DNA of 64,000 bases from assembly GCF_018350175.1 (NCBI RefSeq), contig NC_058368.1, positions 28,274,001 to 28,338,000 of the forward strand. Direction: 5' to 3'. The stretch is from Felis catus. Taxonomy: Eukaryota. Positions 1-64,000 of the stretch are shown here, piece by piece; position 1 is the first letter of the stretch, and each line of letters starts with the position of its first letter. A program made the position numbers and the translations under genes. The notes beneath the pieces are model-generated. The model searched no databases, was not told the DNA's origin, and saw only the letters and a program-made list of their open reading frames with translations.

Positions 1-129
1 TCGGAAACAGGCTCCAGGCTCTGAGCTGTCAGCACAGAGCCCCAGGCGGGGCTCGAACTCATGAACTGCGAGATCATGACCAGAATTTTAAGTCTGAAGC
101 TTAACTGCCTGAGCTACTCAGGCACCCCC
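1..129 (-). mobile_element. CAN-SINE (SINEC_Fc type), cut by window edge
   Basis: ggctccaggctctgagctgtcagcacagagcc...gggctcgaactc...gagatcatgacc...caggcacccc. Confidence 0.9.
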
Positions 130-1447
130 TAATTCACTTTTTAAGTGCACCCTCCTACCTTTGGCTCCACCGTTCCCCAAGGTGTTGCTCTCATCTGCAG
201 CACCTCTTCTCCAGCCCACCCTGCAGGAAGGGTAAAAGAGAGCACAGGCCATGGCTGCTTTCCAAAGAACATCCCATTGACTAGAATGTAATCACGTACC
301 TAGCTTCAGTGGAGCCTAGGCAAAGGGGTCTGTGTGTCCAGTGGGAACTTGGGAGAATCTATTACTGACAGGATGGGGGGAAATAGATATAATTAGGGGA
401 CTGTGCCTTGGCATCAAATCTTAATGAAATTTAAGGATTGGGTTATTTTCCAATATCTTTTAACAAATAAGAGTGTAGTAGTGAAACACAATTTGCAGAT
501 CATCAACAGAGCAAAGAGGTTGTGCAGCAATATCCACCTCTGGCCTCCTTGCTTGTTGCTATTTCTTTGCCTATCACTTACTTCCATTTTTTCCAAAGAT
601 CTGAATCCATCAAAAGCATGACGTTTTCTGTCAAACACGGGAGACTGTTACCACATGGTGTCTTTGTTATCTTCCGTTAGCACAATCTGAAATTCACTTC
701 CAATGACTCTGGCAATCGTAAAATGAAGACATCTGTGTAGCAAGAGACCTTTCAAGTCCAAAGCAGTTCTGCGATACTTGGCAAGTGTCTGTATATAGTT
801 CAGAGTTATCTGGTGACAACACGAAAAGTATCCTGTCCTATTTTCTGAATCATAGGTTTCCTATGCTATCGGCTATGACTCTGATCTGATCTTAATTTCC
901 CATGACAATTATACAAATGCAAGAAGGATGAAGTTCTGCAGAATGTCAATATGCCTTTCGGCAGTCGTTTTTGTTGAAAACATGACTAGCTGTTGACGGA
1001 GAAAACCTTGAGTAAAGGAAAATAAAAGATGCTATCGGTGTGTTAATGAAGAGATTTTTTTTTTTTGGTGTGCCTGTGGAATAAATATACGATGATGTCA
1101 ATTCCAAATTATCAAAGCAGTAGTTGATAGCTGATGTTTTATCTGTTCAGAAAATGTCAATGCCTAGGGACGGGAACTGCTCAAGTCCATTGGCATCATG
1201 TGCTGTACTGAGTGGATGGCTTACCAGAAGGGGGTTTCCTTTCGGCCTCAAAAGTAGTAAGAACAGAAACAATCACATCAGTAACTATAGTAGCTATAAT
1301 TTATTTAGTTTTACTATTTGTTGCCACCATGCAATAATATTGCCAGGTAAATATAATGGGCAATATTCTCACTTAGTTCCTCCTATAGTTGTGATGGTGA
1401 AAGTAGTAACTAACATTCCTTGAGTGCGTCTGTGCCAGACCATGTTC

Positions 1448-1659
1448 TTTTTTTTTTTTTTTTGTAAGTTTACTTATTTATTTTGAGAAACATAGACAGT
1501 GCAAGTGGGGGGGGGGGGCGGGGAGAGAACCCCAAGCAGGCTGCATGCTGCCAGCGCAGGGCCTGACACGGGGCTCCAACTCTTGAAAGCTCAAGATCGT
1601 GACCTGAGGCGAAACCAAGAGTCAAGACGCTTAACCAACTGAGCCACCCAGGCGCCCCC
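1448..1659 (-). mobile_element. CAN-SINE
   Basis: Poly-T tail, head ...gagccacccaggcgcccc, TSD ccatgttct on both sides. Confidence 0.92.
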
Positions 1660-2261
1660 AGGCCATGTTCTAAGCACAGTGAAGCCGAATTCATACCCAT
1701 GGCATCCTTGCGTGGTCCCTCACAAGGTGAGACCTCTGTGATCAGACAGAAGCCAGACGTGTCACAAACCACAGGCTTCAGCCTGCTGTATGCAGCCACT
1801 CAAGTTGCCTCAGAAAGCGTAGGTTCTGAGCATCCTAGTAAGCCTAGCAGTAATGTGGCCTTCGGAAAAAATCTCTGACCCACGGAGCACTTACGTCTGC
1901 AATGCGTCGCACGTGGTGGCAGTGGGGGGGGGTGGCCAGCCTATCAGCAGCTGTGCTTTAATTCTCATCCCCCGAATTTGTCTGAAGCAGAGACACATAA
2001 TTGTCATCAGAATGGTATCCCCTACATTCTCAACTACCTGAAAGCGAATCGGATTTATGACTAGTAAATTTAACACAGAGATTTGGTTGGCTGATTAAAA
2101 CACTGAGATGATGGTACTTACAAAAAAAGCGAAATGGCAGGTTTTCCGTTATGACTGTCTTCCACTAAATAGAAGTAAAGTCTTTCTTGCGGACCAATTG
2201 TTTTCATTGCAAGAGCCTACATTCAGTCATCTAAAATGTAAGCTTCTGTCTGTAGACCATA

Positions 2262-2457
2262 TTTTATGTTTTATTTATTTTTTGAAAGTTTATTGATGTG
2301 TTTTGAGAGAGGGGCAGAAAAAGAGGGAGAGGGAGAATCCCAAACAGGCTGCCGGTGCAGAGCCTGATGCAGGGCTCAAAATCATGAACCAGGAGATCAT
2401 GACCAGAGCCGAGATCAAGAGTTGGATGCTTAACTGACTGAGCCACCCAGGTATCCC
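2262..2457 (-). mobile_element. CAN-SINE
   Basis: tttattta tail, GA-rich linker, gagatcatgacc...ctgagccacccagg. Confidence 0.9.
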
Positions 2458-2697
2458 TGTAAACAATATTTTAATAGTTTTTAGAAAAGGATGATACGTG
2501 GCTAGTTGAAGACATAAAATAGTCACAAATTACACTTACTGTTAATTATTTTGGATATGACTAAATTTAAAATAAACGTGTCAAGTTTTATTACTTATTA
2601 TTACTTTTAGCAGTAGTTGTATTTACCTGAATCCTAACACTCTTTGTCTTTATTCTAAAAAAAAAATTTTTTTTAACCCACAGTTGGTTTTTGTAAA

Positions 2698-2902
2698 TTT
2701 TTCCTTTAACATTTATTCTTTTCTGAGAGACAGAGTGTGAGCAGGGGAGGGGCAGAGAGAGAGGGAGACCCAGAATCGGAAGCAGGCTGCAGGCTCTGAG
2801 CTGTCAGCACAGAGCCTGACGTGGGCCTCAGCCCCATGAACTGTGAGGTCATAACCTGAGCTGAAGTCAGACTCCCAACCGTCGGATCCACCCAGGTGCC
2901 CC
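2698..2902 (-). mobile_element. CAN-SINE (SINEC_Fc type)
   Basis: gcaggctgcaggctctgagctgtcagcacagagcctgac...cacccaggtgcccc; acccacag recurs on both flanks. Confidence 0.9.
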
Positions 2903-3562
2903 GACCCACAGAAGTTTTTAATAGTTAAAATGGCTGTTACAATGTCGTCTTTCTCCCACAGAAGGAGATGTTGAAGGGTAGGGTCTCAGTCTTGTAAGAA
3001 CACACCCTACCCCAGCCACAGTCAATTCCCACAAGTCTTTCTAAAGACAAATAATCTCCTTAATTTGTCAATTCTTTGAAGGGAAGGATTTTGTAGTTTG
3101 TTTTCCAGCAGTGACTACTAAGCTGCTTCTTCAGGTTGAATGTTCGATCACTAACTTTGATAAAAAAGAAACAGAAACCAAAGTGAACATGTTAGTCATC
3201 ACTGCACTGATACGCAAACCGAAGTGCTAAAATACCAACAAAGGCAAATATTTAGATGTTTTACATTTGCAGTCACTCACAGTTTTTCAAGAATACATCT
3301 AATGATACGGTGAGCTGCGCCCGGCTGTATCTCCAAGGGTCCATTGTTGTCACACAGGCCACAGCCACATAAGTGTGCCTTTGAAGTTGGTGAAGAAGTT
3401 CACATTGATTCTGTTCATATTTACTGAGCACCTACTAAGCCTGGCACTACCTTGGGCACTGTGAGAAATATAGAAAAACAATACAATTCTATGAAGAAGA
3501 AGTTACTAACAATTCAAGGTAATTAACCCCTAAATTAATAGTATACGTGGTCTTGTTTTCTG

Positions 3563-4787
3563 TGACTTTTTCAAATTTTCATCTCAGGATCCCTTTACAC
3601 TCTTAAAAATTATTGAAGACCTCAACCAGCTTTATTTAGATGTATCAATAATTACCAAATTAGAATTCAAAAGTAAAAAAATATTTAATATGTATTAATT
3701 CGTTTAAAAATATTAAAAACAACCCACTGCATATTCACATAAATAATATGGTCTTAAGAAAAATAACTGTATTTTTCAAACAAAGAAAATCCATGGAAAA
3801 GTGACACTGTTTCACGTTTTTGCACACCTCTTTTATGTCTGGCTTCATAGAGGAGAGTTGGATTCTTAAATCTGTCTGTGTATCCAATCTGCTTTAATGT
3901 GTGCTTTTGATTGAAGTGTGTGAAGAGAATTCCGCCTCGCACAGCTATGTAACTGCAAAACAACTATTTTAGTTGCTATTTTAGATCACTGTGGCTATTC
4001 TTCGATACTACACCGAACGTTAGCAAGCGAGAGTTTCTTAGCTTCAATGTGAGATCTAAAACCAGTATATGGAAATCCATCCATCTTTCTTGCAATTCAA
4101 ATTTGGTAACACTATGAATTGGCCTTTTGAAAATTATCAGCGGATCTTTGAAATGCTGACAGCGCAATTATACAATATAAAAAAAAATCTTAACATTTGT
4201 CCGTATCACAACTGATCTCACTGGGAAAGTCTTTAAGTATTTAAATGCTGTTGAAATCATTAACTGTTGAACTGGTTTTCATTTAAAAGCTCGAATTTTT
4301 ATCATTGACCCTAAGTACTGTCGGCTGTTTCCTTTGAAGAGTCAGGCTCAAGTTCCTCTTTTTTCGAGAAAAATGTTTGCATGTCGGTCATTCTCTCAGA
4401 TAAATACGGTGTTCCGTGGAAAAAGCAGCTAGTTGCTTGGAACTCAATTGCAAAAGTGCTCAAGCTCCTCAAGAGCCTGCGTTTATTCATCTAAAGTGTA
4501 AACTTCTGTTTGTAAAATGTGTTTTAATAATGGCGAGCAAGCTGTGACAGGTGGGTCAGGGCAAGCTATGAGGATAATCACTACCTGGGAGGGAAGAATG
4601 AGATGACTTTGGTACAGTTTGGTCCCACTGCCTTGACTGGTCCTCAGGTTTGAGCAACTTCATCCGCCACCAGTGCAAATATCAACCTAGCGAAATGGGC
4701 CAAGTATGTCCTTAAAACATTATGGAAATGGATTTTACCTTGCAGTCCAACTGGAAAGGTATCAGGACCCCACCTTGAAAACCGCTG
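3563..4787 (-). mobile_element. hAT-Charlie DNA transposon relic (Charlie1-like)
   Basis: Left end ctcaggatccctttacactcttaaaaattattgaagacc and right end aaaggtatcaggacccc...ttgaaaaccgctg match recalled Charlie1 termini. Confidence 0.7.
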
Positions 4788-4956
4788 AGGGAAGCAGAAT
4801 CTATTAAACCCAACACAGCTTGAGGATTTAGGGTTTTAATGTCCCCCGACTTCATCAGTTGCACCAGTGACTGTTAGCTCAAGTATAGAAAGTGATGTAG
4901 TTAGTATCTTCTGATTACAGAGCCGTGCTTCTGTACCATTAAAATCACAGGGGTTT

Positions 4957-5077
4957 CAGCACCAGATGTTGTATGAAAGTGTTGAATCACTATATGGTAC
5001 ACATGAAACTAATGGAACACTGTATGTTAACTAACTGGAATTAAAGTAAAAACTTAACAAATAATCAAAAATCAAAT
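4957..5077 (+). mobile_element. Very short 5'-truncated carnivore L1 (3' terminus only)
   Basis: gttgaatcactatatggtacacatgaaactaat...tgttaactaactggaattaaa; TSD taaaatcacagRggtttc. Confidence 0.8.
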
Positions 5078-5804
5078 AAAATCACAGAGGTTTCTTTTGT
5101 AACTGGCCACAGCAGCTACTGTTAGATGAAAAAAAGAAAAAAAAATCCCATAACCAATTCTCCTTGGTCCTTAAAGGTAAAAGCATTTTCTGACCTTCTT
5201 TCTCCAAATTACCTCTGAAGGATAGCTAGCAAGACGAGTTAGGCTGCCTGATTTCAGCAAGCTCTGCAGAAGCAATCAAAAGGGAGGAAGAGGGTTAAAT
5301 GTCACCAACCCCACTTAATAAGATCAAAAGGTCCAGAGCCCCAGCAATTCAAAACTTCTTTTCAAAACCTTTTATCAAGTATGCCCAGTGTGCTTGCCAT
5401 AGACTAATTTAAAAGCAAGAGTGTTAGAAAATGGGCCAGAGATTTATAGCAATGCCAGAAAGAGATTCCGACTTGGTTTTTTAGCCCTGTTACTCTTTTC
5501 TTTATACTGCAAAATATACCCAATACAAGTATTTGGGGACATTTTATATTAAAGAAGATAGTATATTCTATTGACAAATATTTTACTGCATAGGAACAAA
5601 AGAGCTTGAGGATTCTAAGAATTTGACAAGAACGACATAGGCTAAGAGACTTATAGGAAAGGTTATGAAAGGGGCTCAGTTCATAACAGGATGAGGGAGT
5701 TCAACCTGCCTGCTGCCAGTTCAGCCCCTTCTGTATCTTCCTGCACCTTGTTACATCTCTAGAAAAGCAACACTTGGTGATAAATGAGTGGGTCAAATTA
5801 ATAG

Positions 5805-6160
5805 ACTTTGTATTTTTTAGAACATTTTAGATCCATAGGAAACTTGAGCAGAGAATTCGTAGAGATATTCGTAGAGAATTCTCACATACTGCCTCCCCCC
5901 AACACACACACAAGCTTCCCCGATTACAAACATCTTGCATTGGTGTGGTACAATTGTTACAGTTAATCCAATATTGATGAACTGTCATAACTTAAAGCTC
6001 ACAGTTTACATGAATGAAGGTTTTCCCAGATAGTTCTATGGGTTTTGATAGATGCATGATGTCATGTATCCACCACTATAGTATCAGACAGAATAGTTTC
6101 ACCACCTGAAAATGTCCTCTTCTTCACCTATTCGTCCCACCTTCTTCAACCCCTGACAAC
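5805..6160 (-). mobile_element. Old L1 (L1MB/MC-like) 3' fragment
   Basis: aaacatcttgcattggtgtggtacaattgttaca...tatccaccactatagtatcagacagaatagtttcacc. Confidence 0.65.
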
Positions 6161-6344
6161 ATACACCAAAGCCAATAATATACCTTCTTTTCACAGCCCG
6201 ATGAGACACTTGGTAATTTTCTAACCACAACACAGTGACATAAACTGACAATAAAATAAGGTTTGGAAAATATCTTCTTGAAAATGAAAACTTGATCTAT
6301 AAATAGCTCTTTGGTCAAAGGGAAACTAAAACTTGAATTACACA

Positions 6345-6685
6345 TTATTTAAGGATTAAGGACCATAAAGAAACAAAACAAACAAGCAAAGGGGAAAAAA
6401 AAAAAGTGAAGCAAAACAAGAAACAGATTCAACTGTAGAGAACAAAATGATGGTCACCAGAGGGGAGGTGGGTGGGGGGATGGGTCAAATAGGTACCAGA
6501 GGGGAGGTAGGTGGGGCAATGGGTCAAATAGGTGATGGGGACTAAAGAATACACTTGTGAGGAGCACTGATTAAGTACAAAATTGTTGAATCACTATATT
6601 GTGCACCTGAAACTAATATAACCCTGTATTGTTAACTAACTGGAATTAAAATAAAAACTATAAATTAATGAATGAATTAATTAAA
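6345..6685 (+). mobile_element. Carnivore L1 3' UTR fragment with an internal tandem duplication
   Basis: gagaacaaaatgatggtcaccagaggggaggtgggtggggggatggg...gaatcactatattgtgcacctgaaactaatata...ctggaattaaaataaaa. Confidence 0.8.
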
Positions 6686-6849
6686 GATAAAGAGATGCCC
6701 TTGGATAACTGACGAAACCTCCAAATATTAATTTTATTATTTTTTTGGGGGAAAAAAAAGGACTTTGATCCTGCTATAAAAGACTGAAATAGTTCTGTTA
6801 GAAATTTTTTGTTCTGAAAACTAGCATGGAATTTTCATTATAATCTTAA

Positions 6850-7620
6850 TTGTATTAAATCTAAGATTAGTTAACTTACAAAAAAGAATTAACGACAATA
6901 TAAATACTCCATAGAAAACTCAAAAGATACAGCCAATGTCATTTTCAGTAGACAATCCATAGCCTTAGACATTATTACTAATACATAAGAAAAATTTCAA
7001 TTAAATGGATAAAGCATTCAACTTAAGAAGCTTGAAAAAGCATAATAAACCAAAAGTAGTTTTGGTAAAGAATGAGGAAATATTAAATCAGAAGTGAATA
7101 ATTTAGAAAGAAAATAAAAGCATTAGAATGAATAAGATTTATCAGTAACAGATGCCAGAAAACTAACCTGTGAGAAAGCACAACTATAGAATACTAGAAA
7201 AAAAATGTTAAGAGTTTATAAATCATAGGTATAAATCAAATTTTTTGTAAAGAAACACTGTGTAAAAACTTATAATTGCTATGACTGTTTTCTAGAGAAA
7301 TTGAAATTAACAGAATTTACCTCCACCAAAAAAAAAAAAAAAAAAACAACCCAGTTTTTTAAATTGAAAATACAGTTAAAGATTTATCCCCAGAAAGTAG
7401 ATAAGACCTGATTAATTTTATAGATAAGTTACAGCGAACCTTCAAGGAATAGATAAGACAATTCCTTTGGTATGTATTCATTTCAAACAAACAAAAAGTC
7501 TGGAAGGTTTCCATTTCTCTAGACTTTTTTTTTCCATTTCTCTACACTCTAGATCAGCATGGCCCTGATCCCAAAATCCAACCATGACTATAAACAGAAA
7601 TAACTGAGGAAATCTATTTA
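6850..7620 (+). mobile_element. Degraded ancient L1 (L1ME-like) ORF2 region
   Basis: A-rich; aagcattcaacttaagaagcttgaaaaag, accttcaaggaatagata, ccctgatcccaaaatccaa. Confidence 0.55.
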
Positions 7621-7626
7621 CAAAGT

Positions 7627-8001
7627 TGTCTTAGTCCTTTTGGTGTGCTATAACAAAATATCATAGAATGGGTGGTTTATAACCAGCAGAAAAATCAGTT
7701 CTCACGATCCTGGAGTCTGGGAACTCCAAGATCAGGTACCAGTATTTTCGGTGGTCAGTCAGGGTCCACTTCCTGGTTTATGGCTTTCTTTCTGCTGTGT
7801 CCTCACTTGACAGAAGAGGCAAGGAAGAGGTTAGGTGGGTCTCTCTGGGGTCTCTTTCATAAAGGCACTAATCCCATTTGTGAGGGGCTCCCCCTCATGA
7901 CCTCGACACCTTCGGAGGCTCCATCTCCAAATACCATCACACTAGGCATTAGGATTTCAACACGTGAATTTTGGAGTAACACAAACCTTCTGTCTATACC
8001 A
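7627..8001 (-). mobile_element. MaLR solo LTR (MLT1A-like)
   Basis: tgtcttagtcc...ctataacaaaatatcatag...aggcactaatcccatt...ccatctccaaataccatcacactag. Confidence 0.8.
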
Positions 8002-8159
8002 AAAAGTTACCATGTAAAGTGGTCATGAGGGAAATATTTATTATATCATCTCTATGGATTCCAAAAAAGACTTTTGATAACTGTTCCTACTGATCAAAAT
8101 AGTAAAGTAGAAATAGATGGGTACTTCCTTGTCATAATGCTTATATTTTTCTCTCCCCA

Positions 8160-8161
<2 letters not shown>

Positions 8162-8197
<36 letters not shown>
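8162..8197. repeat. (GT)n microsatellite
   Basis: Direct. Confidence 0.95.
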
Positions 8198-8200
<3 letters not shown>

Positions 8201-8547
8201 CTAGAGCACAATAAAAGATGTGTTCCAAATTAGGAACTAGAAAGGTGTCTTTGGTCAACATTTATATTTAATATTGAACAATCCAGTTAATATTTTCTTA
8301 CACCAGCAAGGTTGTGACTTCACTTGCCCAAAATCAGGTCCTGCTAACTTGACTAAGGATCCTGCCCTTCCCAACTCCTCTACAGACAAGGAAGGTAGTG
8401 GAAGATGGGGGTCCCTCTCCTGGTGCTCAAACTCCAGGGCATATCCTGTTCTTACCCGCCCATCTATGGACATCCCACTGGCCCGCATCTGAAGCTTTTC
8501 ACACAGATTCATGTTAGCCTGTCCCCAAGTCCTTTTCCCAGCCTTTT

Positions 8548-9085
8548 GTGTACTGGTCAGGGAAGAAGAAGCACTGTGAGTATTAAGAAATAAGGAACTT
8601 ATTGTTCCAGTTAGACCTTGGAGAGTTGTGAGGTGAGCTAGGAAAGTAAAGTTCCTGAAAGAATTAGAGAAAACTCACTAGCCAGCTCTGCGGTAGGGAA
8701 CCGAGTCTGGGCTGGCAGGAAGTTAGGCTCATCCAGCAGCTGCATGGCTGAGACTGGTGTATATGTGCATGGAAAATCGATGGCTCCTCACAGCTGCCAC
8801 CTGTGTGAGCTGCGACGAAGAATCTGGTGGTGCGCATGGAGTTACTGTTAGTGGTCAGCAACGAGAGAGGACACGTGGTGTCGAGAGAAGCAAGGACGAA
8901 GCGGAACCCGCCAGCACCTCTGCATCAGTCTCTCACACCTCAGACCAATGACCTTCAGAACACAATAGCTGCTGATTCATCTCTGACTCCCAAACCTCAT
9001 GCAAATTTCTCCTGTGGCCAATCCTAACCTGGGTCAACAGGGGAAAGAATTCTCAGAAACACAGGTCCTAATTAGCTACCATGAC
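8548..9085 (-). mobile_element. Probable old ERVL-class solo LTR
   Basis: GC-richer block interrupting the old L1; ends ...caaatttctcctgtggccaatcctaacc...gaattct...catgaca. Confidence 0.4.
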
Positions 9086-9595
9086 AAAGAACAAAACATC
9101 AGTTTGCCAAATGGCCAGAAATACACTTCATCAGTGATACATTGAATTTGTATGTGAAAAATTCTGAAATGCAAAACATTACTGAGAGATATAAAAGAGA
9201 AGGTGAATACATAAGAGGTACTGATGGATAAAAAGAATCAATATTATGGAGATATCAGTTCTAAATTAATCTATAAATTTAGTGCACTCCAAATCAAAAT
9301 TATAGTCCATTAAGAATGCTTCTAAAAGACTGCTGGCAGACAGACATGAGAAAATACCTAATCTGAAAAATAAGAAAAATCGGAGGTGGGATTAATAAAT
9401 ACAGAGTTTGTCCCCACAGATATTTAAAAACACTATGTTAGTAAATTTATGTGAGTCACTAGCCCAGGAAAGGATAAACTGAGAAATAGAATACAAACAA
9501 TAAACAATCTAATAATAAGTCCAAATATGTGTAGAAAATAAAGATCACTTTTAGAATTAATTGAGAAATATGATCTATTTAAGAAAGATACTGGA

Positions 9596-9800
9596 GGGGC
9601 ACCTGGGTTGGTTGGTTAGGCATCCAACTCTTGATTTCAGCTCATGATCTTTTGGTATGTGGGATCTATCTCCAGGTCAGGCTCTGTACTGATAGCATGG
9701 AGCCTGCTTGGGATTCTCTCTCTCTCCCTCTTCCCTTGCCCCTCCCCCCACTCACGCTTTCACTCTCTCTCTCAAATTAATAAATAAAGATTTTAAAAAG
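9596..9800 (+). mobile_element. CAN-SINE
   Basis: ggggcacctggg...ggagcctgcttgggattctctctctc...taaataaa. Confidence 0.88.
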
Positions 9801-10366
9801 AGAGATATTGGAAAACTAAATCAGTATTCAGAGTGGGAAAAGAAATACAGCAAGCCCCCTGCCTCTTCCTTTATATCAAAAGAGGTTCCAGATGTCTCAA
9901 AGACTTAAAGATTTGAAAAATAAAATTATATAAAGTACCATAAAATTATTTGGTATAATATTTCTATAGAAAAGCAAACATTTCGAGAGAGAGACAGAGA
10001 AATAAAAAGCCTGATAAATTTAAATATCTAAATTTGAGGATTCCATTTAGAAAATACACCATGAAAAAGAATTGGAAAGAATTGACCTAGAGAAAAATAT
10101 TTACATTACATGTGGAAGACAATAAGGAATTTGTATTCCCAGTGAGGGTGTGGGGAAAAGGTACTCACGTATCACTGTGGAACTATAAATTCATAAATAT
10201 GTAGCAAAGTATGAATTTAGATAATATTATTTCAAAATGTAAAATGGCCCAATAACCAAACTTCTTAGGAATTTACCTAAAGTAACTATCTCCCAGGTGA
10301 ATGAGTATTTACGCAAAGATGTTTGTTACCGCATTGCTTATACCACCAATCAAAAGGAAACTCTTT

Positions 10367-10481
10367 GGGGTGCCTGGCTGGCTCAGTTCAGAGGAGCATG
10401 TGACTCTGGATCTTGGGGACATGGGCTCCAGCCCCACCTTGGGTGTAGCGATTACTAAAAAAAATAAACTTTAAAGAAAAA
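10367..10481 (+). mobile_element. Short tRNA-Lys-derived carnivore SINE (no CT linker)
   Basis: gcctggctggctcagttcagaggagcatgtgactctggatcttggggacatgggctccagccccaccttgggtg + A tail; TSD-like aaaaggaaactct / aaaaggaagactct. Confidence 0.8.
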
Positions 10482-10941
10482 GGAAGACTCTCTGGAGTAA
10501 ATTACTGAATGATGAAATATTATGTATCCATTAACAACAGTGATAAACACCTTGATCTTTTGACAATAGAAACCTAAGACATATCATTGAGTAAAAAATG
10601 CAAATTACACAACCCCATTTATGTGAAGTTATATACGTATACCTAAATTATATAAATGCATAGGAAAGTGCCTAGAAAGATGTTTATCACTTTGTTCAGA
10701 GCCGTTATCTCTAAAAATTTAGATATCAGGTTCCTACCCCCTCTTTTTTGATTAATGAAATTTTTACTTAAGCATGCATAATCTAAAATGTAAGATTTTT
10801 CCAAACACGGCATTTCTTTCACCTCCAGGATAATCCCTCTCCAGGATGGCTGCCTTCTTAGTCACTTGGAGACTCATACTCAAACTCATTTCCATCTAGA
10901 GATACAGTATTTTCCTCCAAGTTCTTCCTCTGATGAGCTCC

Positions 10942-10951
10942 TTCTTTTTTT

Positions 10952-10997
<46 letters not shown>

Positions 10998-11113
10998 ATT
11001 TTAAGCAGGGCCCACACTCAGCATGGAGCCCAATGCAGGACTCAATCTCAAGACCATGAGATCATGACCTGAGAAGAGTTGGACACTTGACTGACTGAGT
11101 CACCCAAGTGCCC
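10942..11113 (-). mobile_element. CAN-SINE
   Basis: Poly-T, (GA)n, gagatcatgacctgag...gagtcacccaagtgccc; TSD-like gatgagctcctt/gatgaactcctt. Confidence 0.88.
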
Positions 11114-12240
11114 TGATGATGAACTCCTTTTAAACATCTGATAATACTCATAACATACGTTGATTGGAAAACACTTTTCAAACACATACTCACCAAATAT
11201 CGTTAGGGATCACCTCAGTTCAGTGTCTCATTGCAATGTTCCCCTCCCTGTACCCAGACATTTCTTTCCAAATTTCAGATTATGAAATTTGAGAAATGTA
11301 TCCAGGAAATCATATCATGCAGTTCAGCAGCCCCTTTGTAGAGAGGCCTCGCTGTGGTTTATGCAACAGGGCCTTCTGGACAGCTGCCTTGGGGGACAGT
11401 TCTCTGGGTGGAAAATCCTGCAGCAATGAGTTTGTTGATATAGACCCGACTGCCTTTTCTGGAGCTTTGTCCTGGGTCTGGATCCTATATTACTTTAGGA
11501 GCTGGTACCTGTAATCACAGTGCTTCACTAATGGGACATTGTTCCACTTGTATAATGGTCATATCTCATTGGGAATATGGAAGCATCCGTCACTGAGGGT
11601 TCTTTTCTGTGTCTGGAAACATTTGCATGAAGAGAGATGAGATTTGACTTGAGGGAGAAGTATTTAACCAGTATCAGCTGCTTCCCTGGAAATTAGACCA
11701 GAACTTCCTAGACAATCTAAATGTCTGAGGCAAGGATAATTTGCTATTCTTAAAGAGCTGAAAGAAAAGGGACGGGAAAGGTAAAAATGCAGTAGGAACA
11801 AAATAATCGGAGCGTTTACCACATGCCAGCTGTTTTACTGGTGCTTTCAGATGGTCAGAGACACATATACAACCTCTTGTGAGATTGATACTGTTACAGA
11901 AGACACATAGGACCAGAGAGGTGAAGAAACATGTCCTGAGGTCACACAATTAGAATTGGGATGGCCTAGAAGTTTTCAAAGACCAGGACAAATCAAAATG
12001 TTTGCCCCCCTCTAGTCTAATTATGTAATTTCTTTTGTATGAGTCACCTGATTTGAACAGACGAATCCGGGTGAAAAAGGCATCCAGAGAAAATATCTAA
12101 TTCTTTGATTTTTGATAAGGCTGGATTATAACACAGGTGCAGCTGAATTCAGTTCAATATATTATTTATTGCTGGTATCTATACACAGGGCAATGTGCTT
12201 TCTAATCTTGAAGAGAATAAAATTGAACACAGTTAATTAA

Positions 12241-12433
12241 AAAAAATTTTTTAACTTTATTTATTTTTGAGACAGAGACAGAGAGAGAGAGAGAGTGCAA
12301 GCAGGGTAGGCACAGAGAGAGAGGAAGACAGAATCTCAAGCAGGCTCCAGGCTCATAACCCAACACGGGGCTTGAACTCACAAACTGCGAGATCATGATC
12401 TGAGCTTAACTGACTAAGCCACCCAGGTGCCCC
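12241..12433 (-). mobile_element. CAN-SINE (SINEC_Fc type)
   Basis: TSD gaacacagttaattaa on both sides. Confidence 0.93.
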
Positions 12434-12526
12434 TGAACACAGTTAATTAAGATACATATCAGAATATTATGGGGGACCTAAATTACCACAATGGAAGGCA
12501 CCTGGAAATAGCATTTTTTACGTCCA

Positions 12527-13402
12527 ATTTTTTCAAAATATAATTCATTGTCAAGTTTTCTAACATACAGTGTATACTATGTGCTCTTGGCTTTGGGAGT
12601 AGATTCCCATGATTCATCACTTACATACAACACCCAGTGCTCATCCCAACAAGGGCCCTCCTCAATGCCCATCATCCATTTTCCCTTCTCCCCCGCCCCC
12701 CCCCCATCAACCCTTAGATTGTTCTCTGTATTTAAGAGTCTCTTATGGTTTGCCTCTCTCCCTGGAACTATTTCTTCCCCTTCCCTTCCCCCATGGTCTT
12801 CTGTTAAGTTTCTCAAGTTCTACACATGAGTGAAAACATACGATATCTGTCTTTCTCTGACTGACTTATTTCTCTTAGCATAATACCCTCCAGTTCCATC
12901 CACTTTGTTGCAAATGGCAGGATTTTATTCTTTCTCATCGCCAAGTAGTATTCCATTGTATATATGAAGCACATCTTCTTTATCCATTCATCAGTTGATG
13001 GAAATTGGGCTCTTTCCATAATTTGGCTATTGTTGAAAGCCCTGCTATAAACATTGGGGTACATGTGCCCCTATGAATCAGCACTTCCATATTCTTTGGA
13101 TAAATTTCTGGTGGTGCTATTGCTGGGTCATAGGCTAGTTCTATTTTTAATTTTTTGAGGAAACTCCACACTGTTTTCCAGAGCAGCTGCACCAGTTTGC
13201 ATTCCCACCAACAGTGCAAGAGGGTTCCCATTTCTCCACATCCTCGCCAGCATCTGTTGTTTCCTGAGTTATTAATTTTAGCCACTGTGACTGGGGTGAG
13301 GTGGTATCTCAACGTGGTTTTGATTTGTATTTCCCTAATGATGAGTAATGTTGAACATCTTTTCATGTGTCTGTTGGCCATCTGGGTGTCTTCTTTGGAA
13401 AA
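12527..13402 (-). mobile_element. 5'-truncated carnivore/feline L1: ORF2 C-terminus (frameshifted) plus 3' UTR
   Basis: ORF track gives [31 protein letters not shown]...[10 protein letters not shown] and ...[19 protein letters not shown]...KWMELEGIML, the classic L1 ORF2 end. Confidence 0.95.
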
Positions 13403-14399
13403 GTTTCAATTTTTATCAAGACTTCCAGCCTACTTATCAAGCTTTAAAAAGATGAAGAAGAAGAAGATGTTTACTTGGCTTTTCTCCTTCTTATGATTAA
13501 AAGAATATCAACCTTCAATGGTCTTATATTTGCTATCTCATCTGCTTTTGTAGACTCATGTCTAGACATGTCTTTCTAAACCATTGACTTAACACATTCA
13601 ACTAACTGCCACCTCCTAATACAATAGATTTTCATTCTGATCAATACTAACCAATCTGAGGTAGCTGGGAGGGGAAGATTGCCATCCATTATAACAACAG
13701 GAAGGGCAATATTGACAGAAATGAGAAGCTAATGTATTTCATTTTATAATTATCACTATTAATGACAATGACAATGACCCAGCACGGACATGGGGTCCTG
13801 ATTTTGGCACAAGTGGTCACTTGGGTTTACAGAAGCCACTGCAATATTGCTTCATTTATAGATAAAGAAACAGTGATCTGAAGAGTTAAGATGTCTAATA
13901 CCCTTTCCAGCTCTAAGGCGCCAAGATGGTAAATTCCTGTAATTGTTTGGAGCCAGCACTCGACATGGTTATGCATTATATTTATTCAGTGTTTAATTTA
14001 TCAGCCAAAATACTTGGGGAAAGAAAAAAACTTTTCCAAAACTCTTCTAGAGGCTGCCTGCCTTTCCTCCATGTTTCTGCATTTGCAGTAACCTGAGCTG
14101 TCTTCACTTCATGCTCATCTGCTGGGGCTCATCTTCAGACAGTAGCTGGGTGGGCTACTGATTTGTTACTCCAACTACTTGTTACTTGTCTTTCTGATAA
14201 AGCAGGAAGTTAGGTTTCTAAAATTACTCCCATCCTGTCTTCCAATTTTGCTCCCACGTAGATTTTAATTTTCAGTTCAATTTCTCAAACATCTACTAAA
14301 TGCCAACCCACAAGGCAGGCAAAGGCACAATGCCTTGGAATTCGAAGAATAAACAACTCAGTCCCTATTCCGGACACTGTTGTTACCAGCAAATAATTG

Positions 14400-14580
14400 G
14401 TCACACGTATTGAGTACTTACCGGGCATCATTCTAAGGACTTTATATGTATTACTTCTTTAATCACCACAACTTGTCAACTAAGTGTTATTACTATCCCT
14501 GTTTCACAGATAAGGTGAAGAAAATTACTTAAGATGACTCAGCCACCAGGTGGCAGAGCCAGAATTCAGATGTATGAACC
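14400..14580 (-). mobile_element. MIR
   Basis: tattgagtacttac...ttttatatgtattacttctttaatc...tttcacagataagg...gtggcagagccagaattc. Confidence 0.7.
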
Positions 14581-14799
14581 CCCTGACACCACCTGCGGAG
14601 AGAAACCAACAGGGAAGCAAATAAATTCCACATCCGTAGGCTTCTTCTCTATGCCTGTGGGATTTGTAAAATTTCACCCCAACCTCTGAATCAAAATCTT
14701 TAGCCATTGGCCCAGGCATCATTCTATGTTAGAAGTTGCACAGGTGACTCTGAAGCAGGGGTCCAGTTGAAAAGCAGCATTGCACAGAGAATCCAGTAG

Positions 14800-15395
14800 A
14801 CATAGAATCGGAAGCATGGTGGGGGCACCAGAGTGGTTCACTAAGGAGTTCGGGGAAGAGTGTCCAGGGGAATGACTCGTGAGCTGAATCCTTGAGTGAG
14901 GAGGAATTTGCCCAGAGGACAAGGAGAGGAGGAGCAAGAGGGTTGTGTGTGCAAAGGCACAGGAGGTGCGCATGTGAGGACGCTCTGGTCTAGCTGAATG
15001 TGATGCCGGGGGCCAGCAAAGAGCTAAATCGGAGGCAAGTCACAGCAGGCTTGGGGCACCGTGGCAAGAGCTTGACTTTAGCCCGTGGACTAAGGGTCTC
15101 TTAAACAAGAAAAGATTGGGATCAGATTTGCAGCTTAGAAAAAAATGTCTTTGACCTCTGCATGGGAGGAAGGTTGGAGGTGGACAATCGGAGTCCATCA
15201 GAAGCCAGAGAGAAAGGTGATGCGGGCTGACCCGAGGCAGCGGTACCGGAGAGGGTAAGGGAAGGGCAGTTCCAGAGTCGAGTTGGAATCAATGTGACTT
15301 AGTGACGGGCTGGTGGTGAGGGGGAAGGAATGAGTCTAAGAGGACTCTGCAGCCTCTGGCTGTGGTGAGTGGATGGCTGGAGGTGCTGTTAACCA
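14800..15395 (-). mobile_element. L2 fragment
   Basis: gagctgaatccttgagtgaggaggaatttgccc...tgcaaaggcacaggagg...atcagatttgcagcttagaaa. Confidence 0.6.
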
Positions 15396-15396
15396 G

Positions 15397-15495
15397 AAGG
15401 GGGACGGGGAGGGAGAGGGGGACGGGGAGGGGGAGGAGGAGGAAGAGGAGGAGGAGGAGGAGGAGAAGGAGGAGGAGAAGGAGGAGGAGAAGGGA
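15397..15495. repeat. Purine-rich (GAG/GGA)n low-complexity tract
   Basis: Direct. Confidence 0.9.
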
Positions 15496-16319
15496 AATGC
15501 TCAGCACCTGGGGGAGCCCCTGGAGAGCTCAGTGTCGTGCATGCTGACTGGCGGGCACCTGTGCAGTGCCCAGGCGGGACTGTGCAGCAGGCAGCCAGCA
15601 CAGAAGTCTGACTCATGGGAGAGTACAGGGCAACAAGTTTTTAGTACACATTATGTGACATGATGGGGTGTGGGTGACCCTTCCAGCAGACACAGAGACA
15701 CCTGAGGAACCTGGGGTCTACTCTCAGCAAACCTCACTATCCACCCATCTGTTAGAGAGGATCTGGACACGTCTCCTCCATGTATAGAGGCATCAGGGCT
15801 AACAACAACCCTTAGCTCAAAACGAAAAGCCTAATGCTCAATGACCACCCGTGGATTATGGAATCAAGTTCATAACCATTAATCTAGCAGGTCCAACCTC
15901 ATTTCCCAGTCTCAACTTCTTCTACTCCCCTTAGAGAACCTGTTCGTTTCTCCTTCCTCCAAACCAAACCTACTCTTCTCTATCTTTGAACTGGTTCCCC
16001 AACACCTAATACTGTCACAAAGCGGGAGCTCCAAAAGTGTGTGAAGAATAAATGGTGAGTGAGTGAATGAATGAATGAATGAATGGAAATCCTCCCCCTC
16101 AAGGGCCTCATTTTGCCTTCTACAAGTGGTAGAGTCCTCAAAGTCCTGAAAGAAGTGAGCAGCAGCTTTTTACCTGGAGAAGCACAGAGAGGGAAGCCTC
16201 CTCTGGGAAAAACAAAAGGGAAAGGCTTGGGCAGAGTGATAAAAGCCCATGGCACTGGGATCAAAGATGATCTGACAAATTACCGCCTGAAACGTTCAGG
16301 GTAAAGTGGGTAGAAATGT

Positions 16320-16660
16320 TTGCCCCCCTGTCGTCTATTCTCAACCTAACAGCCAGAGTGATCCTGTTAGAACACAAGCCAGATCCCCGCACTCCTCTGC
16401 TAAAACCCTCCATTGGCCCATCTCTTGCTCAGAGAAGCCAAGTCCTTATGATGACACTTCAGGCCCTCCAGGATAGGGTTCCCTATCCCCATCTGACTTC
16501 GTCTCCCCCTCTTGTCCTCCTCTTATTACTCTCCCCTCCACTATCATTACTATTCACCACTCCAGCCACACTGGTCTCCTTGCTGTTCATTCGAGTTCAT
16601 CACACATGCTCCTACCCCAGGGCCTTTGTACTGGCTGTTCCTTCTGCCTGCACGGAACAC
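16320..16660 (+). mobile_element. L2 fragment
   Basis: cagccagagtgatcctgttagaacacaagccagat...ccagccacactggtctcc...cagggcctttgtactggctgttccttctgcctg. Confidence 0.75.
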
Positions 16661-17269
16661 TCTTCCTCTCAACAGCCCCCCAAACCACTCTTCTGCCCCC
16701 AAACTCAACTGTTCCAGGAAAATGTGGTGAGGGAGGTTTGAGGGGCCTCCTTCTTCCTGAGACCTGGTAGCTTCGTTCGTTTTATTTAATTTTTGATTTG
16801 GGAACAACGGGCTCATGAGGCTGACTGCTGTGGATGGCAGATGATGCATTTTAGGTTCTCTCTCTTTCCTAAAACACTGGACATTGTAAAATAATCTCAA
16901 TCCATTAGAAGGCAGAGCATCTTTGGCCAGCTACACGGTGGCTTCTGTCTTAACGCTGGGCTCTTTCACCGGGGCCTACCTTGGCCTTATCTGAAGACAC
17001 ACTGGACCGACTTGTTCGTGGCAGCAGGACCGCGGGCTCTGCCTCTCAAATCCTCCATTAGCCTATGTTCATTGAGCAACTAGGATGTAGCCCCACACCT
17101 GGCACACTCAGCACAGTATCTGCAGGAACACCTGACACCTCGCTCCTCACTAGAGCGCAGGTGCAGGTGTATGAGGAAGCACGGGCTGCAGTGTGGGGGC
17201 ACACGGACCTCGCGCCGCCCCCCTCACTTCTCCATCCCTCTGCTCCCATCATGATCATCTCCTTGGTAT

Positions 17270-17735
17270 TCCCAGACCGCGCCGGCCCCACTCCGGCCTG
17301 GGGTCTTTGTACTTACTGCTCCCTCTGTCCGGAACCCTTTTCCCGGCGTATGAACACAGCCAACTTCTTTCCTTCTGCCAGTCTTGGCGTTTGAAAAGTC
17401 TTCTCATCAAAATAACGCGTGCATACACACACGATCTCCTTCCATTGCTCCCTACCCCCTTATCCTGGTTTATTTTCTTCCCGGAACTTAGCAGCATTAG
17501 ATATATTATATAGAGATATAGATATAGATGTTATAGTATAGATATAGATATAGATATAGATATAGATATAGATATAGATATAGATATAGAATAGATATAG
17601 ATATAGATATATAATTAATTTTTAAATTTCTGTCTTCCCTTCCCCTATTTCATAATGAAAATTCCATGAAAGCAGGGACTATTTTGGTCGTAACTATTAG
17701 GAGGTGCTTCATAAATACTTGTTGAATAAATGAAC
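17270..17735 (+). mobile_element. L2 3' end containing a (TATAGA)n tract
   Basis: gggtctttgtacttactgctccctctg...ccatgaaagcagggact...ataaatacttgttgaataaatgaa. Confidence 0.65.
17506..17612. repeat. (TATAGA)n hexanucleotide microsatellite
   Basis: Direct. Confidence 0.95.
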
Positions 17736-18973
17736 AACAAATTAATACATCCCTGTAGCAGCTTCAGGCACCACGTCCGTATTCAAAGCAGAAAGAAGGG
17801 GAAAGAGTTGTTCTAGCAATCGCTACAGGAAATTCTCAACTTTTAATGTTTGTGGGCCCTGCTCCTGGGCTCCCAGGGAAGCTCTACTTTTTACCGAGGT
17901 CAGAATGAGTCAGCAAAACCTCAAAGCATGGGCTCTATTTCTGCCCCCAAGCACTGGACATTGTATTTCTGCTTCGTTAAAAAATAAAATAACAAAAAAA
18001 AAAAAAAAGAACATTCCAAACAAAAAGATAAGAAAAACAAGAAAACCTCCCTGGTTCCCATAAGAAAAAAGTCATACGGCCTTGCACATACTAAAACCAT
18101 AAGATAAAGTCTGTAACTTTCTGGAATGTCCTTCCTCAAGATGATTTGTAACTCTTTATGCAAAAAGCATGTATAACCCTGCATCAAATGTTCCTTTCCC
18201 AGAGCGCTCCCTTCTTTGTGAAGAGTGGGTATCCTGGACAGTTGTCCTAACTCGGACTCGAATCAAACTCTTTCCCTTTCCCTTTAATTTTTTAGAAACG
18301 GGTTGCTCAGTTCGCATCAGCACAATGTTTGTACTTGTGTCAGGAAAGCAAAATTTTGCCGGGCCCCTGACTTCCATTTACATCCCTTTGGCCAGAATGT
18401 GAGTAGACTGCCCACCCCCACCCCCCCACCCCAGCAAGGACAGCAAACAAGGGAGGGGTGGCGAGGAAAGCAAATATTTAGCTTTTACCACCTGCTAATG
18501 GAGGCACCCAAGGGAGAAGGGTTAGGAATGGTGCTGGATTAGCCAAAACAGTGTGGCCACAAGAGACGACACTAATAGAAACAAACACAGAAGGATCACT
18601 ACATATTTAAAAGAGATCAATTCCATAAAAACACCTAAAATGTCTATAGGGTTTAAATTACATATGTACCCATTTTTTCCCACCACTGTCCAGGACTGGT
18701 ATACTGGTCGTAAAATAAGCCAATGGGCCAAATAATCCAAACTGGTTTTCTACGTCTATGAGGATATATATTTGCCAATTAAGAAAGAGATCAAAAAGTG
18801 GGCTGGAGACATAGATTTGGGGGAACTTAGGGAGCACGTGGCCAAACACTCTCATTTTTTCGCTGAGGAAACAGGAGCCAAATGGTTATGCAACTGACTC
18901 AAAGCCACCCAACTAAATTGGCTGTATATAAACAATGAAAAAGTTTAAATCTTACTCCAAGGGCGCCAGTGAG

Positions 18974-19434
18974 TGTATTGGTTTCCTATCACCACCGTAA
19001 TGAATGACCAGAGACTGGGGAGCTTCGGACAAATTTACGGTCTCACGCATCAGGAAGCCAGAAGTCCAAAATCAGCTTCACTGGGCCGAAATCAAGGTAT
19101 CAGAGTGGTGCTCCCTCCAGAGGCAGGAGTTTCTCTTCTGCCTTCTGGTGGCCTCCAGCATTCCTTGGCTTGTGGCCCCACTGCTCTGATCTCTGCCCTT
19201 AAGGTCACACTGCCTCTTCCTCTTCTGTGTGAAATCTCCCTCTGACTTCCTTTCATAATAACACATGTGATTGTATTCAGGGCCCATTTGGATAATCCAG
19301 GATAATTTCTTCATCTCAAAATCCTTAATTAGTCACTTCTGCAATCATCATTGTTTTGCTGTATAAGGTAACATTCACAGATTCCAGGAATTAGGATGTG
19401 CATGTTTTTGTGGGACCATTTTTCAGCCTGACAC
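18974..19434 (-). mobile_element. MaLR solo LTR (MLT1C/D-like)
   Basis: tgtattggtttcct...gaagtccaaaatcag...gggcccatttggataatccaggataat...ttttcagcctgacaca. Confidence 0.8.
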
Positions 19435-20110
19435 AGAGTGAGTGGAGAGAATAACCGAGTGTTACAAATTCGTTAGTGGAGTTAGTGGCAGAACTGGGAT
19501 TAGAGTGTTTGGCTTCAGACCCCCATGGGGTTCAGTGGCCCTTGCAGCCTCTCACAAAGGCTTATCTAACGGATTAAGAAGGGACACACATTTGAAATGT
19601 TTACAATAATTATAAGGAAATATACCTTCATGGATTCACAGAAGTTTAGCAATCTTCAAGACTATGCTAGCAATTTATGTATGTTGCTTAATTTAACAAC
19701 TGTTCTCAAGGTTATACTAAGATGACCAAGGCTGTAGCTTCTATGAATTTAGATGTGTGCAGCCCCATCTGACAATTGGTGGGGCAGGACCCAAATGGGT
19801 TCATTTGCATGAGGGTCAATGAACCTCTTGGGAATGACAACAAGGAGACCTGGTGGGGATGATTTGGGGCCCCTGAAGGTCATTATTGACATTTTCCGTT
19901 TTCTCCTTAACTACGTGCAGTTCCTCACCAAACCACACCACTGCGTTTCCTTTATATACACATACACACATATATCACTTTTTACCATGGCTCCCACTCT
20001 TACTTCAAAATTTGGCTAAGGTATTGCTTTTGTCTGGATTGTTTGCCTGCCAGGTGCCCTGTTACCGTATTATAATTTCTCTGTCACCTTATCTAAATCC
20101 TTTGGGGTGG

Positions 20111-20340
20111 GGGGGGCGCCTGGGTGGCTCAGTCGGTTAAGCGGTTAAGTGTCCCACTCTTGGTTTCGGCTCAGGTCATGATCTCGCAGTTCATGAGTTC
20201 AAGCCCCTCATAGGGTTCTATGATGGCAGCACGGAGTCTAATTAGGATTCTCTCTCTCTCTCTCTCTCTCTGCCCCTCCCCCACTCATATTGTATCTGTC
20301 TCTCTCAAATAAATAAATAAACTTAAAAAAATAAATAAAT
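20111..20340 (+). mobile_element. CAN-SINE
   Basis: ggggcgcctgggtggctcagtcggttaagc; (CT)n; TSD aaatcctttgggg. Confidence 0.93.
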
Positions 20341-20502
20341 CCTTTGGGGGCTGGGACCTTATTTTTTCTGTCTGTATCTCCAGCTTCTATTGCATTGAAC
20401 GAGCATCCAGTAAATGACAAATGGTATGGATAGATGGATCTAGAGAAAGTGAGAAGTTATAACTCTTACACCAGAGATAACAGCTAAGAATAGGAAGTTA
20501 GT

Positions 20503-20704
20503 GGGATGCCTAGGTGGCTCAGTCAGTTAAGCATCCGACTCTCGGTTTCAGCTTAGGTCATGATCTTGCAGCTTTGTGGGTTTGAGCCCCACATAGGGCT
20601 CTCTGCTGACAGAGTGAGCCTACCTGGGATTGTCTCTCTCTTCCCCTCCCCGACTTGCACTGTCTCTGTCTCTCTCAAAATGAATAAATAAACTTTAAAA
20701 AAAA
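20503..20704 (+). mobile_element. CAN-SINE
   Basis: TSD aagaataggaagttag on both sides. Confidence 0.93.
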
Positions 20705-20711
20705 GAATAGG

Positions 20712-21420
20712 AAGTTAGCATTTGTTGCATAACAAACAGCTCCAAAACTTAATGACTTAAACCATTTTATTTATTGTTTGTTTGTTTTTAAAATAATTTT
20801 TAAATGTTTATTTATTTATTTTGAGAGAGAGCGCCAGTGGGGGAAAGGCAGAGAGGAAATCTCAAGGAGGCTCCGCACTGTCAGTACAGAGCCGGACTCA
20901 GGGCTCGATCCAACAAACCATGAGATCATGACCTGAGCTGAAATCAGGAGTCAGACGCTTAACCGACTGAGCCACCCAGGCGCCCCCAAACCAATCATGT
21001 ATTTAGTTTATGGTTCTTCAGGTCACAATTAGGGCTTGACTGAGCTGCATCATTTTTCTGATCTGATATAGGATCAGATGATCTTGACTGGGTTTGTTTC
21101 TGCTTCTACTGACAGCTGGTGAGTTGAGTGAGGCTGGCAAGTTTATGATAGCCTTGCTAGGCTAGTTGGGACAACTGGGGCATCTCTCCATATGGCTGTT
21201 ATCCTCCAACAGCCTGCCCAGGCATGCTTACTCAGTAGATTCAGAGTTCCCAGCAGTAACAGCAGAAGCTACATGATTTCTTGAGACCTAGGGTCAGAAC
21301 TTCCCCAAAGAAACTTGATCCAAGAAAGTCACAAAATGAAATACAAAGGATGGGAAAATAGACTTCAACTCTTACTAAAAAGAGTTGCAGAATACTGTGG
21401 CCATTTTGGAAATTGACCTT
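20712..21420 (-). mobile_element. Old MaLR LTR (MLT1H/I-like), interrupted by a SINE
   Basis: gttgcataacaaacagctccaaaacttaatgacttaaacc...ggaaaatagacttcaactcttac...aatactgtggccatttt. Confidence 0.55.
20795..20987 (-). mobile_element. CAN-SINE
   Basis: gagatcatgacctgagctgaaatcaggagtcagacgcttaaccgactgagccacccaggcgccccc. Confidence 0.92.
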
Positions 21421-21837
21421 AGAAGAGGATGAAGGGAATAACCGAGTTCTACTTTTCCACCTGCACTCAGACTGTTCCTTTAATTTTTAGGTATCTCTTT
21501 ATCTCCAGTCTCCATTCTCATTCCTCTCCCCTGGCCGAACTACCCTGATTTGTGCATCTTTTTGTTTGTACCCCTTCCTACAAAATGTATACGGGTATTT
21601 GTGTGTATGTTTCTATTTTATGTAAAATTTCATTTGTGTATATCTATTGTTTTACTCAGCTTTATGATGACTTTAAGATCAATCTGTGATACTATGATCC
21701 ATCTAATGCCATTCTCGTGTTTATGGATCTACCCCATTCAATCATAATGTGTTTATAAAGCGATTGTCGGATTCAGTTAGCTAACATTTTAGCTAAGGAT
21801 TGTGCATTTATTACATTCAACAGTGTAATGGGCCCAT

Positions 21838-21948
21838 GATGAGCACTGGGTGTTGTATGTAAGTGATGAATCACTAAATTCTACTCCTGAAACCAATATT
21901 CCACTATATGTTAACTAACTGGAATTTAAATAAAAACTTGAAATAATA

Positions 21949-21983
<35 letters not shown>

Positions 21984-21992
21984 ATACAAAAA
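21838..21992 (+). mobile_element. Carnivore L1 3' terminus with (TAAA)n tail
   Basis: gatgagcactgggtgttgtatgtaagtgatgaatcactaaattctactcctgaaaccaat. Confidence 0.85.
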
Positions 21993-22280
21993 TAAGTGAA
22001 ATATGACGATTGCTTTAATATGAAAAAATAAAAAGAAATGAGCTGATATTGTTTCATAGCTATAGAACATAAGTCTACATGCTACTCACTCTTTGGTGTT
22101 TCTAGAGGCTTTCTTTGTGGCTTAATAAATGGTCTGTTTTCTTTGTGGAACTTCTACTGTGTCTCTCTTACAATAAGTCTATGTATGGAACTTTCTATGT
22201 TTTGATATGGGTTGTTTAACCTATTCTTCCACCTGTAATTCTAGGAAATTGAATGCTGGTTCCTGGGTTTCTCCAAACAT

Positions 22281-22549
22281 TTCTTCTTCTTCTTCTTCTT
22301 CTTCTTCTTCTTCTTCTTCTTCTTCTTCTTTTCCTTCTTCTTCTTCTTTCTTCTTCTTCTTCTTCTTCTTCTTCTTCTTCTTTTCCTTCTTCTTCTTCTT
22401 TTCCTTCTTCTTCTTCTTTTCCTTCTTCTTCTTCTTCTTTCTTCTTCTTCTTTTCCTTCTTCTTCTTCTTTTCCTTCTTCTTCTTCTTTTCCTTCTTCTT
22501 CTTCTTCTTTCTTCTTCTTCTTCTTCTTCTTCTTCTTCTTCTTCTTCTC

Positions 22550-22580
<31 letters not shown>

Positions 22581-22662
22581 TTCTTCGTCTTCTTCGTCTT
22601 CTTCTCCTTCTCCTTCTTCTTCTTCTTCTTCTTCTTCTTCTTCTTCTTCTTCTTCTCCTTTT
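22281..22662. repeat. Long compound (TTC)n/(GAA)n polypyrimidine repeat
   Basis: ~380 bp almost exclusively C/T on plus. Confidence 0.97.
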
Positions 22663-23410
22663 TAATATTTTTCTTTTTCTGGGATTCCTACCAGATGAAT
22701 AATGGCACTTATTCTCATATCTTCTGGGTCCTTGGCTTTTATTGTAATGGTCTATCTGTTGACCCTTTCCTTCTAGGAGAGTTCCTCACCTGATATTCTA
22801 ATGCACAAGCTTAGTCTCAGCCAGATTCTTCCAAGTATTCACCCCTTCACCATGTTACTGAGCTAAACTACTAAATTTTTCACACCTGCTTCCATTTTAT
22901 TCTTTTTTACTTTTTGGCCTTTCTTTGCAACACCTGTTTCGTAGCGTCCCTTATCGCTCTAGGTGTATGTAATCGTGTGCCAGTGCCAACTTCACGCTGT
23001 CCGACTTGTTGTCTTGAAGGCAGTTACGGGGACTCAGAGCTCATTTCCCCTGGGGGCACGAGGTCCTTTGTCAGGGCATGTGTTTTGGGGAAGAGCCAAG
23101 AGCTGTAGTGTGCGTCACTGTGGATGAGGGGAAGGGGGATGCGGCCCTACTGGGGAGCCCCAGACCCCATAGAAGCTTTGTTGGTTGCTCCCATTTGGTG
23201 CTTCTTCACCAAGTCCCTACTCCAGCCAGAGCTATACACTTAAATGCTTGGGGATGCACCAAGCAGAAAAGACACAGTTTTCTCACTTCACAACCTAGAA
23301 GGAGAGAGGAGGCTGCAAGTCAGCAAGTCGTCTGCACCTGTTTCCTGACTCCTGAGTCCAGCAGGGCTCTTGCGTTGCCCTGAGGTCACATGGAGGGCAA
23401 GGCATGCCAC

Positions 23411-24097
23411 TGTATAGTCTCCTACTGCTGCTGTAACAAATTACCACAAACTTCATGGCTTACAAGCACAGAAATCCATTCTCTTATAGTTCTGGAGGTC
23501 AGAAATCCTCAATCGGTTTCACTAGGCTAACATGTCAAGGTGTCAGGAGGACTGGTTCCTTCTGGGGACTCCGGGGCAGAATCCATTTCCTTGACTTTTT
23601 CAGCTTCTAATGGCCCCTTCTACCTTCAAATCTTTTTTTTTTTCTTTTAATGTTTGTTTTTGAGAGAGAGAAAGAGTGTGATCAGGGGAGGGACAGAGGG
23701 AGAGGGAGACACAGAATCCGAAGCAGGCTCCAGGCTGTCAGCCCAGAGCCCGATGCGGGGCTCGAACCCACAAACGGTGAGATCATGACCTGAGCCAAAG
23801 TTGGACACTTAACCGACTGAGCCACACAGGCACCCCAACCCCTTCTATCTTCAAAGTACATCCTACCTCTGCTTCTGGGGCTACATCACCTTCTCTTGAC
23901 TGACTCCTCCTGTGTCCCTCTTAAAGGGAGGGTTGTGATTCCATCAGGCCCCCCAGATAATCCGAGATGATCTCCTCACCTCAAGATTCTTAACTCCATC
24001 ACATCTGCGAAGTTCTCTAGCTATATAAAGGTCATATTTACAAGGTCCAGGGATGAGGATATGGACATACTGGGGAGCCTTTCATCCACCTACCACA
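23411..24097 (-). mobile_element. MaLR solo LTR (MLT1C-like) split by a CAN-SINE
   Basis: tgtatagtctcctactgctgctgtaacaaattaccacaaac...tagttctggaggtcagaa...ccacctaccaca; flanks gccac/accac. Confidence 0.8.
23633..23836 (-). mobile_element. CAN-SINE (SINEC_Fc type) inside the MLT1
   Basis: gacacagaatccgaagcaggctccagg...gggctcgaacccac...caggcacccc. Confidence 0.92.
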
Positions 24098-26595
24098 ACC
24101 ACTCAGGCTCATTCAAGCTGAGGAAACTTAGATCACACAAACATTCTTGAAACACCTACTAAGTACAGAGTGTTACGCTAAGTGGGGGAGGGGTGTTGGG
24201 AAGCACGGAATTTACACATGTAAATGAGGCTGCGTGTCTCCCTAGAAAGTCACAGTACAGACGTAGTAGGGAAGACAGGTATGTTGAAAAATAGGATGTG
24301 GGCTGCCTGTGAAATGAAGCTGCTTCAAGCTTCCAAAGTATCATATTGCAACGTGCTTGGTGGGGTGGCCAGGCTAGAAGGACCTTCAGATTCTCAAGTA
24401 TCGGTGCTTCCCTCGAGGTGACGTGAGGCAGGGGGCACTCTTCTTGAGTCGTCAGTCTCCCTGACTGGGCAGGTTGTGTGCACCTGGCTGTCAGAAGTGG
24501 GGAGGTGGGGTAAAAATGGATATGCAGCTCAGCTCGTGTCCTCGTGGGAGTTCAGGCCGGTGAGAGAGACAGCCGCACAACAAATGGCGGAGAGTAACAC
24601 GGTGTGCTGGGACACAGCTGTCGCCAGGGTCAGGGAGGTCTGGCTAACCACCAGGCGCCCAGTACCGGCGAAAGCTCCAGTGGTTCCTGGATGAGAAAGG
24701 AGATAAGGGCGGCCCGGGTGGGAGAACCGCAACTGCACGGAGGTCTGAAGGGGCAGATGCATCCTGCAAACGGTGAGCAGGCAGGTGCTCTGGGCCCTTT
24801 TAGAGCCTCTCTCTCTGCCTTCTGAGCTCTGAAGAAGAGATCAGCATCAAAGCCCTCCTTGGCCACCCCCTCTGACCTTCCCTCTCTCTCTCCCTTCTTC
24901 TCTCCCAGAGACGTTACAGGTGATCACAGTACCTTTCCACACCACCCCGGGAACCCAAGCCCTTACGTTACAACAAACCGAATGCCCAAGGGCTTGGCAA
25001 GGCACATAGGAAAATCAGTTGTACTGATGCTGTCAGCCCTCAAAAGGCCTCCTGACCATCATTCATCTCCAGAAACTTTTATCTCATGTTCTTACAGCAC
25101 CTGCCTTCAAAGGCCTGAGCGCCTCCCAGATGCCTTATGGCACCTGAACGTAGGCGGGGTTCAGCCCCCTGATCTTCCCTCACTGATGAGAAAGGGGGCC
25201 AGCAGGACACCAGACCTCCTATGCAGGCCCTTCCTGGAGCTGCCCAGTGCTCAGACCCAGAAACCCACTGCTTCTGGACTCGGTGTAGCCAGATCACAGA
25301 GGACGCCTAGGCTACAGCTTTGTTGTTACAAGACAGAATCAGAAGATAATAAAGATTCTCTAAGCTGACTTTGGCTGGGGCCTTGATTTTTCCCCCCACC
25401 CGATCCTGCCGCTCCAACGGAAAGAAAGACTGAAAAAGCACCACCTCTCTCCATCTTCCTGCATGGTATTATTTCCACGGCGTCACAGAGGAAAACACAT
25501 AAAAATTGCCCAAGCATGGGAAAATAGAAAATGACTATTGTATGATAGAAATTGGACCAGATACCTCACTAGATATCTGAGACCATGAAGAGTGTGTCTC
25601 CTTCATAAACACTGAATCAGGAAATCCACAAAGACCAAACTGACGTCATAGTTCCCTTCTGGCTAATAATCATTCCTTAACTTGACAGAAATAAACAGCA
25701 CCCAACGCCTGATGCCGAGGGAGTGTGCAACCCCCTCACTGGGAGGGCCCTGGGAGACTATGTGGGCGGCTCTATAGACCGCTTACTTTGTGCACTGATC
25801 GAGGGTGAGCAAGCATCTGCCCAGATATATGGGCGGTATTCGCCGTGGGGGACATCACAGCAAGGCTACCCTTGCTCTGTAGGGGGGCTGGGGGCCAGGG
25901 GCCGGGGGCCACGTGGATTACCCTAAACAACGCTGGCACTCGGGTCAGGGAATGACAACACGTTGGCTGTGATTCAAGCCCAGTTCGGAAACACAGCTAC
26001 GGAGAAGGGGACTCTGGCAGATCTCCCATTGTGGACTGACTGGTGGCATTCAGAAAACCACCATCACGAAGTTGTTATGGTCGTTTATTCATAATTTCCG
26101 TGGCTTGCTTGAATGGGTTATATTTGCTCCATGAGTAACACAGAAGGCACTGCCATGTTTTTACCCCAGATGTGGAATTAAATCATCCTACTCTTTCAAT
26201 TATCTATTTCCTAAGTTTGAAAACAAAAAGTGGGTTATATCTCATCGGATAATCCTGCAGCTTCTAAGGAGTCTGTAATTCTTCAGCATTTGATCTGGAC
26301 ACATTTGTAGCATCTAAGGAAATACCCAGACCAGATAATGTGAGAATCTCTAAGGACATTGATGTTTTTGTAGAGCATATTTTGCAAATCGTAAGAAAGC
26401 AAATTCAATTATTTTTTGGCCATCGGCTTACAGTAAATTAGGGAAAAAAGAATTCAAATAAAAACTAATTTGTACCCTCTGTGAGGACAAAAAACCACTC
26501 CAAACTTCAATTCCCTTGCATCTCTTAATGTACTTAACATAAAGGATTATGGACTCTCTGACTTCTTTGGTATCAACTTTTCCTACTAAATGGTT

Positions 26596-26848
26596 GAGGG
26601 CTGGGGCTGGGGCCTGAGGCTGGGGCTGAGGCTAGGGACAAGGGACTGTTGGGGTTGGGGTTGGGGACTGGGGCTGGGGGCCGGGGACCTGGAGTAGAGC
26701 TGGGGGCTGGGGGCCTGGGGTAGGGCTGGGGGCTGGGGGCCTGGGGTAGGGCTGGGGGCTGGGGGCCTGGGGTAGGGCTGGGGCTGGGAGCCTGGGGTAG
26801 GGCTGGGGGCTGGGGGCCTGGGGTAGGGCTGGGGCCAGGGGTAGGGCA
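26596..26848. repeat. G-rich minisatellite built from GGGGCT units with a ~25-26 bp higher-order unit GGGGGCCTGGGGTAGGGCTGGGGGCT
   Basis: Direct; dozens of G3-G5 runs on plus. Confidence 0.9.
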
Positions 26849-27964
26849 TGGATTGGAACTTAGCAGGGAGGCAGTTGGTTTCCTACAGCCCTTTACAAAT
26901 CTGTTGAAAAATAGGCTATTGCTTCTATTGCCAAATCTTCTTTCAAGAACCTCTGAATAATTTCTTTTTCTCCATACTGTGCAAATATATTTTTAAAATC
27001 TGCATTTCCAATAATGCACGGTAGTTTTGTTAGTTGTATGAATCAAACCCTATCAGTCAAGTGAAATAACCCTAACTCAAAATCTTTAGGGAGAAAAGGG
27101 GAACTTACTTGCTCCCATGATTGGGACATCTAGGAGGTCATGCTAGCATCAGGCACACTGGATCCCTGAAGTTCACAAGCTGCCTTCAGGATGCCAGCTC
27201 TTTTTCCCTAACTTTCAGCTCTGCCTTCCTCCCTCCCAGCTTCATTTTTGGCAAGCTCTATCCACATGTAAAGATAGACTCCTACAACCCCAGGTCTTTA
27301 TGATTTTTTAGCCCTCCGATCTCAGGAATAAAACTGGCCTGAGAGACACAGTGGGGACTCCAGAAATGTGATGAGGTCATTCTCTCTCTGTACCCACCCC
27401 CAGTAATCTCAGCTCTGCAGGTCTCTGTATGTCAGCCTCACTCTCCTGCTGTCAGTTGCACTTCCCCCCAGGCGCAGAGAGAAGGGGCACGCGGGGTCAT
27501 AGATAGCTTCAATCTTGCATCATCCCCGCTCAGCAACTCTGGGGAAAAGACAGAGATTATCATTTCCATGTCCATGTAAAATCCCCGGAGAGGTTCCTGA
27601 TTGCTTTGACTCAAGTACTACACCAACAGCCCATTACCTTGGCCTGGGGGTAGAATACCATGATTGCCAGACCTGAGTCCTGTACCCACGACTGTAGTTG
27701 GGGCGAGGGATGGTTAACTGCAGTTAGCAACCCCATCAAATTCGAATGCATCCCCCTCCCCACCCCAAAAGGATTTGCACTGCTCTTTGGGAAGTGACCC
27801 AAACTTTTCACAGTCCCATCTCAGTTACCCACACCCAAGTGCAACCTTCAAGTGCTGGCAGCCTCCTGCAGCTCTGGCTGCCATGGACAATGCAGCTGTA
27901 AACCTGTGGCCTGGCCTCTCTTTTACACTGAGGAGTGCAAAACATTTGCTTAAATAAGCAAGTA

Positions 27965-28455
27965 TGGTATTAGCTTACTATTGCTGCTCTGCAAATTACC
28001 GTAAACTTAGTGACTGAAAATAATAGAATCTTCTTATCTTAGAGTTCTGGAAGCCTGAAGTCCAAAATGGGCTCCACTGGGCAGAAACAAAGATACAGTC
28101 AGGGCCACACTCCCTCCAGAGGCTCTAGAAGAGAGTGCGTTCCTTTGTCTTTCCCGGCTTCTAGTGCTGCAGTCCTTGCCCACGGCACCTTCCTCCACCT
28201 TCAAAGCCAGATCATAGCATGTTCAAACCTGTCTCTGCTGCCGTCATCACATTGCCTTCTGCTTTTTGTGCCAAATCCCTCTCTGCCTCCCTCTACTGAT
28301 TACAGTTAGGGCTCATCCAGATAATCGGGGATAATCTCCCCATTTCAAGATCTTTAACCTTATCAGCAAAATCCCTCGTACCATATAAGGTAACAATCAC
28401 AGGTTTGAGGGATTCGGACCTGGATATCTTTGGGACCATTATTCAGTTTACCACC
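27965..28455 (-). mobile_element. MaLR solo LTR (MLT1C/D-like)
   Basis: gtattagcttactattgctgc...agttctggaagcctgaagtccaaaatggg...ccatataaggtaacaatcacagg. Confidence 0.8.
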
Positions 28456-28459
28456 AAGG

Positions 28460-29570
28460 TGTTAGAGGTAGAATAAGCATTTTGAAGAAGAAGGCAGGTC
28501 CTTACGGCTGCAAGGCCAGTGAGATGGAAGGGTAGAGAAAGGGGAAGGGTGGCTGAGGTGAGGCCAGAAGAGCAAGCAAGAAACGGACCTTCCAGAGCCT
28601 GTGCCCTGAGGAAGATTTGGTTCTTTTTCCTAGTGCATTGTAAACCCATTTTGGGTGGGAAAGAGGAATGCATTTCCATTTTTTTTAAATATTTATTAAT
28701 TTTTGAGACAGAAAGAGAGGTTGAGCAGGGGAGGGGCTGAGAAAGAGGGAGACAGAGAATCCAAAGCACACTCTACCCTGTCAGCGCAGAGCCCGAGGAA
28801 CCCATGAACTGTGAGATCATGACCTGAGCTGAAGTTGGTGTCTCTACTGACTGAGCCACCCAGGAGGCCCTATGTTTGCATTTCATAAGAGATCACTCCT
28901 TCAGTAGTGTGGAAGGAGCCTGGAGGAGGAGGGCCAGGGAAGACGAAGGAAGACCAAGTTAGGAAGCCAACACGGCAGTCTCAGTGAGAGGTGGTGACGG
29001 CTTGCATGGCGACAGGGCAGTAGAAATGGAAAGAGGGAGACAGGAGAACAAATTAGTGAGAACGCTGGTAAGACTTGGTAATGAATCTAGAGGAAGAGTG
29101 CCAGAGAGGGCAGTATAAAAGATAATTCCTGGACTTCTGGCTTACATAAATAATGGGCATTCAGGACAACTAGAAGAAAACCAGGAGGGGATATTGGGAG
29201 AAGAGTGGTCAACATGCGCTTAGCTTGGAACCTAAATTCATGGTGCCCTGGGGAGCTGAAGAACTGAATTTAGAACCCATCAGTATAGAAGTAGCCACTG
29301 AAGCCCTTGTCTTAGAGGTGATGCACTGGAAGGAAGAAGGAATGAAAAGAGAGGGTGTGGAGGATCTAGCCTGAAGAAATACCAACACTTAATGGCTGGA
29401 TACAAAGGGGAAATTTTTCAAAAGAGGCTGAAAAGGAATAGCCACAAAGAGAGGGTTGCCTTACAAAAGCCTGGGAAGAGTCTGTTTCAAGAAGGAAGTG
29501 CTCGGCAGGGTCAAATGGTGGGAAGCAATTCAGTAGGATGAGGACTAAAAACCACCCATAGGATGTAAAT
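28460..29570 (-). mobile_element. L2 fragment interrupted by a SINE
   Basis: gatcactccttcagtagtgtggaagg...gagaccaagttaggaagc...gtgctcggcagggtcaaatggtg. Confidence 0.6.
28679..28871 (-). mobile_element. CAN-SINE
   Basis: atgaactgtgagatcatgacctgagctgaagttgg...ctgagccacccagg. Confidence 0.9.
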
Positions 29571-29618
29571 GCAGCATCTAAGTACGGTACATTTACAACC
29601 TCCTCATCACTACCAATT

Positions 29619-29619
<1 letters not shown>

Positions 29620-29654
<35 letters not shown>
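29620..29654. repeat. (CA)n microsatellite
   Basis: Direct. Confidence 0.95.
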
Positions 29655-29656
<2 letters not shown>

Positions 29657-29744
29657 ACAGCAACTTGCACGTAGCATGTATTCACTAAATATTGATACAC
29701 CCATCACCTTAATAATCTGCACTGCATCATGGGAGGTGTAGGGG

Positions 29745-29900
29745 AAAGAGTGTGACTTTAAATCCCAGACCATCCACTTGCCAACTGTAGTGTTTGGAAC
29801 AAGTCCTCTCTGAGTCTTAATCTCCTCACCAGTAAAATGCATCTGGTAATGATGAGTTTAGCAGGGACCCAAGAAATGATGACTCTACATAGCACTTTAT
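29745..29900 (+). mobile_element. MIR
   Basis: aaatcccagaccatccacttgccaactgtag...ctctgagtcttaatctcctcaccagtaaaatg. Confidence 0.65.
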
Positions 29901-32749
29901 TCCTCAAGGTGTTCTCTTGTGAATAATACTGTTTGATCTCAAGCACAACCCAATGATTTTGGCAAATAATAGGCTAGCGAGGTATCCAAGGACCCAGCTC
30001 TGGCCAGTTGCCAAACCAAATGCCAGTCTAGTGCTCTTGGAAGGAAAATGCTCTCAGGATCTCAGAGTTGTTGCTGTTTACCCTTATAGACGGATGGGTC
30101 AACAGTCATTCCTGGGCACCTGACATGACAGATTCTGAGTGTGGGGCTAGAGATATAAAGATGAGGGAGATATAGTTCCTGCCCTCTAGGGAGTCACGGT
30201 CCCAGGAAGGAGACAGGTACTATAAATAGATAACTATAATATCACATGACAAACTCTCCAATGGGGAGCCTTAAGGACAAAGCACCGTGGGAACACAGTG
30301 GAAGGAAAAGTGAACTCTGGAACATAGGGGAAGGAAAAGAGAAACCTGAAAAGCCTTGGTAAGTAAGAAAAAGGCTTTAAAAATATCCCGACTTAAGCTA
30401 TGATTTTCTTTTCCTTTCATTAGAAATCATAGAATTTCAGAGCCAGAACAGACCTTTTCAATTATCACCTTCTTACACCAAAGATGGCAAATTTGAAGAC
30501 CAGAGAGGTGAGGTAACATCCCAAGGACAAGAGTGGGAAAAATATCCCAATGGATATGGATTGGGACAGGAGTCCCAATGTCCAGTCCAAAGTTCTTCAA
30601 GCACGGCTGAAAGTCAGGAATGGAGTCAGCTAGCACAAAGGGCTCTCCTGAGCACTCAGATGGGCTGGCCAGGGGGTTCGGGCAGGAATGGACTGCCGTA
30701 ATCTGAAAGAGCCCCTCAAATCATGAAGTCCAGACCCTGGAGGCATTGTTGGGCATTCACTGGAAGGTAGTTAAGAGACAAACAGTGGTTTCTCCCTTCC
30801 AGTAGGTTATATAGCTGGCATTAGAAAAAAATGGAAAAAACAGCAGAACAGAGAGTCTTCATAGAACCCTTAGTAACACTGGGACAAGGGCATGCTGGGA
30901 ATAGGGAGAAAATGGCTACTTACTCTGTATAGATTGGAGGAGGAACTATTGCAAAGTTTCCACATTAAAAAAACAAGACTGAAGCCCCATAATTTCTAGC
31001 ATATTTGATACAGTAAATTCAGACAATGAAGTACTAAAATATTAACCTCAATAATCCAGACCCATTTAAGGAATGACAGAAAATTAGAAAATCGGACGTG
31101 GAAAAACAAAATAAAATCAATCATTTCAAGTAGACGAACAGATTGTTGTCAAGTAAAGCCTTTGGAAGTTAAATAAAAAGAGTAGATAGATCAGTAATGT
31201 CAGATACCACACACTGTTTGTTTGTGAACAGACACCTGTACCAAAACTTGATGATACTTTAGAAGTTTGTTTCCTGAAAATTTAACCGAAGTCTTTCACT
31301 TTGTAAACCCTGTCTTTATAGATAGTAAAAAACATAAGCTTCTATCAGCCCCTTTTGGAACTGTGAATTCCATGTGGAGCTCAAATAAATTAATTTGGAA
31401 AGTCCCTTGAATTCTTTGGAAAGGAATCAGACCTGTGGGTCGCTTCTCTGAGTCTCGCTATGGCCACTGTCAATATTTTATAGTGATGCTTTCTTAAACA
31501 ACTTGAACAAGGAGGGAACAGTCTAATCCAAGATAGTTAATGTAGTGATAAGCAAACAGATCTGTCTGAAGACAGCATTTTTTAAAGTAAGAGTATATGG
31601 TTAAGAAGACTAAATACAGTGAGGTTTCATTTATCCAGCATTGCTAAGTGATGAGTTTGACTGTATACGTGCATTTTCCAAATAACAGCTGATTTCCCCT
31701 TGATGAAGATTATTTTAATATGTGCTAAACACTTCCCCACTGGATTACATGAGCCAGTCTATTATGTCTTTCCTAAGCCCTTGTGTTAACATTTGCAGTA
31801 GTAAAATGTGTTCACAGGGTTGTGGAGTCCCTAGGGTTTCCACTGTGGACCCAACTGCAACACTTTCTTAATTCTTATGTGGCCCTCTTCACTGCTTGGC
31901 CCCTCTTCTCACAATTGTTGGTATGCCTTCCTCCCGCGGTCTTTTCCCCCTTTTAATTTGATACATTTAACAGTATGTCCTATTATTTCCCGTTTTCAAT
32001 TATGAAAATAACACAGGCTTAGTCCATAAAACTTAAAAAGCCATGAACATAATTTCAAGTTAATGGAAAATTTTAAAATATTCACCTGCTCATACACAGA
32101 TGTTCCTTTCTTGTCTTCTTTTTTAAAACTCATGGATCTGTTTTAAAGTATATTCAGAAAGCACCAGATGCCATAATGACTGATAAAAGGCGTAATCTGT
32201 TTTTTTGCGCTTAATATAACAAATTTTTTGTTATATATATATTTAAAATTTTTTCAAAAGAGAGATTTTTTTCACTAACAACAATTCTCCTTGTACCTCA
32301 CACATGGGCAATCTCTGGTTTTTCTATACCACCTTGAGGATGGATGCAATACTTCATATCACATCCCCAAAGTAACTCCACCTCACAAAGCACAAGTGGC
32401 AAATACAGATTGCACTGAAGAGTTTATGGAAAGAAGGGAAGAATTTACTTCCAAAATTAAAATTTGATACTATCCACCAAGATGAAATGTATTACAATAA
32501 TCATGGGTACATTGTTTGTAACGGGAAGGAGATATAATATTCCACTGGATTTATATATAAAAGACGAAATACTATGTTGTCATTTAAAATAGTCATATAG
32601 TCCATGTTGCAGATATGAAATGATTGCTAAGATATGTTATAAAGTAGAACTGTAAGGTGCAAAATGATTCATAGTAGTATGTATGTATAAGGACACATGC
32701 ACATATACATATTTCAGATTCAGAGGAAAGAAGGCACATTTATTTAGAT

Positions 32750-32940
32750 TTATATACAAATATATACATATATATTTATATATATAATTTATATATTATA
32801 TATTTTTTATTTTATTTTATTATATGTTATAATACTTTATTATTATATATTATATACTTTATATATCATATATTTTTTATTTTATATATAATATATAAAT
32901 TTAAATTTTATAATATATAATATATAACATATAATATACA
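32750..32940. repeat. AT-rich/(TA)n low-complexity tract
   Basis: Direct. Confidence 0.9.
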
Positions 32941-33139
32941 AATCTAGAAACTCCATCTGATTCTGGAAGGACACACAAGAAATGTCACAGTGAAGGCCTC
33001 ATGCTGGGGAGGCGCTGGATGACTGGGGATGGGAGAGTTTCAATTACTGTTCGCTCTCTATTTGTTGCTTTGCTGTGTGTATGTATTGTTCTTTTCAGTT
33101 CTTTCAACACCAATGTGAATAATTCATTTAGTTTTTAAA

Positions 33140-33390
33140 ACACAATAACAATAGCAAAAACTTATTATGTACTCTGTGCCAGGCAATAAAGGCTTTTACA
33201 TGTATAATTTCATTTATTCCTCACGATAACCCTGAAAAATACCTACTATTATTATCTCCATTCTACAGAAAAAGAAACTAAGCAGCAGGAGAGTCAAGTA
33301 CTTTGCCCATCGTCCAATGTCTGGGAGGCAGCAGAGCTTGGTTCAAACCCAGGCAGGGTAGCCCACAGGCCTGCATTCTTAAGCCCCTAA
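33140..33390 (-). mobile_element. MIR
   Basis: tgtgccaggc...tcatttattcctcacgataaccctg...ccattctacagaaaaagaaactaag...ggttcaaacccaggcag. Confidence 0.8.
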
Positions 33391-34549
33391 ACATACAGGC
33401 TATGAGCACAAGACAAAAATAAAAGGCATAAAGTCATTTACAAAGTCAAAACAGATTTACACAAATAAATTATTCATTTTCGGGGAAAAAAAGTTCCACA
33501 CAGGTTTAAGGATACCTGTGCGTATTGTTTCTTATATCTTCTACAAAGCTCAGAACTGGAAGTGACAGAGCACTGGTGAGAATAGTTGCCTTCCCCCTGC
33601 AGAGAATTATGCCCAATATCTTTAATGTATGTATAAAGTGCATTTTATGCCGTTACCACAGAATAATAGAAAACACTCTTCTAACGTGGAAGCCCCGAAC
33701 AGTGTCACTCCTACGTCCCCTCTCTTTCCTCTTCCCACATTTAGCTCCAAGTGCTGCCTGGTCATCTGAGGGACCCTGAGGATATGCCCTACTCCTGCGC
33801 TCTGCCGTCCCCGAGCCATTCTTACAACTGTATATTCCTGCCAGCCACAGGCCTACCTATCTTCAAGGTCACAATCAAATCCACCTGCCGTAAGACTCTC
33901 CTGATCATCACCTTGAAAGCCCACCTCTCCTTCCTTTGGCGCTTTCCTAACACTCCACTCAATAGAAATACAAGCAGACATAAATAATGCAAAAGAAATG
34001 TAAATTATGAAAAAAATGTATCCACCTGCCCCTTGCAGCATGGGTCTCTGGAGAGCAAGAACTAAATCTTTCCATTATTTACACTGCCACCCTCACACTG
34101 TCTGGCACAATATTTGACTAATTATTCAGTGAACGTTTGCAAGAAATGGAACACGGGGAATGGCATGAGTCATCAAGAAAAACCAGGCAGATGGAAACAC
34201 CGGGTGTATGCTGGGTCACCACTGGGCTCTGGGATGTTCGTTATCCTTGCTCTCTCCAAGGAGATGAAGGTGCCCTTCTCATGAGAAGCATGCACTTCCT
34301 GCCAAAGGAAGTGCATGCTTTGAAAGAAACAGGGCACATGCATCCTGCTTTAGGGATGCCTGTGTCATGCTGGTCCCCAAACTACATACAGCTGGGAATC
34401 CTCAAGACTACTGAAGAATTGCTAATGGAGTCAGAGGAGCCTCCATTCACACTCACTCTCCCAACCTCACTCCCCGTTTGTGTGTGGTGTGCGTTAGGCT
34501 GCAAAGGTAGTAGCAACATACACATCAACTTCCAAATCACCAAGAGGGC

Positions 34550-34588
34550 TTATTGCTGTTTGGGAGAGAGTTGGGGGGGGGGGGGGCA

Positions 34589-34627
<39 letters not shown>

Positions 34628-34796
34628 AAGCCAGGGGGAGGGGCTGGGGAAGGGCAGAGGGAGAGAGAGAGAGAATCCCAAGCAGGCTCCCTGCTCAGCA
34701 TGGAGCCAACACAGAACTCGATCCCACGACCCCGGGATCATGACCTGAGCCAAAATCAAAAGTTGGACGCTTAACCAACTGAGCCACCCAGGCGCC
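34550..34796 (-). mobile_element. CAN-SINE with (GT)n and a G run in its tail region
   Basis: gagaatcccaagcaggctcc...gatcatgacctgagcc...gagccacccaggcgcc; (GT)n at 34592-34626. Confidence 0.88.
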
Positions 34797-37699
34797 AGTT
34801 TTTGTTATTTTAAATCTTGTGTGTACTTGGCTTGGGAGAAGGTTAAGGCTCTAGAGTCAATGGAGGCTACCCACACCCAAACAAGAAGAGAGACTGCCCT
34901 CTTTGCAGGAGGAGGCAGAATGCTGAGGTGAGAGGTAGAAGGGGATAATGGACAAAGGGCCAAGAGGAAAGGGAACTTCTGAGAGCCCGTGCAAGGTCGG
35001 CTTCCCTTGTCCAAAGGTAACCCAAGAGGAGCCCCAGAGACATGCCTGCACCACCCTCTGCCTGTGGGTGTGCTCCCATTTGGCCGTGAGGGGGAAGGGC
35101 CCCCCTTTTGATGAGGAACCAAGCCAACCCGTGAGTTGTGGCAATCATTGCAGGTTGGGACCCAGTAGCCAGGTCTCAGCATTTCAAGGTTTAAAACGCC
35201 AGGCTTCACTGAAGACTAGAAACTGCTTTCATGTTTGGTAGCGTTCTAGACGCTAACAATTTAGGAGGAAGAAATGGATGAGGGGGTAGCGTGGAATCGC
35301 ACTGTGACCTCCCAGAGGAAGGGAATGAAGGAGGTGACCGCAAGGTCAGCGCTGGGTGGCCGCAAGCCCAGCTGAGCATCCGCAGGGAACACACAGGAAA
35401 GTACCTTCTCAGTGGGGGACAGGCCTGGAGAGGAACTGGCCGGAGGGAAGGGAGGGCAGCACAGTGCAGCCTGGGGCCAGAAGAGAGGGCCCAGGAAAGA
35501 GGTGGGGAGGCCGCTCCAGGGCAGAAACCCTGGGTCGCCATCCTAAAGACAAGACCCGTAGCTCCACCTAGCGCTTTGCAAATCCAAAAAGACGCACAAA
35601 GATCTTTTTTTTTTTATCTTTATTTGTGTTCACGCCCCCGTGAGAGTCGCATCCGGGTCGTAATGCGATTGTTGGTTTATTTGCGTGGATTCTGCTGTCT
35701 ATCAACGTGCAATCATCGTTGCACACCTTTAGGAGTTTTATGAGTTTGAAGGAGAAAAACAAGGAAACCCTCATCAGCAGTTTCCTCAGCTGTACAACGA
35801 GGCGGTGCGTCTACCTCAGAATGTCGTTATGAAAATGTCATTGAGTTGAGTGGGAGGATTTTTCTCAACTAGACACCATTCAACAGATGTAAGTCGCCTT
35901 ACTGCCGTGGTCCACGTCACCTTTATCATCGGGATTCCAGACCTGGAGTGGAAGCTCAAAGGAAAGCTACCCACCCACCCATCCCAAGACACAGATAGTT
36001 ACACAGATTGTCGGAGTTGCTGGAGTTAGGGGTTGTTGGAGTCGTCGAAGTATGTTGGCACACCCTTGCATTCGATTATTTCAGATGCAGTTCTTTTTTC
36101 CTCTTGACTTCAGGAGCGAAATTACAAATTCCTCCCAGGTGGCAGCAAGAGAATTAAAAGCAGAGCCCATCTGCACTCTTGCCTCAAATGGAAAAAAAAC
36201 AAAAAAAAAAAACAAAAAAAACCAGACAGCAATCCCATTTCAAATGAATCTCCGCCATAAACTCAAGCCCAGCAACAGATGGGGAAAAGCCCTGAGAGAC
36301 AATATACAACATCCCCGATCCCCAATAAAGATAATCAATAGTGGCTTAAGCGCTAAAAACCACAAGTGCTTCCAGAATGGCGTTGAGCGTGCCAAGAATC
36401 GTACCTGGAGGACAGCTCCTGCTGACAGGGTAGCCTGCCAGAGGGAGATTACCTGGAGGCAGTCCTTACAAGTCCTCAGCAGAACTGAGGGAGGACGTGT
36501 ACGGGGGGGGGGGGGGGGGGGGGGGGATAAGGGGAGGGACATTTGGGTAAAGAGGAGGAAGAATAATCCAAATGGATAATATGGGGGGTGTACATGATAA
36601 TAAGCAAGCGATTCCTGACATCAGACACTCAGCAGTTTAAAAATGCCATAATGTCAAGGAAGACATGCAATTTGTTGTTACCACGGATTAGAAACACTAC
36701 TAGAAGCATTTTGCAAAGGTGAACAGATGTTCAGCCACAGCAGAGGAGCCAAGGCAAATCTAGAAACCAAGGAAGAGCCAAGAAAAGCAGGAGCCAGTTA
36801 CCTTCATGGCAGGATGGTTCTGTGTGCTGTTGTGTTTTGTCTTCACTGTAGAATGTTAAGAATTTGATGTGTCTATACAGCATGCCCTTCCCACAGTGAC
36901 AGGCTTTTAATCTAATCCAGTTAGAAAGGGTGGATGGCAGTGACCAAGGTAGTTGGAAGAAATGTTTCCCCATGTGTGTGCAAGTCTTCATGGACACACA
37001 CACACACACACACACCCCACATCTGCATACACACAGACACGCACTCAATACCCTATGCGAACACAAAGTCAATTCTTTCTCATTTCCATAGCACGAGCTT
37101 ACCCACAGCCCAGTTTTTCCCTCACACAACCCCTCTCTGAAGAACACCTCTACCCTACTCCACAGCCAGCCCCCTGTGTTTGTTGTCCAAGGTCTTTTCT
37201 GACCGTCTCTCTCATGGAAGTCACCAGAAAGTCCCAGCAAGCAGCTGAGACGGCTCCAGATCCTCTGACAGGGACGGGACGAGCTCAGGGCACCCAGCAT
37301 CATACCTGTGGCCCAGGAGCCCTGCAGCTCCCAGGAAAATGCTTCATTGATGACTCTCCTCAGATGAGTCCTGGTCTCTTGACTGGGTTTGAATAACTGC
37401 CTTTTTGTGCATGCCCTGGCTATAGATGTTACAGAATAAACTGAAGAGACTTTGAAGACACAAGTTATTCTATGAGGTGTTTTTTTTTTTTAATGGCTTT
37501 GTCCCCTATCCACCAATAAGCAGGCCAGTTGGAAATTTCTGGTTTTGATGGATGAGAACAGTAAATATTGAATTTTAGCATGTGTTGGAGCCTGTTGAAA
37601 ATGTGGATTCTTGGAGCATCTTTCAGTGGAAGAAGGCCCCAGAGTGCTGAAAGAACCCCGCAACAATGGGGATATATCAAAGGGATATGGGAGTCAACT

Positions 37700-38525
37700 A
37701 AAAGAACTCCCCGTGGACAAAGCTGGAGTGATTTGATTAAAAGTCGTATTAGCTTACAACCCAAAATCCATGAGTTCATACTGATATACACAAATGACTG
37801 AATAGATAAATAAATGGAAAGAGTAGACAAATTTCCCATGCAGAAGAATTCCAAATTGTTTTACAGCTACTCTCCCCCTCAAGGTGGACAATACCTCCCC
37901 ACTCCTTTTGTGTGGACTGCCCACAATGATATGCTTGCAAAGAGTACAGTGTGCAAAGGTGGGAAAAAAAGAGTAAATTTACAGTGGAGAAACCTGTCAA
38001 AACCACCTCAGACAGGGAATCAAGGTTACCATCAACAATGAGTCATGGTGATAGTACATCCCCCTGATGTGATGTGACAAGAAGGGCACTTTACCTCTGT
38101 GGTCTTCCTTCCAGAAAGCCATAACCCCAGTCTGACCATGAGAAAAACGTCAAACAAATCCTAATTGAGAAACATTCTAAAAAAAACCCTCTCCCGGACT
38201 CCTCAAACCTCTTAAAGGTCATCAAAAACAAGGATCCTCTGAGAAACTACCACAGCAAAGAGAAGTCTAAGGAGATATTTACATGACAATTAAATGAAAG
38301 GTGGTATCCTGGATAGGACCCTGTGATAGAAAAAGGGCATGATGTGAATAATGTGTGGACTTTCGTTAATAATGTGTCAGTATTGGTTCATTAACTGTAA
38401 CAAATGTACCATACTCATATAAGATATTAATCAAGAAAATTGGGTGTGGCGGGGACGGGACCTCTCTGTACTGTCTTTGCAACTTTTCGGTAAATCTAAA
38501 ACTACTCTCAAATTAAAAGTTGATG
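37700..38525 (+). mobile_element. Old L1 (L1MC-like) 3' region
   Basis: tttacagtggagaaacctg...atcaaggttaccatcaaca...gtggtatcctggatagg...aaatctaaaactactctcaaattaaaagtt. Confidence 0.8.
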
Positions 38526-38534
38526 TAAAGCAAT

Positions 38535-38645
38535 TGGGATTCCTGCCTACCCCATCCCCAGAGGTTGTGACTCAGCAGGTCCGGTGGGAGACTCACTAAC
38601 CTGCTAGAGCGAGCTAAGCAGGTGACATCATTGCAGGTGCCTGCG
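38535..38645. mobile_element. MER5-like hAT MITE fragment
   Basis: gattcctgcctaccccatccccagagg...tgactcagcaggtccggtgggag...caggtgacatc. Confidence 0.45.
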
Positions 38646-39529
38646 TAGTCTGTTAAAAGGCTACAATCCAGGCACATCTGTTTAAGCAGAAAGACAAACG
38701 GCTCCTGAAATGTCTACCCCCTCTATACTGGAGTGCCACTGGCTTCCAGGACAAAATTAACTGCTTCGCGTCTGCCTGGCATGGGTAGCATCGCCTGTAC
38801 TAGGCCACTCTGAAAATGCTGTCATATTATTCCGTGGCCCTTCACCAAAGGCCACGTTTCCTCGGGTTTTGACAACCCTCCGTACAATCACCTCCACAAA
38901 GATAAGCTTTAAATGGTGATGATGATAACAGACCGTGCCATGGCCTCTGCGAGCTAGCAAAATAAAGGAAATAAAAGGGGGAATAAAAGACATTGCTTCC
39001 AGCAGCTCTCAAACTGAACATAGTGCTACATGAACAAAAGCTATTCATTCAGCAGGAGGGGAGCAGGGGAGGGGATTCAACATGTGCATCTTCAAAACTA
39101 GAGCCAACTGTGCTCAGTCGTTCATGAGCTACTGCTATTTTCCAAAACTCTAAGATATTTTGTCTATGTTTAGTCAACTAAAAGAAACATAATTTTAATG
39201 AATGAGTGGTCTCCAGTTTTAAACAAGAGGCTTGGGGCTATTAAAATGGTTTATTTGAAGAGGATAAACATAGATGGCTTAAGGTTGTTATAGGTTATTA
39301 TGAAATAGTTGGATTGTGTCTCTATCATTTTCTCCGTGGGTAGTTAATGCCTTGATCTCTTCATTAATATAGGCTTTTTGGCGGCCATGTTATTCATGTC
39401 CTGTGACTATGCATTTTCATAGTGAGAGGACGGTTGGTTGCTCCCAGGCGATATCGTTTGTCTTCACTCACAGACTTTCTTGAAGTATCAGGAAAAACTT
39501 AACTTTGCATGCATGTGCGTGTGCATGTG

Positions 39530-39530
<1 letters not shown>

Positions 39531-39564
<34 letters not shown>
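39531..39564. repeat. (GT)n microsatellite
   Basis: Direct. Confidence 0.95.
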
Positions 39565-39567
<3 letters not shown>

Positions 39568-41184
39568 AACCAACCAGCCATGCTGTCTGCCGAAGACAGC
39601 TCTGTGAGCGGGGCTATGGATATGAACACACGCTGTCTTCAATTACCAGACCATCAGCACTTTCTCACTGGTCACACACACCATGCCCCAGCATGGGGGT
39701 CAGACTAACGAGCTCGGCCTATGTACCAGGCAACAGTCTCCAGTGACAACAACACTGTCATGACTAATTCACTTTCTGGCTCCTGGGAATAAACGGTGAC
39801 ACTCTGTTTTTGACTAAAATGTAATGCGTTCGGAGCCTTGCCAACCTCAGAGAAGGGCTGACTGTGGTATCCGACAGGCTAGCAGTCTTTTGGAGGGCCC
39901 GTGTGTAGATTTGCCTTTGGAAAACAGCCTAGGATTGGAGATTTTTGGTCTGAAGTAGAGAGCCATGGAAAAAAAATTCATTGAAGAAATTTAGCCCAAA
40001 TCCACGTTGCCAACCTCAAATTATTAGTTTCCATATAGAAAACAAAAATAAAGACAAGGACAAGGTAAAGTTTATTCCCCGGGCTGCTCTGCTACATGAA
40101 TCATCCCAACCAAGTAACCAGGATATTTCCGTCCACAATACCTCAAAACAGACTCAAATGGCATTGCAATCAATTGTATTTCCCCATTTCTAATGGCACA
40201 AAGTTCATTTCAGTTAAGCAAATGACATCATACCGGGAAAAATAACCGGCAACATTTAGCTACATATAACCATGGTGGACAACTACAGTATGTTGGACCT
40301 ATAATAACCATTGAACCACAACAGATCCCACAAATGTCAAAGCCATTGCTGCAGCAAAGCAACTGATCAGGATCCCAAATCCTGTGCCGGGATAATTTGT
40401 TTCAGAGGCAAATTATTTCTGATATTTTAAAAAGTACTTCTAATCAGAGCCACTAATTCATCCTCACAGTGCCCTGTAGTGCTAGATATAAACATGTACC
40501 TCTTTACACAAGCATGGTGAAAGAAACTAGAGGGAAGCTAAGTCAATCATGCAGCAAATCAGAGGAGAACCACAAGTTCAGATGAAGAATTTGTCTCCCG
40601 ATTCTAAGCTCAACCCATGTACCCTCTGCATTACTGAGAAATCGCCACCGAGATAAGAAATAGGCCAGACAGAAATGCTGGAATTCTTCTTGGTATTTGG
40701 GTTTGACTCTGAGGCTGCCTTTTGGTTTCTAAACCTTTTTGATGTCTTTTCTGATCTGGAAATGCTAACTGGCCTTGTGCAAGAGAGGTAAGGTAGGGCA
40801 ACAGATACTGGTCAAAAGGGAAAAGGCCAGTCGTTGCATCTTGTTACCTTTTCGACCACGGTTTCTAGTTCCTGCAGGACAATTGTTCGAGACAAATTTG
40901 CCATCTTGTTGTGCCTTGTCAAAGCACCCTCTAGGGTCAGGAACATCAAATGCATGCTCTACAAACACATACTGAGCATGTGCCAGTCTCTCTGCTGGGT
41001 GCTGAGGATATAAAGACCTTTAGGACACCTTCTCTTTCAGTCCGGTATAGGAAGACACGAGAAAACCTGGCCTTTCCTCCTGGAAGCCTCTCTCTAATTA
41101 GTCTCATCACAGCTTGCCACTTGGTTGGAGAACTTTACATCACTGAAGTGACCGCTTTCTATCCTTCAGTGATGTTCCATAGTA

Positions 41185-41490
41185 ATGCTGACCAATAGAG
41201 GTATAGTGTGGGGTAATTTACATGCAGGGTAATTTAAATTTTCGGACAGTAACATTTTTTTAAAAGTTAAAAAAAGAACAGGTGAATACATTTTAATTAT
41301 ATATTTCATTTAAATCAGTGTATCCAAAATAGTACCATTTTGACATGTAATCGAATGAATAAGTTATTAATGAGATTTTTGTTCATACCACATCATCGAA
41401 ATCTGTGTGCACTCTATACTTAGAGCACATCTCAACTTGAACTGGTCACATTTCAAGTGCTCGGTGGCCACATGTGGCTGGTGGCTCAGC
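41185..41490. mobile_element. MER33/MER3-like hAT-Charlie MITE
   Basis: gctgaccaataga...agcacatctcaacttgaactggtcacatttcaagtgctcggtggccacatgtggctggtggct. Confidence 0.75.
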
Positions 41491-41560
41491 TCTAGACTCC
41501 TGGCCTGGCGTCTCTTTTACTCTGGGGAACTCAAAAGTTTTCATTCAAACAAGAAAGTAA

Positions 41561-42054
41561 TGTATCAGTTTCCTATTGTTGCTGTCATAAATTACTACAC
41601 ATTTAGTGGCGTAACACAACACAAATTTTATCATCTTACAGTTCTGTAGATCGGAAGTCTGACGTTGGTCTCACGAGGCTAAAATCAGTGTCCTCAGGAC
41701 CACATACATCCCTTTTGAAGACCCCAAGGGTCCATTTCCTTGCCTTTTCCAGCTGCTACAGGCTTCCTGCTTTCATGGGCTCTTGGCCCCTTCCTCCACC
41801 TTCAAAGCCAGCTACGTGGCCTCTCTTTGACTCTCTCTGATCATGTCTTCCTCTGACTACAGCTGTGAAACATTCTCCCACTTAAAGAAGATTAGATTGG
41901 GCCCACCTGGATAATCCGAAGTACTCTCCCCATCTCAAGGTCCTTAACTTTATCATGTCTACAAAGTCCCTTTTGCCACGTAAGGGAAAACATTCACAGG
42001 GTCTAAGGATAGGGACTTGGACATATTTGAAGGGTCATTATTCTGCCTACCACA
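41561..42054 (-). mobile_element. MaLR solo LTR (MLT1D-like)
   Basis: tgtatcagtttcctattgttgctgtcataaattact...gggcccacctggataatcc...ttattctgcctaccaca. Confidence 0.82.
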
Positions 42055-43059
42055 GGCATCGCGTTTTCTTGTTTGCTTTTTATTATAAAGAGACAAGAAT
42101 AGACATTTAAAGTTGGGGGACTTGAAAAGCAATGCCTTTTGCCCTCAAGCTCATTTGGATTACCTCTCTTGGATAAGAAAGGGCCACTTTCATGAATTTC
42201 TACCTGTCTCAGGACACGAGTTTTTTCTCTCACATGCCATTGACCACTCATTCAAAAAAATATTTTAAGGTTTTATAGATACCAGACATGTACCAATCCC
42301 ACAAAACAATGACAACCAAGTACCAAGAAGAAAATTATGGCATAACATGATAGTTCTTTTTTAAAAATAAGGGGTATTATTATTATTATTATTATTTTGA
42401 AACCTACTTACCATGTTTGAAGCACACTAAGAGTGTGGCATTGTTCCCAAAATAAAGTTACTGATTCTCCAAAATTGGGAACCTGAAGCTGTGTCTGATA
42501 TAGAATATTCTCAACTCTAGACAACTGGAAATTACTAATGGGAAGAAATAACAGGAAGATCCCAAAAGAAGAACAATAATTTAAGAAAACAAAACTTTGT
42601 CAAAAAAATTCAGAATCATCAATACATAGAGCCAGAGACCAAAATGGGAATATAAGCAAAGACCAATACATACAAGATTTTCTTAGGAAAATGATCTTTT
42701 AAAGACTTTATGATGCAATTATGTGTTTATTCACATGTAATAAATGCATCCTTTGAAGCTAGGTTAATATTTGCAACAGTTTCCTGCTACAGATGCATGT
42801 TGTTTATCACCTGGTTTATGGTGTTGGCCCTTTTATAAGCTTAATCATGAAACCAAAACTGTCAGGGCAGGAAAGAACTTCAGATCATTAAGTCCAGCCC
42901 ACTCATTTTCAGATTAGGAAACAGACCACACACTGGGAGATCAAGTAGCTTGCTCAAAGTCCTATAAGTGACTAGTGGGTCAACTCTAGACTGCAAACTC
43001 TCAGTTCACTGCTTCAAACCCTGGCCTGCCGGGGAGGGGTAAATCCTTATCACATCCAT

Positions 43060-43360
43060 CCACCCATCCATCCATTCATTCAACAAACACTTGCCGCGTG
43101 TCCACTATATGCCAGATCCCGTGTTCTAGGGCTGAGGACACAATACAGTACAAAACTGGCAAAGTCCCAGCTCTAAGGAAGCTTACATTCCAGGGGGTAA
43201 AGAGGTAATAAATACATGCTTATCTCAGATGGGAAAGGGGCTAAGAAGGAAAATAAAGCAATGATGCAATAATATAATGTAAGAGGATAATAAGTGATGG
43301 AAGGTAGTTGCTATTTCCGGGAAGATTGTATTGATAGGGGGACATTTTGAACAGACTGAA
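43060..43360 (-). mobile_element. L2 3' end
   Basis: catccattcattcaacaaacacttg...actatatgccag...ggaagcttacattccaggggg. Confidence 0.7.
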
Positions 43361-44892
43361 TTCAGAGTAAAATTTAGAGGACACTTAGGATAAAAGCTAA
43401 TTATGAGTGGTGAGGACAGGATGAAATGCTAATAGAAAAATCCAAAAAACCTACTGAGGAGTGACGGAGACGGGTGGGAATGGGTCAGTTTTATTTTACC
43501 CATTTCCCTCCCAAGGAAAAAGGGGAGGCTTGAACACAGGAAGAATGCAGGTGGTGGCCATCTGCACATGCTCACCTGAGCACCTGAGCAGGCTATGACC
43601 CGAGGTTCCCCATGGCCGTACCTCTCCTGTGTGCCTGGCACTGTCTAGGTGGTGCCCGCGAAGACAGGTCCCATGACCACAGGGCAGCAGTTCTGACCTG
43701 AAACTGAGGGGTGAATCTGAGCAGAAGTGACCAAAGCATTGAGAAAATGGCCTAGGTTCTGGCTGGGGATGGAAGTGGATGGACCAGTAAGAAGAGACCT
43801 TGCAAGTCAGACTAGATATTAGGAGCCAGCCTAGCTGAAACAGGGCATGCCCGCCAGAGACTGAGAAATTGTTCAAGCAGTCAGGCTAATCGTGCCTAAG
43901 GAAGCTTTTTGCAAAGTTTACTTGGGTTTTTTCCGCAAGCCGTAGACTGTGCTGCTGTACCACCTTGAGGCTCAAAGTAACACTGCAGCTTTAAGAGAGC
44001 AGAGTGGATCCTCCGTGTACCTGGAGCAGGAGTCTGGGCTTCTGGTCCCTTCCCAGACTCCCTCATTGTAATAAAATGCTATATGCCCCTGGGTTGTTTT
44101 GAGCACTGCTCTGTTGTGAACCCCGTGGGAAAGGCTGTAGTAGCATCTGCGGAAGGGCAGTGCGTCTGGCCCTGCAGCTCTATGGCCAGGCCAGCTGGCT
44201 TGGGGGGTGCACCGGTACCCGCCTTAGCCCACACGGGGCTCAAGCATCTCAGTTCCTATTTCTTCAGCCTGAATCACAGGGCAGCGTCCCGGGAAGCCAG
44301 CATTTCCCCACTCTTGGCTGAGGACCACACTGGCTGTGCTACAGCTTTGCCCTTTTCAACATTCCCTGGCTAAATGGAGTCCTGGAGGCTCTGGTGTGAA
44401 GTGTCCTCCTCTATCTCCTTCCCTCCTCTGCCCACCTGCCTCCAGCATGTTCTTCTGACCCAGTCCCTTTGTAGGGCGACAGACACTCCTTATTGCAACA
44501 TCCCCTATAAGGGTAAATAATGAAGCTTCATTATCAGGAGGTGGGGAGGGAATCCACATGTAGGAATACAGACTGGGAGATTCAAGAAAGACATAGAGAT
44601 AAGACAGGCGATGGTAATAGCTTCCCTTTGATTACCTCCAAGGACAGCAGTCTCCTCCCTCACCCCCACCCACCCCAACTTTAAGAGGTTGACAAACAGA
44701 AAACCCAGGTAATGTTTACCTTTTCCAGGGGGAAATTCAGGAAACAAAAAAGTGTTCGGACTGTTTTTTTTCCTTAATTTTCAGTTGTGCTCGAACATTT
44801 TTCTTCAAAGTTTTTTTTTTTTTGCAAAATTTTTAGAAACCACCTAATTAATACATTCTTCAGCCTTCTTTGAATAAATTTTGTTGAGTAAT

Positions 44893-45089
44893 TTATTTTA
44901 TTTTAAATGTTTATTTTGAGAGAGAGAGAGAGCAGGGGAGGGGCAGAGAGAGAGGGAGAGAATCTCAAGCAAGTTCTGTGCTTTCAGCACAGAGCCCAAA
45001 GCAGGGCTTGATCTCATAAACCATGAATACAGGACCTGAGCTGAAATCAAGAGTCTGATGCTTAACCAACTGAGTTACCCAGACACCCC
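44893..45089 (-). mobile_element. CAN-SINE
   Basis: TSD-like agtaatttatttta / agtaacttatttta. Confidence 0.9.
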
Positions 45090-45154
45090 AAGTAACTTAT
45101 TTTAAATGCATTTTTCCATTGTGAAGTATACTTCACATTAAAAATATTATATAA

Positions 45155-45365
45155 GGGGGCGTCTGGGTGGCTCAGTTGGTTGAGTGTCCAACTTCGGCTC
45201 AGGTCATGATCTCGCAGTTCGTGAGTTCGAGCCCTGCATCGGGCTCTGTGCTGACAGCTCAGGGCCTGGACCCTGCTTCAGATTCTGTGTCTCCCTCTCT
45301 CTCTGCCCCTTCCCCGCTCATGCTCTATCTCTCTCTGTCTCCCAAAAATGAATAAACGTTAAAAA
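45155..45365 (+). mobile_element. CAN-SINE (SINEC_Fc type)
   Basis: gggggcgtctgggtggctcagttggttgagtgtccaacttcggctcaggtcatgatctc; flanks aaatattatata. Confidence 0.93.
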
Positions 45366-46182
45366 CATTGTTTTAAATATTATATAATGGATGTGTCTAA
45401 TTTGAAGAAAATGAGTTGAACATCCAGGGACTCACCATTCATAAGTAGAATATTACTGGTACTTCAGAAGTCTCTCCTGTGTCCTCTTCCTTTCTCTCCT
45501 CTCCACAAGCAATTCCTTGTCTTGAATTTTGTCTTATTCCTTATATTTTTATAGTTATGTATATGTATATATATGTGTGTATATATATACATATATGTGT
45601 GCATATATATACATATATATGACTATGAAGGGATATGTATATATATACATATATGCATTTGTGTATATATAATAACACGGCGAATTATTTTGCCTATTTT
45701 TGAACTTTAGCTAAATAGACTCTTCCTTGTCTTCTTCTGTGACTTGCTCCTTTTGCTATTATGTTTTTGCAATGCATCCATGTTGATGCATGTGGCTATG
45801 GCCCTTTTCTGCTGTTGTATAAAATTCCATTGGTTGCATATAACATGATTTATTCATCCAGTCTACTATTGATGAGCATTGTACATACTTCCTGGAGTAT
45901 ATATGGCAGATTATGTCTAGAGTTTATTTCTAACAGTAAAATTGTTGTGACATATGACACACAGAAGTCCAATTTAAGTAGGTACTACTCAATCCTTTCC
46001 CAGAGCAGTTGTACCAATTTCACAGATCAGGTTGCCCTGGAAACAGATTCAAATATTCCCATATAGGAAATTTATTGGGGGATGCTCTTGGGAACACCCA
46101 TAAGGGATGAGGGAAGCAGGATTTAGATCTCCCGTCTTATTTGGTGCTTCCTAGTTTTTGGTCCAGTTGTGTCTCTTTTTCT

Positions 46183-46548
46183 ATTTTTTTTTTTCTTTTT
46201 GAGAGAGAGAGAGAGCACATGCGAGCAGAGGGAGAGCAAATCTTTTTTCAAAACAATGTTTATTTTTGAGAGAGCAAGTGTGCATGAGAGCTGAGGGGCA
46301 GAGAGAGAGGTGGACAGCTGATCCAAAGCGAGCTCTGTGCTAACAGCAGAAAGCCCGATGAGGGGCTCGAACTCTCAAACCGTGAGACCATGACCTGAGA
46401 CAAAGTCAGATGCTTAACTAAATCTTAAGCAGGCTCTCCGCCCAGCATAGAGCCCAACATGGGGCTCCATCTCACCGACTGAGAGATCCTGACTAGAGCT
46501 GCAATCAAGTTGGACGCTTAACCGACTGAGCGAGCCACCCAGGCTACC
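46183..46548 (-). mobile_element. CAN-SINE containing a second nested CAN-SINE (inner ~46245-46419)
   Basis: Two tails in series; aaatctt duplicated on both sides of the inner copy. Confidence 0.85.
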
Positions 46549-47069
46549 TTTTCTTAACTTCTATTTTTTTCTCTACTAGTTTGAATATATGCAATTTATT
46601 AATATTCTCTTACTGATTGCACTGGAAATTTTAGCTTGCCTATTCAATAATCTAGAAAAGTAGATAAATATGTGTACAACTTTTCCTAGAAAATTTAATG
46701 TGTATTCTTTTTGCCTGAGGGTTGTTGGGTTTCTTGAAAACTGTGGATGGTTCTTCTATCACTTCTGGAAAGTTTCCAGCGACTTTCTTTTCAAATACTA
46801 ATTCTACACTGTCTTCTCCCTCTTCTCCTTCTGTAACTATTGGACACGTGTCAGCTCTCCTTTCCCTCAATGTCACTTAACCTCTCTCTCATACGTCCCA
46901 TCTTTGTTTGTCTACACTGTATTCTGGAGAATTTTTTCCAAGTCACTAATTCTCTCTCAGGTATGTCTAATCTGCTGTTAAACTTACCCACTGAGTGTTC
47001 TCATTTCAATTATTTTAGTTTTCCTTTTTAGAAGTTTGTTTTTAAAGTGTATTTTCGTTCTCTGTTGAT

Positions 47070-47760
47070 ATTTTTATAAGACTTACTGAAGTATAATTTC
47101 CATAGCCCCAAATTCATCCTTTTTAAATGTGCAATTCAATGGATTTTAGTATCTTCAGAGACTTGTACAATCATTAACATGTTTATCATCCTAAAGGAAA
47201 CTCATACGCATAAAGCAGTCGCTTGCCTTTTTCTTCAGTCTCCAGTCTACTAATCTACTTTCTGTCACTATGGATCTGCTTATTCTGGGTATTATGTATA
47301 AATGGAATCATATAATATGTGGCCTCTAGTGTCTGCTGTCTTACACAGCACAGTTTTTAAGGTTCATCTGTGTTGTAGCTTATGTCCCTACTTTATTCCT
47401 TTTAATGGCTAAACAATCTTCTATTATATGGATAAACCACATCTTGTATATCTATCAGTTGATTGACATTTGGGTCATTTCCACTTTGGGGTTATTATGA
47501 GTAATGCCACGAATATTCATGTATAAGTTTTTATGCAGATATGTTTTCATTTCTCTTGGGCATATATATCCTTAGAAGTGGAATTGTTGGATCACATGGC
47601 AACTCTGTCTCACTTTTTTGAGGAACTGTCAAACTGTTTTAAAAATGGCTGCATTTTTAATTCCCACCAATAGAGTATGAGGGTCCCAATTTCTTCACAT
47701 CCTTGTTATTGTCCATCTTTTTGTTGTTGTTGTTGTTATACTATCCTAGTGGATGTGGAC
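47070..47760 (-). mobile_element. Old L1 (L1MB-like) 3' fragment
   Basis: tactaatctactttctgtcactatggat...tataaatggaatcatataatatgtgg...tttgaggaactgtcaaactgtttt. Confidence 0.82.
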
Positions 47761-47819
47761 AGGTCCCCTATTCATATTTAAGCTTCCATTTATGTCTTAA
47801 AAATATCTAACACAACTAC

Positions 47820-48041
47820 TTTTTTTTAAACATTTTTCAACACTTATTTATTTTTGAGAGAGAAAAACCAAGCATGAGCAGGGGAGGGGCAGAGAGAGAG
47901 GGAGACAGAATCTGAAGCAGGCTCCAGGCTCTGAGCTGAGCTGTCAGCACAGAGCCTGACCTGGGGCTCGAACTCACGAAGCATGAGGTCATGAACGGAG
48001 CCGAAGTCAGACGCTTAACCAACTGAGCCATCCAGGCGCCC
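47820..48041 (-). mobile_element. CAN-SINE (SINEC_Fc type)
   Basis: TSD tctaacacaactactttt on both sides. Confidence 0.94.
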
Positions 48042-49517
48042 TCTAACACAACTACTTTTGATTCTGTTTGAGAACACTAACATAGAGCATCTTTGAACTG
48101 ATTTCCACTCTGTCATTTCTGCTGCTTCCTGCTCATGGTCTTGTAATTTGTTTCTTTTATCTAAGCTTCTTATTGTTTGGGGGAATTTAAATTGGAAATA
48201 ATTGAAACCTAGGATGGAGGGGGACTTTCAAGAGGATTCCTGTTTGCCTCTGATAAGTGCATAGAAGCATTAACAGAAAAATGTTAAACTAAATTCTCAG
48301 CTTGGGGTTTTGAGACCACCCAAGCAGGATGAATTTAGACTACAAAAACTCACATGAAAATCAGTTTATCAAGTCTCAGAAAAAAAACTTTCCCCTTGAT
48401 TCACTGCCAAAGGTTTGAACAGAGAAGTTTTCTTCCAATCCGCAGGGTGGGAGAGTCGTGGGTTTTTTCCCCCTCCCAACTTCACTTTCATACTGTGGGA
48501 ATGGTCCTTTGGGGTCTTCGCTTTGGCCAGGCCCAAAAGCTCGGTGTGATGGTTAAATTTCTGTGCCAACTTTGCTAGGCCACAGCGTCAGACACTTTTA
48601 ACATTTCACTTTCTTTCCCCAATCCCCCAGGAGAGGACTATTTTTTCCCCTAACACCTGCCATCTCTTCTTCCTGTCCAGTATCACGCTCTCCTACTTCT
48701 GTTGGAGACAGGCATCAGAGCAGAGAGGGAAAGGTCAAAGATAATGGACTTCTCAAAGGTGTTCAACCCGAATGACTAGAACAACGTATGGGAGAGTGTA
48801 CCCAGGAGGAGATGCCTGCCTGCTGGGGCAAGACGAACTCAACTTGAAATGCTTACCTTGTAAAGATGGTCAACTTTGTAACTAAGGCTCAAAGCGGCAC
48901 CACATAAGAGGAATGCAAAGAAAATACAACATTATACACATCAGTCAAACCGAAGAGTTCGGGTCAAGGTATCTCCAGCCAAGAGTGGCAAGATTCATCA
49001 ACCACCGAACTTGAAAAGCCCAAAGGTGAATGTGGAGATTTTGAAAAGACGTTTGAGCAAACAGTTAGGAAATAAAAGAAATCCCAGTTGTATAACACAA
49101 ACGCGTGGGAGAAAAACGTGCCAGTGTAAATAGCTGTTGTCTCTATGTATTGTGACAGGTGATTCTGTCACCTTTCGGCTTTTGTTTTTTTAGTATGGTG
49201 ACACAGTGTAATGTAATGAGAACAGGAGCCTGGCAGACCCGGGCATTACCTCTATGCCCACTGGGTAAGACACTTCACTTCTTTGAACCCAAGTTTTCTC
49301 ACGTGAAAAACAGGAACAATAATGACAAGGTTGGTATCTGCATTCAATAACCCAAAGGGCCTGCCATACACAGTAAGTAGAAATTATAAGAACAGTATTG
49401 CATTGGGGTGGTTGCTCCTTCTCGCTTTCATTTTCTATGTTAATTGTTATTTGAAACACTGCTTCTTCACTGTTTCCATAGCATTCAATACTCTTCTTAT
49501 GAAAGTAGTATATTCAT

Positions 49518-49681
49518 GGGGCACCCAGGTGGCTCAGTCGGTAAAGCGTCAGCTCAGGTCACAGATCTCACGGTCTGTGGGTTCAAGCCCCGCATCAGGC
49601 TCTATCCTGACAGCTCAGAGCCTGGAGCCTGCTTGGGATTCTGTGTCTCCCTCTCTCTGCCCCTCCCCCACTCACACTCTG

Positions 49682-49733
<52 letters not shown>

Positions 49734-49765
49734 AAAAATAAATAAATAAATAAACATTAAAAAAT
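49518..49765 (+). mobile_element. CAN-SINE with expanded (CT)n
   Basis: ggggcacccaggtggctcagtcggtaaagcg...gacagctcagagcctggagcctgc. Confidence 0.92.
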
Positions 49766-52293
49766 GTTTTTAAAAAGAAAGCTAAGCAGTTTTTCTCAGC
49801 ACAGGTAAGTAAACTGTAAATTCTTTTGGTCTATTAGAAATTACCTTGATTTTATGTTCACTCCTGAGGAATAGTTTATAAGCACATGCCATTCTAGATC
49901 TGACTTTAACCAGCACTGGAAGATATCATTCTTTTATCTCTGGACTTCTGTCACAACAGCGAACTGCTGTGAGTCAAACTGCCGCTTTACAGGTAATCCA
50001 CCTGTTCTCTCTGGTTGTTTTTGAGATGATCGCTTTGCAGTTGTTTCTATAAACGGCGTGGTGCGTGTGTGCACACATACGCATTAAATGCAACGTATAT
50101 ACAGAATTGCATAGATCTATACCAACAATTTAACCACCATTCAAGGCAAGAAACAGAGGACTACTGACACCACATTAGCCTCCTGTATATCATACGTCTG
50201 TCTGCCCCAGGAGTAATCACTAACCCGACTTTTATGGTAACCATTTCCTAGCTTTTGACCCTTTCAGACCGACGTCTAACAGTAACTTACAACAGCTAAT
50301 CCAAGCTTGGAAACATCTTATTTTCGCACAATTGCTGTATATAGCATAAACTGGTAATGTGGCGGTCTCTAGGAGGGCTGCTTGGTGGCCGGACAGCAGT
50401 AAGGACTTGTTACCATATGTCCTTATGCCTTTTAGAATTGCATCATCATTTGCATGTATGGCCCTTTGGAAAAAGATAAATAACAATACAGAAATAAAAG
50501 GGGTGTCAAGGATAAGCACATGGCAGCAAGACAAAAAAATTTTTTTTTAAGTATTACGTGTAAATTATTATGAGTAGTTGCCTGGGAGGAGAAATTGGAT
50601 GGAATATCAAAACATCCTCTTGAACGCATCGAACAGCTTATATATAGATTATCGAGGAATCAATGGATCAAAATCTAACACAAGTGAAGAACCCCAGCAG
50701 GTAAACTCAGCACTTAATACCACCTTTTTGTCGTAGGAATGTTTGCCAAACCTGAAGAAAAAACCGTGATACAGACTAGTGTTTTGGCCGCCTCATCAGC
50801 GTTAGAAAAGCAAAAGTCATTTCTCTCCACCCGTTCTAACAAAGGGATTCTCAAAAACCACCCCCTTTTAGCTGGAACCCTGAGGGGCTGCACCCTTCAT
50901 ACGTGGGCCCCACCCCAACGTGCAGCACAATTTCCAGCCACCTGACTTATTCAGAAAACTTTGAGGCTTGAATTTAAGTTAAGGAGCTCCAAAACTAGTT
51001 GTGTGCCCAGGCACCTGGCAGACGCAGAGGAAAGTCCCCCCCCTCCCCAGAGGAAAATACCACCATCCCAGGCCTTCCCTCTCTAGACAATACAGATAGG
51101 TTAAAAGTGGCAGAGTTGTGATTTTAAATCAAGCTCTTTTGACCCTAGAGCCTACGTTCTTCAACTTTACTAAACTGCCATGGGAGAAATTAGGGATATA
51201 TGGGAAAGAAGGTCGCCTAATCCAAAGTTAGGAGGTGTTGAGATTTCTTACAAAACTTGCAGAAGTGATCAGCCAGCACGACAGATGTGTCCAAGGACAA
51301 GCACAATCTTGTTCGTGGAAAGGGTCTAGTCCCTTTTTAGACACAGTCAATTTGGGGAGAGCAAGCTGAAATCTGCTGCTAATTTCTACCTTACTGACCC
51401 TTACCTGGTCCTCTAGGGCCACAAGTGTCCATCTGTCTCCACTGACAGACCTTTGTATGTTTAAGGATGGTTTTGAGGTCATCCCTCCCTCCCCTGCCTC
51501 GCCTTCTCCAGGCCAAGCGGCCTTTTGTCTTCCGGTGAAAACTCAATTAAATCGTTTTTATTTTTAGCTCCTTCAGCATTAGACAGTCACGAATGTCGAT
51601 GGTTCAGTTTATGTCCTTCGTAAAATGGTATCTGGGATTAAACTTAAAACTCTAGGCATGGTCTATAAAGCACAGGGTCAAGTAAGACTATCACTCACCA
51701 TGCCACAAGTTTAAAACCAACTGCCACAGTAGAAAAAACCCGCATTACTGCAGTACAGACAACTATAAACACTTTCTTTAAGCATCTGAGTGAGAGCTAT
51801 CTAAGATGCCTACATATTTTTCAAGATGTGTCACAACTCCTCAGGTTCTAGCCAAACTGGTCTTTGGTTCTTCAAATAAGCCACAAGCCTTCTCAAGGCG
51901 TGTTTGCTCTACTGAAAAAGCTCTCTACCTCCCTGAACCACCCTGACTCCCTTTGCCTGGTTGGTTCCCACTGGGCTCAACCCTAGCTTATGCCTCAGCA
52001 TCACATTTTTAGGGAAGCCCAATTAGGCTCCTCTGTTTTAGGTTCCCATCACCCTTGCAACAGTAAATATTTTTATAATTACTCATTTAATGACTCTTCT
52101 TCACTAAACAATAAACTTCATAGAGGCAGGAACTAATATTAGAGCATTTCCCCCCTCCCCAAACATATTCCACTCCCAAAAGGGCACTGGCAATGGCATA
52201 CTTTCTCTCCCTGCAGCCTTTTAGGACTCTTGATATAAGCCTTAAAGGTCTCTCACCTCCCACTACCCTGTACTTACTTACACAGAACTAATT

Positions 52294-52505
52294 GGGGCGC
52301 CTGGGTGGCTCAGTCGGTTAAGCGTCCAACTTCAGCTCAGGTCATGATCTCACGGTTTGTGAGTTCGAGTCCCGCATCGGGATCTGTGCTGACAGCTCAG
52401 AGCCTGAAGCCTGCCTTGGATTCTGTGTCTCCCTCTCTCTGTTTCTCCCCCACTCGTACTCTGTCTCTCTCTCAAAAATACATCAAGATTTAAAAAATTT
52501 AAAAA
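52294..52505 (+). mobile_element. CAN-SINE (SINEC_Fc type)
   Basis: ggggcgcctgggtggctcagtcggttaagcgtccaacttcagctcaggtcatgatctcac; flanks aactaat. Confidence 0.94.
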
Positions 52506-53269
52506 CTAATATTCACCTCCTGCCTTACTAGAGCACTTAGCCATTTGGTCTACTGGGGCATTACTGGATCAGACTCATTCAACATACTGACTCTCTCTCC
52601 CCAGCTCTGTATCCATTGCAGACTCTGCCATTTAACCAGGGAACACTTCTGGAAGCCACAGCTTCTTAGGGTTCAAGGCAGTGAAGAGGTCAGCTGGCTT
52701 GCCCAAACTTAGGCAACTTAAGTTTGCCCAACATTTGCCACAATGCTTCTGAGGTGATTCGAAGACATATAGGTTGGAAAAGCTATTGTAACATTTTAGT
52801 CTCCCCAGAATCCACATGCCCCACAACTACCCATATTGTTATAAACAGAAAAAGAGATGAGGTTGATTTCATACCTAAGGAATTCTGGCAGCTTCTTCCT
52901 TTTTTTTTTTTTTTTTTAAAAGCCTTGCTCTGACTCTTCAGGAGTCTACATCATTGTCAGCCCTTATGGGATCTCTAAGCACCAATTCCTGTGTTCATAG
53001 GATTTATGTAACAGGGAGAAAACTAAGTTAATATCAAGAAAGTCATAAAAAAAAATTATTTGGAGGAAACCATTTGAGCCCAAAATATTCAATTTGTAGA
53101 AGTATGAAAACAGAACCTCCCCACATTTAGAGGAAAATGTCAAGTCATGGTTCAGTCACAAGGACGACCAAGGGGGGAAAAAAAACAGGTTCAGAAGTTC
53201 CTTGTCCTAGTTTATTGCAATTGTTTGAATACCATCCTTGGAAATGGAATTGTTACTGTGTAATGCTTC

Positions 53270-53600
53270 ACAATGCTCTTAGACACCCCTGGTTTGTATA
53301 TTCCAACACAATCTTCACCCAAGGCGGTATAAAACAGCTCTACATCCAATGGCCTGTGGTACATCATGTGCTGACCCTCTAGACAAACACTGACCTACCT
53401 ATTTAACAAGTCTTTGGCAACACATTCGCAAAATGTCAAGAAGCCACAATTGTTCATTCCTTTGTCCATATAAAATGCCTTGTTAAAATACAGATACTAG
53501 GTTTCTGGTATTCTAATAGCCAGTTGCGTAATTCTATTGAAAAAAAGAAATGGACATCTGATACAATCTGCTTTCAGTAAACCTGTGATCTCTCCCCTTC
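53270..53600 (-). mobile_element. Ancient CR1/L3 reverse-transcriptase fragment
   Basis: Minus strand of aaatgccttgttaaaatacagata reads YLYFNKAF, close to the CR1 YLDFSKAF motif; nearby ttcagtaaacctgtg fits the preceding GF motif. Confidence 0.5.
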
Positions 53601-53795
53601 TTTCTTGTCTACATAAAAAAACAAAGCAGAACTGTGCTTTTAAACAACTAGGATGTGTCTTTTGCTCAGGAGCAATAAACTCAAGTTTATAATTTCTAGA
53701 ACCTTTCTCTCCTCTTTGAGCAATCCTGGAGAATGGAAGAGTTGCTAGAGTATTGTCCAGTGTTGCTAAGCATGTTATCTCCCCTGCTTTAAGTC

Positions 53796-54115
53796 AGAGG
53801 TTGCATCACAAACACTGATAGGGTCCCAATGGGCAACAGAAACGCGCCCAGTGCAGCAGGTCATGCTGGAGGCAAAAAACCCTAAGCCCAGACTAAAGTG
53901 GCCATCATTCGGCTCCTGACAAACTGTCACCACAAAGTCCAATGGGTGTTTCCAGAGCTTCAGAGCTTTCCAGAGCTAAATTTCAAGAGAAGCTGAAATA
54001 CAAAACATACCCAAATGTGACATCTCCTTATTTTTAAGTGTTAATAATTAGCTCTCACATTGGGCCAAACCATTTCAATGGGCAGATATCGTACACAGGA
54101 TCGTTTAAACCCTCA
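53796..54115. mobile_element. MER45-like hAT MITE relic
   Basis: tttcaagagaagctgaaatac...aatgtgacatctccttatttttaagtgtt...tgggccaaac. Confidence 0.45.
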
Positions 54116-55173
54116 CTCTAAGCTAACAAGTCTATTTAGGTGTCTGTTTAAAGGGCGGGGGGGGGGGGGGGGGTACCAAAAAGTCAAATTTGGAGCTCTG
54201 ATTCTCTCTTGAAAAAACGTTTATTTTTATCTCTTTCCAATCTAAAATATTACCGTCCTTGCCCTAGAGCACAAAAGTAAAAGGAGGTGATTACAAGCCT
54301 ACCAAGGAAGGAAAAAAGAATGTAACCACCACTCCCAAGGAGTAAGCTTCACACATTCTTTGCTCCTGCTGTAAACACAATGCTGCGAAAAGCTCTTAGA
54401 TTTTCTCTTACCCTTTTTGCACAATAGCATTCCTCCTTGGATATGTGACCTCTTTCCACCTTTCACAATTTGAAAAATCTGCACTCACTCTTCAGGTCCC
54501 ATCCCTCACCCTCCTCCCTGTCCCAGCCAAGACAGACTGCAAATGAGCCCAATGTGCAAAACTGAGCCCTTTCTCCTTTTTGGAATTACAGGCTAAGGAA
54601 TCTTGCTTACTTTTTCTCAGCATTTTCTGAATTGTTTTTTTGGTGACCGGGATCCACTCATGCCCAAGTCATTATCTGCTATCGTCACCTCCTAGCATTT
54701 TGCAACATTCATACAAAGCTAGAAAATCACTCCCTAATTTCTGGTCTTTATATACCTAAGTCAAATTCCATTAGCAACAAACAGTTAGCATCTAACTTTT
54801 AAGCGCCTGATGCTACATGGCATGACAAATATGCTCTCTATATCCTACAGAAGGAGTGCTGGATCCAGGTCAGAAGAATTCCCTACCACGCAAGCATAAT
54901 ACTCTACGGGGCACTCAAATACAGAACAGACTGGGCCAACAGCCTTTGAAGTCACTTATGTCAGCATCAGAGGCACCTGAATATGTAGCTAGAATCTAGT
55001 GTCCGACTAAAAATACCTAGCCTCTCTCGTTCTTGGAAGCCATGTTAGAAGCGTAAGGATCGTGCAATGAGTCTTCTATCGTGGAAGTTCCACTTGTATG
55101 CCTTTGTTTAGTTCAGAACAGAGAAGTTAACAAGATATTACAGAATGGAAACGAAGGCCAGGCATCTCTTAAG

Positions 55174-55179
55174 TTTATT
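55174..55179 (-). terminator. Candidate distal polyadenylation signal AATAAA
   Basis: TTTATT on plus. Downstream on minus reads ...CCTTCGTTTCCATTCTGTAATATCTTGTTAACTTCTCTGTTC (U/GU-rich). Proximal alternatives at 58129-58134 and 58220-58225. Confidence 0.55.
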
Positions 55180-58100
55180 GGAGAATTCTTAGTTGGGAGA
55201 GGAAAGATCACAGACAAATAATTCATAAAAGATAAAAAGAACAATTAATTGCAAATTATTACAAAAGTAATTTCTGAAATGTTTATTTTGAGCCACTGCA
55301 AAAACAAAATTATAGTGCATCCTGAAGTTCGTATTTTGATAAATGAACATATTAAATGACTGAAAAGCCAAAAAAAGTCACCGTTATACAAGATCTTAAT
55401 GTAGTAATTCTGCACAAATAAACAGCTACGATTACTCAAAGCTGCTTTTACTATATATATATATTAAACAAGAATGTGAATTACTTCAAACACTGCACAA
55501 GTAACCAAAGTTAGCAAATCCAGCAATATTAAAACCTGATATTAAATAGTATTCAAACATTACAGCAAAAACAAAACAATGAACTTCTAGAACTACAATC
55601 CTACCCATGTGAAAGGAATGTACAGAGATGGAAAAAACAATAATAAATAAATAAAGTGACAAGAGTGACCAACACTGCATCTGCGTCTTCAGAGCAGGAA
55701 TCCAGTAAGTGAGTAAATGTGTGCAGGGTCTTTTGCTAAAAATGGAAATAAAAATGCATTTCACTTTTCGCTTTAGTATAATCACGTAATTCCCACTGAT
55801 GCTCTAACTGTCTTGTGCTGGTGACAGGTGGGCAGGGTTTTCAGTGGAAAGCATTTTCCCTACACCCTGAGTGTGGATGCATTAATATATTTTTTTAAAA
55901 CTGTGGAAAGTTTCTTTTGAGAAATATAAAATTTAAAGCAATATACTGATGGGAAAGTGATAGTTATTTGTGAAAGAATACTACTAGCTAAATAATTAAC
56001 TAAGAAGACATCTGACTCTGGACTCTGATGATGAGTCAGGGTTAAGGTCTGCGACTGGGAAATGTGCACTGATGTCAAAGCCATGTGAGTAAATGATCTT
56101 TCACTTTATACATGGTACATTTAATAAGTAATTAAATTCTCCTGCCAGCAACATAAAACCCTTATTTAAGCAAAATGGAAGTATTATGAATTGAATTAAT
56201 TCACGTCAAATATCTGAAAGGGTAAGTGGAACATTTTTCAAAGTAGAAAGATGTTATCACGTATATTCACCGAGTGAATACTCTCAGAGGTTTTATTACT
56301 TCATTAAATTCTATCAACCATCCCAATAGATATTTTAATTTTCTTCTGTGATTTACAAATGAATCATTCATTTTGTATAAATCAGGAAGTATTTTCAAAA
56401 TCAACATTAATAACATCCAAAATATAAATGTAGTTTAAACGTGGCTTGGGAAAAGACTATCAAAGAATTGCTACATTTCGGTCTAAAATAATGTTCTAAA
56501 AAAAAAAACCACCTATCAGAAGGCCTCGTCCACTTTCTTCCCACAGATCCTTCAAGGGTTCTGAAACTGATAAACAGAATTCAACTCAACACACATCACA
56601 ACTTAACAGTTCTGAATAAGACATGGTAATTTCCTAAGAGCCAAAATGCACAGAATGGCAAGATCACAATGTTATATAATACAAATAGGTCAAGGAGATC
56701 TGTAATAAAATAAGACGGGTAGTCCTCAACAAACAGAGCTGTTCTGAAGACTGGGCAACCAAACAGACGGAACATGTCTTTGGAATAATCACAAAGTGCC
56801 TTTAAAGAATGTGAGTTTAGACTGCACTTGATTAAAAGATACTTCTCTCCCTACAAGGAGCTTTAACTCACGCTTCTTTTCACATCTGCCAATACTTAAT
56901 ATTTTTCTCTATGCCCCTGCGTGAAACTGATACAGGGGTAGAGTTCCACTAGGATTCTTACCATGCATGCTAACTAACACCTAAAGACTGGTCTGTCCTT
57001 ACGTCGTGGCTAAATCAGGGAACTCTGAATCCAGCAAAGCTCCAGGTAAATGCAGAGAAAACAGAGACAGGAGGAAAATCTTCAAAATGATTTCTACCAT
57101 AATAGAAATAAACATAAACACTTTCAAGCACAGAAAGTTTTAACGAAACTAATATATTTTCACTTTAGCTGAAAAGAAAGTCAGAACACAATTTGGCTGT
57201 TAATCACACCCATACATATATCCAAGTTACTAGACACAACTTGATAGTTATATACTTGTAAAAATTCAATCCAAGCTTAATAAGCAGTAAATCCGTGTTA
57301 TCATCAACCCAGGTGCCAGCATGTATAAACCCAGTCCAGTGCTGCTAAATCTCAAGTTCTGAGAAGCAAAAGACAGAAACAATTCTGGTTATATACATTT
57401 CCTGCATTTCTCCACCTTAAAAAATACTTGAAGAAACTTTAGGCAAATTTATTTTTAAGGCTCACTCCATTTCTGTATCTTAAGTTGAGAAAAACCAAAG
57501 CTTACAATGTAATCTCAAAATATTTAAGTGGCTTTTGGTATTTTTCTTAAAAAGCAAATTTTACTCTCTCATTACAAAATACATTTCTCTACCATAATTA
57601 TTAATTCAAATTAATGTAAGTGCCCTTATTCCTTGCCCCTTGGTGGGTGCTATGTCTTCTACACTTTGTGCAGCTTCCAGAACAGTCAGTGCTCAGGGAA
57701 AAAGAAAATGCAATGGCAGGAAAAAAGAAAATGTAATGGAGTAAAACCAAAGCCCCCAACAAAAGGTGATTTACTCTAGATTATAAAATCCACTAATGGA
57801 AGAACCAAAAACTCACACGCGCATACCCTCACGTACAATACCAAGACACAAGCGCTATTCGAGTCAACTTGCAGTTTCTAAAGACAAGGAAGTAAAAAAA
57901 CACAGAGCCCAGAAAAATCATGTCAGTCAACTTTACAAAACAGTGCAGATACTATTTTATCGGGGAGAGGGAGCCTGGGCATCCCTTCTTTTTCTAGAAA
58001 AAGCTCATCCTTGCTAAGAAGAGAGTTGTTTGTTTTTCAAAAATCCAACAATGAAAATCATTATTGGGCTTCTCTAAATGCATTTCCATATTAACATTAA

Positions 58101-58320
58101 TTTTTAAAATTTTAACATGTTTTGCACCTTTATTTTCATTTATAGGATAAATTAGGGACGCAAAATAGTTAAAAAAAACCAAGAAATAAAAATTCTTACT
58201 GCACAATCTTTATAGACATTTTATTTTAAAGCACCTTTTAAATGTCAACAGTGGGTTTCTAACCAAGAAAACAGTAAAATAAAAAAGGGCACAAACCCAC
58301 TAGGCAAGTCAAAAGTATTC

Positions 58321-58324
<4 letters not shown>

Positions 58325-58363
<39 letters not shown>
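58325..58363. repeat. (CA)n microsatellite inside the probable 3' UTR ((UG)n in the mRNA)
   Basis: Direct. Confidence 0.95.
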
Positions 58364-58366
<3 letters not shown>

Positions 58367-58986
58367 TCATGCCAGATGGATTGGCAACATTAGCAAATAA
58401 TGTCATTTAATGAAAGGCTGGGGAAACTATCATTTACGGTATTTAGAGAAACCTAAAATACTAATGTTTCTAAGAAATTAAATAGTTTGGGGGGATTCAA
58501 AAAGCTACCAATAGCTGAGCTATGAAAATAAAAATGACTTTTAAAAATAAGAAAAAAATTCTATTGGGGGAAGAAAAACCATTAGCCTCAAAGCTATTTT
58601 GTCAGATTAGTTCTTAACAGGATAGCATTTGTCTGCAACGTCCTTGGCCGCCTGGGTGCGGTTCATAGCAGCATTAACTTGGATGCAAAAAGAATGCTGT
58701 CAGTCAGTGTCCCTGAAAACGTCATGGTCAGACCTTCCGTCAAATCAGTGTTCTTAGGATCTTAACACACTATGCACGTGTCTAGAAGAATAAATGAAGA
58801 TCATATTTGACAGAGATTACAAAAGTATGAACTATATATATACAACGTGGGATGACGGAATGCGCTTTTAAAAAGCTCTATCTACTTCCCTCCCAGTTCA
58901 CGGTAAGTGTTAACAGTTTACCCTATGCATCCTTATCTGTTACTTCCTCTCCCCAAACAATAAAATGGACCGGCTGCGAGTTTGTT

Positions 58987-59127
58987 CTATGCGTTTTCCA
59001 AGAGCCAGTCAAACAGTGACTTGCACCTCTCCTCCCCAGGCGTCTTCTCCCGCATGTCATAGTACCGCAGCACAGCCTGCAGGAGGTCCCCCACCTTCCA
59101 TCCCTTTCCTTGTAGTCGTTTTGAAAG
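58987..59127 (-). CDS. Terminal coding exon of an unidentified gene; PARG C-terminal-like peptide LSKRLQGKGWKVGDLLQAVLRYYDMREKTPGEERCKSLFDWLLENA*
   Basis: Strong acceptor on minus strand (gcttttctttcttcctag|CTT). 141 nt = 46 codons + TAG. Phase 0 matches the donor of the upstream exon. GC/CpG-richer than the AT-rich flanks. Confidence 0.85.
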   Translation of the reverse strand, partial: LSKRLQGKGWKVGDLLQAVLRYYDMREKTPGEERCKSLFDWLLENA

Positions 59128-59200
59128 CTAGGAAGAAAGAAAAGCATGTCCAACATTAACCAAAGACAATTTTCTAACAATCAAGTTTTCATTTTTATTT

Positions 59201-59428
59201 ATTTTTTTTTTTTAATTTTTTTTTTCAACGTTTATTTATTTTTGGGACAGAGAGAGACAGAGCATGAACGGGGGAGGGGCAGAGAGAGAGGGAGACACAG
59301 AATCGGAAACAGGCTCCAGGCTCTGAGCCATCAGCCCAGAGCCCGACGCAGGGCTCGAACTCACGGACCGCGAGATCATGACCTGGCTGAAGTCGGACGC
59401 TTAACCAACTGCGCCACCCAGGCGCCCC
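59201..59428 (-). mobile_element. Young full-length feline CAN-SINE in the last intron
   Basis: Most CpGs intact, long T tail, TSD tcatttttattt on both sides. Confidence 0.95.
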
Positions 59429-59874
59429 TCATTTTTATTTTTAATATCCGGTAACTGTAAGAATCCTGCTGCCTGTGGTTAAAATATTATTCCCCAGTTT
59501 TATAATGAAGTCTCTTCTCCACTAAATCACCACCCCTCTTGCTTCCTGCCTTTGACAAACACATCTCCTTCACAAAATGACACTTTGGGATTGTTGGGAG
59601 ACAGAACTCCACAAACCTCACCTACCAGATAGTCTGTGTGGGAGTCTAGTCTCCATTTCTACACCAAATTCTTGACCTAACTAAATACATCTGCCACACC
59701 CTCAATCAGGAACATAAAATAATAAAGATAATGTCAATCTTAATAGAAAGATGTGGATTTTTCCTTTCACAACATGCAGTGTGGCTTTTTTCTGGAATAC
59801 ACACTCTGGCCTCAATGGAAACATGGCTTTCTAAGTTAAGAAATGTTAGTGTTTTGACAAAAACCAACCAAAGT

Positions 59875-59985
59875 AAATAAATATTGTGGTGATCATTTCA
59901 CAATATATACAAATATCAAATCATTATGGTGTATACCTGAAACTAATATAATGTTATATTTCAATTACACCTCAATTTTTTTAAA
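59875..59985 (+). mobile_element. Old L1 (L1MA-like) 3' terminus
   Basis: gtggtgatcatttcacaatatatacaaatatcaaatcattatggtgtatacctgaaactaatataatgttat. Confidence 0.8.
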
Positions 59986-60109
59986 AAGTAAATACAGGTT
60001 TAAATAAACTCTATTGTCACCAGAATCAGAACACGTCTTCATTCATTTTTTTTTCTCTTTAGTCCTGTAAAAACCAATTTTGTAATATAAATATGCTTAA
60101 CCTTTTTAA

Positions 60110-60672
60110 AAAGTATCCTTTCAGAGATATAATTCACAGAGCATACACTTCATCCACTTAAAGTTTACTAGTCAATGGTTTTTAGTATACTCCCCCCCGT
60201 TGAATGTAACTCTTACCACAATCGATGTTAAAACATGTTTCATTCACTACACCAAAAGGAAAGCTCTACTTATTAGTAAACATGTCCCATTTGTCACAAA
60301 CCACTCAACTCTAGGCAATCACTAATCTACTCCAGTCTCTATAGATTTGCCCACTTTGGCCATTTCATGTAAATGTAACCATAAAACATATGCTCTCCGG
60401 CGACCAGTTTCTTTCACTTAACATGACTTCAAGGTCCCTCCATGGTGCAGCATACATGTACTTCCTTCCTCTTTACTGACAGATAATATTCCACTGCATA
60501 TATTACATTTTATTTATCCATTCCAGGATGTTTCCACTTTGGGCCTATTATGAATAATGTTGCCGTGGACATGTGTTTTCACTCCCCTTGGGTATATACC
60601 TAGGAGTGGAATTGCTGGGTTATAGGATAATGCTAGGTTTAACTTTTTGAGGAACTTCCAGAAAGTTTTCCT
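60110..60672 (-). mobile_element. Old L1 (L1MB-like) 3' fragment
   Basis: ctaggcaatcactaatctactccagtctctatagatttgcc...gggtatatacctaggagtggaattgctggg...tttgaggaacttccag. Confidence 0.82.
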
Positions 60673-61449
60673 AGGTTACTTGGGGAAGAGGTCCCTTGCC
60701 CCAAGCACTAACATGCTCACGCTCAGTTCTACTGAAGGCCTTCCTTAGCTCTCAGTTTATCCATGACTAAATGACTTGAAAATGTTTGCCTCTCTACAGT
60801 CAGTTCTAACACTTTTCCTACCCATTCCTTCTCCCTGACAATTCATTCCTTGAGCATCTCTTTCTGTCTTATTTTCTCCTTCTGCTCACAAACAGAAACC
60901 TAAACTAGAAAACTCCAAAAAGTCCAAGTAAAAACAAATTACAAAATGCCCAAAAAAATTATTTTTACCAAATGCCTTTTTCACATACTTCTTTCAACAA
61001 TATCTTTGTAAATCCCAAACCAGGAATCAAGAGTAACTGGATTGTTCCTTTTTTGTTATTACAGATCAATATATACTGGTTACTCATTTGACTATTCTAT
61101 ACCTATAAGAAGATTAAACTAAAATTCTGGTAAGCAAAATTCTGGGCCAAAAACCTTAACACTATAAACCAAAACTCTTGACTAACAAGGTGCCTGGCAA
61201 ACAGTTAAGTAAGTTCTCAATAAAGACATCCTATTAATGCATCAAATCTGACTGTTCTATTATTAGAGCCCTATTAAGTCCTCAAAGTGGTTCATGATCC
61301 CTTATGAGATGTTTAAACCTTTACTGGCTTTTGAGTATGCTAGTGTCTCCCACTAGAGAGGCTAGATTAACAGAGTAGGAGACATACTAATTACAAGGCA
61401 CAATTATGAATCAATTTAAAACAAAGAATAACTCAGTTTTTGCATACGA

Positions 61450-61680
61450 ACACATGTTTATTAACGGCACCTAACTTGGAGTACTTAGGATGTGCCAGAC
61501 ACTAGATTAAGCATCTTTTTACATCCTCACAAAAGCTCTGTGAGGTAAACTCCACAGTCATTTTCACAGTGCAGTTAAGGACACGGAGACTGGGGAGCCT
61601 GCCTGTGGTTATGGCACAGCGGACATCTGGACCCAACTATGAGACTCTACCACCTAAACGTTTACGCCCTCTGCTATCAA
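61450..61680 (-). mobile_element. MIR
   Basis: tgtgccagacactag...atcctcacaaaagctctgtgaggta...cattttcacag. Confidence 0.6.
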
Positions 61681-61769
61681 GGGGCATCTTACTAGACCAA
61701 CCACGTGACACAGAGCAGCACGTACGGCGAAACGTATCCTCACAAACACTCTGTACGGCAGGTCCTTAC

Positions 61770-61930
61770 TTGTATAAACTCCTTCTTCGCAGAGTCATGA
61801 AGACAAAGTTCTGCCACTTCAGCCTCCGAAGCGACGAGCCACTGAAGGATAATCCTTAGCTGGGGGTCTACTGTGCACGGCTCCATGTCGATATTTGTAA
61901 TGAGCAGAATCTTTCGGTCTTGCTCCAAAC
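61770..61930 (-). CDS. Internal coding exon of the same gene: (G)LEQDRKILLITNIDMEPCTVDPQLRIILQWLVASEAEVAELCLHDSAKKEFIQ
   Basis: Acceptor aatattag|GT and donor CAA|gtaagg. 161 nt (2 nt + 53 codons), open, and joins in frame to 59127 across a 2642-nt GT-AG intron. CpG-retaining codons. Confidence 0.85.
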
Positions 61931-63629
61931 CTAATATTGACATTTAAGCAATATAAAGTAAAACTCATCAATTCGATTCTCAACACCTCTGGTTTCCCAG
62001 GACAGGTACTTTCCATTTCTTAAGATTCCAGCCAATGCTGGAAAAAAATCCGTCCTTTCTTACTCCTATGTTGACATCAACTAAAACATTTATTTGAAAG
62101 GGTAAAACAATTCTACAACAAAGGAGTAACACTGATCGTCTACTGAGAGCACAGATGTAAAACTCTACTTTGAGGCACTGAATTCAGATCCTTTATAAAT
62201 GCCATAATTTGTGTCAAAATACAATACACAGGTAAAGAAAGAGAAACCAAACTATAAAGCTATAATAACCACCAAAATAGAAGTGAAACACAAAAATACA
62301 ATCTCAAATAAGTAAACCTATTAAATGGACTTTAAGAAAGCTGCTTGAACTGAGAGAAGGAAGCAGCAAGCCCTTGTATCACACGTATTACATCATAAGT
62401 AACGTTCTAAGCTCTTCTGCTATACAAACTCCTGGAATCCTCACACCCACCCTATGAGGTGGGAACTACGTGAGAGATGTGAGGCGAAGAGAGATCCAGA
62501 GTATGACAGTGGGGAGGTGGCTGAACCAGGATGTGAACACAGGAAGTCCGGCTCCATGCTCTGTGTAATCACTTCATTCTTTAGGCAGAATGGGGGAAAA
62601 AATGTCATATGCAGCCACTTAATATCCCAAGCGCCAGACTGGGGAATTTTCTGGCACACTCCTTTATAAATAAAATACTGCTCTCAAGTTTCTTTTAACG
62701 AAAAGTACGTTTTCAACATAAGGAAGGATGAATCGCTGTTGATGATAAAACTAATGACCTGTGGACCCATACCAAGTGTTTACCCACTCCTGCTTAACGA
62801 TGGCTGAGCAAAAAGCCGAGCTGAGACAAGGGCCCTCCCACACAAGCGATGCAGGGTGGGCACGCTGGAAGACATCACGCCAGTTTGTACCAGCAATGGA
62901 AATTTGGTGGTGGATGGCCCTGATTCTTCTTGAGAGCACTGGAGGGCATTCTAGACTACCACTGATCATTTTTAGGATGTGTTGGTTCCTAATTTTTTCA
63001 TTTAAAAAAACGGATCCGTGTCACGCTTTAAGATAAACGTACTGCCTTTTTCCTCCTCTCCCCCCACTGACTCTCAATCAAAAACGGGTCTAGTGCACTA
63101 TGATACCAGGCGTGGCCTCAGGGCCATTCAGTGAATCCTGCAGAGGTCATGGGGTCGGAAGCTAAGTCACCTCAAGACTTCTCTGTATTACTGGCTTTCT
63201 CAGCTCAGAGCTCCTGGCCCTTTGGAGAGGTTACTAAACTCCAGCGAAAAGGGAAGGAGCTGACCTACTGCAACTATAAACAACAATGAAAAGTAGGATT
63301 TCCATAATTTTGAATCTTTCTATAAATTCGTTTCAATCCATCTCCTAATTTACCAATTCCTAATTTAACAAAATTGAAAGTTGGCCACAATTTTCTACAT
63401 GATGAGAAGACTGGGATCTCAAAGGTGAGTGATGGCATGGCATATATCCACATGTAATTCTTCTGATTTCTATCTACTCACAAAAGAAACCCTAAAGAGC
63501 TTGCTAGTGCCAAAAGTAAACTTTGAAAATGAATTTCATTATTTATATTCACCTGTATCTTCTTTTCTCTTATTCATTCCTCAGTAAAGTCAGTTAAGTA
63601 ATGACTAGTTCATTAGAGAAAATACTCAC

Positions 63630-63707
63630 CACACGCATTTACACCATGTACTGCCTTTGGAATAACTTTGTTCACAGGCATGACTTGGGAAAAAGGATAC
63701 AATTTTT
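63630..63707 (-). CDS. Probable upstream coding exon of the same gene: xKLYPFSQVMPVNKVIPKAVHGVNAC(G); alternative in-frame acceptor gives 63630-63683
   Basis: Consensus donor GTG|gtgagt. Ends in phase 1 as required by the 61930 exon. Open frame from either acceptor (tgtctag| or cctttttcccaag|). KAVHGV falls at about the spacing of PARG KAYCGF. Confidence 0.5.
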
Positions 63708-64000
63708 CTAGACAAAGTCAACACTCTTTAAGTCAACAAAAATAAAGCAAATTATTACCCAGCCTATCTGTGACTCTAAAAGTATTGTCCTACTCCTACT
63801 TCATATCTGATGACAAAAACTTACTTCTAGAAGCCTGATATGAAGAATGTCTATTTAGCAGAAGCATTGGCACTAAAAAATAATCACCTCAGTTTGGAGG
63901 ATTTTATCTCAAAAACCAGTACATGACCTCCCTAAATAAGGAAGGCATAATTGGTGACAAAACTGATTGGAAACTCAGGTGTTATGAAAGTACATTTTAA

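Follow-up and report, generated by a model that had tools for sequence, protein, structure and literature searches.

A PARG-like module at the C-terminal end of felid AKAP11

Three minus-strand exons in a 64,000-nt window of Felis catus DNA (the window being the whole stretch analyzed) almost certainly mark the 3' end of felid AKAP11, with a C-terminal module that is a noncatalytic remnant of PARG and with a first exon that is an optional cassette unrelated to PARG. The gene is the ordinary, annotated AKAP11, and its PARG-derived tail is already known from a 2024 publication. A preliminary description of this DNA, made from sequence alone, had read PARG-like motifs in the spliced peptide and had proposed a second PARG gene; the motif reading was good, and the inference of a second gene fails. 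The main value of the case is one of calibration (i.e., a sequence-only reading sensed a remote relationship that was published in 2024 by means of profile-profile methods).

Exon structure and gene identity

The locus comprises the following features, with the boundaries of the last intron taken from the sequence and the open reading frame (ORF) text.

63630..63707, minus strand: exon 1 (cassette exon), 78 nt; acceptor AG at 63709-63708 and donor GT at 63629-63628
61931..63629, minus strand: intron from the cassette exon to the penultimate exon; with the cassette skipped, part of a longer intron reaching past 64000
61770..61930, minus strand: exon 2 (penultimate AKAP11 coding exon), 161 nt; acceptor AG at 61932-61931 and donor GTAAGG from 61769
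59128..61769, minus strand: last AKAP11 intron
58987..59127, minus strand: exon 3 (coding portion of the final AKAP11 exon), 46 codons and a TAG stop; acceptor ...TTCCTAG

The three exons of the preliminary description, with AG/GT borders and compatible phases, were all present at their junctions (including the border at 63707), and the spliced peptide that it quoted is the product of these exons and is not contained in any single ORF. Exon 1 has 25 internal codons, is stop-free, and is in phase 1 at each end. Exon 2 is translated as (G)LEQDRKILLITNIDMEPCTVDPQLRIILQWLVASEAEVAELCLHDSAKKEFIQ and provides the first half of the PARG-like C-terminal module, while exon 3 is translated as LSKRLQGKGWKVGDLLQAVLRYYDMREKTPGEERCKSLFDWLLENA and ends at a TAG stop (58987-58989), with the AKAP11 3' untranslated region extending below 58987. 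The last intron contains what we take to be a tRNA-derived carnivore SINE (approximately 59190-59428) and an L1 ORF2-like fragment (approximately 60514-60675). Over the whole window, ORFs of at least 130 aa were repeat-derived or low-complexity frames only, and Rfam yielded no matches.

Exons 2 and 3 were identical to the end of AKAP11 from Felis catus (X2), Lynx rufus (X1), and Panthera tigris (X1), at 53 of 53 and 46 of 46 residues, respectively. The C-terminus of human AKAP11, with the shared end ...CKSLFDWLLENA, is collinear with the same two exons, and tblastn searches with AKAP11 C-termini located both of them in the window. When exon 2 was used as a protein query, 158 proteins were matched at an E value of ≤0.001, the best being Lynx rufus AKAP11 X2 (100%). 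Among the 120 listed matches, those named by their source were almost all AKAP11 or A-kinase anchoring protein 11; at least two were [quoted passage not shown] two were "hypothetical protein," and the remainder were unnamed products. The junctions in cat are based on splice signals and annotated orthologues. With felid AKAP11 matched residue for residue by exons 2 and 3, and with exon 1 found in bear and meerkat isoforms, the exon structure is far beyond chance. The constitutive exons show no difference from AKAP11; for the 78-nt cassette, annotation in the compared proteins was confined to bear and meerkat isoforms.

AKAP11 (AKAP220) is a large protein kinase A (PKA) scaffold, and its last 99 to 100 residues are encoded by the two constitutive exons. 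The constitutive exon upstream of them (...DGPDDKDEDHEDDVE(G)) must lie beyond 64000 because tblastn of AKAP11 C-termini found no match to it in the whole window. The regions for the PKA R-subunit helices, the LC3-interacting motif (LIR), and FFAT are likewise upstream of the last exons, past base 64000. Bipolar disorder and schizophrenia have both been linked to AKAP11 as a risk gene, and the protein is described as the autophagy receptor for PKA-RI. For the human protein, the reported features include an LIR motif (WSNL at 1736-1739), RI-binding sites, FFAT/VAP binding, and an interaction with SPHKAP (PMC12130464, PMC12663438).

These results bear directly on the proposal that the locus is an independent, intact, intron-containing PARG paralog, i.e., a second PARG-family gene of mammals. 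The motifs do follow the order and spacing of the PARG C-terminus, and that homology is real, but the exons are collinear and identical with the C-terminal end of AKAP11 proteins annotated at 1,880 to 1,908 residues, the PARG-like part spans only about 100 residues, and the catalytic motifs are missing. A separate or unnamed paralog is hence almost inconceivable, the exons being the end of an A-kinase anchor protein of approximately 1,900 residues. Given this identity, the short PARG-like part, and the missing catalytic motif and glycine-rich loop, the view that mammals possess a single PARG gene stands.

The C-terminal module and its relationship to PARG

The module belongs to a family of A-kinase anchor proteins. 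A family search returned 64 representatives (E ≤ 0.001), and all 10 that were looked up carry names: nine are SPHKAP, AKAP3, AKAP4, or AKAP11, the last from species as far apart as mammals, teleosts, and sharks, and the tenth is the skate "uncharacterized protein LOC144600398." All 31 domain sequences matched the end of the Pfam model AKAP_110 (PF05716; best E value, 1.3e-38). The first family member scored 33.6 bits (cut-off, 25) over model positions 596 to 689 of 690, and exon 3 alone matched positions 648 to 689 (E value, 0.02; 13.6 bits). A Pfam search of two full-length AKAP11 proteins detected neither AKAP_110 nor PARG at an E value of ≤1.

Across the 31 sequences, the motif L-Q-W-x-x-A-S was invariant, and an N, the G of the VGD motif (with V and D below 90%), and the terminal W-L-L were nearly so. 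Most other AKAP_110 members carry three extra residues behind the second strand, an insertion that AKAP11 lacks; it was seen in SPHKAP and AKAP3/4, as well as in shark and some teleost AKAP11 rows. The AKAP11 module is predicted to be a compact arrangement of strand, loop, helix, strand, and three helices, and the module is common to AKAP11, SPHKAP, AKAP3, and AKAP4.

This module is a true remote homologue of the C-terminal portion of the catalytic (macro) domain of PARG. When the 31-sequence domain profile was searched against PDB sequences, PARG accounted for the best 14 of 17 matches (E values, 0.0075 to 0.047), with profile positions 21 to 82 aligned with residues 431 to 492 of the human PARG chain. 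The Pfam model PARG_cat_C was matched by 15 of the 31 family members, all weakly (best E value, 0.001), and the first member remained under the gathering score (14.2 bits; cut-off, 26.3). Exon 2 alone gave a weak match to the same model at positions 176 to 196 of 207. In a comparison of the AF2 model of the module (pLDDT, 78.5) with 48,161 chains, Z scores of ≥5 were obtained only for Drosophila and Tetrahymena PARG (Z score, 7.1, a modest value in the "common" range of the tool; next best, 4.9).

The PARG signal required an alignment restricted to the domain, from which the AKAP3/4 N-terminal columns were excluded; the whole-member profile retrieved no PARG from PDB sequences and gave one chance match, in those very columns. 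Searches of PDB sequences with single exons by phmmer resulted in no hits and two chance hits. Among named ESM Atlas clusters without PF05716, no lead to PARG emerged, the best rows being a hypothetical protein and PqqD-type clusters (0.89 to 0.90). Foldseek, run with a 111-residue model against the PDB, produced 18 matches, all with E values of ≥2.7 and none of them PARG. The profile and structure check envisaged in the preliminary description was accordingly borne out by the domain-profile search and the 48,161-chain comparison and not by Foldseek.

In canonical PARG (PF05028; 4B1G, 6OAK, 4EPP, and 8ADJ), strand, loop, helix, strand, and helix follow one another in the same order and at the same spacing. 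In the pairwise comparison, VVYF stood against ELYF/ELCL in the strand, LRIILQWLVAS was among the segments compared for the helix that follows the loop, and TVGDVYKLLLRYY stood against KVGDLLQAVLRYY in a later helix. The homology of AKAP3, AKAP4, AKAP11, and SPHKAP to PARG was published in 2024 (PMC11377751), and the source data of that paper give a profile-HMM probability of 97.98% for PARG (E value, 1.2e-4). The alignment in the 2024 paper includes Tetrahymena LIQWISCS as well as IQWLAAS and WTVGDLW of Arabidopsis (PMC11377751); this likeness of the Trp motifs to plant or protist PARG fits the earlier impression, which had pointed to plant and invertebrate sequences. A cyclostome gene matched by both PF05028 and PF05716 appears in another paper (PMC11788884). 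The claim that the peptide is related to the PARG catalytic C-terminus is thus upheld by the profile search, the PARG_cat_C matches, the two top-ranking structures, and the published probability. The module very probably arose out of the C-terminal portion of the PARG macro domain.

Loss of enzyme features and possible functions

The catalytic signature of PARG is GGG-X6-8-QEE. A pattern search for this signature or for G.G.[FY]GG found neither in any of seven full-length AKAP11 proteins, and in the AKAP11 module both GGG-X6-8-QEE and the GCGAFGG loop of PARG are missing. In the 31-sequence alignment, Gly made up no more than 10% of any of the nine columns of the loop that the conserved N and D enclose. 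The solved PARG catalytic-domain chains are 477 to 588 aa long (approximately 500 residues), of which only about 100 are represented in AKAP11. In the AF2 models, the module spans approximately 95 residues and follows an acidic linker of low confidence, and no complete macro-domain fold was encountered. A second fold, of a 469-residue C-terminal fragment of AKAP11, revealed no confident upstream element packed on the module (mean pLDDT, 46.6, a quality insufficient for fold searching). Likewise, the published alignment places TNIDMEPCTVD opposite GNWGCGAFGGD of PARG, and loss of the N-terminal portion of the PARG domain is reported there (PMC11377751). The macro domain's N-terminal half, the GGG-X6-8-QEE catalytic loop, and the glycines of the diphosphate loop have all been lost from the module, which hence cannot act as a poly(ADP-ribose) glycohydrolase.

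The module is most likely a noncatalytic structural or docking unit with which the scaffold ends. It would follow directly on a disordered acidic stretch bearing the LC3-interacting and VAP-binding motifs. A complex prediction for the AKAP11 and SPHKAP modules scored 0.02 (mark, 0.34), a result that speaks neither for nor against their pairing.

A different function is proposed by the authors of the 2024 paper. In their view, which leaves the gene as AKAP11, the module reads ADP-ribose or poly(ADP-ribose) (PAR) and serves to bind PARylated proteins, AKAP11 and its three paralogues having retained the ligand-contacting portion of PARG; contrary to a docking role without a ligand, they regard the conserved residues as favoring PAR binding and report conservation near the bound PAR (PMC11377751). 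Of the 31 sequences in our alignment, 29 retain the Asn preceding the loop and 23 the Asp following it, and the YF of the next strand aligns with the YF of PARG. The glycine-rich loop itself, however, is replaced and variable (≤10% Gly per column), and the half of the macro domain with the catalytic loop is missing. In PARG structures, that half also carries much of the adenine and ribose pocket. Moreover, binding data were not found in the available portions of PMC11377751. We regard a functional PAR reader as unlikely. For the broader proposition that the PARG remnant of AKAP11, SPHKAP, AKAP3, and AKAP4 may recognize ADP-ribose or PAR or act in homotypic docking, we see a slim chance only. 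If true, it would link ADP-ribosylation signaling to PKA scaffolds and PKA-RI autophagy, and a carnivore cassette of 26 residues directly ahead of the module would tune its function.

The carnivore cassette exon

Exon 1 is an alternative, frame-preserving 78-nt exon that places 26 extra residues after the acidic linker and before the PARG-like module. A homologous stretch of 25 residues occurred in 7 of 176 compared proteins longer than 1,500 aa, all of which were bear or meerkat AKAP11 isoforms (Ursus arctos X1 and X3; U. americanus X1, X3, and X5; and two Suricata isoforms). The cassette would lengthen the linker ahead of the module, and it is unrelated to PARG. The motif KAVHGV, which the preliminary description had counted among the PARG elements, belongs to this exon and falls outside the PARG-aligned part; both our alignments and the published one begin at the ...LLITN... 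strand.

It is quite conceivable, though on balance somewhat doubtful, that the cassette is unused in felids and represents an annotation artefact or a peculiarity of bears and meerkats that happens to be open here by chance. No cassette was found in the felid AKAP11 isoforms compared (15 of the 43 felid-cluster members listed). Its residue identity between cat and bear (19/25) and between cat and meerkat (17/25) was lower than that of exon 2 in the same comparisons (52/53 and 48/53, respectively), which is consistent with such disuse, although for bears it exceeded that of exon 3 (31/46 and 32/46). The splice signals and reading frame are nevertheless intact in cat, and the exon is annotated in both carnivore suborders (bears and the meerkat). 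In the literature consulted here, we came across no earlier description of the carnivore cassette exon ahead of the module, which is a minor annotation point.

AKAP11 exons and a candidate alternative cassette

Reading the minus strand of window positions 58800 to 64000 confirmed the borders and frames of three spliced exons:

58987-59127 (-): exon 3, the terminal coding piece, directly after ...TTCCTAG; 46 codons and a TAG stop
61770-61930 (-): exon 2, after ...ATTAG, with GTAAGG next; 53 codons once two bases complete a Gly codon
63630-63707 (-): 5' exon, after ...GTCTAG, with GTGAGT next; 78 nt, 25 internal codons, no stop

As the preliminary description had noted, the joined peptide is spread over the exons, and no single ORF in the window carries it. 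Its proposal of a separate PARG paralog, i.e., a second mammalian PARG gene, had to be abandoned: the exons end AKAP11, and the enzyme features of PARG fail.

With the 53 residues of exon 2 as the query, 158 proteins among 176 candidates were matched at an E value of ≤0.001. Among the 120 matches listed, the named entries were almost all AKAP11 or A-kinase anchoring protein 11, and at least two were "A-kinase anchor 110kDa C-terminal domain-containing protein"; two were hypothetical proteins, and the remainder were unnamed contig products. The best match was Lynx rufus AKAP11 isoform X2 (100% identity). Full-length AKAP11 proteins terminate in ...DGPDDKDEDHEDDVEG followed directly by LEQDRK...FDWLLENA, and human AKAP11 ends alike. 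The AKAP11 proteins of Felis catus (X2), L. rufus (X1), and Panthera tigris (X1) matched the window translations completely (exon 2, 53/53; exon 3, 46/46), with lower identities for human (44/53 and 37/46) and catshark (17/53 and 26/46). In tblastn searches of the window with AKAP11 C-termini, exons 2 and 3 were the sole matches and no exon was found for the acidic stretch preceding exon 2; thus, the remainder of the gene is located past position 64000. The locus is the annotated 3' end of AKAP11.

The 5' exon is a frame-preserving unit (phase 1 in, phase 1 out). A word search of the collected proteins detected counterparts of its 25 residues in 7 of 176 proteins longer than 1,500 residues (Ursus arctos X1 and X3; U. 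americanus X1, X3, and X5; and two Suricata isoforms), where they fall exactly between ...EDAGEG and GLEQDRK. The exon was found in none of the collected felid isoforms (15 of the 43 felid-cluster members were listed), and the cat copy is intact, with an open frame and AG/GT borders. The cat version is identical to its counterparts at 19/25 residues in bears and at 17/25 in meerkat. Exon 2 scores higher in these proteins (52/53 and 48/53, respectively), and exon 3 scores lower in bears (31/46 and 32/46). We interpret 63630-63707 as an alternative carnivore AKAP11 cassette under weak constraint and as a candidate exon in cat.

A 28-residue Ser-rich segment (NGNSSSWSSLGLEGDLYEDNLSFPTTDS) immediately preceding the acidic linker distinguishes two felid AKAP11 isoforms (P0005 and P0003); it represents another alternative exon, beyond the window.

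Remote likeness to PARG

The AKAP11-PARG relationship is already published. According to PMC11377751 (Nat Commun 2024;15:7748), AKAP3, AKAP4, SPHKAP, and AKAP11 contain "four hitherto unknown PARG domains," which the paper lists in a supplementary table ("PARG Macro: AKAP3, AKAP4, AKAP11, SPHKAP"); its source data match the AKAP11 module to human PARG isoform d (probability, 97.98; E value, 1.2e-4; 122 columns). The alignment in its Supplementary Fig. 6a spans exactly the residues encoded by these exons and includes IQWLAAS and WTVGDLW from Arabidopsis and LIQWISCS from Tetrahymena, which bears out the earlier remark that the Trp motifs look plant/invertebrate-like. The preliminary description was also correct in its reading of the splice structure and perceptive in its motif match. 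In the portion of the literature on AKAP11 with PARG or AlphaFold that was covered, the homology is treated in PMC11377751 alone. A table in PMC11788884 lists a cyclostome "PARG_homolog" gene matching both PF05028 (PARG_cat) and PF05716 (AKAP_110); these could be overlapping matches on one homologous stretch, or the gene could be a form near the origin of the AKAP tail.

Searched individually, the exons yielded no more than hints in Pfam (exon 2, PARG_cat_C, E value of 0.13, model positions 176 to 196 of 207; exon 3, AKAP_110, E value of 0.02, positions 648 to 689 of 690). When a 111-residue copy of the module derived from a transcript (P0010) was searched exhaustively with HMMER, 64 representatives were matched (E value, ≤0.001). 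All 10 representatives looked up have names: nine are AKAP11 (mammals, sharks, and a teleost), SPHKAP, AKAP3, or AKAP4, and one is the skate "uncharacterized protein LOC144600398." In a domain-only alignment of 31 of the 64 (A2), L-Q-W-x-x-A-S was invariant, and N, the G of the VGD motif, and the terminal W-L-L were nearly so (V and D of VGD, <90%). Against 177,635 PDB sequences, the A2 profile matched 17 at an E value of ≤10; the best 14 were all entries for poly(ADP-ribose) glycohydrolase from human, Tetrahymena, rat, and mouse (0.0075 to 0.047), and the other three had E values of ≥0.39. Profile positions 21 to 82 aligned to the PARG stretch ...VVYF...TVGDVYKLLLRYYNEE. Scanned one by one, all 31 members matched AKAP_110 and 15 matched PARG_cat_C (best E value, 0.001; every match below the gathering score), followed by Rep_fac_C (6/31). 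A profile including AKAP3/4 N-terminal columns did not find PARG in the PDB.

An AlphaFold2 model of the module, built from an alignment of whole short and medium family members, has four helices (pLDDT, 78.5). Foldseek, suggested previously together with AlphaFold, returned no PARG match for the model. In a separate comparison with 48,161 representative chains, the only two chains with a Z of ≥5 were both PARG (8adj_A: Z, 7.1; rmsd, 3.6; 95 aligned; 4epp_A: Z, 7.1; rmsd, 6.8; 93 aligned; next chain, Z of 4.9), a Z of 7 being common according to the tool's own note. An Atlas search gave no lead to PARG. Weighing the profile, Pfam, and fold matches with the Foldseek, Atlas, and wider-profile negatives, we consider the claimed relation to the PARG C-terminus credible but remote.

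Loss of enzyme features and probable role of the module

Neither GGG-X6-8-QEE nor G.G.[FY]GG was present in any of seven full-length AKAP11 proteins. The loop separating the conserved Asn from the conserved Asp matches that of PARG in length, with Gly at ≤10% per column (31 sequences); in the published alignment (PMC11377751), AKAP11 has TNIDMEPCTVD, in contrast to GNWGCGAFGGD in PARG. The module itself spans only ~95 residues and is preceded by an acidic linker of low confidence, and in a model of a 469-residue AKAP11 C-terminal fragment (mean pLDDT, 46.6), nothing confident packs on it. With GGG-X6-8-QEE, the glycine loop, and the rest of the domain missing, the module is a PARG remnant and not a glycohydrolase; therefore, mammals still have one PARG gene.

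Exons 61770-61930 and 58987-59127 form the end of a PKA scaffold. According to PMC12130464 and PMC12663438, human AKAP11 has RI-binding helices (615 to 628 and 1650 to 1663), an LIR motif (WSNL, 1736 to 1739), and an FFAT motif, which serve autophagic PKA-RI turnover and association with VAP and SPHKAP. The published proposal that the module binds PAR (PMC11377751) retains some support in our alignments, from the Asn kept in 29/31 sequences, the Asp in 23/31, and a YF aligned with PARG; we regard it as improbable. The conserved tail would most likely be a noncatalytic structural or docking module. A predicted complex of the AKAP11 and SPHKAP modules scored 0.02 (mark, 0.34), which weighs neither for nor against contact.

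Surrounding sequence

No Rfam match was found over the window, and long frames elsewhere in it are repeat-like or low complexity only. The last AKAP11 intron contains what we take to be a carnivore SINE of tRNA origin that has an A-rich tail (~59190-59428 [-]; head, GGGGCGCCTGGGTGGCGCAG...). Open frames at 60514-60675 (-), inside the same intron, and 12980-13405 (-) carry LINE-1 ORF2-like text (...AIPLLGIYP... and ...LRYHLTPV...), presumably from L1 fragments. A long purine/pyrimidine low-complexity tract (~22180-22790) yields poly-S/F/L/K/E/R frames on both strands.
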